A DNA stretch of 64,000 nucleotides from Thomasclavelia sp. Lineage in GTDB: Bacteria > Bacillota_I > Bacilli_A > Erysipelotrichales > Coprobacillaceae. Numbering within the stretch: position 1 is the first letter of the stretch; each line of letters starts with the position of its first letter. Positions 1-64,000 of the stretch are shown one piece after another. The position numbers were made by a program, and so were the translations under genes. The stretch lies in contig JAQVWN010000001.1 of NCBI GenBank assembly GCA_028749475.1, forward strand, positions 79,945 to 143,944, written 5' to 3'. The notes beneath the pieces were generated by a model that saw only the letters and a list, made by a program, of their open reading frames with translations, was not told the origin of the DNA and did not search any database.

Positions 1-140
1 ATTTAAAGAGTTTAAATTTTAAACGATATGTCATTTTAAAACTATTTTTATATGGTTTTCATGGATTAAATTTTAGAATTATTAATTTCTACTCAAAAAA
101 AGTTTCAAAAATTGCTTAATTAACATGGAGGTTAGGTAGT

Positions 141-863
141 ATGCAAGTATCTGCACTAATATTTGCCGGTGGATCTGGCAAAAGAATGACATTAACTAGT
201 AAACCAAAACAATTCTTAGAGTACAAAAATAAACCTATTATTATCTATACTTTAGAATTATTTGAACAAAATGATAATGTCGATAATATTGTTGTTGTAT
301 GTATTAAAGATTGGATTGATTATTTAAAAGAGTTGCTAGTAAAATTTAATATTACCAAAGTAGTCAAAATAGTTCCTGGCGGAGAAACTGGCCAAGGCTC
401 TATTTTTAATGGATTAAAAGAAGTATATACTCTTTCACCTAATCCAAAGGAAGATATTGTTTTGATTCATGATGGTGTTAGGCCATTAATTAACCAAGAT
501 ATAATTAACGACAACATTTTTACTACGAAAGATTTTGGTGATGCTATTACGGTTAGTCCTGCAATAGAAACAATTATCAATACAAATGATGATAATGTTG
601 TTACTAATATAATTGATAGATCAAAATGTATGCTAGCAAGAGCTCCACAAACTTTTAGAGTTAATGATATATACTCATCTCATTTAAAAGCTAATAAAGA
701 AAATCGGCAAGATTTTATTGATTCAGCAACTATGATGAGATATTACGGGTATGATTTAAAAACTGTTATGGGACCTGCGGAAAACATTAAAATAACTACA
801 CCATCTGATTTTTATGTTTTCAAAGCTTGGGTAGAGGATTGTGAAGGTGAAGAAGATGAATAA
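141..863 (+). CDS. IspD/TarI-family cytidylyltransferase (putative alditol-phosphate, e.g. ribitol-5-P, cytidylyltransferase)
   Basis: N-terminal ALIFAGGSGKRM nucleotidyltransferase P-loop-like motif, about 240 aa. GGAGG RBS upstream. Sits at the head of a polysaccharide locus. 8-nt overlap (ATGAATAA) with the next gene. Substrate not determinable. Confidence 0.75.
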   Translation: MQVSALIFAGGSGKRMTLTSKPKQFLEYKNKPIIIYTLELFEQNDNVDNIVVVCIKDWIDYLKELLVKFNITKVVKIVPGGETGQGSIFNGLKEVYTLSPNPKEDIVLIHDGVRPLINQDIINDNIFTTKDFGDAITVSPAIETIINTNDDNVVTNIIDRSKCMLARAPQTFRVNDIYSSHLKANKENRQDFIDSATMMRYYGYDLKTVMGPAENIKITTPSDFYVFKAWVEDCEGEEDE

Positions 864-1899
864 TCCAATTGAAAAAGAGGATTTAATTGATATTGCTAAT
901 AGTATTAATAAACAATTTTATAATTCTTCTATATTTGTCACTGGAGCAACTGGTTTAGTTGGTTCTACATTAATAAAAGGTTTATTAATGTGCAACGAAC
1001 TGAATAATTCAAATATTAAAATTATAGCTCTAATTAGAAGTGAAAAAAAAGCAAAAATGATTTTTGGAAATAGTGATATTGAATATGTAGTAGAAGATAT
1101 TACAAAGAAATTAGAATGTGTTTTGAATATTGATTATATAATTCATGGAGCTAGTGCAACTGCTTCAAAGTTTTTCATCACTAAACCAGTAGATACTATT
1201 AAAACTTCTATTGATGGAACCATGAATATTCTTGAATTAGCAAAAGAAAAGGCTGTAAAAAAAGTAGTTTACTTATCATCAATGGAGATGTATGGTATTC
1301 CTTATGAAGGAAAAGAATATTGTGATGAGAGTATCTTAGGATATATTAATCCGCTTCAAGTAAGAAGTTGTTACTCAGAAGGAAAAAGGATGTGTGAAAA
1401 CATCTGTGCTAGCTATGCATCTCAATATGGAGTAAATGTTGTTATCGCAAGGCTGTCACAAACTTTTGGATCAAGTGTAAATTGGAATGAAAATAGAATA
1501 TTTGCAAGTATCGCAAAAAGTGTAATCAACAAAGAAGATGTTATTTTGCATTCAAAAGGTGAATCAGTAGGGAACTATTGTTACACTTCCGATGTTATAA
1601 ATGCTTTGTTTATCCTATTAGAAAAAGGAAATAATGCAGAGGCTTATAATATCAGTAATGAAGCAACAAATATATCCATTAAAAATATGGCTAGTATGGT
1701 TTGCAAAGAGTTCTCAAATGGAAATAGTAAAGTGGTTATTGATTTGCCTAAAGGTGATCAAATTTTCGGATATGCTCCTGATGTTAAGTTAAAACTTAAC
1801 AATCATAAAATGATGGAATTAGGTTGGAGACCTAAATACGATTTAAGAGAAATGTATGAGAGATTAATAAATAGTTTAAAATATCAAATGGAGAAATAG
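856..1899 (+). CDS. Extended SDR / NAD-dependent epimerase-dehydratase-reductase family protein
   Basis: GATGLVGS Rossmann motif and YSEGK (YxxxK) catalytic motif. ATG at 856 follows GAAGGTGAAG. The ORF-track GTG at 841 is probably an over-extension. Translationally coupled to the cytidylyltransferase. Confidence 0.75.
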   Translation: MNNPIEKEDLIDIANSINKQFYNSSIFVTGATGLVGSTLIKGLLMCNELNNSNIKIIALIRSEKKAKMIFGNSDIEYVVEDITKKLECVLNIDYIIHGASATASKFFITKPVDTIKTSIDGTMNILELAKEKAVKKVVYLSSMEMYGIPYEGKEYCDESILGYINPLQVRSCYSEGKRMCENICASYASQYGVNVVIARLSQTFGSSVNWNENRIFASIAKSVINKEDVILHSKGESVGNYCYTSDVINALFILLEKGNNAEAYNISNEATNISIKNMASMVCKEFSNGNSKVVIDLPKGDQIFGYAPDVKLKLNNHKMMELGWRPKYDLREMYERLINSLKYQMEK

Positions 1900-1900
1900 A

Positions 1901-2941
1901 ATGAGTAAAGTTAAGGTCAGCATTATTATGCCAGTATATAATTCAGAAGAGTATCTTAGTGTTGCAGTTGAATCTGTTCTGAAGCAAACTTTTGAAGAAT
2001 TCGAATTGTTGTTGATAGATGATGGCTCATCTGATAATAGCCCTCAAATCTGTGATGAGTTTCAAAAAAAAGATTCAAGGGTGAAAGCTATACATAGGAA
2101 AAATTCTGGTGTTTGTGCAACTAGGAACTATGGCATGTCTATTGCACAAGGGGAGTATATTGGATTTTGTGATAATGATGATACGATGGAACCTGACTCA
2201 CTCATGGATAATTATACATTAGCAAAAGAAAATAATGCTGATGTAATTCGCTTTGCTTATGAAAGACAACTTATTGAAAATGATAAGGTCGTAAGTAAAG
2301 CAACTATTTTAAGTGATTTTGATGGTGTTATTAAAGGTCGCTCTAATATTATGAAAAAGTATTATGAAATCCGAACTATAATAGGAACAGCATGGGATCA
2401 TTTATATAGAACAGATTTTATTAAAGAGCATAATATTGTCTTTGACGAGTCATTTCATGGTGGAGGAGAAGATATATTATTTAATTTAGATGTAATGAAG
2501 AGTATTGAAAATTTAGTCATTAACAACAAAAAACCCTACTATAATTGGTTAAGAAGAATAGAACATAGTACAAGCAAAAAAACCAATTTGAGTATGGTTA
2601 CTAATATCAATAAGTTATTAGTTGCTGAAAATCGAATAGTAAGGGAAAATAATATTATTGATCCAGTAAAATGGGGAGCAATTTTAAGTGTCCGTTATAT
2701 AAATTATATGATAAATAGTATTTTAACGGGGAACAAAAAAGTCAGCAGAAAACAATTCTGTGAAATAATGACTGAGTTTAGAAAAAACCCAGGATTTGAT
2801 TTTTTGATAACTAAACAACAGATTAAAGAAATTAAAGGAATAGGATTTAAAGAATATGTTAATTTTAAATGCTTTTACAAAAAACGATTTTTAAAACTAT
2901 ATTATGTTCATTCGTTTTTTTATAAAATTGTAAAAAGGTAA
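1901..2941 (+). CDS. Family 2 glycosyltransferase
   Basis: VSIIMPVYNSEEYL...LLIDDGSSDNS...DNDD: classic GT2 (GT-A) N-terminal signature. Confidence 0.85.
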   Translation: MSKVKVSIIMPVYNSEEYLSVAVESVLKQTFEEFELLLIDDGSSDNSPQICDEFQKKDSRVKAIHRKNSGVCATRNYGMSIAQGEYIGFCDNDDTMEPDSLMDNYTLAKENNADVIRFAYERQLIENDKVVSKATILSDFDGVIKGRSNIMKKYYEIRTIIGTAWDHLYRTDFIKEHNIVFDESFHGGGEDILFNLDVMKSIENLVINNKKPYYNWLRRIEHSTSKKTNLSMVTNINKLLVAENRIVRENNIIDPVKWGAILSVRYINYMINSILTGNKKVSRKQFCEIMTEFRKNPGFDFLITKQQIKEIKGIGFKEYVNFKCFYKKRFLKLYYVHSFFYKIVKR

Positions 2942-2957
2942 TTTGATGGAGGAAATA

Positions 2958-3860
2958 ATGATGAAGATTAGTGTGGTTATAGTTACTTTTAATAGATTAG
3001 AACTGTTAAAAGAGTGCCTTGGAAATGTATTCAATCAATCAAAACAATTTAATGAGATTATTGTAGTTAATAATGCCAGTACAGATGGTACTGAAGTGTA
3101 TTTGGAAACTATAAAAGATGAATTAACAGTCATTGATTTAGAAGATAATCTTGGGGGATCTGGAGGGTTCTATTATGGATTAAAAAAAAGTGTTGAAAAT
3201 GAGAATGATTGGACTCTTTTAATTGATGATGATGCGATGATTTCAACAAACTATAATGAGATTATTTCGAAGTGTATTTCTAATGAAAAAATTGCTGAAA
3301 ATGTTAGTGGATTTTCTGGTACGGTTGTTTGCAATGGAAATGTTGACTTTGGACATAGATCATATGCAAAAAGTAATAAATCCTTCACAGTAAGCCATTC
3401 TACCCAAGCTGATTACATTCAAAATTACTTTGATTATGATTTTACAACTTTTTGTGGTGTCTATATCTCATCAAAAGCTGTCAAAAAAATAGGCTACCCA
3501 ATAAAGGAATATTTTATTTGGCATGACGATTCTGAGTATTCAATTAGACTTAGAACTCAAGGAATAATAAGAAATATTAATGAAGCTAAACTTAATCATA
3601 AAACGTTAATTAATTCTAGCCAGGTGAAAGTTAGTTGGAAAAATTATTATGGAATGCGCAATTCAATAGATATAAGAAAAAAGTATTATGGAGTTTTTGA
3701 CAATCTAAAAACTATTTTAAAAATAAGGATGGCAATAGTATACAGAACAGTTTTTAAGAATAAAAACAAACAGGATAAATATATTATTCAACTCTATAAA
3801 GATGCATTAAGAGATGGAAGAAAAAACAATTTAGGTAAAAACCCTAATTATTTACCTTAA
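2958..3860 (+). CDS. Family 2 glycosyltransferase (possible galactofuranosyl- or rhamnosyltransferase)
   Basis: ISVVIVTFNRLELLKECL...VVNNASTDGT...LLIDDDA motifs. Immediately upstream of glf. GGAGG at 2948-2952 favours ATG 2958 or 2961 over the ORF-track TTG at 2943. Confidence 0.8.
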   Translation: MMKISVVIVTFNRLELLKECLGNVFNQSKQFNEIIVVNNASTDGTEVYLETIKDELTVIDLEDNLGGSGGFYYGLKKSVENENDWTLLIDDDAMISTNYNEIISKCISNEKIAENVSGFSGTVVCNGNVDFGHRSYAKSNKSFTVSHSTQADYIQNYFDYDFTTFCGVYISSKAVKKIGYPIKEYFIWHDDSEYSIRLRTQGIIRNINEAKLNHKTLINSSQVKVSWKNYYGMRNSIDIRKKYYGVFDNLKTILKIRMAIVYRTVFKNKNKQDKYIIQLYKDALRDGRKNNLGKNPNYLP

Positions 3861-3873
3861 GGAAAGAGGAAAT

Positions 3874-4977
3874 ATGGAAAAATACGATTATTTAGTAGTT
3901 GGTTCAGGACTGTTTGGATCAATATTTGCTTATGAAGCTAATAAAAGAGGAAAGAAATGTTTAGTAATTGATAAAAGAGATCATATTGCTGGGAACATTT
4001 ATACGAAAGAAGTTGAAGGAATAAATGTTCATCAATATGGTGCTCATATCTTTCATACATCTAATAAAGATATCTGGGATTATATTAATCAGTTTGCTGA
4101 ATTTAATAGATATACTAATTCACCTGTAGCCTTCTATAAGAATGAAGTATATAATTTGCCGTTCAATATGAATACTTTTTCTAAGTTATGGAATATCAAA
4201 ACACCTGCTCAAGCAAAAGAAATTATTGAAAAGCAAAGAAAAGAATCAGGTATTACTGATCCTAAAAATCTTGAAGAACAAGCTATATCATTAGTAGGTA
4301 AAGATATCTATGAAAAATTAATAAAAGGTTATACTCAAAAACAATGGGGTAAACCATGTAATGAATTACCTTCATTTATTATTAAGAGATTGCCTGTAAG
4401 ATTTACATATGATAATAACTATTTCAATGATTTGTATCAAGGTATTCCTAATGGCGGTTATACCCAAATCATTGAAAAGATGCTAGATGGTATCGATGTA
4501 AAACTTAACTATGATTTTTTTGAACATAGAGAAGAATTGGAGTCTATGGCTGATAAAGTATTATTTACTGGAATGATAGATCAATACTATAACTACAAAT
4601 TCGGTGAACTTGAATATCGTAGTTTAAGATTTGAAACTGAAGTTTTAAATCAAGAAAATTATCAAGGGAATGCAGTAATTAACTATACAGATTATGAAGT
4701 CCCATATACTAGAATTATTGAACATAAACATTTTGAATATGGAACACAACCTAAAACAGTAATTACTAAAGAATACTCATCTACATGGGAAAAAGGTGAT
4801 GAACCTTATTATCCTATGAATGATGATAAAAACAATTCTTTATACCAAAAGTATAAAGAATTGGCTGATCAAGAAAACAAGGTTATTTTTGGTGGAAGAC
4901 TTGGTCAATATAAATATTATGATATGCATAATGTCATCGATGAAGCATTAAAATGTGTAAAGAAAGAACTTGATTAG
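3874..4977 (+). CDS. glf: UDP-galactopyranose mutase
   Basis: YDYLVVGSGLFGS FAD-binding motif, HQYGAHIFHT, and C-terminal FGGRLGQYKYYDMH, all typical of Glf. 367 aa. Confidence 0.92.
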   Translation: MEKYDYLVVGSGLFGSIFAYEANKRGKKCLVIDKRDHIAGNIYTKEVEGINVHQYGAHIFHTSNKDIWDYINQFAEFNRYTNSPVAFYKNEVYNLPFNMNTFSKLWNIKTPAQAKEIIEKQRKESGITDPKNLEEQAISLVGKDIYEKLIKGYTQKQWGKPCNELPSFIIKRLPVRFTYDNNYFNDLYQGIPNGGYTQIIEKMLDGIDVKLNYDFFEHREELESMADKVLFTGMIDQYYNYKFGELEYRSLRFETEVLNQENYQGNAVINYTDYEVPYTRIIEHKHFEYGTQPKTVITKEYSSTWEKGDEPYYPMNDDKNNSLYQKYKELADQENKVIFGGRLGQYKYYDMHNVIDEALKCVKKELD

Positions 4978-6414
4978 ATGAATAAAGTTGCTAAAAACTA
5001 CTTATACAATTTGAGTTATCAAATTCTATTGATTATTGTTCCTTTAATAACAACTCCTTATATCGCTCGAGTTATTGGAGCTAAAGGAGTTGGTACTTAT
5101 GGATATACTAACTCAATTGTTCAATATTTTATTTTGTTTGGTTGTATTGGGCTTAATTTATACTCACAACGAGAAATAGCTTATTACCAACAAGATAAGA
5201 ATAAGAGAGATAAGATATTTTTTGAACTTGTTATTTTACGAATTATAACGGTAAGTATTAGCTTAGTTATATATTTCTTTACTCTTGCATCTCATGGTCA
5301 ATATTCAACTATTTTTATGATTATGAGCCTAGATATAATTTCATCAATGTTTGATATATCATGGTTCTTCCAAGGAATAGAGGATTTCCAAAAAATAGTT
5401 TTGAGAAATGCGATTGTTAAGATTGCTGGAGTAATTTTAATATTTACATTTGTAAAGAGTCAATCAGATTTATATCTATACATTTTATGTCAATCTTCTG
5501 TTTTGTTATTAGGTGTTTTATCAATGTGGCTTTATATGCCAAAGTTTGTTTCTTTATCAAATTGTCATAATTTGGAGCTAAAAAGGCATATAAAACCTAC
5601 AATTGTATTATTCCTGCCTCAAATCGCTGTATCAATTTATACAACTTTAGATAAAACCATGATAGGTGCTTTGACTAATGACAATGCAGAGGTAGCGTAC
5701 TATCAACAATCACAGACAATTGTTAGAATCGTATTGACATTAGTTACATCTTTGGGAACTGTTATGTTACCTAGAGTAGCCAACCTGTTTAAACAAAATG
5801 AAATGGAGAAAGTCAAAGAGTATTTGGGCGTTTCTCTAAAGTTTACTTTTTTCCTATCGTTCCCGATGATGTTTGGGCTTATCGCAGTTAGTTCAAATAT
5901 AGTACCTTGGTTTTTGGGAAGTGGTTATGATAAAGTGGTTCCAAACATGATGTTGATATCTCCAATACTTGTATTTATTGCTTTTAGTAATGTTATGGGG
6001 ACACAGTTTTTATTACCGATTGGAAGGCAAAGGGAATACACCCTTTCTGTTGTTCTTGGAACATGTATAAATGTGTTTTTTAATTTTATATTAATACCAC
6101 ATTTCTTATCTTTAGGTGCTGCAGTTGCTACTGTTATAGCCGAAATGTGCGTTACTGGGGCTCAATTGTATTTTGTTAGGAAAGATTTTAATCTATTGCA
6201 AATATTAAAAGATAATTATAAATATATACTTTCTAGTATCATAATGTTTGTTGTAGTAATGTTTATTTCCTTGAAATTAACTCCTTCAATTATTCATACG
6301 TTGATGATTGCTATTTGTGGAACTTGTATTTACTTTATTTGTTTAATACTAATGAAAGACAAATTGATAAATGACTTATCTATAAAAATTAAAGAAAAAA
6401 TAAAAAGCCTTTAG
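4978..6414 (+). CDS. Wzx-type oligosaccharide/polysaccharide flippase (MOP superfamily)
   Basis: 478 aa and highly hydrophobic, roughly 12-14 predicted TM segments. N-terminus typical of polysaccharide biosynthesis (PST) flippases. ATG directly follows the glf stop. Confidence 0.8.
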   Translation: MNKVAKNYLYNLSYQILLIIVPLITTPYIARVIGAKGVGTYGYTNSIVQYFILFGCIGLNLYSQREIAYYQQDKNKRDKIFFELVILRIITVSISLVIYFFTLASHGQYSTIFMIMSLDIISSMFDISWFFQGIEDFQKIVLRNAIVKIAGVILIFTFVKSQSDLYLYILCQSSVLLLGVLSMWLYMPKFVSLSNCHNLELKRHIKPTIVLFLPQIAVSIYTTLDKTMIGALTNDNAEVAYYQQSQTIVRIVLTLVTSLGTVMLPRVANLFKQNEMEKVKEYLGVSLKFTFFLSFPMMFGLIAVSSNIVPWFLGSGYDKVVPNMMLISPILVFIAFSNVMGTQFLLPIGRQREYTLSVVLGTCINVFFNFILIPHFLSLGAAVATVIAEMCVTGAQLYFVRKDFNLLQILKDNYKYILSSIIMFVVVMFISLKLTPSIIHTLMIAICGTCIYFICLILMKDKLINDLSIKIKEKIKSL

Positions 6415-6440
6415 TATGCTATTGAACTTGAGGCTTTTTG
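6402..6440 (+). terminator. Putative intrinsic terminator after the flippase gene
   Basis: AAAAAGCCT ... AGGCTTTTT arms with an internally mismatched extension and a T-run. Spans the stop codon. A 200-nt gap follows. Confidence 0.55.
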
Positions 6441-6619
6441 TTAGTTGGGCTTAAGGATATCTATTACGTATTTAAACTGGAATAAAAGCTGGCTTGTTTG
6501 CTTTTAAAACTAAAAAAAGAATTATTTTGCGAATTATTTAGATTTAATATGCAACTTTTGATAATATATGATTTAGTAATTAGATATGCTATAATAAGTA
6601 AGATTTTAAAGGTGGTATT

Positions 6620-7741
6620 ATGGAAAATAAAAACAACTCAATTGAAGTTAGACACATGAGTAAAGATTTTAAAATGGTCTTTGATAAACCTCAAACACTT
6701 AAAGAGAGATTAGTGTTTTGGAAAAAAGAAAAGCCACAATTACATCATGTATTAAAAGATATAAATATTGATATTCCTAAAGGGGATACTGTTGCTTTAG
6801 TTGGAACTAATGGTAGTGGTAAATCAACATTACTTAAGTTAATGACTAAAATTCTTTATCCAACTAAAGGAACATTAGAGTGTAATGGCAAATTAACTTC
6901 GCTATTAGAACTAGGAGCTGGTTTTCATCCAGACTTTACAGGTAGAGAAAATATATATTTTAATGCTTCAATTTTTGGCTTAACTCGTGCTGAAATTGAA
7001 AATAGAATAGATGATATTATTGCGTTTTCTGAACTTGGAGAATTTATTGATAATCCTGTTAGAACATATTCATCAGGAATGTATATGAGACTTGCCTTTT
7101 CAGTTGCGATTAATGTAGATGCTGATATCTTATTGATTGATGAAATTTTAGCAGTAGGGGATCAATATTTCCAAGATAAATGTTTTGCTAAACTTCAAGA
7201 ACTTAAAGAAAGTGATAAAACTATTGTTATCGTTTCTCATAGTTTAGATATGATAAGAAAGATTTGTACTAGAGCTATTTGGATTTATAATGGTGAAGTT
7301 AAAATGGATGGTAAGCCTGAAGAAGTAATAGATTGTTACTTAAATCAAGTTATTCAAGACCATGCACAAACAGTTCAAAATTATAATCCAAATAATCTTG
7401 AATGTGTCCTAACAGTTGAAAAACCAGATGTTAATACGTTTAATAGTGGTGATGTTGAAGTAAAAGGTTGGGAAGTAAGTAATGTCAATGATAGTATTGT
7501 TGAAGTATATCTTGATGGTCAATTATATGAAGTACCAAAACGTTATAGTCGAAAAGATGTTTTAATGCACTATCAAGAAGCTTGTGGTGGAGCTAGTTTG
7601 AATGCCAAAGCTGGCTTTACAACAATAATAAAAGAAAAAGATATACCTAGTGGTTTACATACAGTAATTGTTCGTGTTTTACATGAAGGCAAAGAAATAG
7701 CTACTAAAACTTTAAGTTTTAGTATTACAGATAAAGAGTAG
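6620..7741 (+). CDS. Polysaccharide/teichoic-acid ABC exporter ATP-binding protein (TagH/Wzt type) with a C-terminal extra domain
   Basis: Walker A GTNGSGKST, signature YSSGMYMRLAF, Walker B LLIDE. About 120 aa of beta-rich C-terminal extension beyond the NBD. AAAGGTGG RBS. Confidence 0.9.
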   Translation: MENKNNSIEVRHMSKDFKMVFDKPQTLKERLVFWKKEKPQLHHVLKDINIDIPKGDTVALVGTNGSGKSTLLKLMTKILYPTKGTLECNGKLTSLLELGAGFHPDFTGRENIYFNASIFGLTRAEIENRIDDIIAFSELGEFIDNPVRTYSSGMYMRLAFSVAINVDADILLIDEILAVGDQYFQDKCFAKLQELKESDKTIVIVSHSLDMIRKICTRAIWIYNGEVKMDGKPEEVIDCYLNQVIQDHAQTVQNYNPNNLECVLTVEKPDVNTFNSGDVEVKGWEVSNVNDSIVEVYLDGQLYEVPKRYSRKDVLMHYQEACGGASLNAKAGFTTIIKEKDIPSGLHTVIVRVLHEGKEIATKTLSFSITDKE

Positions 7742-7749
7742 GAATAAAT

Positions 7750-8532
7750 ATGAAATTAATAGAAGATCTATATCAATATCGAGAATTATTAAAATCAAAT
7801 GTTAAAAAAGAAATAAGAGGGAAATATAAAGGATCATTCTTAGGTGTACTATGGTCATTTGTTTCACCACTATTATCAGTAGCAGTATATGCTATTGTAT
7901 TCCCATATTTATTTAGAAATACTGTAGATAATTACTTACAATTCTTAGTAGTAGGTATTATTCCATGGACATTCTTTACTACTTCAATCAATCAAGGAAT
8001 TAGTACTATTAGAGTAAATGAAGGAATAATCAAGAAGGTATATTTTCCAAGAGAAATATTACCTATTTCAGTTGTTACTAGTGGATTAATTAACTTCTTT
8101 ATTTCAGCTATCATCATGTTACTATTTTGTGTAATGGGTGGCTTAGGTATTTCATGGCATATAATTTTGTTTCCATTTTTTGCAATGGTCCAATATATTT
8201 TAACTTTAGGATTAGTCCTTGGACTAAGTGCTATAAATGTCTATATTAAAGATACTGAATACATCATTGCATTTTTAATAAACTTATTATTCTATGGTAC
8301 TCCAATTTTATATGACTTAAGTACATTTCAAGGAATACCACATGCAGTATTATTTATCATAAATTTAAATCCATTTAGACACTTTATGGATATATATAGA
8401 GATATATTTATGTATCATCAAGTACCACCTACATATAGCATGGTATTTGTTGTAGTATGCGCAATTGTAGTGTTCATATTAGGATTACTAATATTTAGAA
8501 AACTTGAAAAAGGATTCGCAGAGGAGATTTAA
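7750..8532 (+). CDS. ABC-2 type polysaccharide exporter permease (TagG/Wzm type)
   Basis: 260 aa with about 6 TM segments. N-terminal YRELLKSNVKKEIRGKYKGSFLGVLW motif typical of ABC-2 polysaccharide permeases. Adjacent to the ATPase. Confidence 0.9.
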   Translation: MKLIEDLYQYRELLKSNVKKEIRGKYKGSFLGVLWSFVSPLLSVAVYAIVFPYLFRNTVDNYLQFLVVGIIPWTFFTTSINQGISTIRVNEGIIKKVYFPREILPISVVTSGLINFFISAIIMLLFCVMGGLGISWHIILFPFFAMVQYILTLGLVLGLSAINVYIKDTEYIIAFLINLLFYGTPILYDLSTFQGIPHAVLFIINLNPFRHFMDIYRDIFMYHQVPPTYSMVFVVVCAIVVFILGLLIFRKLEKGFAEEI

Positions 8533-8533
8533 C

Positions 8534-10687
8534 ATGGAACTATCACAAATTAAATTGACTCCTAATAATGTCTATAAGATTAATCATATAAACGTTAAAG
8601 GGTGCAGACAAATGAGTATTAGTGTGATAGTTACAGACTTATTAGTACCTGAATCTTTTTTTGCGTTCAGCGATAATAAACAAATCGATTTTACTTTTAA
8701 ACTTTTAGCAAAAAACAAATTAGAAATAGAAATACCCGTACCAAATAAATCTAAAAAAATAACATTAGCATATCTTAATGAAGGTAAATATTATAAACTT
8801 TATCAAAAGAAAATTAATTGGTTATTGAAATTTTATCAATTTTTACATTCTATTATATCTAAAGTTGGGCGTTTATGTTTACTCTTTTCTAGAGGAATTA
8901 GATTCTTATGGAGAGAGCATCATTTTCTTATACCTCTTAGTCTTTGGAAAGACTATCTTAAGAGATTTACTGGTAGAGTAAATAGTAAAGGGGAAGTATT
9001 ACTTAACCCTTATATTCAATCTGACTATTTAAAATGGATTGAAGTATTTGAGACGAAAGATACAATAGAAAAGCAACAATATGAGCCATTATTGTCTATC
9101 ATAATACCAGTGTATAATGTTGATGGATCTCTTTTGAGTGAATGTTTAGACTCGGTTTTAAATCAATCTTATCAAAATTTTGAAGTATGTATTGTGGATG
9201 ACTGCTCAAGTAAAGAAGAAACACTTGAAACGTTAAAAAAATATGAAATGATAGATTCAAGGATAAAGATAAAACATCGAACTAGCAATGGGCATATTTC
9301 TAAGGCCTCAAATGATGCAATCGCAATGGCACAAGGGGAATTTATATGTTTATTAGATAATGATGATACTTTAGCTATTGATGCATTATACGAAAATGTA
9401 TTGGCATTAAATCATAACAACAAATTAGATTTAATATATAGTGATGAAGATAAACTAGATTTAAAGGGGAATCGTTGTGACCCTCATTTTAAACCAAATT
9501 TTTCTCCAGATACTTTATTAGGTTTAAATTATATTACTCATTTTACAGTTATTAGAAAAACATTAGTTGAAAAGGTTGGCGCTTTTGAAGTTGGACTAGA
9601 AGGTGTTCAAGATCATGATTTGTTTTTAAAAATCACAGAAAGTACTAATAATATATATCACATTCCTAAAATTCTATATCATTGGCGAATGATTGAAGGA
9701 TCAACTTCTTTAAACATTGATAGTAAAGGCTATGCTATAGAAAAAGGAATTAAAGCAGTCAACAATGCTTTAGCAAGAAGAAACGCTACTGCAAGAGTAG
9801 ATAGTGCTAATAAATCAACTGTTTATAAGGTGGAATACACATATTCTAAGGAACCATCTGTTTCTATTATAATTCCAGTGAAAGATAACGCAGATGTTAC
9901 CCGTAAGTGTTTAGAATCTATCTATGATAAGACTGATTATAGTAATTATGAGATAATTATAGTAGATAATAGAAGCTGCGATGAAGATACCTTTACCTTG
10001 CTTAAGCAATATGAAAACAAAGGAAACTTTAGAGTTATTAAAGCAGACTTTGAATTTAATTATTCAGCAATTAATAATTTAGCTGTTAAAGAGTCAAATA
10101 GTGATGTCATTTTATTATTAAATAATGATACGAAAATCATATCATCAAATTGGTTATCTGTTATGGTTGGTTATGCAATGCAACCGCATATTGGTGCAGT
10201 TGGACCAAAACTGTTATATCCAGATAATACCATTCAACATGGTGGAATCATATTAGGCCTTTTCGATTCAATTGCATATCATGCTTTTTTAACTAAACCA
10301 AGGGAAGATGTAGGCATTGTCGGTAGATTACTTATTCCATATGATTTTGCGGCTGTTACAGGGGCATGTTTAGCTGTTGAAAGAAAAAAATATGAAAAGG
10401 TTCAAGGATTAGACGAAAGTTTAGCTGTTGCCTATAATGATGTAGATTTCTGTTGTAAACTACTAGATGCTGGTTATTACAATGTTCTTGTTCCTCAAAT
10501 AGAGTTATATCATTATGAATCCAAATCACGAGGACTAGATACAAAGGGAGAAAAATATAAGAAATTTATTACTGCTAACAACTATATGCATAAAAAGTGG
10601 GATAAATATATTTTAAATGATCCGTATTATAATCCTAATTTTAGTAAAAACGGAGCTTTTATGTTAGAAAGAGAAAGGAGTGTATAA
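8534..10687 (+). CDS. Large glycosyltransferase with two tandem GT2 domains and an N-terminal beta-rich domain plus hydrophobic helix
   Basis: Two GT2 signatures: LSIIIPVYNVDGS...VDDCSS...LDNDD, and VSIIIPVKDN...IIVDNRS...LLNNDT. ATG 8534 preceded by GGAG. The ORF-track TTG at 8504 overlaps the permease gene. Confidence 0.85.
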   Translation: MELSQIKLTPNNVYKINHINVKGCRQMSISVIVTDLLVPESFFAFSDNKQIDFTFKLLAKNKLEIEIPVPNKSKKITLAYLNEGKYYKLYQKKINWLLKFYQFLHSIISKVGRLCLLFSRGIRFLWREHHFLIPLSLWKDYLKRFTGRVNSKGEVLLNPYIQSDYLKWIEVFETKDTIEKQQYEPLLSIIIPVYNVDGSLLSECLDSVLNQSYQNFEVCIVDDCSSKEETLETLKKYEMIDSRIKIKHRTSNGHISKASNDAIAMAQGEFICLLDNDDTLAIDALYENVLALNHNNKLDLIYSDEDKLDLKGNRCDPHFKPNFSPDTLLGLNYITHFTVIRKTLVEKVGAFEVGLEGVQDHDLFLKITESTNNIYHIPKILYHWRMIEGSTSLNIDSKGYAIEKGIKAVNNALARRNATARVDSANKSTVYKVEYTYSKEPSVSIIIPVKDNADVTRKCLESIYDKTDYSNYEIIIVDNRSCDEDTFTLLKQYENKGNFRVIKADFEFNYSAINNLAVKESNSDVILLLNNDTKIISSNWLSVMVGYAMQPHIGAVGPKLLYPDNTIQHGGIILGLFDSIAYHAFLTKPREDVGIVGRLLIPYDFAAVTGACLAVERKKYEKVQGLDESLAVAYNDVDFCCKLLDAGYYNVLVPQIELYHYESKSRGLDTKGEKYKKFITANNYMHKKWDKYILNDPYYNPNFSKNGAFMLERERSV

Positions 10688-10688
10688 C

Positions 10689-12650
10689 ATGCGATATAGA
10701 ATAGATGAATGTGTTATTGGTGGTATTCACAATCCGACTCTTTTTATAAATGGATGGGTTGAAAATGATGCTGATAAATTAATAGTTAAAAATGGTAATC
10801 AAGTAATAGCCACCCAAGAAATAATAAAATATCGTTCAAAGCTAACTACTTTTAACTATACCATTAAGATACCAAAAGAAGTAACTAAGCTAGATGTGTA
10901 CTTTTGTAATGATTTAAAAGAAATGAAGATATCTGAAATTCATACTAGTTCCTTTAAAAGAATTGGGCATAAGATGATACATAAATACAAAATCTTTCAA
11001 GGAATAATTTTTACAAAGATGAGAAGACAAAAAAAAGAAAGAAAAGCCTTCTACAAAAATGCCATAAATATGAAAGATGATGATGCATACAATGAATGGC
11101 TTAAAAAACATGAAGTCTTTGAGCCAATCAAAGATTATGAATATAGTCCTAAAATTTCTATTATTATGCCAGTTTATAATGTACCAGGAAAGTATTTAGG
11201 ATATTGCTTGGATTCCATTCTTAATCAAACTTATCAAAACTTTGAAATATGCATTGCTGATGATTGTTCTACAAATAATGATACTGTTGAAACGTTACGT
11301 AAATATATGAAACAAGATAAAAGAATTAAAGTTGTATTTCGAAAAGAAAACGGACATATCTCAAGAGCTACTAATTCAGCTTTAGAATTAGCGACTGGTG
11401 AATATATTGGTTTAATGGATAACGATGACAAATTGGATATTCATGCATTAAATGAAGTAGTCAAAGTTCTTAATGACGATAGAACAATTGATTTTATTTA
11501 TACTGATGAAGACAAAGTTGACATGGAAGGAAACCAAAGTGATCCCCAATTTAAACCAGATTTTGCTTTAGATACTCTATATGGAGGAAATTATATTTGT
11601 CACTTCAGTGTCATTAGAAAAACGTTAATAGACTCTATTGGAGGATTTAGAAGAGGATATGAAGGAGCACAAGATTTTGATTTATTCCTTAGATTAACTA
11701 ATGTAACTAAGAAGATACATCATATATCAAAGATTCTATACCATTGGCGGATGATCCCTGGGTCAACAGCAGTTGGTGGCGATGGTGCAAAGAATTATGC
11801 GGCTGATGCTGGTAAAAAAGCATTAGAAGATTATTTTAAGCAAAAGAATATAAAGGTAAATATAGATAATGTTATTAGTACACAATATTTTGTGGAATAT
11901 TTAGATGATTCTAATCCTGAAACAATGATTTTAATTATATCTGATGAAGATGTTGAAGCAACTAAAAAATGTATTGAATCAATTAAACACGAAACATTAT
12001 ATCAAAACTATAAAGTAACAATTATTTCAAAGCATAAAATGCATGTAACAAATGATAGTATCAATGTTATTCATACTGATAACCTAGTTACAGGAATTAA
12101 AGAAGCTGTTAATAACTGTGAATGCCAAAAATATGTAATTATGAATAATCATAGTAAAATAATTACTGTAGATTGGCTAGATGAAGGTATAGGATATTTA
12201 AGCAAACCAAATGTAGGAATAGTTGGATGTAAAATTATTAATCATCAACAAGTTGTTGGTAGTGGTATAATATTCAATTCAACTTTGGTTAATGCTTTTG
12301 CCCCATCACATTATTGGGACTATGGTGCTTATGGATCATTACTAGTTCCTTATAATTATAGCATTATGGAACCATTAGTATGTTTTATAAACAAAGATTT
12401 ATTGAATAAAATCAACGATAATTATTCTTTAGATTACGCTTTATATGATTTATGTCTTCAAAGTGAATTAGAAGGTAATCATAATATATTTGTTCCTCAA
12501 ATTATTATTGAAAACAATATGAGAATTAAATTTAATGAAAATGAGAATAAAACTTTAAATAATAAGTATTGTAACTATAAAGATATTTATTATAATTCAA
12601 ATTTGTCATTAGAGAAACCATATACTCTAACAAAGCAATCAATTGAATAA
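10689..12650 (+). CDS. Paralogous large glycosyltransferase: intact first GT2 domain, divergent second domain
   Basis: First domain ISIIMPVYNVPGK...ADDCST...MDNDD aligns closely with the upstream paralog. The second domain lacks the corresponding acidic motifs (IISKH in place of VDNRS; MNNHS in place of LNNDT). ATG 10689 follows AAAGGAG. Confidence 0.8.
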   Translation: MRYRIDECVIGGIHNPTLFINGWVENDADKLIVKNGNQVIATQEIIKYRSKLTTFNYTIKIPKEVTKLDVYFCNDLKEMKISEIHTSSFKRIGHKMIHKYKIFQGIIFTKMRRQKKERKAFYKNAINMKDDDAYNEWLKKHEVFEPIKDYEYSPKISIIMPVYNVPGKYLGYCLDSILNQTYQNFEICIADDCSTNNDTVETLRKYMKQDKRIKVVFRKENGHISRATNSALELATGEYIGLMDNDDKLDIHALNEVVKVLNDDRTIDFIYTDEDKVDMEGNQSDPQFKPDFALDTLYGGNYICHFSVIRKTLIDSIGGFRRGYEGAQDFDLFLRLTNVTKKIHHISKILYHWRMIPGSTAVGGDGAKNYAADAGKKALEDYFKQKNIKVNIDNVISTQYFVEYLDDSNPETMILIISDEDVEATKKCIESIKHETLYQNYKVTIISKHKMHVTNDSINVIHTDNLVTGIKEAVNNCECQKYVIMNNHSKIITVDWLDEGIGYLSKPNVGIVGCKIINHQQVVGSGIIFNSTLVNAFAPSHYWDYGAYGSLLVPYNYSIMEPLVCFINKDLLNKINDNYSLDYALYDLCLQSELEGNHNIFVPQIIIENNMRIKFNENENKTLNNKYCNYKDIYYNSNLSLEKPYTLTKQSIE

Positions 12651-12663
12651 GACAGATAAAAAT

Positions 12664-12687
12664 GCTAGTATTAAACTAGCTTTTTTT
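12664..12687 (+). terminator. Weak intrinsic terminator or attenuator
   Basis: GCTAGT-attaa-ACTAGC followed by T7. Confidence 0.5.
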
Positions 12688-12700
12688 ATGAGGAGAATTT

Positions 12701-13660
12701 ATGAAAACTTCATTAGTAATGACTACCTATAATGGCGAAAAATATTTAGTTAAACAACTAGATTCTATTAGAAACCAAACAAAGAAATTAGATGAAGTAT
12801 ATATCTTAGATGATTGTTCTTTAGATAACACTCAACAAATACTCACTAAGTATGTTAATGATAATAAATTAAACTGGCAATTGTTTTTTAATAAATCTAA
12901 TGTTGGTTTTGTTGATAATTTTAAAAATGGATTAAAGTTAGTGACTGGGGATATTGTTTTTTTAGCTGATCAAGATGATATATGGCATAAAGATAAAGTT
13001 GAAACAATGTGTAAATATATGAATGATAGAATTCTATCATTAGCATCTAGTTTTAACTTTATTGATCAAAACGACACACAATTTACTATTAAAAGTTTAA
13101 AAAACAAATCAAATAATAATTTATTAGCAAAACCAGTAGAAGGGTTACTTACTGTAGTAACTTTAGAAGATTTATTACATCAAAATTTTGCACAAGGTTG
13201 TTGTATGGCTATTAAAAAAGAAATAGTAGACATATATCTCCAAGTTTCAAATGGACTTCTTCCTCATGATTGGGAATTAAATATCATTGCAGCCAGTAAA
13301 CAAGGATGTTGTTTTTTAAATGAATCGTTAATCGATTATCGTATTCATAATGATAATACAATTGGACTTGATGAAGTAATTAATACTAATGTTGTAACTC
13401 AAAAAGGGAAAAGAATTAACGAAAGATTGAAGCAGGAATTAGATCAAATTAAAAACGCTGACTTTGCTTTATCTTTAGATTTATCAAATACCGATAAACA
13501 ACTAGTTACTGAATTTAAAACTTATCAAATAAAAAGAACTAATAATATGAAAAATCATAAAGCATGGCCGATATTTATTTCAAAATTTAAAGGCCTATAT
13601 CATAAATTTGGGACAACTAAAACTTGGATTGGTGATTTGATTTCAATTTATAAAAAATAG
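12701..13660 (+). CDS. Family 2 glycosyltransferase (rhamnosyltransferase-like)
   Basis: TSLVMTTYNGEKYLVKQLDSIRNQT ... ILDDCSLDNT ... LADQDD: GT2 signature common in rhamnan/O-antigen loci. Confidence 0.8.
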   Translation: MKTSLVMTTYNGEKYLVKQLDSIRNQTKKLDEVYILDDCSLDNTQQILTKYVNDNKLNWQLFFNKSNVGFVDNFKNGLKLVTGDIVFLADQDDIWHKDKVETMCKYMNDRILSLASSFNFIDQNDTQFTIKSLKNKSNNNLLAKPVEGLLTVVTLEDLLHQNFAQGCCMAIKKEIVDIYLQVSNGLLPHDWELNIIAASKQGCCFLNESLIDYRIHNDNTIGLDEVINTNVVTQKGKRINERLKQELDQIKNADFALSLDLSNTDKQLVTEFKTYQIKRTNNMKNHKAWPIFISKFKGLYHKFGTTKTWIGDLISIYKK

Positions 13661-13672
13661 GGAGGGAATATT

Positions 13673-15622
13673 ATGTGGATAGATTATCTTAAAACTATTG
13701 TGTTTTTTCTTTTGTTTACGCTGTTTTGTTATTCATTTGGACTAGCGATAACAAAAGAAAATAAAAAACAAGAATCAAAATATCTATTAATTGGCTATTT
13801 TTTGTATTTGTTTCCGATTTCCATCTATGGTGTTATAGTTCAACTATTAGATGCTAGTTATATGATGTTTTTTATTCCATTAGTTCTTTATATAGTTTGT
13901 TTATGTATTTTTATCATTTATCGATTTAAAAAATATAATATTATCTTATTTAAAGATGGAGTGTTAGATTTTCTAAAAAGGTATTGGTTCTTTTTGTTCA
14001 TTATCGGATTTTTTATTGTTTGTATGTTATGTAATGTTGGGAAATTCTGGATTGATAATCTAACAGATGATGCCTACTATCTAGTTAAAGTAGGGTCACT
14101 TCCTTATTCTAGTCATCCATTTGTTACAGATCCGTCAACTGGGCAAATTATTAATGTTAGTTTTTCATATCTATTTAATAGTTGGGAAATTGAAGCATCT
14201 GCATATGCATTTATTTCGACAGCATTACCAACAATATTTATAAGGTTTGGTTTAAGTGCTTTTACAATGCTTATGATTTGCTCTGCAGTTCATAATTTTA
14301 TTTCTATTTTGCTTTCAAAACTAGGAAAAATAAAGGTGAAGGCAGAGACAATTCAATATTTAACGGTCATAATATGTGTTATGTTTTGTACTCTTGATTT
14401 TATTCAAAGTACTGGAATTAAAATAATTCTAGAGGATAATTGGAAAAACACTAATGCTTTATATTTTGGGTCCTCTTTTCTAAGATTGATTTCTCCATTT
14501 ATAATAGGTAGTTTTTTCCTTACCTATGAAAAACTTGGTTTTAAAGAAATATTAATATATTTGATTCTAGGGATGGATTTCTTGTCGAAATCATCTTCGG
14601 CTATTCCATTATTTGTTTTATGCGGATTTGTTTATTTATTGTATTATTTATTTGATAAAAAACATTATATTCTACTTTTTATAATAATATTTGTTTTTAT
14701 TGGAACTAATTTATTATTACCTAATAGTGATGCAATAAATGGATATATGTGGAACAATATTATGATAATGAATTGTTCTTCAATTTTGTTTTATGTAGGC
14801 TATTTATTATTAATAATTTATACATTTATAAAAAAGAATACTTTTTTAACTAAACTTACAATTCTTATTATTAGTTTATCAGTCCTTATGTGCGTTCCTT
14901 ATCTTAATAATATTAACAATTTATTATCAGGAGGATATTTCTTCCCTGTGGCTCGTAATTATTCGACAGTCTTTTATTTACTGGTCGTAGTTGGATTTGT
15001 TTTAATTAGTACAACAATTATTAAATATATAAAGCATAAAACACCTTTATTTATTGCTTTTTGTATAGCAATGAGTTCAATTTCAATTTATACTCAATCT
15101 AAGAATATAATAGGATCAGTCCCTAATGTTGATCTTATTAGATCAATTAGAACCATTTATCATAATCCACAACTTACTCCTGATAGTACTGTAGAAGTAG
15201 GTAGGCATATTAATATCATATCAAAAGATTTAGATGTTCCTTTAAAAGTAGTTACTTTATTTGGTATGACTTTAATAGATGGATATTACACATACCCAGC
15301 ATTAACGTATCGAATATATGCTCCTAATATAATTAATTATACTGCTGCATTTAGAATACATACTGATATAAAAATCATGGGATATAGTTATGAAGACCAA
15401 CAAGTCTTAACGGATTTTTCTCTTAATCCAAATATGGAAAAGTATAAAAAAGTAAAAAATATATTAGATAATAATAAGATGGATTGTATAGTTACAATGT
15501 CAAATACAGCCAAAAAGTATTTTAAAAAACTGGATTATCACCTCTATTCATATATTATTGATAATAATAAATCTGATAAATTTTACATCTATGTAAAAAA
15601 CGATATAATAACTAAAAAATAA
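13673..15622 (+). CDS. Large polytopic membrane protein with a C-terminal soluble domain; candidate GT-C-like extracytoplasmic glycosyltransferase or polymerase
   Basis: 649 aa with more than 10 hydrophobic segments. Acidic-aromatic loop motif NLTDDAYY (DD at nt 14066-14071). About 170 aa non-hydrophobic C-terminus. No family recognised with certainty. Confidence 0.45.
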   Translation: MWIDYLKTIVFFLLFTLFCYSFGLAITKENKKQESKYLLIGYFLYLFPISIYGVIVQLLDASYMMFFIPLVLYIVCLCIFIIYRFKKYNIILFKDGVLDFLKRYWFFLFIIGFFIVCMLCNVGKFWIDNLTDDAYYLVKVGSLPYSSHPFVTDPSTGQIINVSFSYLFNSWEIEASAYAFISTALPTIFIRFGLSAFTMLMICSAVHNFISILLSKLGKIKVKAETIQYLTVIICVMFCTLDFIQSTGIKIILEDNWKNTNALYFGSSFLRLISPFIIGSFFLTYEKLGFKEILIYLILGMDFLSKSSSAIPLFVLCGFVYLLYYLFDKKHYILLFIIIFVFIGTNLLLPNSDAINGYMWNNIMIMNCSSILFYVGYLLLIIYTFIKKNTFLTKLTILIISLSVLMCVPYLNNINNLLSGGYFFPVARNYSTVFYLLVVVGFVLISTTIIKYIKHKTPLFIAFCIAMSSISIYTQSKNIIGSVPNVDLIRSIRTIYHNPQLTPDSTVEVGRHINIISKDLDVPLKVVTLFGMTLIDGYYTYPALTYRIYAPNIINYTAAFRIHTDIKIMGYSYEDQQVLTDFSLNPNMEKYKKVKNILDNNKMDCIVTMSNTAKKYFKKLDYHLYSYIIDNNKSDKFYIYVKNDIITKK

Positions 15623-15633
15623 GGAGATACAAA

Positions 15634-16473
15634 ATGAAATTATTAGTAACAGGATATAAAGGACAACTTGGATATGATGTTGTCAATGAAGCAAAATCAA
15701 GAAACATCGAAGCTATTGGAGTTGATATTGATGAAATGGATATCACTGATAAGGCTTCTGTAAATAAAGTAATAAAAGAAGGGCACTACGATGCTGTAGT
15801 TCATTGTGCAGCCTATACAGCTGTAGATAAAGCTGAAGATGACATAGATACTTGTCGTAAAGTAAATGCTGATGGAACTAAAAATATCGTAGAAGTATGT
15901 AAAGAACTTAATATTCCAATTATGTATTTTAGTACTGATTATGTTTTCGATGGAGAAGGAACTTCTCCATGGAAAGAATATGATAAAAGAAATCCTTTAA
16001 ATGTATATGGAGTAACTAAAGCTGAAGGTGAAGAATATGTTGAAGCATATCCAAAACACTTCATTATTAGAATTGCTTGGGTCTTTGGTAAAAATGGGAA
16101 TAATTTTATAAAGACAATGCTTCGACTTGGAAAAGAAAGAGGAGCTGTAAGTGTAGTTAATGATCAAATAGGTAATCCAACATATACTTATGATTTAGCT
16201 AAGTTAGTAGTAGATATGATTCAAACTGATAAATATGGAAAATATCATGCAACTAATTCTGGAGACTTCATTAGTTGGTATGATTTTGCATGTGAAATAT
16301 TCAAACAAGCAGGACTTGATGTGGAAGTCACTCCTGTTGATAGCAATACTTTCCCAGCTAAAGCAAAAAGACCACATAATTCAAGAATGAATCAAACTAA
16401 GTTAGATGATAATGGGTTTAAACGTCTTCCTTCATGGCAAGATGCTTTAAGTAGATATTTGAAAGAATTATAA
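15634..16473 (+). CDS. rfbD: dTDP-4-dehydrorhamnose reductase
   Basis: MKLLVTGYKGQLG, AAYTAVDKAE, STDYVFDG and YGVTKAEGE motifs typical of RmlD. 279 aa. Confidence 0.92.
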   Translation: MKLLVTGYKGQLGYDVVNEAKSRNIEAIGVDIDEMDITDKASVNKVIKEGHYDAVVHCAAYTAVDKAEDDIDTCRKVNADGTKNIVEVCKELNIPIMYFSTDYVFDGEGTSPWKEYDKRNPLNVYGVTKAEGEEYVEAYPKHFIIRIAWVFGKNGNNFIKTMLRLGKERGAVSVVNDQIGNPTYTYDLAKLVVDMIQTDKYGKYHATNSGDFISWYDFACEIFKQAGLDVEVTPVDSNTFPAKAKRPHNSRMNQTKLDDNGFKRLPSWQDALSRYLKEL

Positions 16474-16497
16474 TCTTAGTTTTTATGGAGGGGTATA

Positions 16498-18630
16498 ATG
16501 ACTCAGGGAATAGAAAAAAGGAAAATAATAGAAAACTCTATAATTATGCTATTGTTTGTTTTTCTCTCAGCATTTTTATGGAAGTTTTATTCAAAAAGTG
16601 TATTAATTATAGTTGCTTTAATTTTAGTTATGCTAATGCTTGTAATTGATGTTATAAAGAAGGACTTTATCAATAATTTATTAACTAATGTAATAAAATA
16701 TCGATATTTGATTGCATTAATTTCATTTATCTTATTAGTTACTTTTAATGTTAATGGATCTAGTAATAATGAATACATAAATTATTTAGGACTAGATGAT
16801 TCATATGGTGATACAATGGTTTTAGGTGAGGCAAGAGCGCTTAGAAGTGATGAATATAAAGTACAATTGCCTTACTATTTTTCACAATATTATAACAATT
16901 ATAATCAAATTAGTAATCAAATGAGTATGTCAGGTCAAGATATGATTATTGGATATAATGCACCAGTAAAAGATATCACGATGTTGGCTAAACCTTTTAC
17001 AATTGGTTATGTAATATTTGGAAATTCAATAGGATTATCATGGTATTGGTGTTCGAAAGTCATACTGATGTTACTAGTATCATTTGAACTATGTAAAATT
17101 ATCACCAAAAATGACAAACTATCATTAGTTGGTATGTTATTACTTACCTTTGCTCCAGCTATGCAGTGGTGGTTTTCTCCTCACATGTATGATGTGTTTT
17201 TCTGGTGTACTACGCTTATTGTAGTAGGATATCACTTTTTTGTTCAAACCAAGAAAAAGTATAAAATACTTTTTACAATACTAGCGATACTTTCTTTAAC
17301 AGGATTTGTCCTAGCCTTGTTCCCATCTTTACAAATTGGTGTTGGACTTGTTTCTATAGGTATTTTAGTTTCATTATTATATAGAGACAGAGATAAAATT
17401 GAGTTTAATAAATGGATTATAATAAGAATACTACTTGTTATCTTAGGAATAGGTATCATGTTTATCCCATTTATTTTAAATGGAGGTCTTGATGCAGTAA
17501 AACTACTAAATAATACTGCCTACCCAGGACATAGAGTTTCCTTAGGTGGGGATTTCTCTTTTAATATATTATTTACAGATATCACGAATTTTCTAACACC
17601 TTATAAAGAATTAACATATATGAATAATTGTGAAATGAGTTCTTTTATTCATTTTGGCGTGTTTTTCCTTTTATATTATCCTTATATTTACTATAAGAAT
17701 AAAAAAATACATAATAGTGAAAGTCTTGCACTTGGGAACTTTTTATTTGTGTCTCTAATCATTGAAATAATATTTATGCTAGTTGGATTCCCTGAGTTCC
17801 TTTCAAAGATCACTTTGTTTTCCTACATTAATCGAATGAATTTAGTATATGGCTTTACGGCCTTTATTTCATCGATTTATTTAGTCAATTTATTAATAAG
17901 GAATAAAGACTTCATTAATCTAAAATACGGATTATGTGCAACTATCATATTTGGTGGTTTATATTATGTTAGTATTGATAACAATCAAATATCATATTTC
18001 CAAAGCGTTGTAGATACTTTTGTTTCCAGTAATTCTACTTTTGCTACAATAATTGCGATTGGATTAATTTCAATATTTATTTTAATGCTGGTTTCAGTAT
18101 TATTAAATAAGCACAAGTACTTTTATGTTTTGTGTGTTCTATCCATTATTGTTTCTGGATTTACAATCAATCCTATTGTCATAGGGAATAATGCGGTAGA
18201 TAATACAGAACTTGCAAAGGAAGTACAAAAGATATCAACAAAAAATAATGGACTATGGATTGCAGCTACAAATGATACTTTTTCAGGTAACTATTTACTA
18301 GCTAATGGTGCAAAAGTGTTTGGAGCAACTAATTTTTATCCAGATTATGGAAAATGGAAAATTATTGATAAAGATAAAAAATATGATGATTGTTATAATA
18401 GATATGCAAATATGAAAGTGGCTCTTGTCGATGAAAAAACAAATATGAATAATCCACATTCAGATGTAGTTAATGTAAATTTAAATTATAATGATTTGAA
18501 ATCTCTAAATATTTCTTATATTTATATTAATAGGGATATTTCTAGTGACCTTATTAAATATGATATTAAATCAAAGATTATTTATAATAATTCTCAAAAT
18601 AGTACTTATATTATAGAACTTAAATATTAA
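16498..18630 (+). CDS. Large polytopic membrane protein; candidate GT-C-like / YfhO-like extracytoplasmic glycosyltransferase
   Basis: 710 aa with many TM segments. Loop motif ALRSDEYKVQLPYY after the first TM block. About 150 aa soluble C-terminus. Directly upstream of the GtrB-like and GtrA-like genes. Confidence 0.45.
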   Translation: MTQGIEKRKIIENSIIMLLFVFLSAFLWKFYSKSVLIIVALILVMLMLVIDVIKKDFINNLLTNVIKYRYLIALISFILLVTFNVNGSSNNEYINYLGLDDSYGDTMVLGEARALRSDEYKVQLPYYFSQYYNNYNQISNQMSMSGQDMIIGYNAPVKDITMLAKPFTIGYVIFGNSIGLSWYWCSKVILMLLVSFELCKIITKNDKLSLVGMLLLTFAPAMQWWFSPHMYDVFFWCTTLIVVGYHFFVQTKKKYKILFTILAILSLTGFVLALFPSLQIGVGLVSIGILVSLLYRDRDKIEFNKWIIIRILLVILGIGIMFIPFILNGGLDAVKLLNNTAYPGHRVSLGGDFSFNILFTDITNFLTPYKELTYMNNCEMSSFIHFGVFFLLYYPYIYYKNKKIHNSESLALGNFLFVSLIIEIIFMLVGFPEFLSKITLFSYINRMNLVYGFTAFISSIYLVNLLIRNKDFINLKYGLCATIIFGGLYYVSIDNNQISYFQSVVDTFVSSNSTFATIIAIGLISIFILMLVSVLLNKHKYFYVLCVLSIIVSGFTINPIVIGNNAVDNTELAKEVQKISTKNNGLWIAATNDTFSGNYLLANGAKVFGATNFYPDYGKWKIIDKDKKYDDCYNRYANMKVALVDEKTNMNNPHSDVVNVNLNYNDLKSLNISYIYINRDISSDLIKYDIKSKIIYNNSQNSTYIIELKY

Positions 18631-18641
18631 AGGAGAACAAA

Positions 18642-19598
18642 ATGGATGATAAGAAAGTAGTTTTTATAATTCCTTGTTACAACGAAGGACAAACAATAGA
18701 AAAAGTAATTAAAGATTGTAAAAAAGCGATACCAACTGCCGATGTTTATGTATATGATAATAATTCTACGGACGGAACATCTGAAATTGCAAAAAAGAAT
18801 GGCGCAATTGTCAGACACGAATACCAACAAGGTAAAGGTAACGTAATAAGAAGAATGTTTAGAGAAATTGATGCAGATTGTTACGTGATGTTAGATGGGG
18901 ATGATACTAATCCTCCTGAATTTGCTCCAGAAATGGTTAAACTAGTCTTAGAGAAAAACGTTGATATGGTAGTTGGAGATAGACTATCTTCTACTTACTT
19001 TGAAGAAAACAAAAGACCTTTTCATAATATAGGAAATACTATTGTAAAAGGATCTATTAATACATTATTTAAAAGTAACATCAAGGATATTATGACAGGA
19101 TATCGTGCCTTTAGCTTTGAATTTGTTAAAACATTCCCTGTAATTTCAAAAGGATTTGAAATTGAAACAGAGATGACCATTCATTCTGTTGATAAAAACT
19201 TGTATGTCGAAAACGTTGTAACTGATTATCGAGATAGACCAGATGGTAGTGAATCAAAACTAAATACATACTCTGATGGGTTTAAAGTATTAAAAACTAT
19301 TTTTAGACTATTTAAAAACTATCGACCATTATTATTCTTTAGTATTCTGGCATTTATATTGATGGTAATTGGATTATTCATGTTTATTCCTGTTCTTAAT
19401 TCTTTCTTCAAAACTGGAATTGTTGAAAAAATACCTACATTAATAGTAAGTGGCTTTATCATGATTGCAGGATTACAAGCCTTTTTTACAGGTTTAATGC
19501 TTGATGTTCAAGCTCAAAAGAATAGACAAGATTTTGAGTATAGACTTCAAGAAGTTAGATTTCAAAAAGAAAGGATAAAACATGAAAAAACTAATTAA
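18642..19598 (+). CDS. GT2 polyprenyl-phosphate sugar synthase (GtrB/CsbB/GacI-like)
   Basis: VVFIIPCYNEGQTI ... VYVYDNNSTDGT ... MLDGDD, plus two C-terminal TM helices. This is the architecture of Dpm1/GtrB-type enzymes. Confidence 0.85.
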   Translation: MDDKKVVFIIPCYNEGQTIEKVIKDCKKAIPTADVYVYDNNSTDGTSEIAKKNGAIVRHEYQQGKGNVIRRMFREIDADCYVMLDGDDTNPPEFAPEMVKLVLEKNVDMVVGDRLSSTYFEENKRPFHNIGNTIVKGSINTLFKSNIKDIMTGYRAFSFEFVKTFPVISKGFEIETEMTIHSVDKNLYVENVVTDYRDRPDGSESKLNTYSDGFKVLKTIFRLFKNYRPLLFFSILAFILMVIGLFMFIPVLNSFFKTGIVEKIPTLIVSGFIMIAGLQAFFTGLMLDVQAQKNRQDFEYRLQEVRFQKERIKHEKTN

Positions 19599-19962
19599 TC
19601 AAATTCTAAAATTTGGCTTAATTGGAGGAATTGCTTTCTTAATAGATTATTCTCTTTTATACATTTGTACTGAATGGTTTGGAATATATTATTTTATTTC
19701 TTCTATTATTTCATTCAGTGTCTCAGTTATTTTTAATTATATTTTTAGTATTGTATGGGTATTTGATGTAGATAAAGAAAAAGATCAAAAAAAGAACTTT
19801 GTTATATTTATTCTTTTAAGTGTTGTTGGACTTGGAATAAACCAATTACTAATGTGGCTAGGTGTAGAGCAAATGAATTTATATTATATGCTTGTAAAAC
19901 TATTTGCGACAGCTGTTGTAATGGTATTTAATTTTATTACTCGAAAGATGTTCTTGGAATAA
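19582..19962 (+). CDS. GtrA-family small membrane protein (putative lipid-linked sugar translocase)
   Basis: 126 aa, 4 TM. KFGLIGGIAFLIDYSLLY N-terminus and NFITRKMF C-terminus typical of the GtrA family. Overlaps the upstream gene. Confidence 0.85.
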   Translation: MKKLINQILKFGLIGGIAFLIDYSLLYICTEWFGIYYFISSIISFSVSVIFNYIFSIVWVFDVDKEKDQKKNFVIFILLSVVGLGINQLLMWLGVEQMNLYYMLVKLFATAVVMVFNFITRKMFLE

Positions 19963-19966
19963 TGAG

Positions 19967-21751
19967 ATGAAAATAAAAAGCGCCAAAAATTCAGTTAAAG
20001 AATTTTTACTAAAGTTAGCTAAAAGACCTGAAACGTATATTATACTTGTGGGAATTATACTTAGATTTATACTAGCGTATAAAGTGGGATTCCATTATTA
20101 TTCAGCACAGGGCTATGATGATAATCTTTTGGCTTCGTATGCTTTTCCTTCACATTGGACAAATCCTTCAATTAATTCTTTGCTTAAGACTATGTCATTC
20201 CCATTACTATTGGATCTGGCTTATGTCTTACATATAGATTACGCATCATTATTATGTATTATTTGGGTTATTACAGCTTTAACTGTATATAAGACATGTT
20301 CCTATATTTCTAATAAGAGAGTTCTAAGCATATTTGCATTTTTATATACTTTGTATTTTCCAACCGCGTTTGAAAGTTGGATGGGTACTAGACTATATAG
20401 AAATGCAATAATTGCTCCATTTACCATTATTCTTATTAGTATATTACTATTAATATTCTTTAAAATTAAGAGAAATGAATATTCAAATAAAGGATTAATA
20501 TGCAATGGTTTATTATTGGGATGTGTATTTTCTTTCTCTTATTATATAAAAGAAGATGGGTTATGGATGTTAGCTGTATTATTATTTTTTATTGTGTGTT
20601 ACTTAGGTTACTTAACATTTAATTTTTTTAAAAAAGAAAAAAATCGTAGAAAATTTATAATTTTTACTATTTCTATATTTATACCATTAATGTTTTTTGG
20701 TACTACTACTATTGCGTATAAACAAGTTAACAAACATTTCTTTGGAGTCGCCGAAGTTGAAACAAGAAATGGTGGCGAATTAGGAAAATATGTTGCCAAT
20801 GTTTATAAAATAGAATCAAATAATCGAGACTATAAACATTGGGCACCAAAGGATGCAATTATAAAGTCTTTTAAAGCATCCAAGACACTTAGTAAATACC
20901 CAAAGTTATTGAATAGTATTCTCCACTCTAGTTGGTACAATGGTAATATTGAAAAAAATCCAATTGAAGGGGACTTTTATACTTGGGTTTTAAGATCATC
21001 GCTATCAGAAACTAAAATATGGAAATCAGAAAAACAAATTAATGATTTGTTTAAGAAAGTAAACTCAGAGTTAAGTGAAGCTTTCAAATCAGGGGAACTA
21101 AAAAAAGATAATAAAATTCAATTGTTTTCTTCTGCAGGTGGAAGAACAATGAAAGAGATATATACATTATTCCCTATAGTTCGAGATTCTTTCGAGGAGG
21201 CTATTGCATTGGATTCTTATGCTCCTGGTTCAATTGTAGGAGAATCATTAGATAAAGAAAATACTGAAGCAACTATGAGGCTTACAAGGACTAATTATTT
21301 AATGGATTATAATTATGATGGTACTTTAGTTAATAGTGAACAAGCAAATAAAGTGATTACTTATATATTTGATATATATAGTGTTTTAAATCCAATATTA
21401 TTTTTTTTAGCTATTATAATGGCGATTTATCAAGTACTACGATTACTAGTGAATTTTAAAAATGTTAAAAGCAATATTTCTAAATGGAGCGATAGCATTA
21501 TAAAAATGCTTATGATATGTGTTTTATTTGGAGTTGGGATAGCTTATGCTTTTTCAATTAGTTGGTTTGATCAATTTTTATTAAATGGAACTAGGCAAAA
21601 CAATTTTTATATTCAAAATTTTTATACAATTGCCCTTCCTGGTATTTTGTTAGTAATATATATGTTAGGACTTGATCTACTGTTTGAAAATGTTAAAAAC
21701 ATTTTTTCAAAATTTCGTAATAACGAGAACAAAACTAAATCTATAGAATAA
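19967..21751 (+). CDS. Polytopic membrane protein, candidate GT-C (ArnT/PMT-like) glycosyltransferase
   Basis: 594 aa. YDDNLL acidic motif in the loop right after TM1, as in GT-C enzymes. Multiple TM segments plus a soluble region of about 200 aa. Follows the GtrB/GtrA pair. Confidence 0.55.
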   Translation: MKIKSAKNSVKEFLLKLAKRPETYIILVGIILRFILAYKVGFHYYSAQGYDDNLLASYAFPSHWTNPSINSLLKTMSFPLLLDLAYVLHIDYASLLCIIWVITALTVYKTCSYISNKRVLSIFAFLYTLYFPTAFESWMGTRLYRNAIIAPFTIILISILLLIFFKIKRNEYSNKGLICNGLLLGCVFSFSYYIKEDGLWMLAVLLFFIVCYLGYLTFNFFKKEKNRRKFIIFTISIFIPLMFFGTTTIAYKQVNKHFFGVAEVETRNGGELGKYVANVYKIESNNRDYKHWAPKDAIIKSFKASKTLSKYPKLLNSILHSSWYNGNIEKNPIEGDFYTWVLRSSLSETKIWKSEKQINDLFKKVNSELSEAFKSGELKKDNKIQLFSSAGGRTMKEIYTLFPIVRDSFEEAIALDSYAPGSIVGESLDKENTEATMRLTRTNYLMDYNYDGTLVNSEQANKVITYIFDIYSVLNPILFFLAIIMAIYQVLRLLVNFKNVKSNISKWSDSIIKMLMICVLFGVGIAYAFSISWFDQFLLNGTRQNNFYIQNFYTIALPGILLVIYMLGLDLLFENVKNIFSKFRNNENKTKSIE

Positions 21752-21755
21752 TTGT

Positions 21756-21787
21756 AAGAAGGTATTGTTGAAAACAATACCTTCTTA
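21756..21787 (+). terminator. Strong hairpin after the GT-C-like gene (probable terminator)
   Basis: Perfect 14-bp stem AAGAAGGTATTGTT-GAAA-AACAATACCTTCTT, followed by an interrupted T-rich tract. Confidence 0.65.
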
Positions 21788-21790
21788 TTA

Positions 21791-21799
21791 TGTTATAAT
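21791..21799 (+). promoter_or_regulatory. Extended -10 promoter element (TGTTATAAT) 6 nt upstream of the MerR-fusion ATG
   Basis: TG-n-TATAAT at 21791-21799. ATG at 21806 with no Shine-Dalgarno between them, which implies a leaderless or nearly leaderless mRNA. Confidence 0.45.
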
Positions 21800-21805
21800 T
21801 CTTTT

Positions 21806-22966
21806 ATGAACAATAATTACTACACATCAGGTAAGTTTGCCAAAATGGCAAATGTAACAATTAGAACAATTAGATATTACGATAAAATAGGTTTGTTAAA
21901 ACCTAGTTTTATCGGAGAAAATAAGTATCGAATGTATACTAATAATGATTTAATTAAACTTCAAAGAATTATTTTCTTAAAACAATTAGGGTTTTCTTTA
22001 GAAGAAATATTTCCAATGGTGATAAATAATGATAATAAAGACTTTGAATATAATATTAATATGCAGATTAATCTTATCAATCAACAAATAGAACATCTTC
22101 AAACAATTAAAGAAAGTTTGCAAAGTGCTAGTGAACTAGCTGTTGCCGGAGAAGTTAATTTAGATGAAATGATTAAACTAGTTAAAGTAACTAATATGGC
22201 TAGTGATCTTGTTCAACAATACCGTAACTCTAATAACTTAAATGTTAGAATGTCTTTACATGATAAGTATTCAAAATCAAAAATATCTTGGTTTGATTGG
22301 ATTTATAATACAATTGATATTAAAGATAAAGATGTTTTAGATGTGGGTTGTGGAAATGGTAGATTATGGTTTAATCGTGATATCAAAACTAAAAGATTAG
22401 TATTAACTGATAAATCTAAAGGAATGATTAGTGATGCTAAAAAGGTATTAGGCGATAAATATGAGTATAATGTTTGTGACTTACAGTCATTACCATATGA
22501 TGACAATAGCTATGACGTTGTCATAGCTAATCATATGTTGTTTTATATGAAGGATATCGATAAGGCTTTAGAGGAAATAAAAAGAGTTTTAAAGCCTAAA
22601 GGAATACTATATTGTAGTACGTATGGTAAAGATCATATGAAAGAGATTACGGAAATGGTTAAAGAATTCGATCCTCGAATTACTCTCGCCAACATATCTT
22701 TATATGATATATTTGGTTTAGATAATGGGAAGGAAATTCTTTTAAAACATTTTTCTAATGTTAAAAAAGTAATTCATGATGATTATTTAATAGTTGATAA
22801 TTATCAACCTATTGTAGATTATATTATTAGTTGTCACGGAAACCAAAATGAAATCATTGGTAATAGAGTTGTTGAATTTAATAAATTTATAGAAAGTAAA
22901 TTTAATAAAGGAACAATTAGAATAACTAAAGATGCTGGGATGTTTATTGTAAAAAATGATAAATAA
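21806..22966 (+). CDS. MerR-family HTH regulator fused to a class I SAM-dependent methyltransferase domain
   Basis: N-terminus YTSGKFAKMANVTIRTIRYYDKIGLLKPS (MerR HTH), then a coiled-coil. C-terminal half has VLDVGCGNGRLW (motif I), LTDKS, VIANHMLFYM and LKPKGILY methyltransferase motifs. Confidence 0.85.
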   Translation: MNNNYYTSGKFAKMANVTIRTIRYYDKIGLLKPSFIGENKYRMYTNNDLIKLQRIIFLKQLGFSLEEIFPMVINNDNKDFEYNINMQINLINQQIEHLQTIKESLQSASELAVAGEVNLDEMIKLVKVTNMASDLVQQYRNSNNLNVRMSLHDKYSKSKISWFDWIYNTIDIKDKDVLDVGCGNGRLWFNRDIKTKRLVLTDKSKGMISDAKKVLGDKYEYNVCDLQSLPYDDNSYDVVIANHMLFYMKDIDKALEEIKRVLKPKGILYCSTYGKDHMKEITEMVKEFDPRITLANISLYDIFGLDNGKEILLKHFSNVKKVIHDDYLIVDNYQPIVDYIISCHGNQNEIIGNRVVEFNKFIESKFNKGTIRITKDAGMFIVKNDK

Positions 22967-22979
22967 ATATAATTATTGC

Positions 22980-23010
22980 TTGACAGTGACCTAAGGTCAC
23001 TGTTTATTAT
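22980..23010 (+). promoter_or_regulatory. Promoter of rfbACB with a 19-bp spacer filled by a perfect palindrome (MerR-type operator candidate; alternatively a terminator hairpin)
   Basis: TTGACA 22980-22985, TATTAT 23005-23010. Palindrome ACAGTGACCT-A-AGGTCACTGT at 22983-23003. AAAGGAGG RBS at 23025-23032 and rfbA ATG at 23041. Confidence 0.6.
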
Positions 23011-23040
23011 ATAGATGTATACTAAAAGGAGGTACTAATA

Positions 23041-23922
23041 ATGAAAGGTATCGTATTAGCTGGAGGATCAGGAACTAGATTATATCCTCTAACACAAGTA
23101 ACAAGTAAACAATTACTACCAATTTATGACAAACCAATGATTTATTATCCACTAAGTATTTTAATGGAAGCAGGTATTAAAGATATTCTTATTATCTCTA
23201 CACCTGATGATACACCAAGATTTGAAGAATTACTTGGCGATGGCCATCAATATGGAATCAATCTTCAATATAAAGTGCAACCAAGTCCGGATGGACTTGC
23301 TCAAGCTTTCTTAATTGGAGAAGAATTCATCGATGGTGAAGCCTGTGCTATGATTTTAGGAGATAACATCTTCCATGGTCATGGATTAGAAAAGAGATTA
23401 AGACAAGCTGCAGGTAAAGAAGATGGTGCTACTGTCTTTGGTTATTATGTAGATGATCCAGAAAGATTTGGAATTGTTGAATTCGATGAAAATGGCAAAG
23501 CCATTTCAATCGAAGAAAAACCAGAACATCCAAAATCTAATTATTGTGTAACAGGTTTATATTTCTATGATAAACATGTTGTAGAATATGCTAAACAAAT
23601 TAAGCCTTCACCTCGTGGGGAATTAGAAATTACTGATTTAAATAAAATCTATTTAGAAAAAGGTAATTTAAATGTTGAATTATTAGGACAAGGATTCACA
23701 TGGTTAGATACAGGAACTCATGAAAGTTTAGTTGATGCAACTAACTTTGTAAAAACTGTAGAAACTCATCAAAATAGAAAGATAGCTTGTCTAGAAGAAA
23801 TAGCTTATAACAATAAGTGGATTTCTAAAGAGCAATTAACTAAAGCTTATGAGTTGTATAAAAAGAATCAATATGGTAAATATTTAAAAGATGTTTTAGA
23901 TGGTAAATTTATAGATAAATAA
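23041..23922 (+). CDS. rfbA: Glucose-1-phosphate thymidylyltransferase
   Basis: [18 protein letters not shown]...[18 protein letters not shown] is the canonical RmlA N-terminus. 293 aa. Confidence 0.97.
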
Positions 23923-23932
23923 AGGAGTTAAA

Positions 23933-24508
23933 ATGAAAGCAATTAAAACAAAAATACCAGGAGTATTAATTATTGAAACAGATGTATTTGGAGATAACCG
24001 TGGTTATTTCACTCAAACATATTGTAAACCACAATATGAAGAAATAGGAGTAACAGTAGACTTTGTTCAAGATAACATGAGTTTTTCAGCTCAAGAAGGA
24101 ACACTTAGAGGATTACATTGGCAAAATCCGCCATATGCTCAAAGTAAACTAGTATCTTGTACTAAAGGAAAGGTAATTGATGTTGCCGTTGATATAAGAA
24201 AAGGTTCACCAACTTTTGGTGAATGGGTTTCAGTAGAATTAAGTGCTGAAAATCATCGTCAATTCTTTATCCCTCAAGGATTCGCTCATGGATTCTTAAC
24301 TCTTACACCAGATGTAGAGTTTAGATATAAAGTGGATAATGTTTATAACAAAGAATCTGAAGGTGGAATGCGTTATGATGATCCAACTGCAAATGTTGAT
24401 TGGGGATCATTACTTAATGGTATTGAACCAGTATTAAGTGAAAAAGATAAAGTAGGACCTACTTTAGAAAATTCTAAGAATAATTTTGTATATGAAGGAG
24501 ATAAATAA
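23933..24508 (+). CDS. rfbC: dTDP-4-dehydrorhamnose 3,5-epimerase
   Basis: FGDNRGYF, LRGLHWQ and FIPQGFAHGF motifs of RmlC. 191 aa. Confidence 0.95.
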   Translation: MKAIKTKIPGVLIIETDVFGDNRGYFTQTYCKPQYEEIGVTVDFVQDNMSFSAQEGTLRGLHWQNPPYAQSKLVSCTKGKVIDVAVDIRKGSPTFGEWVSVELSAENHRQFFIPQGFAHGFLTLTPDVEFRYKVDNVYNKESEGGMRYDDPTANVDWGSLLNGIEPVLSEKDKVGPTLENSKNNFVYEGDK

Positions 24509-25542
24509 TGAAAATTTTAGTAACAGGTGGTGCCGGATTTATAGGTGGAAACTTTGTTCACTATATGGTGAACAAGTATCCAGAAGATATGATTGTTAAC
24601 TTAGATAAGTTAACATATGCTGGTAACTTAGAAACATGTAAACCAGTAGAAGATAAACCAAATTATAAATTTGTTAAAGGAGATATCGCTGATCGTGATT
24701 TCATCTTTGATTTATTTGAAAAAGAAAAATTTGATATTGTAGTAAACTTTGCTGCAGAAAGTCATGTTGATAGAAGTATTGAAGAACCTGAAATATTTGT
24801 TAAAACAAATGTTATGGGTACTACTACTTTACTTGATGCTTGTAATAAATATGGTATTAAAAGATATCATCAAGTATCTACTGATGAAGTATATGGTGAT
24901 TTACCATTAGATCGTCCAGATTTATTCTTTACAGAAGAAACTCCACTTCATACAAGTAGCCCATATTCTTCTGCTAAAGCTAGCGCTGATTTATTTGTAT
25001 TAGCTTATCATCGTACATATGGTTTACCAGTTACAATTTCTAGATGTTCAAATAACTATGGACCATATCATTTCCCAGAAAAATTAATTCCATTAATTAT
25101 TTCTAGAGCATTAAATGATGAAACAATTCCAGTATATGGAACTGGTGAAAATGTTAGAGACTGGTTACATGTATATGATCACTGTGTTGCTATTGATTTA
25201 ATCATTAGAAAAGGACGCGTTGGTGAAGTATATAATGTAGGTGGACATAACGAAAGAACAAACCTAGAAGTAGTAAAAACAGTTTTACATACTTTAGGTA
25301 AATCTGAAGACTTAATCACTTATGTAAGTGATCGTAAAGGTCATGATATGCGTTATGCAATCGATCCTCATAAATTAGAAACTGAACTTGGATGGAAACC
25401 TAAATATAACTTTGATACTGGTATTGCTCAAACTATTCAATGGTATCTTGATAATAAAGAATGGTGGGAAAACATCATTTCTGGTGAATATCAAAACTAC
25501 TTTGAAAAAATGTATGTTGAAAAAGGTAGAGCAAAAGAATAA
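24508..25542 (+). CDS. rfbB: dTDP-glucose 4,6-dehydratase
   Basis: ILVTGGAGFIGGNF, AAESHVDRS and YSSAKASADL (YxxxK) motifs of RmlB. 344 aa. ATGA overlap with rfbC. Confidence 0.96.
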   Translation: MKILVTGGAGFIGGNFVHYMVNKYPEDMIVNLDKLTYAGNLETCKPVEDKPNYKFVKGDIADRDFIFDLFEKEKFDIVVNFAAESHVDRSIEEPEIFVKTNVMGTTTLLDACNKYGIKRYHQVSTDEVYGDLPLDRPDLFFTEETPLHTSSPYSSAKASADLFVLAYHRTYGLPVTISRCSNNYGPYHFPEKLIPLIISRALNDETIPVYGTGENVRDWLHVYDHCVAIDLIIRKGRVGEVYNVGGHNERTNLEVVKTVLHTLGKSEDLITYVSDRKGHDMRYAIDPHKLETELGWKPKYNFDTGIAQTIQWYLDNKEWWENIISGEYQNYFEKMYVEKGRAKE

Positions 25543-25548
25543 AACATT

Positions 25549-25586
25549 AATCTTCATAGCAAACTGTGCTATGAAGATTTTTATTT
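25549..25586 (+). terminator. Intrinsic terminator after rfbB
   Basis: 12-bp stem AATCTTCATAGC / GCTATGAAGATT with a 7-nt loop and a T-rich tail. Confidence 0.85.
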
Positions 25587-25633
25587 GAAATAATCGCTAG
25601 GTCATATATAATAATTACATCTAGGGGAATGAC

Positions 25634-26008
25634 ATGGGAAATAAAAAAGAATTATTTTTGTTTGGAATATCGGAATTGATTACCAATACATTAAATACAA
25701 TTATATATTTTGTTTTGCTTGTTAGTACTTTTTTAGGATCATTTATATCTAATTGTATTGCAGGATTAGCTTCAGCTAGCTTAGCTTATATCTTTAGCCG
25801 CTTTGTCGTATTTGAAAGTAACAGTGAAAACGTTGCAAGAGAGGCGACGACATTTATGATTGTAAGAATATCTCTTGGTTTATTAGATATTGTTTTAATG
25901 GGAGTATTAGTTGATCTTCACTTAATGGTTCCATTAGCATCAAAAATATTAGTAAATATATTTATTATTTATTTAAATTATTTGGCTAGTAAAAAATATG
26001 TATTTTAA
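25634..26008 (+). CDS. Second GtrA-family small membrane protein
   Basis: 124 aa, 4 TM. The C-terminal NYLASKKYVF motif resembles the GtrA family. Confidence 0.7.
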   Translation: MGNKKELFLFGISELITNTLNTIIYFVLLVSTFLGSFISNCIAGLASASLAYIFSRFVVFESNSENVAREATTFMIVRISLGLLDIVLMGVLVDLHLMVPLASKILVNIFIIYLNYLASKKYVF

Positions 26009-26021
26009 ATAATGAAATAAG

Positions 26022-26050
26022 AAACTTAATTAATAATTAAGTTTTTTTAT
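26022..26050 (+). terminator. Intrinsic terminator
   Basis: AAACTTAATTA / TAATTAAGTTT inverted repeat followed by T7. Confidence 0.65.
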
Positions 26051-26142
26051 TTTTCACACATTTAGGAAAAATAGACAATTTCATAATATTGTGTTGGAAA
26101 ATGGGAAAACTATGGTTATAATATATTTGTGGAGGTTTCATC

Positions 26143-28983
26143 ATGAAAAAAATCATTTCACTTACAGTTGCATTGTTAATGATATTTTCAATGACAACTT
26201 ATATAAATGCTACTGAAGATGATTCTTCAGGTGATACTAACGTATCTAATTTAGAGACAACTACTAATAGTAATGGGGAAACTGTAGTTGAAGTTCCTTT
26301 CTACGACGATAATGGAAATCTATACTATGAAGAAGTAGGAGATGGATCAGTAGATGAAGGTATCGCTAGTGCGAGAAGTGATGCTTTTAGTAGTGGAAGT
26401 ATACTAGTGAATTTTAATTACAATATTTCTTCTAGTATTACTACGTCTTATACTAATACAGTTTCAGGAGCGTCTGGATATTTACATGGCCAAGCAAATG
26501 CTGATGCTGTTTATCTTGGAACTGAAAATGGAAAAGTTAAATTTATGCAATCAGGAGTAATTGGACTTGTAGATGCATCTAAAGTTCAACTTGTTTCTGC
26601 ATTGAAATATTATGAAAGCTATTATATTTACGAAGGTAGTGGTTTTTACCATTATATTTGTACTGATGTAAATAATGCACCTGCTAGTAAAATACTGATA
26701 AGTAATAGTAAACCTGCTTATATAACTGCAGGTACTAAATACTATAGTTATGATGGTCACTATTTCTATACTAATTATGATACGATGACTACAAACTATA
26801 AGAGTAATAATCGTAATAATGCAGTAAATAAAAGTAGTCCTTTTTATAACTACTTCCAATATCTTTCAATGAGAAGTACAACTAGTTATTCTGCTTCTCA
26901 ACTTAATTCATATATTACTAAAGTTAAGGGAACTACAACTCAAATGTCTAACTCTGGTAGTAGTTTTATCAACTATCAAAATAAATATGGTGTTAATGCC
27001 TTATTATCTTTTGCAGTAGCTTGCAATGAAAGTGCCTATGGAACAAGCAACATTTCTAAAACTAAAAACAATCTATTTGGACTTAGTGTCTACGATAGTA
27101 ACACTGGAGCAGGTACTACCTATAATAGTGTTGATTCCTGTATTAAAGACTTTATGGAAAGATGGATGTCAACAGGATATTTAGATACAAGTGATTGGCG
27201 TTACAACGGAGCTAACCTTGGAGATAAAGGTGGAGGTTGTAATGTTCAATATGCTAGTGGATCTACTTGGGGAGAAACAGCTGCTAGTATCGCCCTTAGA
27301 ATAGATAACTATCTAGGCGGAAATGAAAAAAGTAAATATACGATTGCTATCAGTGATACCTTAAATAGTGGATATAGTAATGTCTCCATTACTTCTTCAC
27401 CTGGAGGAAGTAATCTTTATAGTCAGGGTAAACATCCTAACTATCCAGTAATAGTGATAGGATCTTCAGGTAATTACTATAAAATTCAAAGTGATAGTGT
27501 ATTAAATTCTGCAGGTACTGCTATCGATAAAACAGGAACCAGTTATAATTACAGTAAAGATGTTGGTTATGTAAGTAAAAACACCTTTACCATTGCCTAT
27601 TCAGGTACTTATACAGAATCTACTACTCCAACTCTTACATATCAAGGATATACTGCTGGTAGCTGGTTAACATCAGTACAAGCAGGAGAAATTGCTGGAA
27701 CAACCGGGCAATCTAAAAAATTAGAGGCCTTTAAAATTAATTTAGATACTGGCTCATATGGTGGAGGAATTAATTATCAAGCGCATGTATCAAATGTCGG
27801 TTGGCAGACTGCTAGGAGCAGCGGCCAAACAGCTGGTATTGAAGGTTCTAATCAAATAGAAGCAATTAAAATAAGTTTAACAGGTAATATATCTAATTAT
27901 TATGATATATATTATCGAGTTCATACTTCAAAAATTGGATGGCTAGGTTGGACCAAGAATGGAGCATCAGCAGGGACTACAAGTTTTGGATTGTCTGCTG
28001 AAGCGATAGAAGTAAAACTAGTGTCCAAAGGTGCTAGTGCACCTGGAAGTACTGATAATTCTTATTATTCAAATGATATCAATTATTCAACGCATGTTTC
28101 GGGCATTGGTTGGCAATCCAATGTTAGTAATGGAACAACAGCTGGAACAACAGGTCAATCAAAAGCAGTTGAAGCATTTAAAGTATCGATGAATAGTTAC
28201 TACAAAGGCAATGTTGTGTATAAAGCCCATGTTCAAAATGTTGGTTGGCAAAGTGAAACTTCGAATGGAAATGTAGCCGGAACAACAGGAAAGTCTCTTA
28301 GAGTAGAAGCTTTTACCATTAATTTAACAGATGAATTAGAAGAGAATTACGATGTTTACTATCGAGCATATGTTCAAAACTATGGATGGCTTGATTGGTC
28401 TTCTAATGGCGCTAAAGCCGGAACAGTTGGATATGGTTACCGAGTTGAAGCAATGCAAGTTAAGATAGTAAATAAAGGAGCAGCGGCACCTGGTGCTACA
28501 ACTAATCCATTCAAAGTAAGTAAAATAACATACTCAACTCACGTTCAAACTATTGGTTGGCAAAGCAGTGCTGTAGAAGGACAAACTTCAGGTACTACTG
28601 GTAAAAGTTATAGGCTTGAAGGTATAAAAATTAACTTAAGTAATCTTTCAGAAATAAATGAAGCAGGTGGAATATCTTATTCAACTCATGTTCAAAATTA
28701 TGGTTGGCAAAATTATGTTAGTAATGGAGCCCTTTCTGGAACTACTGGTAAGTCTTTAAGGCTTGAAGCTATAAAAATCAAACTTACTGGTGACATTGCA
28801 AATGACTATGATGTTTATTATCGTGTTCATGCTCAAAACTATGGATGGATGGGCTGGACTAAAAATAATGAAATGGCTGGAACTAGTGGCTATGGGTATC
28901 GTTTAGAAGCTATTGAAATTCAAGTTGTTAAAAAAGGTGAAACATCACCAGGAAATACAAGTAATTCATATAAAATTAAATAA
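26143..28983 (+). CDS. Secreted peptidoglycan hydrolase: GH73 N-acetylglucosaminidase domain plus 9 C-terminal ChW (clostridial hydrophobic W) repeats
   Basis: Signal peptide MKKIISLTVALLMIFSMTTYINA. GH73-like LSFAVACNESAYGTS...NNLFGL motif. Nine repeats of about 45 aa with the pattern Y-x-x-H-V-Q-N-x-G-W ... G-T-[TS]-G ... R-[LV]-E-A-[IF]-x-[IV]. Confidence 0.8.
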   Translation: MKKIISLTVALLMIFSMTTYINATEDDSSGDTNVSNLETTTNSNGETVVEVPFYDDNGNLYYEEVGDGSVDEGIASARSDAFSSGSILVNFNYNISSSITTSYTNTVSGASGYLHGQANADAVYLGTENGKVKFMQSGVIGLVDASKVQLVSALKYYESYYIYEGSGFYHYICTDVNNAPASKILISNSKPAYITAGTKYYSYDGHYFYTNYDTMTTNYKSNNRNNAVNKSSPFYNYFQYLSMRSTTSYSASQLNSYITKVKGTTTQMSNSGSSFINYQNKYGVNALLSFAVACNESAYGTSNISKTKNNLFGLSVYDSNTGAGTTYNSVDSCIKDFMERWMSTGYLDTSDWRYNGANLGDKGGGCNVQYASGSTWGETAASIALRIDNYLGGNEKSKYTIAISDTLNSGYSNVSITSSPGGSNLYSQGKHPNYPVIVIGSSGNYYKIQSDSVLNSAGTAIDKTGTSYNYSKDVGYVSKNTFTIAYSGTYTESTTPTLTYQGYTAGSWLTSVQAGEIAGTTGQSKKLEAFKINLDTGSYGGGINYQAHVSNVGWQTARSSGQTAGIEGSNQIEAIKISLTGNISNYYDIYYRVHTSKIGWLGWTKNGASAGTTSFGLSAEAIEVKLVSKGASAPGSTDNSYYSNDINYSTHVSGIGWQSNVSNGTTAGTTGQSKAVEAFKVSMNSYYKGNVVYKAHVQNVGWQSETSNGNVAGTTGKSLRVEAFTINLTDELEENYDVYYRAYVQNYGWLDWSSNGAKAGTVGYGYRVEAMQVKIVNKGAAAPGATTNPFKVSKITYSTHVQTIGWQSSAVEGQTSGTTGKSYRLEGIKINLSNLSEINEAGGISYSTHVQNYGWQNYVSNGALSGTTGKSLRLEAIKIKLTGDIANDYDVYYRVHAQNYGWMGWTKNNEMAGTSGYGYRLEAIEIQVVKKGETSPGNTSNSYKIK
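27634..28980 (+). repeat. Array of 9 ChW repeat modules arranged as 3 triplets (coding)
   Basis: Each triplet is two GWQ-type modules followed by one GW[LM]GW-type module, and ends in V-x-K-G-x-x-A/S-P-G. Confidence 0.8.
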
Positions 28984-28994
28984 TTACTACACAA

Positions 28995-29028
28995 AAAGAG
29001 GTGCTTTATGAACGCACCTCTTTATGTT
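28995..29028 (+). terminator. Intrinsic terminator after the ChW hydrolase gene
   Basis: AAAGAGGTGC-(9 nt)-GCACCTCTTT, followed by TTTATGTT. Confidence 0.7.
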
Positions 29029-29064
29029 ACTATGTATAAGTAAAAAATGTGAGGAAAGTATAAT

Positions 29065-30024
29065 ATGGATAACCCATTAATTAGCATTATTATACCTGTG
29101 TATAATGATGAAAAATATCTAAAGAATACAATAGTGAGTATCACAAATCAAACGTATGCAAATATAGAAATAATAGTAATTGATGATGGATCTATAGATA
29201 ATAGCTTGCAGTTATTGAGAGAATTAGCTAATAAAGATCAAAGAATTAAAATAATTCATCAAGAAAATAAAGGTGTATCAGCAGCAAGAAACATTGGGAT
29301 TAAAGAATCTCAAGGGAAATATATAATGTTTGTTGATGGCGATGATATTCTTGATAAGAAGATAGTGAGTCTGTTATTCCAAACACTAATTGAAAGTAAT
29401 GCTGATATTGCTATGTGCGATATTCTTCACATATTTAATACCGATGAATTTCAGTTTGAGTATACTGGTCATCGAGAAATATATACTGGATTTGAATTTA
29501 CTGAAAACATGTGGTATCAAAATAAGTTCATTCCATCTGTATGTGCCAAAATCTATAAAAAAAATCTATTTAATAATTGTCTGTTTGATGAAAGTACAAT
29601 CTATGAGGATGTTGATATACTATATCGTGTTTTTAAACAGATAAATAAAGCAGTATATTTAGATGACAAACTATATGGTTATGTTCACCATGAAAAAAGT
29701 ATTACAACTAATAAGTTTTCAACAAAAGACACGCAAATATTAAATGTTTGTAAAAAGTTATATAACTTTGCATTGGAAAACAAAGAACTTCTTCCAGCTG
29801 CAAAGTCATACTATGTAGCATGTGCTTTAAGAGTTTATCTAAATGCACCAACTAAAGGCTATGAAAAGGCTGTGGAAGAAGCGCAATTAATAATTAATAC
29901 TTTTGGAAAAGAAGTTTTACACGATAATAAAGTAAGGAAAAAGAATAGATACTCAATTAGACTATATTTTATATCTAAGACTTTATTGAGAATAGTATAT
30001 AAGAGGATAAATAGATGGAAATAG
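29065..30024 (+). CDS. Family 2 glycosyltransferase
   Basis: LISIIIPVYNDEKYL...VIDDGSIDNS...FVDGDD GT2 signature. Confidence 0.85.
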   Translation: MDNPLISIIIPVYNDEKYLKNTIVSITNQTYANIEIIVIDDGSIDNSLQLLRELANKDQRIKIIHQENKGVSAARNIGIKESQGKYIMFVDGDDILDKKIVSLLFQTLIESNADIAMCDILHIFNTDEFQFEYTGHREIYTGFEFTENMWYQNKFIPSVCAKIYKKNLFNNCLFDESTIYEDVDILYRVFKQINKAVYLDDKLYGYVHHEKSITTNKFSTKDTQILNVCKKLYNFALENKELLPAAKSYYVACALRVYLNAPTKGYEKAVEEAQLIINTFGKEVLHDNKVRKKNRYSIRLYFISKTLLRIVYKRINRWK

Positions 30025-30866
30025 ATATTTCTATAATAGTACCATTTTATAATGGTAACAAATATATTAATAAACTAATAAAATCAGTTAATGACAGTGT
30101 TAAAATCACCTCATATAAATGTGAACTTATAATAGTCAAAGATTCTATGGATGATGAAGTGGAATATAATAAAGATAATTATTCGATGGATATTAAAATA
30201 ATAAAGAATAAGACTAACTTAGGAATTCATCATTCAAGAGTTGTCGGAATAGAAAATGCTTTAGGAAAGTATGTTATGATGTTAGATCAAGATGATTTGA
30301 TAGCTGAACAATGTATTGAATCTCAGATGAATTCAATCGGTACTAACGATATGGTAATCGGAAATGGATTTGATGAATCAAGGCAAGAATTAATCTATAG
30401 TTCTTTATCGCAACAAAAACTAGCTTTAAATGAAAAATACTATTATTACATTGGCTGTATGATTACTTCTCCAGGACAATGCTTAATAAAAAAAGATGCA
30501 ATACCAAGTATATGGACTAAAAAATTTATAAAAAACAATGGGTCAGATGATTTATTATTATGGTTGTTAATGTTTAATCATAGAAAAAAAATGGTGATTA
30601 ATAATCATATTTGTTATACTCATGTAGCTACTGGAGAAAACATTTCTGATAGTTTTAGTACATTATATACATCTTGTCAGGAAGTGTTAAAATATTTAGA
30701 AAAATATGACTCAGTAAATAGGCATTATAAACGTATTCTTGAAAATAGATTAGAAATGCGTAGAATGTATGAAGGGAAGTTTAAGATTTTTAAGATACTC
30801 GCTATGATTGTTCACCCAAAGATTACATTAGCGTTAATCATAAAAAAAGCTAAAGGGAGATTTTGA
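30015..30866 (+). CDS. Family 2 glycosyltransferase (divergent)
   Basis: ISIIVPFYNGNKYI ... MLDQDD. Overlaps the upstream GT gene by 10 nt. Confidence 0.7.
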   Translation: MEIDISIIVPFYNGNKYINKLIKSVNDSVKITSYKCELIIVKDSMDDEVEYNKDNYSMDIKIIKNKTNLGIHHSRVVGIENALGKYVMMLDQDDLIAEQCIESQMNSIGTNDMVIGNGFDESRQELIYSSLSQQKLALNEKYYYYIGCMITSPGQCLIKKDAIPSIWTKKFIKNNGSDDLLLWLLMFNHRKKMVINNHICYTHVATGENISDSFSTLYTSCQEVLKYLEKYDSVNRHYKRILENRLEMRRMYEGKFKIFKILAMIVHPKITLALIIKKAKGRF

Positions 30867-32014
30867 TGAAAAATATATTTATTGTTGGTTCAAAAGGAAT
30901 ACCTGCCAATTATGGAGGATTTGAAACCTTCGTTGAAAAACTAACTGAAAAAAAGAAAAATAAAGATATTAAATATCACGTAGCTTGTCTAAGTGATAAT
31001 GAAGATGAAGTTGAATATAATGGAGCAAGATGTTTCAATGTTAACGTTAAAAACATTGGACCAGCAAAAGCAATATACTATGATGTATATGCTTTAAAAG
31101 CAGTATTAAAGTACGTAGAAGAGAATAATATCAATGATGGTATTGTTTACATCTTAGCTTGTCGTATTGGCCCATTTATTAAAAAATATGTAAAACTATT
31201 TCACGAAAAGAATATTAAAGTATATGTCAATCCTGATGGCCATGAATTCAAAAGATCTAAATGGTCATGGCCAGTTAGAAAGTATTGGAAACATTCTGAA
31301 AGAGGAATGGTAAAGAGCTCTGATTTATTAATTTGTGATTCAAAAAACATTGAGTCTTATATTCAAGAGGAATATAAGAAATATAAACCTAATACTACTT
31401 ATATTTCATATGGAGCAGATGTCAAAAGTGTTAGAAAAACAAAAGACTATGAAGCATGGTGTGAAGAACACAATATAACACCTGGTAATTATTATTTAAT
31501 TGTTGGAAGATTTGTACCTGAAAACAATTATGAAGCAATGATTAGAGAATTCAAAGCTTCTGATACTAAAAGAGATTTAGTGATAATTACTAATTATGAA
31601 AACAGTTCATTATATAAAAAATTAGAAGACAAATTTCATATGTCTTTGGATGAAAGAATTAAATTTGTTGGTACTGTCTATAATCAAAAGTTGCTTGAAA
31701 GAATTAGGACTTTTGCTTATGGATATTTACATGGTCATGAAGTTGGAGGAACAAATCCTTCTTTATTAGAAGCTTTAGCAACAACTAAATTAAATTTATT
31801 AATTAATGCTTCATTTAATGAAGAAGTTGGAGAACAAAGTTGTGTATATTGGTCAAAAGAAAAAGGCAGTCTTAAAGAAATAATAAATACTGTTGATGTA
31901 TTTTCACCAGAATATATAAATGATTTAGGTATTATGGCAAAACAAAGAATTAAAGATCATTATTCATGGGATTATATAATTGATGAATATGAAAAACTAT
32001 TTATGGGAGAATAA
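30866..32014 (+). CDS. GT1/GT4-fold glycosyltransferase with DUF1972-like N-terminus (RgpA/WchF-like rhamnosyltransferase candidate)
   Basis: IFIVGSKGIPANYGGFETFVEKL N-terminus, characteristic of WchF/RgpA-type enzymes. C-terminal HGHEVGGTNPSLLEA motif. TGATG overlap with the upstream gene; ATG 30866 preferred to TTG 30863. Confidence 0.75.
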   Translation: MKNIFIVGSKGIPANYGGFETFVEKLTEKKKNKDIKYHVACLSDNEDEVEYNGARCFNVNVKNIGPAKAIYYDVYALKAVLKYVEENNINDGIVYILACRIGPFIKKYVKLFHEKNIKVYVNPDGHEFKRSKWSWPVRKYWKHSERGMVKSSDLLICDSKNIESYIQEEYKKYKPNTTYISYGADVKSVRKTKDYEAWCEEHNITPGNYYLIVGRFVPENNYEAMIREFKASDTKRDLVIITNYENSSLYKKLEDKFHMSLDERIKFVGTVYNQKLLERIRTFAYGYLHGHEVGGTNPSLLEALATTKLNLLINASFNEEVGEQSCVYWSKEKGSLKEIINTVDVFSPEYINDLGIMAKQRIKDHYSWDYIIDEYEKLFMGE

Positions 32015-32019
32015 CTAGG

Positions 32020-33543
32020 ATGAAAAAAGGAAAAATCATATCAATGATAATCGAAATAGTTTTCCTTTTTTTAGGTTGTCTAATCTTCTTTTCAGTTCTA
32101 TGGGCATTAAATAATTTTGGTGAGGTATCTGTAAATGCAATGGTTTATACACTTACCACTTCCACTGATGGGACTGATACAAGTGTTTATCTTGACTATG
32201 TTATTTCAGCATTACTACCAAGTCTAGCAATTGTAGTGCTTGTAAATACGCTATATTATTATTTGTTACCAAAGTTTTTAGGCGGTGGTAAAAATAAAGT
32301 AATTAATGTCATTAATCATTTAACTTGGGCCCTAGGAGTGTTTATTCTTGTTGGGGCGTTAGTGTTTGCTAATGGAAAATATGATGTCTTAGGCTACTTA
32401 CAGGCGCAAAATCAAAGCACTAATGTTTTCAAGGAAACAAAAAAGAAACCAGTTGTTTCTGAAGGTGATCAAAATATTGTTTATGCTGAAGCCAATGATG
32501 TAAAAGTTACTGGTTCTGATACAAGGAACTTAATATATATTTATATGGAATCCATGGAAAACTCTTATATGGATGTAGCTAATGGTGGATATAAAACTAC
32601 AAATCATATGCCTGAATTAACGCAGCTAGAAAAAGAAAACACTTCTTTTTCTTACAATGGTAAGTGTGAAGGGCCAATTGATTTTGAAGGAACAAGTTGG
32701 ACAATTGCTTCAATGGTTTCTCAACAAACTGGATTACCTTTAAAAACATCACTAGGAAATGATATGAATAAGCAAACTTATTTCATGCCTGGTGCTAGAG
32801 GTATTGGAGATATACTAGAAGAGAACAATTATAAACAAGTTTTCTTTTCTGGAACAAATGGCACTTTTGCTGGAACTGATAAATTTTATAAAGAACATGG
32901 CAATATTGAAGTGATTGATGAGAATGTTATTAAAAGCAAATATAATATCTCATCTAGTGATTACCAAAGTTGGGGAATTAAAGATTATAAACTTTTGGAG
33001 TGTGCAAAAACTGAACTTACTAATTTATCTAGTTCTAATCAAAAGTTTAGTTTTAATATGGCAACTATTGATCCGCATACTCCTAATGGATATCCATGTA
33101 AGTATTGCCCTAAGGAGTATTCTACTCAATATGAAAATGTAGTTGCCTGTCAATCAAAACTGGTAAGTGAATTTGTTGAATGGTGTAAACAACAACCTTG
33201 GTATGCCAATACCACAATAGTATTATGTGGCGATCACAATTCAATGGCTTCATCACATTTTAATGATTGCCCTGCTGAATACACAAGAACTACATATAAC
33301 TGTATTATTAATTCAAAAATTACAGCTTCTAAACAAACAAATAGGGTATATACAAGATTTGATATGTTTCCTACCACTCTAGCGGCAATGGGATTCACTA
33401 TTGAAGGAAATAAACTTGGACTTGGGACAAATCTATTTAGTAGCTTAAAAACTAATGTTGAAGTTTATGGGGTTGATTATATAAAAACAGAAATATCGAA
33501 GCAATCAGATTACTTAGACAAACAAATATATAAATTCAATTAA
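32020..33543 (+). CDS. Membrane-anchored sulfatase-fold (alkaline phosphatase superfamily) transferase, OpgB/LtaS-like phosphoglycerol transferase candidate
   Basis: About 4 N-terminal TM segments, then an extracytoplasmic domain with IYIYMESME, FEGTSWTIASMVSQQTGLPL and CGDHN motifs recalled from MdoB/LtaS-family enzymes. Confidence 0.65.
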   Translation: MKKGKIISMIIEIVFLFLGCLIFFSVLWALNNFGEVSVNAMVYTLTTSTDGTDTSVYLDYVISALLPSLAIVVLVNTLYYYLLPKFLGGGKNKVINVINHLTWALGVFILVGALVFANGKYDVLGYLQAQNQSTNVFKETKKKPVVSEGDQNIVYAEANDVKVTGSDTRNLIYIYMESMENSYMDVANGGYKTTNHMPELTQLEKENTSFSYNGKCEGPIDFEGTSWTIASMVSQQTGLPLKTSLGNDMNKQTYFMPGARGIGDILEENNYKQVFFSGTNGTFAGTDKFYKEHGNIEVIDENVIKSKYNISSSDYQSWGIKDYKLLECAKTELTNLSSSNQKFSFNMATIDPHTPNGYPCKYCPKEYSTQYENVVACQSKLVSEFVEWCKQQPWYANTTIVLCGDHNSMASSHFNDCPAEYTRTTYNCIINSKITASKQTNRVYTRFDMFPTTLAAMGFTIEGNKLGLGTNLFSSLKTNVEVYGVDYIKTEISKQSDYLDKQIYKFN

Positions 33544-33563
33544 TGTAATGAAATAAGGCATTT

Positions 33564-33592
33564 ACTTGAATTATATATTCTAACATAGTAAA
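33564..33592 (+). promoter_or_regulatory. Sigma-A-type promoter for the lipoprotein gene
   Basis: TTGAAT, 17 nt spacer, TAAAAT. Confidence 0.55.
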
Positions 33593-33634
33593 ATTTATCT
33601 TGTTAATAGTTTAGGGAATTTAAAGGAGAACATA

Positions 33635-34336
33635 ATGTTAAAAAAAATAACTAGCTTATTATTAGCTTTATTAATGGTAATAGGATTAACTGCATGTAGT
33701 AGTGGTACAAGTAAATCAAAAAAGACTGGTAAGACTGATAATGGAATTACCATTAAAGGTGTTAAAGACTTTCAAGAATCAACTGGTCAAATTAAGTATT
33801 TTACAATTGAAGGTAAGAAGTTTGCAATTCCAGAAACTGTTGGAGAATATGCTAACTATCTTGAACAATTAGGAACTGTTACTTTAGGTAGTGATGATAA
33901 AGACATTCATTCTGATACAGTTAAAGCTGGTGGACTTTCATCATTAACAGAATATTTTACTGTTAAAATAGGTGATAATGATGTTAGGTTCTGGGTATCA
34001 TATAAAAATAATACAAAGAAAGAACTTACAATAGCTGAATGTTCAATCACTCAATTACAATTCAAATATGATGTTTATGCTGAACAAGATTATGAAAAAG
34101 CCTGCAAGTCAGTTGTGTTTTATGCAACTAGTACAGATGGGGATACAGTTGAAGTCCCTATGGATGGTAAAATAGGTTACGTTAAGGTGCTTAAAATGTT
34201 AGGAGACGCTTCTCAAGTAACTGATGGACGAATAACTTATAAAGATAGTTTAGGATATACAAATATCTGGGATTGCTGTAATGAAAATAGAACAGGGATC
34301 TTTAGAGGGGTTACAATTAAATATCCATCTAAATAG
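33635..34336 (+). CDS. Lipoprotein of unknown function
   Basis: Signal peptide with lipobox LLMVIGLTAC-SSG. AAAGGAG RBS. No recognisable catalytic motif. Confidence 0.75.
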   Translation: MLKKITSLLLALLMVIGLTACSSGTSKSKKTGKTDNGITIKGVKDFQESTGQIKYFTIEGKKFAIPETVGEYANYLEQLGTVTLGSDDKDIHSDTVKAGGLSSLTEYFTVKIGDNDVRFWVSYKNNTKKELTIAECSITQLQFKYDVYAEQDYEKACKSVVFYATSTDGDTVEVPMDGKIGYVKVLKMLGDASQVTDGRITYKDSLGYTNIWDCCNENRTGIFRGVTIKYPSK

Positions 34337-34342
34337 ATTGAT

Positions 34343-34369
34343 AGACAGAGATTATTCTCTGTCTTTTTT
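34343..34369 (+). terminator. Intrinsic terminator
   Basis: AGACAGAG-attatt-CTCTGTCT followed by T5. Confidence 0.85.
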
Positions 34370-34506
34370 ATTTCTTATTCATTGTTGCTCCATCAACGTT
34401 ATGTTTTTAATTGAATATTATTGAAAAATATATGAAAATTTTCCAAAAACATGTATCCGCTTACATATGTTGATAATGCTTACTATTTTCATATTTATGA
34501 AAATAG

Positions 34507-34535
34507 TTGACAAGTCAACTATAAGGGTAAATAAT
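34507..34535 (+). promoter_or_regulatory. Promoter of the long leader upstream of the ChW cysteine protease gene
   Basis: Consensus TTGACA at 34507-34512. AATAAT/TAAATA -10 candidates 15-17 nt downstream. About 185 nt of leader before the ATG at 34728. Confidence 0.55.
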
Positions 34536-34559
34536 GAAGATGTAGAAGAGAAGTAAAGA

Positions 34560-34649
34560 AGTTACAAGATAATAGCCAAAATTATCGAAAGATAATGACG
34601 GAAAGCTATAGGGCCTGTAAAATGGCAGCCAGTTGCATATAATTGTATG
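34560..34649 (+). promoter_or_regulatory. Candidate c-di-GMP-I (GEMM-I)-like riboswitch aptamer
   Basis: AGCCAAA-ATTATC-GAAA-GATAAT-GACGGAAAGC-TATAGGGCC...GGCAGCCAGTTGC. The GAAA-capped 6-bp hairpin is flanked by CAAA and GACG-N-AAAGC, at the same spacing as my recollection of the Vc2 core GGCAAA-CCAUUC-GAAA-GAGUGG-GACGCAAAGCC...GGUAGC..GUUACC. Confidence 0.45.
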
Positions 34650-34674
34650 GGGCACTGGGGGTGTCCTTATTTTT
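34650..34674 (+). terminator. Leader terminator (putative riboswitch expression platform)
   Basis: GGGCAC-tgggg-GTGTCC (one G-U pair), followed by TTATTTTT, 53 nt before the ATG. Confidence 0.55.
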
Positions 34675-34727
34675 ATGTTCATTCGAAGTTCGAACTATTA
34701 TCGCAACTATCAAAAGGAGCGATAATT

Positions 34728-37454
34728 ATGAAAACATCCCTAAGAAAAGTACTCAGTGCAGTACTAGTATCAATGATGATACTTTCAATTAGCACTATTG
34801 GTGTCAACGCTGAGGGCGATGACACAACATCTGAAGATTATATCAAAGGTCATGAATTGACTGAAGAAGAAATCAAAGAACAACAAAAAAATGAACCTCA
34901 AAACTTACCTACTGTATCAGTTCCTGATGAGAAAACTGTTCAATCATCAAGAAGCAGTGATACATATGTACCAAGTAGTACGTATGCATCAAGTTATGAT
35001 GCAAGAAACTATGGTTTAGTTACTTCTGTAAAAAACCAAGGTAGTTCAGGTACATGTTGGGCATATGCTACAACTGCAGCTATGGAAACAGCTGCTGTTA
35101 AAGCTGGCCTTTCAAACAATGGTATTAATCTTTCAGAACAACATTTAGCCTATTTCTATTACAACAGAGTTGATAATGGATTAGGTAATACAAATAGTGA
35201 TTACAATTCAGTTCAAAGTGGTAAGAACTATTTAAGCAATGGTGGAAACACTAGAATGGTATTAAATGCATTAAGTGGTCATCAAGGTATGGCTAATGAA
35301 TCAACTGCATCAACTACTAATTCATACAAAACATATTCATCAAGTCTTTGTTACAAAGATCAAGTTCAAATGACTAATGGATATAATGTATGTCCTGGTT
35401 ATGTAAAAGATAATATTGATTCAGTAAAATCTGCAATATCAAAATATGGTAGTGCAGCAGCTATGTTTACATGGAATTCAAGTTATATGAATTACTCAAC
35501 TGCTGCCTATAGTTATCCTAGTACTTCAACTAACCATGCAATCCAAATTATTGGTTGGAATGATAACTATAGTAAATCAAACTTCAATAGTAATTCAGGA
35601 GTAACAAGCAATGGTGCTTGGATTTGTAAAAACTCATGGGGAACTAGTTGGGGAAAAAGTGGATATTTCTATATTTCATATCAAGATAAATCATTATCAA
35701 ATGTTGTATCTTACCAAGCAGGTAATGCTAATGCATATGACTATGAATATTATTATGATGGAACTGGTTATTTAGGTACACAATATATTCAAGCTGGTAA
35801 ATCAGCTGCTAATATTTATACAGTCAATGGAAATTCAACTGGTGAAACATTAAAAGCTGTTAACGTTGGATTCGCTAGTTCAAATGTTCAATATAGTATT
35901 CAAGCTTATGCTAATATTACAAATGTTTCTGATCCTACAAGTGGAACACCAATGTTTAGTACACCAGTTACAGGAACTACAACATTCTCAGGATTTTATA
36001 ACATTGCAGTAAACACAAATGCCATAATGCAAAAAGGAACTAAATATTCTATTGTAGTTACAGTAGAAGAAGGAACTAGTTTCTATTCAGATAAATCATA
36101 CAGTTATTCATGGACATCAGGAAACAATGCAACTGCATACAATCAAAGTTTCTTCCAAAATGGCAATGGTTGGTATGATTATAAAACATACAATGATTGT
36201 AGTTTAAGAATTAAAGCCTACACAAATAAAAACTCATTTACTATTCCTAGTTCAGCAGTTCAAATTGGTTCTAATAATACTGCTGATCATAAATTAGGAA
36301 CTAACGTTGCAGTTAATATTGATTCAAGCAAAGTTCAATCTGGATCAACATTTAAAGTAAATGTATCTAAAGGTTCTTCAAAAGTCCTTACTAATAATAC
36401 TTATTCATCAAATACAAGTTATACTTTTACTACTCCATCAACTGGTACTTATGATGTTAGTGTAAGTGCAGCTGATACCTATGGTAATACAGCTAATACA
36501 AACAGCACTTACCAAATTACTTCAAATGGATATGTTCCAACAATATCTTATCGTGGACATGTTCAAAATATTGGTTGGCAAGCATATGTTTCAAATGGAG
36601 CAACTGCTGGTACAATGGGAAAATCTTTAAGAGTAGAAGCCTTCAATATGAATATATCTAATACTGGATATGCTGGAAATCTTGAATATTGTTCTCATGT
36701 TCAAAACATTGGATGGCAAAGTTATGTAAGTAATGGTGCAATGTCCGGAACAAGTGGTAAATCATTTAGAGTTGAAGCTATGAAGATAAGACTTACTGGT
36801 GAAGTGGCTAATCATTATGATGTATACTATAGAGTCTATGCTCAAAACATCGGTTGGATGGGATGGGCTAAAGATGGTGAACAAGCAGGTACTGCTGGTT
36901 ATAGTTACCGTCTTGAAGCTATCCAAGTAAAACTTGTTGAAAAGAATGATACAGTAGCTCTTGCAAATTGTGCAACAACTACTGAAGCATTTAAACAAAG
37001 TCATCTTGCATATCAAACACATGTTCAAAATGTTGGTTGGCAAGGAAAAGTAAAAGAAGGTTTAATGTCAGGAACAAGTGGCAAATCACTTAGACTTGAA
37101 GGAATAAAAATTAATCTAGAAAATGTTTCAGAAGAAGGAAATATTGAGTATTCAACTCATGTTCAAAACATCGGTTGGCAAGGATATGCAAAAAATGGTG
37201 GAATGTCAGGAACTAGCGGTAAGTCACTTAGACTTGAGGCTATAAAGATTCGTTTGACAGGGGAAATGGCAAATACTTATGACATCTACTATTGTGTCCA
37301 TGCTCAAAACTTTGGTTGGATGGGATGGGCAAAAAATGGTGCTTCTGCAGGTACTGCTGGTTATGGTTACCGTTTAGAGGCTATCAAGATTGTCCTAGTT
37401 AAGAAAGGAGAAGCTGCTCCCGGTTCAACTATTAATTCCTTTAAACAAAAATAA
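34728..37454 (+). CDS. Secreted papain-family (C1A) cysteine protease with a central beta-rich region and 6 C-terminal ChW repeats
   Basis: Signal peptide MKTSLRKVLSAVLVSMMILSISTIGVNA. Catalytic motifs QGSSGTCWAYA (Cys codon 35055-35057), NHAIQIIGWNDN and KNSWGTSWGKSGYFYISY. AAAGGAG RBS. The ORF-track start at 34647 lies inside the leader terminator. Confidence 0.85.
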   Translation: MKTSLRKVLSAVLVSMMILSISTIGVNAEGDDTTSEDYIKGHELTEEEIKEQQKNEPQNLPTVSVPDEKTVQSSRSSDTYVPSSTYASSYDARNYGLVTSVKNQGSSGTCWAYATTAAMETAAVKAGLSNNGINLSEQHLAYFYYNRVDNGLGNTNSDYNSVQSGKNYLSNGGNTRMVLNALSGHQGMANESTASTTNSYKTYSSSLCYKDQVQMTNGYNVCPGYVKDNIDSVKSAISKYGSAAAMFTWNSSYMNYSTAAYSYPSTSTNHAIQIIGWNDNYSKSNFNSNSGVTSNGAWICKNSWGTSWGKSGYFYISYQDKSLSNVVSYQAGNANAYDYEYYYDGTGYLGTQYIQAGKSAANIYTVNGNSTGETLKAVNVGFASSNVQYSIQAYANITNVSDPTSGTPMFSTPVTGTTTFSGFYNIAVNTNAIMQKGTKYSIVVTVEEGTSFYSDKSYSYSWTSGNNATAYNQSFFQNGNGWYDYKTYNDCSLRIKAYTNKNSFTIPSSAVQIGSNNTADHKLGTNVAVNIDSSKVQSGSTFKVNVSKGSSKVLTNNTYSSNTSYTFTTPSTGTYDVSVSAADTYGNTANTNSTYQITSNGYVPTISYRGHVQNIGWQAYVSNGATAGTMGKSLRVEAFNMNISNTGYAGNLEYCSHVQNIGWQSYVSNGAMSGTSGKSFRVEAMKIRLTGEVANHYDVYYRVYAQNIGWMGWAKDGEQAGTAGYSYRLEAIQVKLVEKNDTVALANCATTTEAFKQSHLAYQTHVQNVGWQGKVKEGLMSGTSGKSLRLEGIKINLENVSEEGNIEYSTHVQNIGWQGYAKNGGMSGTSGKSLRLEAIKIRLTGEMANTYDIYYCVHAQNFGWMGWAKNGASAGTAGYGYRLEAIKIVLVKKGEAAPGSTINSFKQK
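36543..37451 (+). repeat. Array of 6 ChW repeat modules arranged as 2 triplets (coding)
   Basis: Same GWQ, GWQ, GWMGW triplet order as in the GH73 protein. The last triplet is, by my rough visual alignment, about 70-75% identical in protein to the last triplet of the 26143-28983 product. Confidence 0.8.
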
Positions 37455-37465
37455 TATTTTGTTTG

Positions 37466-37498
37466 TAGAGGTGCATGAATAATGCATCTCTATTTTTA
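37466..37498 (+). terminator. Intrinsic terminator
   Basis: TAGAGGTGCAT-gaata-ATGCATCTCTA (one G-U pair) followed by a T-run. Confidence 0.85.
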
Positions 37499-37557
37499 TT
37501 TTTTCTTGTTTAAGCAAATAGTTATCTATAATTAAATGATTATGATAATATAGGTTT

Positions 37558-38202
37558 ATGAAAGATTTAGCAATCATCTTTGATTTAGATGGAACATTAT
37601 TAAATACAAATAAGTTAATTATTGAAACCTTTAGACATACATTTAAAAAGTACAAACCAGGTTATACATTAAGTGATGAAGAACTACTTACATTTCTTGG
37701 ACCATCACTTAATGAAACCTTTAGTAAATACTTTTTAAAAGAAGATATAAATGAAATAATTGATTATTACCGAGACTTTAACCATTCACATCATGAAGAT
37801 TATGTTACGGTCTATCCAACAGTGTTGGATACTATTGATTATTTATATGAGGAAGGCTATCCGTTAGGGATTGTTACTACGAAGTTAAAGGAAGCCGCTT
37901 ATATTGGTCTTGACATGTATGATTTAAGGAAATACTTTAAAGTTATTATTGGTGGTGAAGATGTTAGTAAATCCAAACCTGATCCAGAAGGGATTAATAG
38001 TGCTTTATCTAAACTAAATACAAGTAAAGCTGTGTATGTTGGTGACAATGTGACAGATATCTTAGCTGGTAAGAATGCAAATGTATATACAATAGGAGTA
38101 GGTTGGTCTCCTAAAGGAAGTCAAGATTTAATCGATTTAAAACCAAGCAAAATGTTAAATCAAATGGAAGATATAATTGAATTTATAAAGGAGGTAGATT
38201 AA
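37558..38202 (+). CDS. HAD-superfamily hydrolase (PpaX/phosphoglycolate phosphatase-like)
   Basis: IIFDLDGTLLNT (motif I), VTTK (motif II), K...VGDNVTD (motifs III/IV). Confidence 0.8.
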   Translation: MKDLAIIFDLDGTLLNTNKLIIETFRHTFKKYKPGYTLSDEELLTFLGPSLNETFSKYFLKEDINEIIDYYRDFNHSHHEDYVTVYPTVLDTIDYLYEEGYPLGIVTTKLKEAAYIGLDMYDLRKYFKVIIGGEDVSKSKPDPEGINSALSKLNTSKAVYVGDNVTDILAGKNANVYTIGVGWSPKGSQDLIDLKPSKMLNQMEDIIEFIKEVD

Positions 38203-39111
38203 ATGGAAGATTTAGTAATTATTGGAGCAGGGCCAGCTGGGCTTAGTGCTGCTTTGTACGCTTCAAGGGCAGGAGCTAAAGTGTTAATTTTAGATGGAGG
38301 AGCACCAGGAGGAAAAATGAATCTTACTGCCAAGATTGAAAACTATCCTGGAGTTATTATGCAAGGACCTCAACTAGCTTATCAAATGTTTGAACAAGCA
38401 ACTTCATTTGGGGCTAAACTAGAATATAAAATGGTAACCGACATTAAAGATGAAGGTGAAATAAAAAAAGTCTATTGTGATGATGAAGTTATTGAAACAA
38501 AATATGTCTTTATTGCTTCTGGTACTAAAGAAAGAAGTATGGGTTTACCTGATGAAGAAAAACTAACTGGTAGAGGAATATCATATTGTGCAGTATGTGA
38601 TGGACCTTTCTTTAAAGATGAAATCATTGCAGTTATTGGTGGTGGCAACTCGGCTTTAACCGAAGCTTTATATCTGGCTGATATTGCTAGAGAAGTACAT
38701 GTTATTGTTAGAAGAGATGTCTTTAGAGCCGATAAGATACTTGTTGATAGAGTAAATGAAACTAGTAATATTACTATTCATTTCAATAAGAAACCACATG
38801 CTATTAAATCACAAGATGATAAAGTAGTAGGGTTAGAAATAATAGATTCTAAAACAGATGAATTAGAAACAATTAATCTAAGAGGAATCTTTCCATTTAT
38901 TGGTTTAGATCCAATTACTGATTTTGTTAAAGATTTAAAAATAACAAATGATAAGGGGTATATTGAAGTAAACTATAATCTTGAAACAAAAGTAAAAGGA
39001 ATCTATGCTGGTGGTGATGTTATTGTCAAAGAGTTAAGACAAGTTGTTACTGCTACAAGAGATGGAGCTATTGTTGGTCAAAAAGTGGCTGATCTAATTA
39101 GAAATAAATGA
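38203..39111 (+). CDS. trxB: Thioredoxin-disulfide reductase
   Basis: IIGAGPAGLSAALYASRAG FAD motif, CAVCDG redox-active site, GGGNSALTEALYL NADPH motif. 302 aa. Confidence 0.9.
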   Translation: MEDLVIIGAGPAGLSAALYASRAGAKVLILDGGAPGGKMNLTAKIENYPGVIMQGPQLAYQMFEQATSFGAKLEYKMVTDIKDEGEIKKVYCDDEVIETKYVFIASGTKERSMGLPDEEKLTGRGISYCAVCDGPFFKDEIIAVIGGGNSALTEALYLADIAREVHVIVRRDVFRADKILVDRVNETSNITIHFNKKPHAIKSQDDKVVGLEIIDSKTDELETINLRGIFPFIGLDPITDFVKDLKITNDKGYIEVNYNLETKVKGIYAGGDVIVKELRQVVTATRDGAIVGQKVADLIRNK

Positions 39112-39135
39112 TAACTAGATAATTTATTACTTTTT

Positions 39136-39163
39136 AAGAGTTCCAATTCAGGAACTCTTTTTT
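39136..39163 (+). terminator. Intrinsic terminator after trxB
   Basis: AAGAGTTCC-aattca-GGAACTCTT followed by T-run. Confidence 0.85.
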
Positions 39164-39211
39164 AATAAAACAATTTCACATAAATAAACAGTACACTTAT
39201 GGTGTGATTTT

Positions 39212-39220
39212 TGGTAGAAT
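39212..39220 (+). promoter_or_regulatory. Extended -10 promoter element upstream of rapZ
   Basis: TGgTAGAAT, 24 nt upstream of the ATG at 39245. The -35 is weak. Confidence 0.45.
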
Positions 39221-39244
39221 AGTAATGGTGAAGGGAGTGATACT

Positions 39245-40093
39245 ATGAAACAAAATAGAATAATCATGGTTACAGGAATGTCAGGGGCTGGTAAATCAAC
39301 GGCTATGGCAAACTTTGAAAATATGAATTATCGCTGTATTGATAACTATCCAGTTGACCTACTGACTGAGTTTGCGGAACTAGCTAAAGGTAATGCGACT
39401 TATTCAAGAGTAGCTATGGCTATTAACTTAACAGAAGCTAGTCGAGCTATTAGATTACTTAGTAATATTGATTGGTTAGACTTGAAAGTAGTATTTCTAG
39501 ATTGTGATGATGAAGTCATTTTAAAAAGATATAAAGAAACTAGAAGATCTCATCCTTTACTTATTTCAAATAAAGCATCCACTTTACTTGAAGCTATTGA
39601 TTTTGAAAGAAGAATCTTTGATAAAGTATCACCAATGGCTAATGCCATTATTGATACTACTCATTTAAAAGCTAGTAAGTTTCAAACATTATTAGAAAAT
39701 AAATTCAATATTGAATCAACAGAACCATTTAGAATCTCATTTGTATCCTTTGGATACAAATATGGAATTCCTAAAGATGCTGATTTATTATTTGATGTTC
39801 GTTTCTTACCAAATCCTTTCTACATTGAAGAATTAAGAAATAAAACTGGAAACGATAAAGAAGTAAAAGACTATGTTCTAGAAAAAGATGAAACAAAAAT
39901 CTTTATTAAAAAAATGGAAGATTTATTAGATTATTTATTAAACGAATACTCTAAAGAAGGAAAGATGCAATTAATAATTGGAATAGGTTGTACTGGTGGA
40001 CAACATCGTAGTGTAACTCTAACAAATTATTTTGCTGATCATTATAGCAGCGTTTATCCAGTAACTAGATTCCATCGGGACGCTAATCACTAA
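39245..40093 (+). CDS. rapZ: RNase adapter / nucleotide-binding protein RapZ (YvcJ family)
   Basis: VTGMSGAGKSTA Walker A. C-terminal GIGCTGGQHRSV motif characteristic of RapZ/YvcJ. Confidence 0.9.
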   Translation: MKQNRIIMVTGMSGAGKSTAMANFENMNYRCIDNYPVDLLTEFAELAKGNATYSRVAMAINLTEASRAIRLLSNIDWLDLKVVFLDCDDEVILKRYKETRRSHPLLISNKASTLLEAIDFERRIFDKVSPMANAIIDTTHLKASKFQTLLENKFNIESTEPFRISFVSFGYKYGIPKDADLLFDVRFLPNPFYIEELRNKTGNDKEVKDYVLEKDETKIFIKKMEDLLDYLLNEYSKEGKMQLIIGIGCTGGQHRSVTLTNYFADHYSSVYPVTRFHRDANH

Positions 40094-41040
40094 TGGTATC
40101 ATTTGCACGATTAGTTAAAGAAGAAATAGTCTTTAATGATTTTGATGATTGTTGTAAAAAAGCAATGCTTAGTGCCATCATCAAAATAAATGGTAATCTT
40201 TCTTTATCAAATGAAGGACTTTCGATTACAATTCGAACAGAAAATGCCAAAATTGCATCAAAAGTTCATAAAATGTTAAAAGAGTTGTATCATCCTAGTA
40301 TTGAGTTTCTTGTATCAAGAAAAATGAAACTCAATAAAAACAACGTTTACGTTGTAAAAGTAAATAAAGCTAAAGAAATACTAGCTGACTTACATGTCCA
40401 AGCCATAAGTACTAGTGAAGACTTAACTAAAACTTTGTTAAAGAAAGAATGCTGTAAAAGAGCCTACCTAGCGGGAGCCTTTCTTTCTAGTGGTAGTGTT
40501 AATAATCCAGAAACTAGTAATTATCATTTAGAGATAAGTGTTTTTGATGAAATAGAAGCTAATCTACTATTATCAATTATGAATAACTTTGAATTACATG
40601 CTAAGATGATCAAACGAAGAAATAAATATGTTATCTATTTAAAGTCAGCTGAAAAGATTGGAGACTTTCTAAGAGCTGTAGGAGCTAGTAAGTCAGTAAT
40701 GGATTTTGAAAGTACTAGAATAGATCGTTCAATGTCTAATACAGTTAATCGTTGGAATAACTGCGACATCGCTAATGAAGTTAAATCTATGACTACTGCC
40801 AACAAACAAATCAATAATATTAATGTTATTGAAATGTTTAAAGGTCTTGAAATGTTAGATGAAAAAACTCAAAGTGTAGCTAGAGTAAGATTAAAACATC
40901 CTGAATCATCACTTTCAGAACTGGTATCTTACTACTATGATGAAACTGGAGAAACGATATCTAAATCTGGATTACATCATCGCTTTAAAAAGATTAGTGA
41001 TGAAGCTGAGAAATTACTTAAAATGACGGAGCGTGATTAA
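40093..41040 (+). CDS. whiA: DNA-binding sporulation/cell-division regulator WhiA
   Basis: SFARLVKEEI N-terminus, LAGAFLSSGSVNNPE (LAGLIDADG-like), C-terminal HTH. 315 aa. ATG overlaps the rapZ stop. Confidence 0.9.
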   Translation: MVSFARLVKEEIVFNDFDDCCKKAMLSAIIKINGNLSLSNEGLSITIRTENAKIASKVHKMLKELYHPSIEFLVSRKMKLNKNNVYVVKVNKAKEILADLHVQAISTSEDLTKTLLKKECCKRAYLAGAFLSSGSVNNPETSNYHLEISVFDEIEANLLLSIMNNFELHAKMIKRRNKYVIYLKSAEKIGDFLRAVGASKSVMDFESTRIDRSMSNTVNRWNNCDIANEVKSMTTANKQINNINVIEMFKGLEMLDEKTQSVARVRLKHPESSLSELVSYYYDETGETISKSGLHHRFKKISDEAEKLLKMTERD

Positions 41041-41041
41041 A

Positions 41042-41263
41042 ATGACAATAGAAGAAAAATTTGGAAATAAAGTTCGTGAGCTACGCTTAAAACAAGATAT
41101 TTCTCAAGAAGAATTAGCTTTTAGATCAGGCTTATCTAAAAACTATATTTCAGATACTGAAAGAGGTAAAAGAAATATATCTTTAAAAGCTATTGAAAAA
41201 ATAGCCCATGGATTTAATGTTTCAGAAAAAGAATTATTTGCATTCAATTATAGAGGAGAATAG
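41042..41263 (+). CDS. Small XRE-family (HTH_3) transcriptional regulator
   Basis: VRELRLKQDISQEELAFRSGLSKNYISDTERGKRNISLKAIEKIA. ATG 41042 preferred to the ORF-track GTG at 41033, which overlaps whiA. Confidence 0.8.
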   Translation: MTIEEKFGNKVRELRLKQDISQEELAFRSGLSKNYISDTERGKRNISLKAIEKIAHGFNVSEKELFAFNYRGE

Positions 41264-41266
41264 AAA

Positions 41267-41554
41267 ATGGAATTTGTATATTTATTATTAGTAATACTTG
41301 TAATATGGGTCGTGTTATCTATATTCTTAGGGCTACTTTCTAGTCCAGTCTTTTGGATAGTTATAGCAGTAATATTTATTGTGTCAGCTATAAGAAGATA
41401 TTTATACGCTAAACAAATGGATGAGTATAATAAAGAATGGGAAGCTAAAAACGAACAAAAGAAAAAAGCTTATAAAGCCCAAGAAGATTATCGAAATAAT
41501 ACAGGTGATGTTATCGATGCCGATTATAAAGAATTCGATGATGATGATAAATAG
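41267..41554 (+). CDS. Small membrane protein (2 TM, highly charged C-terminal tail), unknown function
   Basis: 95 aa. Two hydrophobic helices, then a K/E/D-rich tail ending DDDDK. GGAG RBS. Tightly packed between its neighbours. Confidence 0.6.
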   Translation: MEFVYLLLVILVIWVVLSIFLGLLSSPVFWIVIAVIFIVSAIRRYLYAKQMDEYNKEWEAKNEQKKKAYKAQEDYRNNTGDVIDADYKEFDDDDK

Positions 41555-41571
41555 AAAGACAAGGTGTTAAT

Positions 41572-43050
41572 ATGAAATGTGAAAAGTGTGGACGAGAAAT
41601 AGCTGATGATATGAGGTTTTGTCCAGAGTGCGGAACACCAGTTCCAGTTAAATCTTATTGCCCCAAATGTGGTAATGAAATAAAACCAGGCGATCAGTTT
41701 TGTGAAAAATGCGGAACGTATGTTGGAGGACAACAAAATTTTCAAAACCAAAATCCAACCCCAAATCAAAATCAAAACTACAATCAACAACCATATAATA
41801 ATTATGGAAATTATTCTAATAGTTATAATCAATATGGCTCTAACCCTTATGGAAGTAATCAATACGGTTCTAACCAATATGGAAATAATCAATATGGTCC
41901 TAATCCCTACGGACCAGTAAATAGCTATAATAACCAAAATATGTATCAACCACCAATTAAAAAGGTTGATCCTAAATTAAACCATGAAGCAATCAAAAAT
42001 GATAAGTATAAAGGATATTGGCGTAAGCCAATAATTTGGATTATTTCTGGTTGTATTTTAGCTTTAAGTTTCTTTGCTTATTCTTTTATGGCTAGTAATC
42101 CAATTACTCATGAAAATGCCACATTAAATATTACTAGTAGTGAAACTACTCAAGCAGTCCAATCAAATATAAATAATAGTGGATTATCTTTTATTAAAGG
42201 AAATAGTATTTATTATGTTACTAATGCAACTTTATATAAAGCTGATAATATTGATAAAGGCTTTAATGGCGAAGGAGTAACTAAATTAGCTAAAAATGTA
42301 ACTGGTTATTTATATGCTGATGATAATTATGTCTATTATACTGATTCATCTAATAACTATATTCAACAAGATTTAAAGACTAAAAGTATTAATACTATTT
42401 TAAAAGATGTGTTTTATGTTCAAAGAATCGATAACAAAATATATTATCAATTAGATTCTGATGATGAATCATTACATGTTTATGATTTAGATAGTAAAGA
42501 AGATAAAGCTCTAAATAAAGAACATACTTATCAAACATATATCGATAAAGATAACTCTAAAATATATTATATTAAAGGAAATACCGAAACTGAGAAAGAT
42601 GATTTATGTGTTATTAATACTGATGGTAGTGAACATAAAGTACTAGTAAGTAATGTTAAAGCTACAGCTCTATTTGTAAATGAAAATAAATTATACTTTG
42701 CAAACAGTAAAGGAGTATGTACTTTAGATACAACTAATCTAACAGAAAATATGGAATCAACAGTTGTAACTAAAGAAGAAAATATCTATTCAATAAATCA
42801 ATATAAAGATGGTTATGTATTTAGTTCAGCAAGTAATTTTGGTGTTCAATATAAATCATATGATAATAAAGATAAAGATACTTTCTTTAGTAGTGAATAT
42901 GTATCATCTGTTGAAGTATTAGGAGATGCTTTATATATTAATACTGCAACTAGTGATTCAACAGGTAATTTATATTTTGTAAAAGGTAGTAAATATTGTG
43001 AAGTGGGATCAAATGAAACATCAAGTTATAGTTATGATGAAGATGAATAA
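41572..43050 (+). CDS. Double zinc-ribbon / N-Q-Y-rich disordered linker / single TM / extracytoplasmic beta-propeller-like (DUF5050-like) protein
   Basis: CxxC...CxxC twice (CEKCG..CPECG and CPKCG..CEKCG). About 75 aa N/Q/Y/G/P-rich segment. TM IIWIISGCILALSFFAYSFMA. Then repeated [ND]xx[IVL]YY...L...D blades. Confidence 0.75.
   Translation: MKCEKCGREIADDMRFCPECGTPVPVKSYCPKCGNEIKPGDQFCEKCGTYVGGQQNFQNQNPTPNQNQNYNQQPYNNYGNYSNSYNQYGSNPYGSNQYGSNQYGNNQYGPNPYGPVNSYNNQNMYQPPIKKVDPKLNHEAIKNDKYKGYWRKPIIWIISGCILALSFFAYSFMASNPITHENATLNITSSETTQAVQSNINNSGLSFIKGNSIYYVTNATLYKADNIDKGFNGEGVTKLAKNVTGYLYADDNYVYYTDSSNNYIQQDLKTKSINTILKDVFYVQRIDNKIYYQLDSDDESLHVYDLDSKEDKALNKEHTYQTYIDKDNSKIYYIKGNTETEKDDLCVINTDGSEHKVLVSNVKATALFVNENKLYFANSKGVCTLDTTNLTENMESTVVTKEENIYSINQYKDGYVFSSASNFGVQYKSYDNKDKDTFFSSEYVSSVEVLGDALYINTATSDSTGNLYFVKGSKYCEVGSNETSSYSYDEDE
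41827..41916 (+). repeat. Six tandem 15-nt (pentapeptide N-[QP]-Y-G-x) coding repeats
   Basis: NQYGS NPYGS NQYGS NQYGN NQYGP NPYGP, read directly from the sequence in frame. Confidence 0.9.
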
Positions 43051-43062
43051 TGGGAGAAAAGA

Positions 43063-44406
43063 ATGCTAGTTAAAGATGTATTAGAAGCTACTGGTGGAAA
43101 ACTACTTAGTGGTGATATCAATGATAATATTGAAGAGTTTACGCAAGACTCAAGAAAAGTAACTAAAGAATCAATGTATATTCCTTTAAAAGGTGACCGC
43201 TTTGATGGTCATGACTTTATTGATAGTGCTTTTAAAGAAGGTGCTAAAGCTACTATCACTTCTAAAGATATTGAATATCAAGATAAAATAGTTATTAAGG
43301 TTGATGATACTCATCAAGCCTTAATAGATATGGCATCTTATATTAGAAATAATAATGATTTTAAAGTTGTCGGAGTTACTGGTAGTGTTGGTAAAACTAG
43401 TACTAGGGATTTAGTTTATAGCGTTATAAAGCAACAATATACATGTTATAAGACGGAAGGTAATTATAATAATAATATTGGTTTACCTTTAACCCTTCTA
43501 AGATACAAAGGTGAAGAAGTAGTTGTTTTAGAAATGGGAATGAATCATTTAGGTGAATTAGATGTTTTATCTAAAATAGCTAAACCTGATATTGCGGTTA
43601 TTACTAATGTAGGAACTGCTCATATTGGTGAACTTGGTTCAAGAGAAAATATTCTAAAAGCTAAACTAGAGATTACAAATGGAATGGATCATGGAACATT
43701 AATTATTAATGGAGACAATGATTTACTTTCTACTGTTTCCCTAGATAACTTAGAAGTACTAAAAGTTGGTACTAATAGTAATTGTGACTTTCATGCAGTA
43801 AATATTGTCTCTGATACTAGTGGTAGTCATTTTGATGTTGGTAATGATTACTTAAAAGAAAATTTCTATATTCCTATTATGGGTGAACATTTTATTATTA
43901 ACGCTCTCCTTGGTATTGGAGTTGGAGTTAAACTAGGAATTGATTCTAGTTTAATTGTAAAAGGAATTAAAGAATTTAGTCTTACTAAAAATAGAATGGA
44001 TATTATAAAACTATCCCATGATATAACTATCATCGATGGTTCTTATAATGCTAGTGAAGACTCAATGAAATCATCAATTGATGTTCTAGCAAAATATAAG
44101 GGCAGAAAGATTGCTGTTCTAGCTGATATGTTAGAACTTGGTGATTTTTCTAAAGAGTTACATTCTAATGTTGGAAAGTACGTAGCTAAAAAAGATATTG
44201 ATATCTTAGTTTGTATTGGTGAAGAAGCTAAATATATAGCTAAATCAGCATTAAAAGAAATGTATGATGTTTATCACTTTGATACTAATAAAGAGGCTCT
44301 TTCTTTCTTGTTAGAAGAAATAGAAGCTAAAGATACTATCTTAGTTAAAGGTAGTAACTCAATGAATTTAAAAGAAATAGTAAAATCATTAACTAAACGA
44401 TATTAG
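43063..44406 (+). CDS. murF: UDP-N-acetylmuramoyl-tripeptide--D-alanyl-D-alanine ligase
   Basis: VVGVTGSVGKTSTRD Mur ligase P-loop, VLEMGMNHLGE, DGSYNAS. 447 aa. Confidence 0.92.
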   Translation: MLVKDVLEATGGKLLSGDINDNIEEFTQDSRKVTKESMYIPLKGDRFDGHDFIDSAFKEGAKATITSKDIEYQDKIVIKVDDTHQALIDMASYIRNNNDFKVVGVTGSVGKTSTRDLVYSVIKQQYTCYKTEGNYNNNIGLPLTLLRYKGEEVVVLEMGMNHLGELDVLSKIAKPDIAVITNVGTAHIGELGSRENILKAKLEITNGMDHGTLIINGDNDLLSTVSLDNLEVLKVGTNSNCDFHAVNIVSDTSGSHFDVGNDYLKENFYIPIMGEHFIINALLGIGVGVKLGIDSSLIVKGIKEFSLTKNRMDIIKLSHDITIIDGSYNASEDSMKSSIDVLAKYKGRKIAVLADMLELGDFSKELHSNVGKYVAKKDIDILVCIGEEAKYIAKSALKEMYDVYHFDTNKEALSFLLEEIEAKDTILVKGSNSMNLKEIVKSLTKRY

Positions 44407-44418
44407 AAAGGAATAACT

Positions 44419-45036
44419 ATGGCTAAAAAAAGAAAATTAAAAATATCTGTCAAAATAACTATCATTGTTTTAGCTGTAGTTATGGTTGGAGCTTTCTATG
44501 CTTTAATTAGCAGAATGCTAAGTGAAGATCCTAGTTTAATAAATGATAGTGTGGCTAGTTATAAGACAACAATTAATACTTATGCAACTAGACAAGGGAT
44601 CGGTGAATATACGGAGCTTTTAGAAGCTATCATGATGCAAGAATCAAGTGGTCAAGGAAGTGATCCAATGCAATCATCAGAATGTGAATTCAATGAACAG
44701 TATCCTAAAAAGCATAATGCAATAACAAGCAGTGATTATTCTATTGAAGTTGGGGTTAAATACTTTGCTAAGTGTTTAAAACAAGCTAATGTAACTAATA
44801 TTAATGAACATAGTAAGTTATATTTAGCTCTTCAAGCCTATAATTATGGAGTAGGTTATATTGATTACGCTAATGATAATGGAGGCTATTCATATGAAAA
44901 TGCGGTGGCATTTTCAAATAAATGTAAACAGGAACAAAACCTATCTGTCTATGGTGATTCTAAATATGTTTATCATGTTTTAAGATATTATCCTAATCAA
45001 ACTATTGTAGAAGAATGGTTAAATACATATCACTAA
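44419..45036 (+). CDS. Membrane-anchored lysozyme-like (CwlT-N-terminal / PF13702-like) muramidase or transglycosylase
   Basis: N-terminal TM anchor. EAIMMQESSGQGSDPMQSSE catalytic-Glu motif and ALQAYNYG motif, recalled from lysozyme-like family proteins. Confidence 0.65.
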   Translation: MAKKRKLKISVKITIIVLAVVMVGAFYALISRMLSEDPSLINDSVASYKTTINTYATRQGIGEYTELLEAIMMQESSGQGSDPMQSSECEFNEQYPKKHNAITSSDYSIEVGVKYFAKCLKQANVTNINEHSKLYLALQAYNYGVGYIDYANDNGGYSYENAVAFSNKCKQEQNLSVYGDSKYVYHVLRYYPNQTIVEEWLNTYH

Positions 45037-45062
45037 GTAACTTCGGTTACTTTTTATTTTTT
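45036..45062 (+). terminator. Intrinsic terminator
   Basis: AGTAAC-ttcg-GTTACT followed by TTTTTATTTTTT. Confidence 0.75.
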
Positions 45063-45082
45063 AAGATTGTATACAAAATATC

Positions 45083-45110
45083 TTGCAAGTTAAAACTTAG
45101 ATAGTATAAT
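45083..45110 (+). promoter_or_regulatory. Sigma-A-type promoter of ddl
   Basis: TTGCAA, 16 nt spacer, TATAAT. The ORF-track ATG at 45109 lies inside the -10 element, so it is unlikely to be translated. Confidence 0.6.
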
Positions 45111-45129
45111 GGTTTCAAAGGTGGAAGAG

Positions 45130-46161
45130 ATGAGAAAATTATTAATTATTTGTGGTGGTAAATCAACTGAACATGAAGTATCAAGAATGTCTTGTACAAG
45201 TGTTTTAAATAACATTCATAAAGAACTATATGAAATTAGTTTAGTCGGTATTGATAAAGATGGATGCTGGTATAAATTAGATACTAATACACCTCTTACA
45301 AAAGATACTTGGTTAGATAAAGCATCTAAAGTAGATGATATCTATCATTACTTACAAGAATTTGATGTTATCTTACCTATTCTTCATGGTAGATATGGAG
45401 AAGATGGAACAATCCAAGGATTATTTGAAATGGCTAATGTTCCATATGTTGGATGTCAGGTCATGACATCAAGTGTATGTATGGATAAAATCTTTACTAA
45501 AAAGATCTTAACTCAAGCAGGTATTCCTCAAGTTAAGAGTATCTATGTTAAGAAAAGATTTGATAATAAATTAGTCGCTGTCTTAGATAATATGGATGAA
45601 GTAGAAGATATTAAAAAAGAAGTTGCTAAAGAACTTGGTTATCCTTGTTTTATCAAGGCTAGTCGTTCAGGATCATCAGTTGGCTGTTACCGCTGTGATG
45701 ATGAAAGTAAACTAATAGAACTTTTACAAGAAGCTAGTAAATATGATAATCATATTTTAATCGAAGAAAATATTGATTGTATTGAACTTGAAACAGCAGT
45801 CATTGGAAACGATGACATTAAGGTGAGTCGAGTCGGACAAATAATGCCCCATGGTGAGTTCTATACATATGAGTCAAAATATGAAGATGCAGAAAGTAAA
45901 ACTTGTATCCCTGCTTTAGTTGATAACGCTATTCAAGAAAAGATTCAAGAATATGCTTTAAAAGCTTTTAAAGCTGTGGATGGACATGGTTTAAGTAGAA
46001 TTGATTTCTTCTTAGATAAAAAAACAAACAATGTTTATCTAAATGAAATAAATACTTTTCCAGGCTTTACCAACATTTCTATGTATCCTCAATTAATGGC
46101 TGATATTGGACTAGAATATGGTGACTTATTAGACGAACTAATTTATTTAGCATTCAAATAA
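45130..46161 (+). CDS. ddl: D-alanine--D-alanine ligase
   Basis: ICGGKSTEHEVS, HGRYGEDGTIQGLFE, ATP-grasp region, NEINTFPGFT. AAGGTGGA RBS before ATG 45130. Confidence 0.92.
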   Translation: MRKLLIICGGKSTEHEVSRMSCTSVLNNIHKELYEISLVGIDKDGCWYKLDTNTPLTKDTWLDKASKVDDIYHYLQEFDVILPILHGRYGEDGTIQGLFEMANVPYVGCQVMTSSVCMDKIFTKKILTQAGIPQVKSIYVKKRFDNKLVAVLDNMDEVEDIKKEVAKELGYPCFIKASRSGSSVGCYRCDDESKLIELLQEASKYDNHILIEENIDCIELETAVIGNDDIKVSRVGQIMPHGEFYTYESKYEDAESKTCIPALVDNAIQEKIQEYALKAFKAVDGHGLSRIDFFLDKKTNNVYLNEINTFPGFTNISMYPQLMADIGLEYGDLLDELIYLAFK

Positions 46162-46186
46162 AATATTAGAATTTGATATTGAAAGG

Positions 46187-46215
46187 TTGACTTTAAGCTT
46201 GAAAATGGCTATCAT
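46187..46215 (+). promoter_or_regulatory. Promoter of the T-box leader / leu-ilv operon
   Basis: TTGACT, 17 nt spacer, TATCAT. Confidence 0.6.
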
Positions 46216-46224
46216 ATGTAGTAA

Positions 46225-46505
46225 TCAAGATAAATACTTTGATAGGAATTAGTAGATATTACGTAACTTGTAGAGAGGTTCTGGTAGGTGAAAAGAACTA
46301 GTTAAAAGATATTGAACTCATCCTTGAGTGGAGCGCTGAACAAAGTAGGTGGCTACGGTAGCATCCGTTATAATGCAAAAGTATGTACTTTATAAGCGTA
46401 CTTTATGAGACTGGTAAGGTGACTTATCAGTGAACTAAGGTGGAACCACGTGATTTACTCTCGTCCTTTTAATGATTATTCATTTTAAGCATGAGAGTTT
46501 TTTAT
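46225..46505 (+). promoter_or_regulatory. T-box leader (tRNA-Leu, specifier CUC) with terminator
   Basis: Stem I AGAGAG plus GGTAGGTGAAAAG distal motif. Specifier context GAA-CUC-A (CUC at 46317-46319). T-box sequence AAGGTGGAACCACG at 46437-46450. Terminator ACTCTCGT...ATGAGAGT followed by a T-run (46457-46505). Confidence 0.85.
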
Positions 46506-46531
46506 TTATCTACAAAAAGGAGGAAGAAGAA

Positions 46532-48211
46532 ATGGAAAACTATAAGAATTATAAAAGATTTGAACCAATCAAATTACCTAATCGTACTTGGCCAGACAAA
46601 GTAATAACTAAAGCACCTATTTGGGTCTCAGTAGACTTAAGAGATGGTAACCAAGCTTTAATTACCCCAATGGACATCGAAGAAAAAGTAGAGTTCTTTA
46701 AACTCTTAGTAGATATGGGATTTAAAGAAATAGAAGTGGGATTCCCTTCAGCTTCTCAAATAGAATATGATTTTTTAAGAAGACTAATTGATGATGATTT
46801 AATCCCTGAAGATGTAACTGTTCAAGTATTAACTCAAGCTCGTGAACACTTAATTAAAAGAACATTTGAAGCATTAAAAGGACTTAATAAAGCAATCGTC
46901 CATGTCTATAATTCAACATCAGTACTTCAAAGAGATGTTGTCTTCCATAAAAATAAAGAAGACATCAAACAAATCGCTATTGATGGTGTCCAATTAGTAA
47001 AAGACTTATGTAAAGAATTTGATGGAGAAGTAATCCTTGAATACTCACCTGAATCATTTACAGGAACTGAACTTCCATATGCAATGGAAGTATGTGAAGC
47101 TGTAATGGATACTTGGGGAGCTTCAAAAGATAAAAAAGTAATTATCAATCTTCCATCAACAGTCGAAATGGCAACACCAAATGTCTACGCTGATCAAATT
47201 GAATGGATGGATACTCATTTTAAAGATCGTGATCGAGTAATTCTATCATTACATACTCATAATGATCGTGGTGAAGGAGTAGCCGCTACAGAACTAGCTT
47301 TAATGGCTGGAGCTGATCGAGTGGAAGGTACTTTATTTGGTAATGGTGAAAGAACAGGGAATGTTGATATAGTCAATGTAGCCTTAAATATGTTTACACA
47401 AGGTGTTGATCCAGAATTAGACTTTACAAATATTAACGCAATTAAAGCAGCATATGAAAGATGTACAAAGATGGAAGTTCCACCTCGTCAACCATATGCT
47501 GGTAAATTAGTATTTACAGCCTTTAGTGGATCTCATCAAGATGCCATTAATAAAGGTGCACATGCAATGGAAGAAAGAGATGATGATACATGGGCAGTTC
47601 CATATCTTCCAATTAATCCGGCTGATGTTGGTCGTCAATATGAACCAATAGTTAGAATTAATTCTCAATCTGGAAAAGGTGGAGTAGCTTACGTACTTGA
47701 AAGTATGTATGGTTTCCATTTACCTAAAGAACTTCAAGGTGACCTTGCAAAAGTAATCCAAAGTATTAGTGAAACAGAAGGAGAAGTATCACCAGAAAGA
47801 GTTTATGATACTTTCATTACTCAATATGTTGATAATGAACAACCAATTAAATTCATTAAACAAAAACTTATTGATATTTCAGAAGAACCTCAATCAGAAT
47901 ATGAAAGAAGAGCTGAAATAACAATTGAAGAAAAAGGTGAATTAAAAACAATTGTAGGTTATGGTAATGGGCCAATTGAAGCTGCTAAACATGCCTTTGA
48001 TGCTAATGGATATCTTAAAACAGATTTAATTGATTATTCTGAACACGCTCTTACTAGTGGATCTAGTTCAAAAGCTGCTGCTTATGTTTATTTAAAATAT
48101 AACGGTAAAAAAGAATATGGAGTAGGTATTCATCCTAATATCTCAACAGCTACTATTAAAGCAATTGTCTCTGCTTTAAATAGATTATATAAAGACTTAG
48201 AGGAGGAATAA
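46532..48211 (+). CDS. leuA: 2-isopropylmalate synthase (long form)
   Basis: LPNRTWPDK...WVSVDLRDGNQAL, HTHNDRGEGVA and C-terminal regulatory domain. ATG 46532 follows AAAGGAGG. The ORF-track start at 46472 lies inside the T-box terminator. Confidence 0.92.
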   Translation: MENYKNYKRFEPIKLPNRTWPDKVITKAPIWVSVDLRDGNQALITPMDIEEKVEFFKLLVDMGFKEIEVGFPSASQIEYDFLRRLIDDDLIPEDVTVQVLTQAREHLIKRTFEALKGLNKAIVHVYNSTSVLQRDVVFHKNKEDIKQIAIDGVQLVKDLCKEFDGEVILEYSPESFTGTELPYAMEVCEAVMDTWGASKDKKVIINLPSTVEMATPNVYADQIEWMDTHFKDRDRVILSLHTHNDRGEGVAATELALMAGADRVEGTLFGNGERTGNVDIVNVALNMFTQGVDPELDFTNINAIKAAYERCTKMEVPPRQPYAGKLVFTAFSGSHQDAINKGAHAMEERDDDTWAVPYLPINPADVGRQYEPIVRINSQSGKGGVAYVLESMYGFHLPKELQGDLAKVIQSISETEGEVSPERVYDTFITQYVDNEQPIKFIKQKLIDISEEPQSEYERRAEITIEEKGELKTIVGYGNGPIEAAKHAFDANGYLKTDLIDYSEHALTSGSSSKAAAYVYLKYNGKKEYGVGIHPNISTATIKAIVSALNRLYKDLEEE

Positions 48212-48213
48212 GT

Positions 48214-48696
48214 ATGAATCGATTAGTATTATCATTATTAGTTGAAAACAATCCTGGAGTCTTAAGTAGAGTCGCTGGTTTGTTCTCAAGAAGAGGATAT
48301 AGTATTGAAAGTTTATCGGTTGGTAAAACAATGGAAAAAGGAATCTCAAGAATGACGGTTGTAGCCATTGGAGATGAACAAATCCTAAACCAAATTGAAA
48401 AACAACTGGGAAAACTAATTGAAGTAATAGAGATCTTCCCACTAGAACCTGAACAATCAGTATATCGGGAACTAGTATTAATTAAGGTTGAAGCTAACGA
48501 TGAACAAAGAAATGATATTGTTGCAATAGCTGACTTATTTAGAGCAAGAATTATAGATGTTGCACCAACATCATTAATTATTGAAACTACTGGTGATCAG
48601 TCAAAGACTGATGCACTAATAGAAATGTTAAGAGGTTTCAATATAGTTGAACTTGTCCGTACTGGACTTTCTGGTATGGGTCGAGGAATTGACTAG
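48214..48696 (+). CDS. ilvN: Acetolactate synthase small (regulatory) subunit
   Basis: LSLLVENNPGVLSRVAGLFSRRGYSIESLSVG ACT-domain N-terminus. 160 aa. Confidence 0.9.
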   Translation: MNRLVLSLLVENNPGVLSRVAGLFSRRGYSIESLSVGKTMEKGISRMTVVAIGDEQILNQIEKQLGKLIEVIEIFPLEPEQSVYRELVLIKVEANDEQRNDIVAIADLFRARIIDVAPTSLIIETTGDQSKTDALIEMLRGFNIVELVRTGLSGMGRGID

Positions 48697-48780
48697 TTGA
48701 TATAAATTGGTTTTGAAGTGAGCCAAAACAAAAGTCGAAAGACCCATATATGAAAATATATGAACTTCAAAAAATCATAA

Positions 48781-49821
<1,041 letters not shown>

Positions 49822-49827
49822 TATAAA

Positions 49828-49879
49828 ACAACACACATTAGTGTGTTGTAATAAGGGAATAGAGATATTCCTTTATTAC
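49828..49879 (+). other. Two adjacent (2-nt overlapping) strong RNA hairpins just after ilvC, without a T-run
   Basis: ACAACACAC-atta-GTGTGTTGT (9 bp), and GTAATAAGGGAATA-gaga-TATTCCTTTATTAC (14 bp, one G-U pair, GNRA loop). Confidence 0.7.
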
Positions 49880-49909
49880 AACCTACTAAGGTTAAAGGAG
49901 AATTCAATT

Positions 49910-51181
49910 ATGGCAATGACAATGACACAAAAGATTTTAGCTAAACATGCTGGTTTAGATGAAGTTAAACCAGGGCAATTGATTGAAGCTAAATTAGATG
50001 TAGTAATGGCTAATGATATTACTGGGCCAATGGCACTACCTATTTTCAATCAAATGGCAGATAAAGTCTTCGATAAGGATAAAGTATTACTTGTACCAGA
50101 TCACTTTACTCCTAATAAAGATATAAAATCAGCAGAGAATTCAAAAGCAATTTTAGATTTCTCAAATGAACAAGGATTAACTAATAAAATGGTACAAGGT
50201 AAATGTGGAATTGAACATGCCATCTTACCTGAAAAAGGATTAGTAGTTGCTGGAGAAGCAATTATTGGAGCTGATTCTCACACTTGTACATACGGAGCTC
50301 TTGGAGCTTTTTCAACAGGTGTTGGAACTACTGATATTGCAACTGGGATGGCAACTGGTGAACTTTGGTTTAAAGTCCCTAGCGCTATTAAATTTGAACT
50401 TACTGGTAAACCATCTAAACATGTTACTGGTAAAGATTTAATTTTACATATTATTAATTTAATTGGTGTTGATGGAGCTTTATATAAATCAATGGAATTT
50501 ACTGGGGAAGGCGTCAAACATTTATCTATGGATGATCGTTTTACTGTTTGTAATATGGCTATTGAAGCGGGAGCTAAAAATGGAATCTTCCCAGTTGATG
50601 AAAAAACTAAAAAATATTTAGATAAACACTCTAAAAAGGAATATGAAATTTTTGAAGCAGATAAAGATGCTGAGTATGAAAGAGTAGTAAATATTGATCT
50701 TGCAAAGGTAAGACCAATGGTTGCTTTCCCTCATCTTCCAGGTAATGGACATACAGTCGATGAAATAGAAGATATGGAAAAGATTTATATTGATCAAGTA
50801 GTTATTGGATCATGTACTAATGGTCGTCTTTCTGACCTTAAAAAAGCAGCTAAAATCCTAGAAGGAAAAAAAGTTGCTGATGATGTGAGAGTAATGGTTA
50901 TTCCAGCTACTCAAAAGATTTACCTTCAATGTATTGCTAAAGGATATGCTCAGATTTTTGTAGAAGCCGGATGTGCTTTTAATACTCCATCATGTGGACC
51001 ATGTATGGGAGGACATATGGGTGTTCTTGCAAAAGGAGAAAAATGTGTCTCAACTACTAACCGTAACTTCGTAGGAAGAATGGGAGATACTGAAGCTTTA
51101 GTTTATCTAGCATCACCTGAAACAGCTGCTGCTAGTGCAATCAAAGGATATATTGCAAATCCTGAAAAGGTAGGTAACTAA
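49910..51181 (+). CDS. leuC: 3-isopropylmalate dehydratase large subunit (short, type-2 form)
   Basis: [11 protein letters not shown]..., [34 protein letters not shown] aconitase-family motifs. ATG 49910 follows AAAGGAG. The ORF-track extension covers the hairpins. Confidence 0.92.
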
Positions 51182-51182
51182 A

Positions 51183-51656
51183 ATGAAAATATATAAATAT
51201 GAAGATAATGTAAATACTGATGTAATCATACCTGCTCGTTATTTAAATTCATTTGATGCTAAAGAACTTGCATCTCATGCGATGGTTGATATTGATCCCG
51301 ATTTTGCTAAAACAGTAGAGCCAGGTGATATTATCGTCGCTGGTAAAAACTTTGGTTGCGGTTCATCAAGAGAACATGCTCCTTTATGTCTTAAGACATG
51401 TGGAGTAAAATGTATTATTGCTAAAAGTTATGCTCGTATTTTCTACCGTAACTCTATTAATATCGGTTTCCCAATTATGGAATGTGAGGAAGCTGCTGAT
51501 AAGATTGAACCAGGTGATGAAGTTGAAGTAGATTTTACTACGGGAGTAATCACAAACAAAACTAAAAACGAAACTTATCAATCACAAGCTTTTCCTGAAT
51601 TCTTACAAAAGATGATTGCTTGTGATGGATTAGTAAATTATGTTAAATCAAAATAG
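51183..51656 (+). CDS. leuD: 3-isopropylmalate dehydratase small subunit
   Basis: 157 aa. [13 protein letters not shown] and [14 protein letters not shown] swivel-domain motifs. Confidence 0.92.
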
Positions 51657-51664
51657 AGGTTAAT

Positions 51665-52747
51665 ATGGAAAAAAATATTGCAGTAATAAAAGGTGATGGA
51701 ATAGGACCTGAAATAGTAACTGAAGCTATGAAAGTCTTAGACGCTATTGCTAAAAAATATAATCATAAATTTAATTATACAGAAATTCTAATGGGCGGAT
51801 GTTCTATTGATGCTTGTGGGGTTCCATTAAGTGATGAAGCTTTAGAAATCGCTAAAAAAAGTGATTCAGTTCTTCTTGGATCAATTGGAGGAGATACTAC
51901 AACATCTCCATGGTATAAACTAGAACCTAGTTTAAGACCAGAAGCTGGATTATTAAAAATTAGAAAAGAACTTGGTTTATTTGCTAATTTAAGACCAGCG
52001 TACTTATATGAAGAACTTAAAGGTGCTTGTCCTTTGAAAGAAGAATTAACTGCCGGTGGATTTGATATGATGATCATGCGTGAGTTAACTGGTGGTTTAT
52101 ACTTTGGTCAAAGATATACCGAAAATGAAAATGGACAAGAAGTAGCTCATGATTCAATGAGTTATTCTGAAGAAGAAATAAAAAGAATCGCAAAAAGAGG
52201 ATTTGATATTGCGATGAAAAGAAATAAGAAAGTTACTTTAGTAGATAAAGCCAATGTATTAGATACTTCAAGACTATGGCGTAAAGTAGTTGCTAAAGTA
52301 AGTAAAGATTATCCAGAAGTAACATTGGAAAACATGCTTGTTGATAACTGTGCAATGCAACTAGTAAGAGATCCTAAACAATTTGATGTAATTCTTACAG
52401 AAAATATGTTTGGAGATATTCTTTCTGATGAAGCTAGTATGGTTACTGGAAGTATTGGAATGCTTTCAAGTGCTTCACTTAGAGAAGATAAATTTGGAAT
52501 GTATGAACCATCTCATGGTTCAGCACCTGATATTGCTGGTACTAATAAAGCTAATCCGATAGCTACGATTTTATCAGCAGCAATGATGCTTCGTTATTCT
52601 TTTGATTTAGATAATGAAGCCAAAGATATCGAAGATGCAATTAATAAAGTTTTAAAACAAGGGTATCGTACTACTGATATCATGTCTGAAAATAAACAAC
52701 TAGTCTCAACAACTCAAATGGGAGATTTAATTGTTCAAAACTTATAG
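51665..52747 (+). CDS. leuB: 3-isopropylmalate dehydrogenase
   Basis: [51 protein letters not shown]. Confidence 0.95.
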
Positions 52748-52758
52748 GAGGAAATAAG

Positions 52759-54432
52759 ATGAAAAGTGATAATGTAAAAAAAGGTTTGCAACAAGCACCC
52801 CATCGTTCATTATTTAATGCTTTAGGGATGACAGAAGAAGAAATGGATAAACCTCTAATTGGGATTGTTAGTTCATATAATGAAATAGTTCCAGGCCATA
52901 TGAATCTTGATAAGATTGTTGAAGCCGTTAAAATGGGCGTTGCTATGGCTGGAGGAGTTCCAAGAGAATTTCCTGCAATAGCTGTCTGTGATGGAATAGC
53001 TATGGGTCATGTTGGAATGAAATACTCATTGGTTACTAGAGACTTAATAGCTGATAGTACAGAATGTATGGCTCTTGCTCATCAATTTGATGCATTAGTA
53101 ATGGTTCCAAACTGTGATAAAAATGTTCCAGGATTATTAATGGCTGCAGCTAGAATAAATGTTCCAACTGTTTTTGTATCAGGTGGACCTATGCTAGCTG
53201 GTCATGTTCATGGTAAAAAATCAAGTTTATCATCAATGTTTGAAGCAGTAGGAAAATATAGTGCTGGAAAGATTGATGATAAAGAATTAAGTTATTATGA
53301 AAAACACGTATGTCCTACATGTGGATCATGTTCAGGAATGTATACTGCTAACTCAATGAACTGTTTAACTGAAGTTTTAGGAATGGGTCTTGAAGGTAAT
53401 GGAACTATTCCTGCAGTATATTCAGAAAGAATTAAACTTGCTAAACATGCCGGAATGCAAGTAATGGAATTATTTAAAAAAGATATTCGTCCTCGTGATA
53501 TCATTACTAAAGAATCAATGATGAATGCTTTAACAATGGATATGGCACTTGGATGTTCAACTAATAGTATGTTACATTTACCTGCTATTGCTCATGAAAT
53601 TGGATTTGATTTCAATATAAAATTCGCTAATGGAATTAGTGAAAAAACACCTAACTTATGTCATTTAGCTCCTGCTGGGCCTACATATATGGAAGACTTA
53701 TATGAAGCTGGTGGAATCTATGCGGTAATGAAAGAAGTTAGTAAACTTGGTTTATTAAACCTTGATTGTATGACAGCAACTGGTAAAACAGTTGGTGAAA
53801 ACATTAAAGATGCTGTTAACTTCAATCCAGAAGTTATTCATCCAGCTGATAATCCTTATAGTAAAACTGGAGGACTTGCTGTCCTTTCAGGAAACTTAGC
53901 ACCTGATGGTTCAGTTGTTAAAAGAAGTGCTGTCGTTCCAGAAATGATGGAACATAAAGGACCAGCTAGAGTATTCGACTCTGAAGATGATGCTATCAAA
54001 GCTATCCTTGGTGGAAAGATTAAAGAAGGCGACGTAGTCGTTATAAGATATGAAGGACCTAAAGGAGGTCCAGGAATGCGTGAAATGCTTAACCCAACAT
54101 CAGCAATTGCTGGGATGGGACTAGGAAGCAGCGTAGCCCTTATTACTGATGGACGTTTCTCAGGAGCTAGTAGAGGAGCATCTATTGGACATGTATCTCC
54201 AGAAGCTGCAGTTGGTGGACCAATTGCTTTAGTTGAAGAAGGAGATATGATTGAAATAAACATTCCTGAATACAAGATTAATCTTGATATCAGTGATGAA
54301 GAAATGGCTGCTAGAAAAGCTAAATGGCAACCAAGAGAACCAAAAGTTAATACTGGTTACTTAGCAAGATATGCTGCAATGGTTACTTCAGGTGATCGTG
54401 GAGCAATTCTAGAAATACCAAAAAAGAAATAA
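52759..54432 (+). CDS. ilvD: Dihydroxy-acid dehydratase
   Basis: [48 protein letters not shown]. Confidence 0.96.
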
Positions 54433-54454
54433 TAAACAAAGGAGGAAATTACAT

Positions 54455-56137
54455 ATGATGTTAACAGGTTCAGATATCGTAGCAGAATGTCTTATTGAAC
54501 AAGGCGTAGATACAGTATTTGGTTACCCAGGAGGAACTATTCTTAACGTCTATGATGCCCTTTACAAATACTCAGATAAGATTACTCATATTCTTACAAG
54601 TCATGAACAAGGTGCTTGTCACGCTGCTGATGGTTATGCAAGAGCTACGGGGAAAGTTGGAGTATGTATGGCAACATCAGGACCAGGAGCTACTAATCTA
54701 GTCACTGGAATTGCAACAGCTTATATGGACAGTGTTCCAATTGTTGCAATTACAGCTAACGTATCAGTAGACTTATTAGGAAGAGATTCTTTCCAAGAAA
54801 TAGATATTACTGGTGTGACAATGCCAATTACTAAACATAACTATATTGTTAAAGATATCAAAGATTTGGCCCCAACAATTCGTAAAGCTTTTCAAATTGC
54901 TAAAGAAGGAAGACCAGGTCCAGTCTTAGTCGATATTACTAAAGATGTAACAGCTGCCAAAGGAAACTTTACACCTGTCGTACCAGATGTAATTGCTCCT
55001 CGTGGTTATACATTTACTGATAAAGATATCGATAAAGCAGTATCAATGATTGAAAAATCATCAAAACCTTTTATCTTTGTAGGAGGAGGAGCTATTGCTT
55101 CTGGTGCTAACGAAGAATTAAAAGAATTTGCTGAAAAAATAGATGCACCAGTTACTGACTCTTTAATGGGTAAAGGAGCATATGATACTACTAGACCTAG
55201 ATATACTGGAATGCTTGGAATGCACGGTACTAAAGCTAGTAACTTTGGAGTTAGTAAATGTGATTTATTAATTGTTATCGGAGCTAGATTCTCTGATCGA
55301 GTAACTGGTAACGCTAAAACATTTGCTAAAAAGGCTAAGATTATCCATATTGATATCGACGCTGCTGAAGTAAATAAAAATATAATTGTAAATCATTCAA
55401 TTATCGGTGATGCTAAGGTAATTCTTCAAGCATTAAATAAAGCAATTACTAGACAAAATCATCCTCAATGGTTAAAAGAAATTAGAGAATTAAAAGAAAA
55501 ATATCCAATGACGTATGATCATTCTAAATTAACTGCTCCATATTTCATTGAACAAGTAGATTTCTTAACAAACTCTGATGCTATTATGGTTACTGATGTT
55601 GGACAACACCAAATGTGGACTGCTCAATATTATCATTTTAGAAAACCTCGTCAATTAATTACATCAGGTGGAGCTGGAACAATGGGTTATGGACTTGGAG
55701 CTGCTATCGGTGCTAAGTTTGGTCAACCTAATACTCCAGTATTCAATATTGCTGGAGATGGATGCTTTAGAATGAATATGAATGAGTTAGCTACAGCATC
55801 TAGATATAATGTTCCAATCATCGAAGTTGTTATTAACAATAAAGTGCTTGGAATGGTAAGACAATGGCAAACTTTATTCTATGGAGAAAGATATTCAGCT
55901 ACTGTCTTAGATGATAAGGTAGACTTTTGTAAAGTTGCAGAAGGTTTAGGAGTTAAAGCAGTAAGAGTAACTACTAAAGAAGAAGCCGATCAAGCAATTA
56001 AAGAAGCTTTAGAATATCAAGGACCATACTTTATTGAAGTAATGGTTGATAAAGATGATAAAGTATTCCCAATGGTACCAGCTGGTAAACCAATTCAAGA
56101 TGCTTTTGATGAATCAGATTTAAATAAAGAACAATAA
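54455..56137 (+). CDS. ilvB: Acetolactate synthase large (catalytic) subunit
   Basis: GSDIVAECLIEQGVDTVFGYPGG, TSGPGATNLVTGIA, TPP motif GDGCFRMNMNELAT...NN. Confidence 0.94.
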   Translation: MMLTGSDIVAECLIEQGVDTVFGYPGGTILNVYDALYKYSDKITHILTSHEQGACHAADGYARATGKVGVCMATSGPGATNLVTGIATAYMDSVPIVAITANVSVDLLGRDSFQEIDITGVTMPITKHNYIVKDIKDLAPTIRKAFQIAKEGRPGPVLVDITKDVTAAKGNFTPVVPDVIAPRGYTFTDKDIDKAVSMIEKSSKPFIFVGGGAIASGANEELKEFAEKIDAPVTDSLMGKGAYDTTRPRYTGMLGMHGTKASNFGVSKCDLLIVIGARFSDRVTGNAKTFAKKAKIIHIDIDAAEVNKNIIVNHSIIGDAKVILQALNKAITRQNHPQWLKEIRELKEKYPMTYDHSKLTAPYFIEQVDFLTNSDAIMVTDVGQHQMWTAQYYHFRKPRQLITSGGAGTMGYGLGAAIGAKFGQPNTPVFNIAGDGCFRMNMNELATASRYNVPIIEVVINNKVLGMVRQWQTLFYGERYSATVLDDKVDFCKVAEGLGVKAVRVTTKEEADQAIKEALEYQGPYFIEVMVDKDDKVFPMVPAGKPIQDAFDESDLNKEQ

Positions 56138-56168
56138 CGTAATACGTTATTGTTCTTTTTATTTTTTG
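56126..56168 (+). terminator. Strong intrinsic terminator ending the leu-ilv operon
   Basis: 15-bp perfect stem AAAGAACAATAACGT-aat-ACGTTATTGTTCTTT followed by TTTATTTTTT. The 5' arm includes the ilvB stop codon. Confidence 0.9.
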
Positions 56169-56197
56169 TGCTAAAATTTATGTTAAAGGGGAAATAT

Positions 56198-57988
56198 ATG
56201 AAGAAAATATTAAGTGTGTGCGTAGTATTTTTTCTAGCTTTTACATGTTTTTCTAGTGTTAGTGTGAAGGCAGAAGATAGTAGTGGGGCTTCACTACTAG
56301 ACAAAAGTAAAAAAGCCGAGTGGACTGATTATGATAAGGGGATTGCTAAAGTAAATCTTTCAGTTCCATCTGAATCAAAAAAGAATGAAGTAGATGTAGT
56401 TCTAGTTATCGATAAATCAATGGGTAGTGCTAATTCTGGATTCCCAGAAAAAGCAGCAACTATGCTTGATGAATTAGCTAAAAGAACAGATATGGATTGT
56501 AGAGTAGGAGTAGTAAGTTTTGATTCTACAGCATATGATATGTATAACTTAGCTACTAAAAAACAAGTTGGTTATACAGGTTTAGTTACTCTTGATGATA
56601 CAAACAAAGCTGGTTTAAAAGCAGCTTGTAATTATAATCTTAAAGATTCTACAACTAATCCAGAAACTCCTTATTTAGGCGGAAGTAACCTTTCATCTGC
56701 TTTAAAGATGGCTAATAAAATGCTTGGAGAAGGAACTGCTAATAGTTCAAATAAAATGATGGTAGTGTTATCAGATTTAGCTACTTATAGTTATGATGAT
56801 GATGTTACTGTTAATGGTAAAACTTATAAAGATGTACCAAGTTCATTAAATATTCAAGGATATGGTACATACTTAGAAGTAAATAGTTATTTCAGTACTT
56901 GGAAAGCAGATAATAAATATTATAAATCGTTCCAAGAATTAAAAGAGGCTTATGATTCTGGAACAATGCAAGCTAATCCTTCATGGAATAATAATATTCC
57001 ATATCGTTATGATAATCCTACTAAATATAACAGTTTATATGCTCCGGATTTAAATGCAGCTGATGTTACTGCTTCAGTACAAGCTGGAGGAAGTAATTGT
57101 TGTCCAGTTTCTAATGGATATGTTGATGGTTTCTCAAAGGCCATTGCTTATTCATATGAAGAATTTAAAAAAGCATATGATAATGATTACTCAATTAATA
57201 TAATTGGTAATGTTCGTGATATTGCTAACTTATATAATGTATATGCAGGACCTATTTTAAATACTTTCCTTGATTATTTAATAGATGACTTAGATGCTAA
57301 TTATTATAATTCTAAACTTGATTCAAGTGCTTCTCAAACAATAGTTGATAAGATTGAAGTTCAAATTGTCAATGTTATGGATAAATCATTAATAACAGAT
57401 TATATTGGAAAGAAATTTGATCTTTATAATCTAAATAATGAAATATCATCATCTCCATTCGAACTTACAGTTGGTGATGTAGCTGTTCCTGGAGTATGGG
57501 ATGCAAGTACTAAGACTATGACATTTGCAAATGGCGATTATGTCTTAAAATATGATCCTGATGATCCTAATGGAGAAATGTACACTCTTCAAATAAATGT
57601 TCCAATTGCTAAAAGTGCTGCTGTAAAATTATCTTATTATCTTCTATTAGATCAGTCACTAATAGAAACTTATGATGTGGAAGATCTTCCTACAAATGTA
57701 AGTGCAGATATTATTTATTGGTCTTCACTTGATGATAGTAGCGATCCTGATGCAGCTACAACTTCTCAGTTTGAAGTACCAATTTTACAATGGCAAAAGA
57801 AGAAGAAAGATGAACCTACACCTACACCTGTACCACCTACTGAAAACAAAATAAATAATCCAACAAGTAGTACAGTAGTAAATACAGGTGATAGTAATAG
57901 TAATAGAATTAATGGATACTTTGTTTCATTATTACTAGCTGGAGGAGTAATCATCTTAAATCAAATTAGAAGAATCAAAAAAATATAA
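56198..57988 (+). CDS. Secreted vWA-domain surface protein with Pro/Thr linker and a sorting-signal-like C-terminus
   Basis: Signal peptide MKKILSVCVVFFLAFTCFSSVSVKA. VDVVLVIDKSMGS MIDAS-like motif. PTPTPVPP linker. C-terminal VVNTGD + hydrophobic helix + RRIKKI. ATG 56198 follows AAAGGGGA. Confidence 0.75.
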   Translation: MKKILSVCVVFFLAFTCFSSVSVKAEDSSGASLLDKSKKAEWTDYDKGIAKVNLSVPSESKKNEVDVVLVIDKSMGSANSGFPEKAATMLDELAKRTDMDCRVGVVSFDSTAYDMYNLATKKQVGYTGLVTLDDTNKAGLKAACNYNLKDSTTNPETPYLGGSNLSSALKMANKMLGEGTANSSNKMMVVLSDLATYSYDDDVTVNGKTYKDVPSSLNIQGYGTYLEVNSYFSTWKADNKYYKSFQELKEAYDSGTMQANPSWNNNIPYRYDNPTKYNSLYAPDLNAADVTASVQAGGSNCCPVSNGYVDGFSKAIAYSYEEFKKAYDNDYSINIIGNVRDIANLYNVYAGPILNTFLDYLIDDLDANYYNSKLDSSASQTIVDKIEVQIVNVMDKSLITDYIGKKFDLYNLNNEISSSPFELTVGDVAVPGVWDASTKTMTFANGDYVLKYDPDDPNGEMYTLQINVPIAKSAAVKLSYYLLLDQSLIETYDVEDLPTNVSADIIYWSSLDDSSDPDAATTSQFEVPILQWQKKKKDEPTPTPVPPTENKINNPTSSTVVNTGDSNSNRINGYFVSLLLAGGVIILNQIRRIKKI

Positions 57989-57992
57989 ACTA

Positions 57993-58023
57993 AAATAGAG
58001 CATATTATATGCTCTATTTTTTT
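57993..58023 (+). terminator. Intrinsic terminator
   Basis: AAATAGAGCATA-tta-TATGCTCTATTT followed by a T-run. Confidence 0.9.
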
Positions 58024-58053
58024 GCTATAATATGTGTACTTGGAGGAATAAAT

Positions 58054-59064
58054 ATGATTGAAGTTACATTAGGTAAAACAGGAATAACAGTTCCTAAGAA
58101 TAGTTTTGGAGCTTTGCCAATTCAAAGAGTAGATAAAGAAGAAGCTAAAAGAATTTTAAGAAAAGCCTATGATAATGGTGTTAGATTCTTTGATACTGCT
58201 AGATGGTATAGTGATAGTGAAGAAAAGATTGGATATGCTTTAAGTGATGTAAGAAAAGATATTATTATTGCGACTAAAACAGGAGCAACAAATCCTGAAG
58301 ATTTCTTTAAGGATTTAGAAACAAGTCTTAAAAATCTTAAAACAGATTATATTGATATCTATCAATTTCATAATCCTTCATTTTGTCCTAAACCTGGAGA
58401 TGGGACAGGTCTATATGAAGCAATGTTAGAAGCTAAAAGACAAGGAAAGATAAAACATATTGGAATTACTAATCATCGTTTAGCAGTTGCCCATGAAGCC
58501 ATAGAATCAGGCCTATATGAAACTTTACAATTTCCATTTAGCTATCTAGCTGATAAAAAAGATGAAGAACTTGTTAAATTATGCAAAGAAAAAAATATTG
58601 GTTATATTTGTATGAAAGCTTTATCTGGTGGTTTAATTAACCGAAGTGATGCGGCATATGCTTTTATTGCTCAATATGATAATGCTTTACCTATTTGGGG
58701 GATTCAAAAAGAATCAGAATTAGATGAATTCTTATCATACTTTTCTAATCCACCTCAAATGACTGATGAGATAAAAGAAATAATCAAACATGATCGTGAT
58801 GAATTAGTTGGGGAATTTTGTCGAGGATGTGGTTATTGCATGCCTTGTCCAATGGGAATTCAAATCAATCAATGTGCTAGAATGTCACTAATGATTAGAA
58901 GAGCACCAACTAAAGAATGGATTAATGATTATTGGCAAGAAGAAATGAAAAAGATTGAAACATGTCTAGAATGTGGAAAATGTAAATCAAAATGTCCATA
59001 TGGATTAGATACACCAACCTTATTAAAAAAGAATTACGAAGATTATAAAACATTTATAAAGTAA
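58054..59064 (+). CDS. Aldo/keto reductase with C-terminal 4Fe-4S-binding domain
   Basis: AKR motifs FFDTARWY and DIYQFHNP. C-terminal CRGCGYCMPCP and CLECGKCKSKCP cysteine clusters. GGAGG RBS. TGcTATAAT extended -10 at 58023-58031. Confidence 0.85.
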   Translation: MIEVTLGKTGITVPKNSFGALPIQRVDKEEAKRILRKAYDNGVRFFDTARWYSDSEEKIGYALSDVRKDIIIATKTGATNPEDFFKDLETSLKNLKTDYIDIYQFHNPSFCPKPGDGTGLYEAMLEAKRQGKIKHIGITNHRLAVAHEAIESGLYETLQFPFSYLADKKDEELVKLCKEKNIGYICMKALSGGLINRSDAAYAFIAQYDNALPIWGIQKESELDEFLSYFSNPPQMTDEIKEIIKHDRDELVGEFCRGCGYCMPCPMGIQINQCARMSLMIRRAPTKEWINDYWQEEMKKIETCLECGKCKSKCPYGLDTPTLLKKNYEDYKTFIK

Positions 59065-59065
59065 G

Positions 59066-59100
59066 AAAAAGAAGGATTATTTATATTAATCCTTCTTTTT
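59066..59100. terminator. Bidirectional terminator between convergent genes
   Basis: AAAAAGAAGGATTA-(7 nt)-TAATCCTTCTTTTT: A-run on one side and T-run on the other. Overlaps the 3' end of the minus-strand permease gene. Confidence 0.85.
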
Positions 59101-60640
59101 CTAAGAAATCTTTAGCTACTTGACTAGCTTTTTTACCTTTACAATCAACTTGATAATTTAAGTCAATCATAACTTTTTCATTTAAATATTTTTGAAGTTT
59201 ATCCATAAGTTTTTGAACTTTTGGATATTTTTTATATACATTACTATTAATTACTGGGATAGCATCATAAGGAGGGAATGAATTTTTATCATCTTCTAAG
59301 ACAACTAAATCATATCTCTTTAACAAACCATCAGTAGAATAAGCATCAATTATTTGGGAATTACCATTCATTAATGCTGTATATCTAGGTGAACCATCAA
59401 TTCCAGTGATTGCTTTGAAGTTAATTCCATAAGTAGATTGTAGTGATTTTAAGCAATCATTTCTTTCCATAAAAGTAAGAGTAGGAGTAAATGTTAATTC
59501 ACCTGATACTCTAGATAAATCAGTAATAGTTTTAAGATTATATTTACTAGCTGTTTCCTGAGTAACAGCTAGAGTATATGTATTATTAAAACCAAGTTTA
59601 TCTAAAACATATAGATTATATTTCTTTTTCATTTGTTCCTTACAAACTTTATAAACCTTATTAGTATCACTAATAGTCTTTTTACCTAAAACACTTCCAT
59701 AAATAGTTCCAGTATAATCAATATACATATCAATACTACCTTCATTAATAGCATCTAATACAACACCACTAGATCCTAAGGATAGTTTTTGATTAACTGT
59801 AATATCACTATTGTCTTCAACTAAGTACTTTGTCATATAAGATAAAATCTCTTGTTCAGTAAAGTCCATTGAACCAATTGTAATACTATTACTACTAGAT
59901 GTTTTGGTGATATATGTGTAACCAAGACTAGCAACTAAAGCCACACAAGTAAGAGCAATTACAATCTTATCTAAAACTGGTTTATAGGCTTTTTGTTTGA
60001 TATTAAGTTGGAAAGACTTTGGTGTAACAATTGTCTCTAAGATTCCAAAGACATAATCAATTAGTAAAGCTAATATACATGCTGGAATAGCACCGGCAAG
60101 TATCTCAGCTGTATTTACAGTTCTGATACCAGCATAAACTAAGTATCCTAAACCACCAGCTCCAATAAATGCTGCTAGCGTCATAGTACCAACTGATGTA
60201 ACAGCGGATATTCTAACTCCGGCCATAATTACTGGTAAAGCTAGAGGAAGCTGTACTTTATATAGAATTTGAAACTTTGTAAGACCAATTCCTTTTGCCG
60301 CTTCTAAGGTATCGGGATTAACATTTTGAAGTCCCGCGTAAGTATTCTTTATTATTGGTAACAAAGAATAAAGGATAACCATTACAATAGCTGGCTTTGT
60401 TCCAATTCCTAAAAGCGGAATCATAAATCCAAGTAAAGCCATTGATGGAATTGCTTGGATAAGATTAGCAAATCCCATAATTGGAGTTCGTGCTTTTTTA
60501 ACATAACTAATTAGAATACCAACCGGAACTCCAATTAGAATCGATAAAGCAATCGCAAATAAAGTTAATTGAACATGTTCAATTGTTAGATCTAATATTT
60601 GTTGCCAGTTATTTATAAAATAATTTATTATTGTACTCAT
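59081..60640 (-). CDS. Compatible-solute-type ABC importer: fused permease and substrate-binding domain (OpuC/BusAB/EgtU-like)
   Basis: N-terminal half has about 6 TM with an EAAKGIGLTKFQILYKVQLPLA EAA loop. A TM linker follows, then a C-terminal periplasmic-binding-protein-like domain of about 290 aa. Confidence 0.85.
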   Translation of the reverse strand: MSTIINYFINNWQQILDLTIEHVQLTLFAIALSILIGVPVGILISYVKKARTPIMGFANLIQAIPSMALLGFMIPLLGIGTKPAIVMVILYSLLPIIKNTYAGLQNVNPDTLEAAKGIGLTKFQILYKVQLPLALPVIMAGVRISAVTSVGTMTLAAFIGAGGLGYLVYAGIRTVNTAEILAGAIPACILALLIDYVFGILETIVTPKSFQLNIKQKAYKPVLDKIVIALTCVALVASLGYTYITKTSSSNSITIGSMDFTEQEILSYMTKYLVEDNSDITVNQKLSLGSSGVVLDAINEGSIDMYIDYTGTIYGSVLGKKTISDTNKVYKVCKEQMKKKYNLYVLDKLGFNNTYTLAVTQETASKYNLKTITDLSRVSGELTFTPTLTFMERNDCLKSLQSTYGINFKAITGIDGSPRYTALMNGNSQIIDAYSTDGLLKRYDLVVLEDDKNSFPPYDAIPVINSNVYKKYPKVQKLMDKLQKYLNEKVMIDLNYQVDCKGKKASQVAKDFLEKEGLI

Positions 60641-61764
60641 AAGCCTACACCTTCACTTTCATCATACTTTCGACTTAAAGTAGTTACTAAAGTTGATTTT
60701 GTGATTAGACCCACAAGTTTAGAATTACTATCAACTACTGGCATTAAATAGATATTTTTTTCATTGGCAATATTTAATATATCAACGATACTATCATCAG
60801 GTTTTACTATTGGATGATGAAGGTCCATTATATCTGTCACCCATTTATCTTTATTTTCAGGATCAGCAGCTTTTTTAGCTGAAGCTACTCCTAAGTATTC
60901 ATGATTAGTATTTGTAACGATAACGCTGTCAACATTATGATTAAACATAATATTTAAAGCTTTTAAAGCTCTTAAGTTCTCATTGCAAGTAATAGGGTTA
61001 GTAACCATGACATCTGATACTCTAATGAGTTCAGGGGAATCCCAAATTCGCTTTTTACCAACAAAGTTTAATACAAAATCATTTGCTGGATGTTTAAGAA
61101 TATTTTCAGGAGTATCAAATTGTTGAATTTTACCTTCATGAACAATACAAATTTTATCAGCTAGTTTAATAGCTTCAGCCATATCATGAGTTACGAATAT
61201 AATAGTCTTCTTTACTTTATACTGTAAAGATATTAATTCATCTTGAAGGTGAACTCTAGTGATGGGATCTAAAGCACTAAATGGTTCATCCATTAGGATA
61301 ATGGATGGATCAGATGAAAATGCTCTAGCAACTCCCACTCTTTGTTGTTGCCCTCCAGAAAGTTGGACTGGGTATTGATCTTTATAAGATTCATCTAAGC
61401 CAACCATCTTTAATAAATCATCCACCTTTTGATTAATTGTTGGATCTTTTTTATTTTTTAGTTTGGGAATTAATTCAATATTTTGTTTAATAGTCATATG
61501 AGGAAATAAACCAGTTTGTTGGATAACATAACCAATATTCCTTCTAAGTTCTATTTCATCAATTTTACTAGTATCTTTACCATCAATTAGTATTTTTCCA
61601 CTAGTAGGGTTAATTAGTCTGTTTATCATTTTTAATATTGTGGTTTTTCCGCACCCAGAGGGACCGATAATACAGACAAATTCGCCGTCATTAACACTAA
61701 AAGAAATATTATCGATAATGGTTCGATTTTTATATCGTTTAGTGATATTTTGAAGTTCTATCAT
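60637..61764 (-). CDS. ABC importer ATP-binding protein with tandem C-terminal CBS domains (OpuCA/BusAA/EgtV-like)
   Basis: GPSGCGKTT Walker A, LSGGQQQRVGVARA signature, ILMDEPFSALD Walker B, then two CBS repeats. ATG at 61764 follows AAAGGTG. The ORF-track extension to 61830 has no RBS. Confidence 0.9.
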   Translation of the reverse strand: MIELQNITKRYKNRTIIDNISFSVNDGEFVCIIGPSGCGKTTILKMINRLINPTSGKILIDGKDTSKIDEIELRRNIGYVIQQTGLFPHMTIKQNIELIPKLKNKKDPTINQKVDDLLKMVGLDESYKDQYPVQLSGGQQQRVGVARAFSSDPSIILMDEPFSALDPITRVHLQDELISLQYKVKKTIIFVTHDMAEAIKLADKICIVHEGKIQQFDTPENILKHPANDFVLNFVGKKRIWDSPELIRVSDVMVTNPITCNENLRALKALNIMFNHNVDSVIVTNTNHEYLGVASAKKAADPENKDKWVTDIMDLHHPIVKPDDSIVDILNIANEKNIYLMPVVDSNSKLVGLITKSTLVTTLSRKYDESEGVGL

Positions 61765-61852
61765 CTTTCTCACACCTTTCTTATCCTTAATTATAGCACA
61801 GAAAAAATAAAAAAAAGGCCTTCTTATCAACTAATTTGAAGTAGATAAGTTA

Positions 61853-61883
61853 TATTCAACACTATGATAGATAGTGTTGAATA
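61853..61883. repeat. Perfect 13-bp inverted repeat with a 5-bp spacer in the divergent opu/pgk intergenic region (candidate operator)
   Basis: TATTCAACACTAT-gatag-ATAGTGTTGAATA. There is no adjacent T- or A-run, so it is not terminator-like. Confidence 0.6.
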
Positions 61884-61968
61884 ACTAATGGATTTAGCCT
61901 TAAAATTCTAATAATTTATTAAATAAAAAATGACTTATTGGTTTTTTAATAAAAGTGCTGTCCCATAA

Positions 61969-61997
61969 TTGAAAAGGAATAAGTGTAATGGTATAAT
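61969..61997 (+). promoter_or_regulatory. Sigma-A-type promoter of pgk-tpiA
   Basis: TTGAAA, 17 nt spacer, TATAAT, with TGg immediately upstream of the -10 (extended -10). GGAGG RBS at 62006-62010. Confidence 0.7.
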
Positions 61998-62020
61998 TCA
62001 AGCACGGAGGATTTAAAAGA

Positions 62021-63205
62021 ATGGATAAAAAAACTATTAAAGACATTGATGTCAAAGGTAAAACAGTCCTAGTACGTGTAGACTTCAACGTACCTAGAGA
62101 TAAAGAAACTGGAGCTATCACAAATGATAATCGTATTGTGGCAGCTTTACCAACAATTAACTATTTAATTGAACATGAACCAAAAGCTATTGTTTTATTC
62201 TCACATCTTGGAAAAATCAAGACTGAAGAAGACAAAGCTAAAAATGATTTAAGTGTAGTAGCACCTGCTCTTTCTAAATTACTTGGAAAAGATGTAAAAT
62301 TTGTTAACTGCACTAAAGGAGCTGAACTTGAAGAAGCTGTTAAAAATGCAACTGATTCACAAGTTATCTTAGTTCAAAACACTCGTTATGAAGCTGGAGA
62401 AACTAAGAATGATCCTGAACTTGGAAAATACTGGGCTAGTCTTGGTGATGTATTTGTTGAAGATGCATTCGGATCAGTTCATAGAGCACATGCTTCAACT
62501 GCTGGAATTCCTGCTTACTTACCATCAGCTGCTGGATTCCTTGTTGAAAAAGAAATCGCTTATATTGGAAAAGCTGTAAATGATCCTGAAAGACCTATGG
62601 TTGCTATCTTAGGTGGAGCTAAAGTATCTGATAAGATCTTAGTAATTGAAAACTTATTAAAGATTGCTGATAAAGTAATCGTTGGTGGAGGTATGACATA
62701 TACTTTCATGAAAGCTATGGGACATACTATTGGTAATTCATTAGTTGAAGATGATCGTATTGATGTAGCTAAAGAAATTATTAAAAAAGGTGGAGACAAA
62801 CTTCTATTACCTGTTGATTCAGTAATCAATACTGCATTTGCAGAAACAGGAGATATCAAAACTTGTGGTGAAGATGTACCTGATGGATACATGGGACTTG
62901 ATATTGGACCTAAATCTATCGAAAACATTCAAAATGCTTTAGCTGGTGCTAAAACAGTTGTTTGGAATGGCCCTATGGGTGTATTCGAAATGAAACCTTT
63001 CGCAAAAGGAACAGTTGCTGTATGTGAAGCTTTAGCTAATTTAGATGGAGCTAAAACAATTATCGGTGGTGGAGATTCTGCTGCTGCTGTAATGCAACTT
63101 GGTTATGCTGATAAAGTTTCTCACATCTCAACTGGTGGTGGAGCTTCATTAGAATACATGGAAGGAAAAACTCTTCCAGGTATCGCTGCCATTGATGATA
63201 AATAA
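62021..63205 (+). CDS. pgk: Phosphoglycerate kinase
   Basis: [34 protein letters not shown]. 394 aa. Confidence 0.97.
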
Positions 63206-63220
63206 TAGAGGAGAAATAAA

Positions 63221-63964
63221 ATGAGAAAACCAATTATCGTAGGAAACTGGAAAATGAATAAAACTATTGCTGAAACAAAAGCTTTTGTTGAAGCAGTAGA
63301 TGCAAATGTATCAAACACAGCTGATTGGGGTATTGCTACTCCATACTTATCTTTACAAACAGCTAAAGCTGGAACTAAAAACTTAATCGTTGCTGCTGAA
63401 AACTGTCACTTTAAAGATAGTGGAGCTTACACTGGTGAAGTTAGTGTTGAAATGTTAAAAGAAATCGGAGTTGAATGGGTAATCCTTGGACACTCTGAAA
63501 GAAGACAATATTTTGGTGAAACTGATGAAACAGTTAACGCTAAAATGTTACAAGTATTACATAATGATATGACTCCAATCGTTTGTGTTGGTGAATCATT
63601 AGAACAATACGAAGCTGGAAAAACTAAAGATGTTGTTAAAGCACAAGTTGTTGCAGCTTATAAAGATGTATGTGAAAAATGTGCACCTCGTACTGTAATT
63701 GCTTATGAACCAATCTGGGCTATTGGAACTGGTAAAACAGCTACTAATGAAATTGCTCAAGATGTTTGTGGTTATATTAGATCTGTAGTTAAAGATTTAT
63801 ATGGTGACGATGTAGCTAGCAAGGTTAGAATCCAATATGGTGGATCAGTAAAACCTGAAGGAGTTAAAACTTTATTAGAACAACCTGATATCGATGGTGC
63901 TTTAGTAGGTGGAGCTTCATTACAAGCTGATTCATTCCTTGCAATGGTTAAAAACTTAGGATAA
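63221..63964 (+). CDS. tpiA: Triosephosphate isomerase
   Basis: IVGNWKMN, ILGHSERR, AYEPIWAIGTGKTA, YGGSVKP. 247 aa. Confidence 0.97.
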   Translation: MRKPIIVGNWKMNKTIAETKAFVEAVDANVSNTADWGIATPYLSLQTAKAGTKNLIVAAENCHFKDSGAYTGEVSVEMLKEIGVEWVILGHSERRQYFGETDETVNAKMLQVLHNDMTPIVCVGESLEQYEAGKTKDVVKAQVVAAYKDVCEKCAPRTVIAYEPIWAIGTGKTATNEIAQDVCGYIRSVVKDLYGDDVASKVRIQYGGSVKPEGVKTLLEQPDIDGALVGGASLQADSFLAMVKNLG

Positions 63965-63969
63965 TAATT

Positions 63970-63992
63970 AAGTGGACTTAGTCCACTTTTTT
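63970..63992 (+). terminator. Intrinsic terminator after tpiA
   Basis: AAGTGGAC-tta-GTCCACTT followed by TTTT. Confidence 0.9.
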
Positions 63993-64000
63993 ATTACTTT

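Follow-up and report, generated by a model that had tools for sequence, protein, structure and literature searches.

A MerR-methyltransferase fusion as the probable regulator of a conserved 19-nt-spacer promoter at dTDP-rhamnose genes of gut Firmicutes

Regulators of the MerR family activate transcription by underwinding the DNA at promoters with an overlong spacer. MerR, CueR, ZntR and SoxR carry a long coiled-coil helix behind a winged helix-turn-helix (HTH), and their operator dyad sits inside a spacer of 19-20 bp. BmrR and EcmrR combine the MerR HTH with a large C-terminal domain that binds small molecules and has a GyrI-like fold. TipAL of Streptomyces, Mta of Bacillus subtilis and AlbA of Klebsiella are MerR activators with a ligand domain of the TipAS type, and their targets are efflux or sequestration genes. 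For AlbA, SELEX yielded the motif ACNCTNACG, and cryo-EM showed the 19-bp spacer to be compacted (bioRxiv 10.64898/2026.09.21.753095). VCA0264 ('MerR1') of Vibrio cholerae has been described as belonging to the MerR family and carrying a methyltransferase domain at its C-terminus (PMC9662190). This proteobacterial protein, whose target and signal that paper does not characterise and for which it reports no link to rml genes, is likened to the one studied here by description only. Apart from this passing mention, the full-text literature returned nothing relevant on MerR-methyltransferase fusions; nor did any paper in it connect rml genes with a MerR regulator, most subscription journals lying outside its coverage. 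The dTDP-rhamnose made by the rml products feeds rhamnose-rich wall polysaccharides, which are major, often essential surface polymers of Gram-positive bacteria and act as phage receptors and immunomodulators. To our knowledge, transcriptional control of the rml genes in Firmicutes is largely undescribed.

The window analyzed here, a 64-kb stretch of Thomasclavelia DNA, contains a gene (21806..22966, stop codon at 22964-22966) whose 386-aa product joins a MerR-type N-terminus, reading MNNNYYTSGKFAKMANVTIRTIRYYDKIGLL, to a class I SAM-methyltransferase. All features placed below between 21754 and 25579 are read on the forward strand. The gene was delineated from the list of open reading frames, Pfam matches and an AlphaFold2 model. 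Pfam bears out both parts of the protein named in a preliminary description of this DNA. MerR_1 (PF13411; 4.3e-17, 62.4 bits against a cut-off of 21.6) and MerR (PF00376; 3.3e-13, 49.6 bits against a cut-off of 28.2) match the HTH at aa 6-68 (nt 21821-22009), and Methyltransf_11, 25, 31, 12 and 23 match above cut-off at aa ~171-287, with E-values of 8e-22 and weaker. As for the coiled coil that had also been described, the AlphaFold2 monomer (pLDDT 83) has a 37-residue putative dimerisation helix at aa 77-113 (nt 22034-22144), with a pLDDT of about 66-69, and PF09278 (MerR-DNA-bind) scores 21.8 bits, under its cut-off of 25.4. The model continues with a low-confidence linker (aa 125-142) and a confident Rossmann domain, which is the methyltransferase domain (aa ~143-386, nt 22232-22963).

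The order of winged HTH and long helix is that of MerR, CueR, ZntR and SoxR. Unlike these proteins, the fusion has no metal-binding loop or Fe-S motif, its effector is a complete enzyme-type domain, and its scores against the ZntR, CueR and MerR models of NCBIfam fall far under the cut-offs. In a PDB sequence search, the N-terminus was nearest to the Bacillus MerR protein 3hh0, TipAN (2vz4), MtaN (1jbg) and BmrR; CueR was a further match, and matches over the HTH reach 1e-13. The likeness to BmrR and EcmrR extends to the pairing of the HTH with a large C-terminal domain suited to small molecules; however, the GyrI-like fold is replaced here by a Rossmann methyltransferase, and operator half-sites and regulon differ as well. 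The HTH is closest to those of TipAL and Mta, TipAN and MtaN, yet Pfam finds no TipAS domain (PF07739) in the 386-aa protein, the C-terminus being instead a class I SAM-methyltransferase fold of ~245 aa. A short isoform of the TipAS kind, made from an internal start, was considered and rejected: the Met near aa 132 is unconserved and is preceded by no obvious ribosome-binding site. The alignment shows no conserved internal start of this sort, in contrast to TipAL, Mta and AlbA. Fusions of this architecture are no rarity: species-representative genomes hold at least 593 of the relatives.

The residues of the SAM site are retained. Motif I (VLDVGCGNG, with G181, G183 and G185) and D202 are conserved in the alignment; the glycines of motif I, together with D202, D237, N242/H243 and a group of residues in the pocket, reach at least 90% conservation among the fusions and are equally conserved in stand-alone homologs, a pattern compatible with the predicted SAM binding and methyl transfer. 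Foldseek matched the domain to many methyltransferases with a probability of 1.0, and specifically to small-molecule enzymes: the top 50 PDB neighbors (13-22% identity) include LahSB, YcgJ, RebM/AtmM, OxaG, TmtA/GtmA, JHAMT and BioC, with LahSB, YcgJ, RebM/AtmM, TmtA/GtmA and BioC as structural neighbors of the free-standing type. None of these 50 is a substrate-specific neighbor. Kinship with dTDP-sugar methyltransferases, which would suggest end-product sensing, was considered and is conceivable but unsupported, since the neighbors are generic small-molecule methyltransferases.

At the sequence level, the C-terminal 262 aa are 35-50% identical over their full length to free-standing methyltransferases (589 clusters at E<=1e-30). 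These proteins of ~265 aa, annotated 'class I SAM-dependent methyltransferase' or 'UbiE-like', share with the fusion its fold and residues R148, H152, W165, W188, D202, H243, H277, E280, Y339 and S342. They have no DNA-binding domain, and none is functionally characterized. The contexts of four stand-alone homologs are unrelated to rml or wall polysaccharide: their neighbors are GNAT, APH, MFS, HD hydrolase and HTH genes, and rml genes are absent from all four. The idea that the methyltransferase family is one of wall-polysaccharide enzymes was discarded on this ground, and the rml link thus belongs to the fusion and not to the enzyme family. Judged by alignment and fold, the effector domain derives from a small-molecule class I SAM-methyltransferase that has taken the place of TipAS.

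Between the regulator gene and rmlA lies a promoter of unusual geometry. Its -35 hexamer, TTGACA (22980..22985), is separated by 19 nt from a -10 hexamer, TATTAT (23005..23010), and a perfect 10+1+10 dyad, ACAGTGACCT-A-AGGTCACTGT (22983..23003), occupies the interval, with its center at position 14 counted from the first T of the -35. The Shine-Dalgarno sequence of rmlA, GGAGG, is at 23028..23032; 30 nt separate the -10 from the ATG at 23041, and transcription is expected to start near 23017. The positions of the two hexamers, the perfection of the palindrome and the 30-nt distance had been given in the preliminary description, and all hold in the sequence. The operator variant of the window can be written ACAGTGACC-T-A-A-GGTCACTGT. 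The palindrome is unique within the 64 kb, and no match with up to three mismatches turned up in 100 shuffles. When scored with a 32-nt position weight matrix (PWM) built from relatives, the operator reaches 42.9 bits and no other site in the window attains 8 bits. A search for known RNA elements in the leader gave no Rfam match at E<=1 across 21500-26200.

Downstream of the promoter, the NCBIfam equivalog cut-offs are passed by all three genes: rmlA (rfbA; 23041..23922), for glucose-1-phosphate thymidylyltransferase (TIGR01207, 493.6 bits, cut-off 360.65); rmlC (23933..24508), for dTDP-4-dehydrorhamnose 3,5-epimerase (TIGR01221, 218.6 bits, cut-off 155.75); and rmlB (24508..25542), for dTDP-glucose 4,6-dehydratase (TIGR01181, 497.3 bits, cut-off 365.1). 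A terminator scan located a hairpin (13-bp stem, then TTTTATTT) at 25549..25579, which likely closes the three-gene unit. The rmlD gene lies apart from the operon, at 15634-16473. These housekeeping biosynthetic genes, rmlACB/D, set the presumed target of the fusion apart from the efflux and sequestration genes under TipAL, Mta and AlbA.

Conservation of the promoter was examined in 82 non-duplicate sources encoding the fusion (81 loci plus this window) from Erysipelotrichia and Clostridia, an operator being called at a PWM score of at least 30 bits. A search for the palindrome in related genomes had been put forward as a check, and the unit recurs there: an operator-promoter is present in 63 of the 82 sources. 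It stands directly upstream of rmlA in 42, of rmlB in 5, of a fusion gene heading an rml operon in 12, and of both the fusion gene and rmlA in 4; in none of the 63 does it precede anything other than rml or the fusion gene. Among the 19 sources where the fetched DNA has no detected operator, 14 have no rml genes nearby, and the other 5 are either cut short or carry rml on the upstream side of the regulator. Of 83 sources, 53 contain one copy each of the strict motif, as against about 0.1 expected by chance from an information-content estimate. The TTGAC present in all 53 strict instances was a requirement of the search and not an independent result; in contrast, T-A-T-n-n-T at the exact 19-nt spacing, outside the search pattern, is matched in 53, 53, 52 and 53 of the 53 instances for its four bases. 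Likewise, the unsearched positions T8, A20, T26, A27, T28 and T31 show little or no variation, and the family logo reads ACagTgACGT-W-ACGTcAc. In the nearest relative (L001; regulator 72% identical in amino-acid sequence), 28 nt including the -35 and the dyad are identical, the flanks differ, and the -10 is TATGAT, also at 19-nt spacing. Altogether, the proposal of a MerR-style promoter is strongly supported by a unit of -35, dyad, 19-nt spacing and -10 always found at rml or at a fusion gene heading an rml operon, and the pairing of regulator, operator and rml genes in more than 60 species of gut Firmicutes looks like a real, undescribed control circuit. The same comparison disfavors an ordinary -10, TTTATT at 17-nt spacing, which had been raised as an option: T26, A27, T28 and T31 mark the -10 at 19 nt, and logo positions 24-29 read TTTATN, without the conserved A2 and T6.

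A caution attached to the palindrome from the outset was that it might be a terminator, and in the window this point is real. The scan rates 22982-23004 as terminator-like (10-bp stem, tail TATTATATAG), and the corresponding RNA folds into a hairpin of about -14.5 kcal/mol followed by UUUAUUAU, with an interrupted U-tract. Other local terminators are likewise AT-rich hairpins with weak T-tails, and pairs of promoter-like hexamers occur in this region of 30% GC no more often than in shuffled DNA (48 observed vs 48.7 expected). One could thus suppose that the palindrome does no more than end the regulator gene as an intrinsic terminator, that the boxes arose by chance in AT-rich DNA, and that rmlACB is served by read-through or an ordinary promoter. 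The relatives make this account extremely improbable. What is conserved in 63 sources of two classes is sequence (the -35, the half-sites, the 19-nt spacing and the -10) and not structure, hairpin energies having a median of -4.8 kcal/mol and extremes of -14.1 and 0. Nor does the element follow the regulator gene whatever lies downstream, as a terminator should; it tracks the 5' end of rml. It is upstream of the regulator in 12 sources, remains at rmlA in five loci where rmlA is 0.4-2.3 kb from the regulator gene (L031, L027, L021, L060 and L074), and in L039 accompanies an rmlA convergent on the other strand. The same element also precedes TipAL-type genes, where there is nothing to terminate. 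A pure terminator is refuted by these data: the position follows rml and hairpin strength is not conserved. However, because the window dyad is also a decent hairpin, part of its perfection may serve termination; in this genome, the palindrome probably doubles as the hairpin ending the regulator transcript, which would insulate rmlACB from read-through.

The operator has the hallmarks of a known class of sites. As with TipAL, Mta and AlbA, the -35 shares its 3' end with a ACNCTNACG half-site, the core is ACGT-N-ACGT, and the dyad is centered at position 14 in a promoter with a 19-bp spacer; the agreement includes the AlbA SELEX motif itself. In metagenomes, the motif with its 19-nt spacer also precedes genes for MerR_1+TipAS proteins, all seven sampled genes being so built. 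From its sequence, the operator is a generic TipAL/Mta/AlbA-class MerR site, and for this reason the operator alone does not identify its regulator. An attempt to define a fusion-specific regulon from the operator alone was abandoned on the same account, as the metagenome scan returned mostly autoregulated genes of the TipAL type. Cross-recognition, including by a TipAL-like paralog elsewhere in the genome, is plausible given that MerR_1+TipAS regulators across phyla use this operator. The promoter might then be a true MerR-class promoter run by another TipAL/Mta-type paralog, the fusion acting mainly as an enzyme of the wall-polysaccharide pathway that methylates small molecules or glycans, with an autoregulatory or vestigial HTH; the equal conservation of SAM-site and pocket residues in fusions and free-standing enzymes fits such a role, and two metagenome contigs (L118 and L150) carry operator and rmlA with no fusion gene within the DNA examined. 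We regard this alternative as improbable. In 63 of 82 sources, regulator, operator and rml lie together on the DNA despite many rearrangements, whereas stand-alone methyltransferase homologs were never beside rml in the four contexts. In 16 sources the operator stands ahead of the fusion gene itself, the autoregulatory layout typical of TipAL, Mta, AlbA and their class. HTH residues T18, R20, T21, R23, Y25 and D26 are invariant among the fusions, and residue 19 of the recognition helix varies with operator bases 7 and 9, a covariation that is suggestive only but would tie the regulator to the operator. Finally, neither a second operator (PWM scan) nor a second MerR gene or domain (domain search) was found within the 64-kb window.

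The reading that we favor, and consider likely, is that the fusion is a TipAL/Mta/AlbA-class MerR regulator driving rmlACB through the dyad at 22983-23003, with the methyltransferase-like domain as its switch. By analogy with the characterized members, a dimer would bind the dyad, which takes up the overlong 19-bp spacer and extends into the -35 at its 3' end; by underwinding and kinking the spacer, it would bring the two hexamers into register for sigma-A RNA polymerase. This would set the expression of the first three dTDP-L-rhamnose enzymes, for the rhamnose-containing wall polysaccharide encoded in the surrounding DNA, and the protein would change from a poorly to a strongly activating state, or back, according to the occupancy of its methyltransferase-like domain by SAM/SAH and/or a small methyl acceptor. 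What is observed here is the domain architecture, the promoter geometry, an operator conserved in both sequence and position, and a tight genomic association of regulator, operator and rml across two classes; binding of the fusion to the operator, activation over repression and the identity of the signal we infer by analogy. TipAL and AlbA are reported to be active even without ligand (bioRxiv 10.64898/2026.09.21.753095) and no ligand could be deduced from the Foldseek comparison, as would suit a fusion that binds the operator as a repressor or as a constitutive, ligand-independent activator, its methyltransferase domain having no signaling role and serving, for instance, to stabilize the dimer. 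Strong purifying selection on the SAM-binding and pocket residues is hard to square with an inert module, and every large C-terminal domain characterized in this MerR class is, as far as is known, a ligand sensor; this possibility strikes us as highly improbable.

A bolder version of the favored reading, which we hold to be doubtful, would make the fusion a 'trigger enzyme': an active small-molecule methyltransferase in which occupancy by SAM/SAH or substrate gates promoter remodeling, with one palindrome serving in this genome as both DNA operator and RNA terminator. If so, many gut Lachnospiraceae and Erysipelotrichales would tie synthesis of the wall-rhamnan precursor to the state of the methyl cycle, or else to a particular metabolite or xenobiotic which the fusion also methylates. 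More generally, a dedicated regulator in more than 60 species of these groups would offer a handle on surface tuning that consists of one protein, one 21-bp site and one promoter. An enzyme-derived SAM-methyltransferase domain would be a new effector module for the TipAL/Mta/AlbA DNA-binding class, whose reach would widen from drug responses to envelope biosynthesis. Once the ligand is known, promoter and regulator might also be developed together for inducible expression in gut anaerobes that are hard to manipulate.

Expression of the regulator gene appears to be arranged differently from that of TipAL, Mta and AlbA, since in the window its own promoter has no MerR operator by PWM scan. A hairpin with a 16-bp stem (21754..21788), terminator-like on both strands, comes after a 594-aa open reading frame (19967-21751) and parts the regulator gene from the upstream glycosyltransferase block. 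It is followed by TGtTATAAT (21791..21799), a putative extended -10 that ends 6 nt before the regulator ATG. With a -10 so close to the ATG and no Shine-Dalgarno sequence there, the gene may be transcribed from this promoter into a leaderless mRNA.

Sequence analysis bore out the preliminary description of the segment from 21806 to 23040. The fusion gene (21806-22966, forward strand) encodes a 386-aa protein, and both parts proposed for it, a MerR N-terminus and a C-terminal SAM-methyltransferase, are matched in Pfam: MerR_1 at residues 6-68 (4.3e-17; MerR, 3.3e-13) and a cluster of models for class I methyltransferases at residues ~171-287, with Methyltransf_11 at 8e-22. No NCBIfam model reached its cut-off; hence, no curated family covers the protein. 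Its AlphaFold2 model (pLDDT 83) consists of four parts: the HTH, a long helix of 37 residues (77-113), a low-confidence linker (125-142) and a confidently modelled Rossmann domain with an additional C-terminal subdomain. The sequence neighbours in the PDB are TipAN and MtaN. Thirteen nt past the stop codon, a -35 element, TTGACA (22980-22985), is followed after 19 nt by a -10 element, TATTAT (23005-23010). The perfect 10+1+10 dyad ACAGTGACCT-A-AGGTCACTGT (22983-23003) occurs once in the window and not at all in shuffled sequence. The rmlA gene has its Shine-Dalgarno sequence, GGAGG, at 23028-23032 and its ATG at 23041. The genes 3' of the promoter are rmlA, rmlC and rmlB, all passing NCBIfam equivalog cut-offs, and beyond them the terminator scan places a hairpin (25549-25579) whose 13-bp stem is followed by a T-tail.

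The order glycosyltransferases, fusion gene, rmlA recurs in the nearest relative, L001, a metagenome contig (72% amino-acid identity). The two intergenic regions have 28 identical nt in common, TTGACAGTGACCTAAGGTCACTGTTTAT, between differing flanks, and the L001 -10 element, TATGAT, lies at the same 19-nt spacing. A scan with one genome per species yielded at least 593 relatives of the fusion, the best 80 of which (42-54% identity) belong either to Erysipelotrichales or to Lachnospiraceae and other Clostridia. Of 83 sources, 53 have one instance, and no more, of the strict motif TTGAC-N4-AC-S-T-N-A-S-GT. Outside the search pattern, T8 and A20 (numbered from the first T of the -35), symmetric about position 14, are invariant or nearly so in these 53 instances. 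The -10 signature also lies outside the pattern and at fixed positions (T26, A27 and T31, 53/53 each; T28, 52/53); thus, the spacer is exactly 19 nt in all of them. The family also conserves an A-rich tract, from -9 to -4.

Further operators were recovered with a position weight matrix (PWM) and rml genes were mapped by tblastn, giving a tally over 82 non-duplicate sources. The operator precedes rmlA in 42, rmlB in five, the fusion gene at the head of a fusion-rml operon in 12 and both the fusion gene and rmlA in four; nowhere (0/82) does it precede anything else. Neither operator nor rml gene is present in the DNA examined from 14 sources, and in five the operator is absent and the locus is truncated or has rml upstream of the regulator. 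At five loci (L021, L027, L031, L060 and L074) the operator is still with rml, 0.4-2.3 kb from the regulator gene, as it is in L039, where rmlA runs convergently on the opposite strand. The loci with two operators, one ahead of the fusion gene and one ahead of rmlA (L037, L051, L064 and L079), are of Lacrimispora/Hungatella type and, judging from this layout, appear to be a version of the circuit with two promoters and autoregulation. In L048 and L055, the rml promoter's -35 TTGAC includes the TGA that ends the regulator gene, the tightest possible packing of gene end and promoter.

These comparisons bear on the caveat, raised in the preliminary description, that the palindrome could be the terminator of the regulator gene. 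In the window, positions 22982-23004 do score as terminator-like, and the dyad would fold as an RNA hairpin of about -14.5 kcal/mol. If termination were its function, the palindrome should follow the regulator regardless of the downstream gene; the opposite was found, the operator staying with rml. Moreover, predicted folds range across sources from -14.1 to 0 kcal/mol (median -4.8), the window's being the strongest. Since the element tracks the rml genes while its hairpin energy varies so widely, its conservation pattern argues for a protein-binding promoter element rather than a terminator. That the unusually long dyad of this genome doubles as the regulator's terminator, insulating rmlACB from read-through, is possible, though less likely than not.

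Domain architecture, promoter geometry, conservation of the operator in sequence and position, and linkage of regulator, operator and rml genes are thus directly apparent. By analogy with the MerR family, including AlbA (bioRxiv 10.64898/2026.09.21.753095), a fusion dimer would bind the dyad centred at 22993, at a promoter kept weak by its 19-bp spacer; the effector-bound protein would underwind the spacer, bring the -35 and -10 into line and so drive transcription of rmlACB, starting near 23017.

An unbiased scan of metagenome contigs with a degenerate motif that included the 19-nt spacing gave at least 120 matches, on contigs of 29-74% GC. In most matches listed, a ~250-aa gene follows the motif at a distance of 30-90 nt, and the N-terminus of its product matches the fusion in the MerR part alone; all seven sampled are MerR_1 plus TipAS. 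Among the matches listed, just four are ahead of rmlA and one ahead of a full-length fusion gene. The operator is therefore the generic TipAL/Mta-class site, in agreement with the PDB neighbours. The promoter of this class, TTGAC-NN-T-N-ACGT-W-ACGT-N-A with an exact 19-nt spacer, is nearly unchanged ahead of MerR_1-TipAS genes on contigs from 29% to 74% GC, which points to one operator grammar across very distant bacteria. A 2026 preprint on the TipAS-type MerR regulator AlbA gives ACNCTNACG as its SELEX motif and reports that a variant with 17 bp is transcribed at a higher basal level; its cryo-EM complex shows the 19-bp spacer compacted to the span of a 17-bp one (bioRxiv 10.64898/2026.09.21.753095). 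Positions 4-12 of our operator logo read ACagTgACG, and ACCCTTACG in many Erysipelotrichales.

Membership in a generic class strengthens the promoter reading; it also means that the operator alone does not identify its regulator. The fusion is favoured as the cognate regulator by linkage maintained through many rearrangements, by the autoregulatory layout in 16 sources and by the lack of any other MerR domain within the 64-kb window. A correspondence between recognition-helix residue 19 (window numbering), directly before RTIRYYD, and operator bases 7 and 9 is suggestive, although confounded by phylogeny. Among the fusion proteins of L001-L082, this residue is I, E/Q or L: I pairs with the half-site [GA]TGAC, E/Q mostly with CTTAC, and L with CTTAC, GTTCC or CTAAC; L004 and L074 are exceptions. 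The pattern may reflect protein-site co-evolution.

In this genome the regulator gene seems to have its own promoter, with a putative extended -10, TGtTATAAT (TGnTATAAT type; 21791-21799), where the PWM scan found no operator. As this element ends 6 nt before an ATG that has no Shine-Dalgarno sequence, the regulator mRNA may be leaderless. The L001 regulator gene instead directly adjoins the gene before it and has AGGAG plus 7 nt ahead of its start. In the window, a hairpin at 21754-21788, terminator-like on both strands and with a perfect stem of 16 bp, lies 3' of a 594-aa ORF (19967-21751) that has no match in Pfam or NCBIfam; its counterpart by synteny in L001 is a DUF2142 protein.

In Foldseek comparisons the fusion's C-terminal domain groups with small-molecule methyltransferases (13-22% identity), including LahSB, YcgJ, RebM/AtmM, OxaG, TmtA/GtmA, JHAMT and BioC; these neighbours give no substrate-specific clue. 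The C-terminal 262 aa retrieve 589 representative clusters at E<=1e-30, the best 150 of which comprise 105 of stand-alone and 29 of fusion size, a few short proteins being fragments of fusions. The residues that fusions conserve at 90% or more, among them motif I G181/G183/G185, D202, D237, N242/H243, R148, H152, W165, W188, H277, E280, Y339 and S342, are just as conserved in the stand-alone proteins; the SAM site and pocket therefore remain under selection. Of the stand-alone homologs, four that lie on long contigs have GNAT, APH, MFS, HD-hydrolase and HTH genes as neighbours and no rml genes, which ties the rml link to the fusion rather than to the enzyme family. In two of these contexts (L203 and L206), a YfbR-like HD-domain gene follows 50 nt to 1.7 kb downstream; as YfbR is a 5'-deoxynucleotidase family, this may hint weakly at a substrate related to nucleotides, or be coincidence. 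We infer that TipAS gave way to a small-molecule methyltransferase as the ligand module; SAM/SAH, a methyl acceptor or the two together could be the signal.

A full-text search that left subscription journals mostly uncovered returned no link between a MerR regulator and rml genes or rhamnose wall polysaccharides, and nothing relevant on MerR-methyltransferase fusions; with such partial coverage, absence of a published MerR-rml link is no proof of novelty. One MerR-methyltransferase protein, VCA0264 of V. cholerae, is mentioned without characterisation (PMC9662190). Within a known class of mechanism, what is new is the effector module, the regulon and how broadly the circuit is conserved.

The fusion protein shows 100% identity to a protein of a Thomasclavelia sp. 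MAG. Thomasclavelia belongs to the class Erysipelotrichia, and the window has 30% GC. Its first ~34 kb (1-34336) are filled by one same-strand cell-envelope glycopolymer super-locus, with many GT2 enzymes, a DUF1972 glycosyltransferase, a Wzx-like flippase, a Wzm/Wzt-type ABC-2 exporter, UDP-galactopyranose mutase, two GtrA-like proteins, an IspD-like cytidylyltransferase, an epimerase, a DUF7657/DUF7654 protein and a sulfatase-family protein. The rmlD gene (15634-16473) lies in its glycosyltransferase block, 6.5 kb upstream; being outside the operator-controlled rmlACB unit, this fourth gene of the pathway is apparently controlled differently in this genome. The segments 26143-28983 and 34647-37454 encode two very large wall proteins with ChW repeats, one a glucosaminidase with nine of them, the other a C1 peptidase of the papain family that has six and a lectin-like domain.

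Follow-up and report, generated by a model that had tools for sequence, protein, structure and literature searches.

The best explanation for the RNA leader described here, to which we assign a probability of roughly 0.6, is that it carries a class I c-di-GMP riboswitch exerting OFF control over a secreted, ChW-anchored surface protease. Leader and gene lie in a 64-kb window, by which we mean the whole stretch of DNA that was analysed, and the host appears from its sequences to be an uncultured relative of Thomasclavelia (Erysipelotrichales). The entire window was scanned against all 4227 Rfam families at their curated thresholds, and the c-di-GMP-I (GEMM-I) model RF01051 matched the forward strand at 34565-34640 from its first to its last position (1-87 of 87). 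The match scored 60.5 bits, the gathering score being 35, which places it 25 bits over the curated threshold, and its E-value was 2.4e-9 for the whole window and all 4227 families and 1.1e-11 when the region was scanned alone. The initial annotation had placed a GEMM-I-like riboswitch in this leader from the letters of the sequence, and the full-model match bears it out; the covariance-model search that it had proposed as a check found RF01051 and no rival riboswitch family. A more permissive scan (E <= 10) of 34480-34760 returned no Rfam family besides c-di-GMP-I, and in particular no match to c-di-GMP-II (RF01786). The window holds one further Rfam match, a T-box that is unrelated to the aptamer.

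The clan of RF01051 (CL00126) yields two further matches that overlap the aptamer site; both score below RF01051 and were hence suppressed. We take the members of this clan to be the binding-site variant families c-di-GMP-I-GGC and c-di-GMP-I-UAU. Assignment of the element to a variant family was rejected, as RF01051 scores higher and the binding-site triplet here is G-A-C. Judged by its sequence, the segment is almost certainly a genuine class I c-di-GMP riboswitch aptamer of the canonical G-A-C type, and the conserved contacts make c-di-GMP very probably its ligand.

The core of the aptamer, AGCCAAA-AUUAUC-GAAA-GAUAAU-GACGGAAAGC, lies at 34574-34606, within the stretch where it had been reported, and is followed by GGGCCUGUAAAAUGGCAGCCAGUUGC at 34611-34636. 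The numbering of the Vibrio cholerae Vc2 aptamer was mapped to the columns of the model through the Vc2 sequence. With this mapping, the model alignment places the equivalents of Vc2 G20, A47 and C92 at G34575, A34602 and C34636, each of them unchanged, and the interhelical pair C44-G83 corresponds to C34599, which belongs to GAC, and G34628, which belongs to the AG bulge within CAGCC. G20, A47 and C92 are contacts to c-di-GMP (PMC4744006, PMC5888326, PMC6140456), and the Watson-Crick pair between P2 and P3 has been described as universally conserved (PMC4744006).

P2 is formed by 34581-34586 with 34591-34596 (AUUAUC-GAAA-GAUAAU), with a GAAA loop of the GNRA type at 34587-34590 and the flanks CCAAA and GACGG. 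P3 pairs 34604-34607 with 34631-34634, 34611-34612 with 34629-34630, and 34613-34615 with 34624-34626; its base is interrupted by an asymmetric internal loop of 3 nt and includes one pair marked as non-standard in the model alignment. Distally, P3 has 2 nt where the model carries a 13-nt insert. This distal part is 20 nt long by our own measure, which falls within the modal range of 17-23 nt found for 101 natural aptamers that share the flipped pair described below. The putative tetraloop-receptor region, CCUGUA..AAUGG, closes straight into the 8-nt loop CCUGUAAAAUGG (34616-34623), as against the internal loop CCUAAG...UAUGG. P1, which lies outside the Rfam model, is weak: at best, the flanks pair as UACAA/UUGUA (5 bp, -3.0 kcal/mol).

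Two apparent deviations from the Vc2 core, GCC for GGC before CAAA and ACGG for ACGC, had been interpreted either as a compensatory pair or as a GEMM-Ib-like change of ligand specificity. The alignment supports the first of these options. The junction pairs are C34576-G34601 and C34577-G34600, and the former is model pair 12-37 with its G-C consensus flipped to C-G; in the alignment the two deviations are the two halves of a single compensatory base-pair flip. The flipped form, AGCCAAA-N6-GNRA-N6-GACGGAAAGC, is present at at least 120 metagenome loci, and the matches listed resemble ordinary GEMM-I aptamers in which the GNRA loop varies and the two sides of P2 covary. Among viral contigs, 8 distinct sequences carry the flip, compared with 55 that carry the consensus pair. 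The C-G flip is a well-established minority variant.

Table 1. Features of the riboswitch-protease unit (positions in the window)
Feature	Position	Strand	Basis or description
Intrinsic terminator of upstream gene	34343..34364	+	9-pair stem, 4 G-C, then TTTTTTATTT
Sigma-70-type promoter-like site	34507..34535	+	TTGACA (34507-34512), 17-nt spacer, AATAAT (34530-34535)
c-di-GMP-I (GEMM-I) aptamer	34565..34640	+	RF01051 alignment
Predicted antiterminator	34629..34658	+	MFE folding of growing transcripts
Expression-platform intrinsic terminator	34649..34676	+	stem GGGGCACU/GGUGUCCU (34649-34656/34660-34667), loop GGG, U-run UAUUUUUAU
RBS-adjacent hairpin AUUAUCGC/GCGAUAAU	34697..34726	+	folding
Secreted surface cysteine protease, 908 aa	34728..37454	+	Pfam, structure match
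Intrinsic terminator 3' of protease gene	37465..37503	+	12-pair stem, then TTTTATTTTT; shuffles 0.0

The features that delimit the unit are collected in Table 1. The gene upstream, at 33635-34336, encodes a putative lipoprotein of 233 aa, and the intrinsic terminator that follows it is predicted to insulate the protease unit from upstream transcription. The TTGACA hexamer from which the initial annotation had read a promoter is present at 34507-34512, and the site as a whole matches at 11 of 12 positions, the best in the region; such a match is, however, no rarer than in shuffled sequence, for the window contains 5 sites that match at 11 or more of the 12 positions whereas shuffles contain 6.2 +/- 2.2, so that the match is not significant alone. 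It is only the position of the site, between the upstream terminator and the aptamer, that suggests a promoter. Transcription from it would begin near 34542 and yield a leader of ~186 nt, in keeping with the ~185 nt estimated earlier.

At the other end of the leader, folding of 34685-34740 (dG -11.7 kcal/mol; z = -3.1 against shuffles) predicts a hairpin beside the ribosome binding site, with the Shine-Dalgarno sequence GGAG (34716-34719) at the 3' edge of its loop; this hairpin may have an effect on translation or make the mRNA more stable. The start codon is the ATG at 34728, one base before the position 34729 implied by the initial annotation. A 935-aa open reading frame beginning at 34647 was rejected as spurious, its start lying inside the expression-platform terminator and the real start being the ATG that is preceded by the ribosome binding site. 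The protease gene is followed by a strong terminator, and the unit is therefore predicted to be monocistronic, with the riboswitch controlling one gene.

The product of this gene has the features of a secreted surface cysteine protease. Its translation begins with a signal peptide, in which a cleavage motif can be read as ...VNA/EG, and Pfam identifies a Peptidase_C1 domain at aa 88-321 (E = 2.4e-23), a Lectin_like domain at aa 341-499 (E = 9.5e-16) and six ChW repeats, and there is an Ig-like region as well; the ChW-anchored, papain-like protease announced downstream of the leader is indeed there. Motifs for the catalytic Cys, His and Asn can be read in it as QGSSGTCW, NHAIQIIGW and KNSWG, respectively. 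Among solved structures, 4ci7/4d59 match best (E = 3e-28), over both the protease and the lectin-like domains; they represent a cysteine protease of the C. difficile cell surface that we take to be Cwp84. A Pfam search of the protein found no CWB2 repeats, its C-terminus carrying the six ChW repeats. A ChW-containing domain has been demonstrated to attach proteins non-covalently to the surface of a Gram-positive cell (PMC6700490).

Between the aptamer and the gene lies a separate expression platform. The terminator hairpin at 34649-34667 has 8 pairs, 4 of them G-C, and a loop of 3, and is followed by TATTTTTAT; the initial annotation had located a terminator 53 nt upstream of the ATG, and the U-run does end ~53 nt before it. 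Terminator-like sites occur here at 2 per 1.4 kb, against 0.3 expected from shuffles. In folding calculations the terminator forms in the full-length MFE structure and whenever the aptamer is enforced, and at equilibrium its probability is 0.99 even without ligand. Folding of growing transcripts reveals a competing structure. In this predicted antiterminator the partners of the aptamer's 3' strand, CCAGUU (34629-34634), are G34651 and ACUGG (34654-34658), which belong to the 5' arm and loop of the terminator, and an inner hairpin, CAUAU/GUAUG (34636-34640/34645-34649), stacks upon the resulting helix. The structure has ~11 pairs and is mutually exclusive with the base of P3, with the C92 equivalent and with the terminator. 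It is the MFE structure for transcripts ending at 34659-34664, when 34654-34658 have emerged and the 3' arm of the terminator has not yet, and for a transcript ending at 34659 its ensemble probability is 0.86, compared with less than 0.01 for the base of P3. In the full leader little energy separates the two states: -39.3 kcal/mol when the aptamer is enforced and the terminator forms, and -37.5 kcal/mol when the antiterminator is enforced. Three nucleotides of the terminator arm, 34650, 34652 and 34653, are left unpaired in the antiterminator and could seed its strand invasion.

These calculations suggest the following scheme. When c-di-GMP is low, 34629-34636 of a nascent transcript would pair with 34651-34658 of the terminator arm and loop, RNA polymerase would read through, and the protease would be made. 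When c-di-GMP is high, G34575, A34602 and C34636 would clamp the ligand and lock P3 and the junction, so that the 3' strand of the aptamer is no longer available; the terminator hairpin and its U-run would then form, and transcription would halt before the gene. The element is predicted to be an OFF switch because the 3' strand of the aptamer can pair with the 5' arm of the terminator, a pairing that ligand binding would remove. Since the terminator wins at equilibrium without ligand, the model needs kinetic, co-transcriptional trapping by the antiterminator. On thermodynamic folding, and on that only, OFF control through transcription termination is probable, and its physiological logic would be that the surface protease is made at low c-di-GMP and shut off when cells are sessile or in a biofilm. 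The second copy of the leader described below differs by a single base, too little for covariation analysis of the platform.

The exact protease was found on only one other contig, Logan SRR31061296, whose leader is identical except for a T-to-C change at 34638 and matches RF01051 with 59.7 bits. A GEMM-I aptamer precedes none of five homologues of the protease (29-40% identity) on five other contigs, and in all three related species examined both protease and riboswitch are absent at the syntenic HAD-TrxB-RapZ-WhiA block. When the N-terminus of the protease was searched in the contigs of representative genomes, only short, unrelated Chitinophagaceae matches were returned. The riboswitch-protease cassette appears by these comparisons to be specific to this lineage. 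Within the 64-kb window, searches by regular expression and by Pfam on ~45 open reading frames found no GGDEF, EAL, HD-GYP or PilZ domain, and a literature search on c-di-GMP in the Erysipelotrichaceae or in C. ramosum yielded nothing useful. As for the remainder of the window, a long cluster for the synthesis of a cell-envelope glycopolymer occupies 141-33543, upstream of the unit, and includes glycosyltransferases, rhamnose synthesis genes, Glf, an ABC-2 exporter and a ChW glucosaminidase; a sulfatase-family protein encoded in it may be an LTA synthase. The WhiA protein encoded in the window has relatives outside this Thomasclavelia sp. that are 71-74% identical, including that of Tannockella kyphosi.

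Three other readings of the leader deserve consideration. The first keeps the aptamer and its ligand and reverses the sign, c-di-GMP switching the gene ON through read-through or at the level of translation, as reported for Bc2 of Bacillus thuringiensis. The direction of regulation by class I riboswitches varies with organism and context and cannot be extrapolated between species (PMC6366702), and C. difficile itself has a positively regulated example, Cdi-1-1 (PMC6200980). The equilibrium preference for the terminator without ligand is also how a default-off ON switch would look, and many of the metagenomic aptamers with the flipped pair use the 3' strand of the aptamer as the 5' arm of a terminator, which is an ON architecture. 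That architecture is not the one found here: the aptamer and the terminator stem at 34649-34667 share no nucleotides, which leaves the ligand no terminator arm to sequester, the sole sizeable alternative pairing is the one between the aptamer's 3' strand and the terminator's 5' arm, which ligand would remove, and folding found no ligand-stabilised structure that blocks the terminator. We regard an ON switch as unlikely. Still less likely is a decayed or non-responsive relic, downstream of which the terminator would serve as a constitutive attenuator or be regulated in some other way. Unresponsive elements are on record in C. difficile, where regulation was absent for 5 of the 16 c-di-GMP riboswitches predicted (PMC6200980), and the weak P1, the asymmetric loop and flagged pair at the base of P3, the lack of c-di-GMP enzymes within the window and the absence of the cassette from close relatives could all be taken as signs of decay. 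A decayed aptamer would not be expected to score 25 bits over threshold with every ligand-contact and tertiary-contact nucleotide intact in the model alignment, however, nor to be kept in a second, independent assembly whose leader differs by one base, nor to be accompanied by a complementary antiterminator placed exactly where a working platform needs one.

The third reading concerns the ligand: the flipped pair beside the G-alpha pocket would alter or broaden specificity, for example toward 3'3'-cGAMP. We consider this very improbable. The flipped pair C34576-G34601 does adjoin the G20 equivalent, and the Geobacter cGAMP aptamer Gs1761 probably shares the ...CGGAAAGC motif and the flipped pair. 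Some natural members of the GEMM-I family bind both ligands (PMC6140456). The documented determinant, however, is an A at Vc2 position 20, by which the cGAMP-sensing GEMM-Ib group is defined (PMC6140456); position 34575 is G, and GEMM-Ib identity was accordingly rejected. The altered specificity offered in the initial annotation finds no counterpart in the contacts either, the G20, A47 and C92 equivalents all being unchanged. Vc2, which bears G20, binds cGAMP at only ~10 uM and c-di-GMP with picomolar affinity (PMC6140456). In addition, the flip together with a retained G20 is widespread among ordinary-looking GEMM-I aptamers, and RF01051 outscores the variant families of the clan.

With OFF control by c-di-GMP retained as the preferred reading, the riboswitch is a further example of a very well characterised class, placed before a target gene of a plausible type; it merits annotation, is unsurprising and challenges no present understanding. 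Its value lies in extending a known pattern, in which a class I c-di-GMP riboswitch governs a surface-remodelling protease, to an uncultured relative of Thomasclavelia and to a new type of enzyme, a ChW-anchored cysteine protease similar to the one on the surface of C. difficile cells. If validated, the element would offer a practical handle on c-di-GMP signalling in gut Erysipelotrichales, and a natural aptamer that, being compact (76 nt) and having a minimal P3, could be used in biosensor work. A more ambitious interpretation, which we put forward as a long shot, is that the cassette, which looks recently acquired since close relatives lack it, forms a direct RNA link from c-di-GMP to surface proteolysis in gut-associated Erysipelotrichales and so decides the shedding or processing of wall-bound proteins. 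Bolder again would be the proposal that the flipped pair and the minimal P3 together confer a relaxed or different dinucleotide specificity.

Comparison with known systems places the element among familiar relatives. With Vc2 (PDB 3irw, 3mxh) it has in common the 6-bp, GAAA-capped P2 and the CAAA and GAC-G-N-AAAGC junction strands. It differs in that the pair G21-C46 is C-G here, in that distal P3 is far shorter, ending in an 8-nt loop where the P3 of Vc2 continues past an internal-loop tetraloop receptor, and in that P1 is weak. The two aptamers share the equivalents of G20, A47 and C92 and of the C44-G83 pair (PMC4744006, PMC6140456), and Vc2 does not act via transcription termination (PMC6366702). 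The GEMM-Ib aptamers, such as Gs1761 of Geobacter, have the overall fold and the Rfam family or clan in common with the present element and differ from it by an A at the G20 equivalent. The encoded enzyme is best compared with Cwp84 (4ci7, 4d59), which likewise combines a C1 protease with lectin-like domains and has the same conserved catalytic motifs, although sequence similarity is modest. The anchors differ, that of Cwp84, a protease with a role in processing the S-layer, consisting of CWB2 repeats and that of the window protein of six ChW repeats, and we know of no report of cwp84 under the control of a c-di-GMP riboswitch. The closest parallels to the leader are the C. difficile elements Cdi-1-12, upstream of zmpI (the PPEP-1 metalloprotease), and Cd1/Cdi-1-3, upstream of flgB, which are likewise class I aptamers in the 5' leaders of a Firmicute. 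Relative to these, the host belongs to the Erysipelotrichales rather than the Peptostreptococcaceae, and direction and function are predictions here; relative to Cdi-1-12, the place of the zinc metalloprotease is taken by a cysteine protease of the papain type (C1), which carries a lectin-like domain and ChW repeats. The functional class I riboswitches of C. difficile, including the one 5' of zmpI, are OFF switches that act by premature termination, and Cdi-1-12 likewise controls a secreted, surface-remodelling protease (PMC6200980, PMC6366702). Their architecture, an aptamer, a separate terminator and an antiterminator that uses the 3' strand of the aptamer, is the one predicted for the leader described here.

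The leader of the riboswitch-protease unit is rich in a short repeated motif from which two of its hairpins are built. Between 34568 and 34726, GATAAT or its complement ATTATC occurs five times (at 34568, 34581, 34591, 34697 and 34721), as against an expectation of approximately 0.37 copies per 190 nt derived from the window-wide frequency. Two of these copies form P2 (34581-34586/34591-34596), and two others contribute to a hairpin adjacent to the ribosome binding site (34697-34704/34719-34726; dG -11.7, z -3.1). Since P2 and the RBS hairpin draw on the same repeated motif, the strands of the aptamer and those of the RBS hairpin could exchange partners in transcripts that read through the terminator, which might provide an additional level of control at translation. 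The tandem palindrome located between the terminator and this hairpin (Table) folds as a small hairpin in the minimum free energy structure.

We know of two copies of this leader, the second lying on a Logan contig (SRR31061296) that also carries the protease gene, and the sole difference between them is a T-to-C change at 34638 (position 2911 of the Logan contig). This nucleotide lies shortly 3' of the equivalent of C92 (Vc2 numbering). It belongs to the inner hairpin of the antiterminator as proposed, in which the substitution would convert a predicted U-A pair to a C-A mismatch, a single change that is insufficient for testing any structure. A mechanical list of open reading frames begins the protease with the ATG at position 34647, which falls within the terminator hairpin, and so yields a product of 935 amino acids; the start that is preceded by a ribosome binding site, at 34728, yields 908 amino acids and agrees with the gene call of the public contig.

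The riboswitch-protease unit is located at the 3' end of a cell-envelope glycopolymer synthesis cluster, which encodes an IspD-like protein, many GT2 glycosyltransferases, Glf, a Wzx-like flippase, a TagGH-like ABC-2 exporter and RmlABCD, as well as a membrane protein of the sulfatase family, possibly an LTA synthase. The window also encodes a second ChW protein, and ChW therefore appears to be a general surface anchor of this organism; no riboswitch was found upstream of this second gene.

Table. Coordinates of features in and around the riboswitch-protease unit
Feature	Position	Strand	Description
Glycopolymer cluster	141-33543	+	cell-envelope glycopolymer synthesis, ~33 kb, all genes on the same strand
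Second ChW protein	26143-28983	+	946 aa; autolysin-type glucosaminidase domain, 9 ChW repeats
Tandem palindrome	34683-34695		TTCGAAGTTCGAA, two TTCGAA sites; between terminator and RBS hairpin
Zinc-ribbon/DUF5050 protein	41572-43050	+	492 aa, sparsely annotated; zinc ribbons and DUF5050, low-complexity N/Q/Y-rich linker
T-box leader	46230-46471	+	RF00230, 138.6 bits vs 93
leuA/ilv operon	46472 to ~56137		branched-chain amino-acid operon, directly downstream of T-box
Sparsely annotated protein	56150-57988	+	612 aa, weak VWA match only

Window positions 34337-37557 were compared with loci of related species (L145, 5880-6455; L147, 4667-5334; and L146), whose WhiA proteins are 71-74% identical. 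The RapZ-WhiA block is kept in these species, and in two of them (L145 and L147) HAD and TrxB are kept as well. Upstream of this block the relatives have other genes, encoding DUF1801, PTS and GH38 proteins or forming a capsule locus. Given these differing genes, the protease cassette and the upstream glycopolymer cluster are variable regions, and both were possibly acquired. The T-box and leuA layout recurs in two related species (L145, 16673-16927; L146, 15374-15625), and the zinc-ribbon/DUF5050 protein occupies the same position in relatives. Proteins of 594 (19967-21751) and 649 (13673-15622) amino acids had no Pfam match whatsoever.

GEMM-I-type cores are also common among IMG/VR contigs classed as viral (L148-L226), where 72 loci have the consensus junction pair and 7 have the flipped pair found in this aptamer (C-G, 34576-34601), and several of these contigs (L153, L169, L216) have two cores lying near each other.
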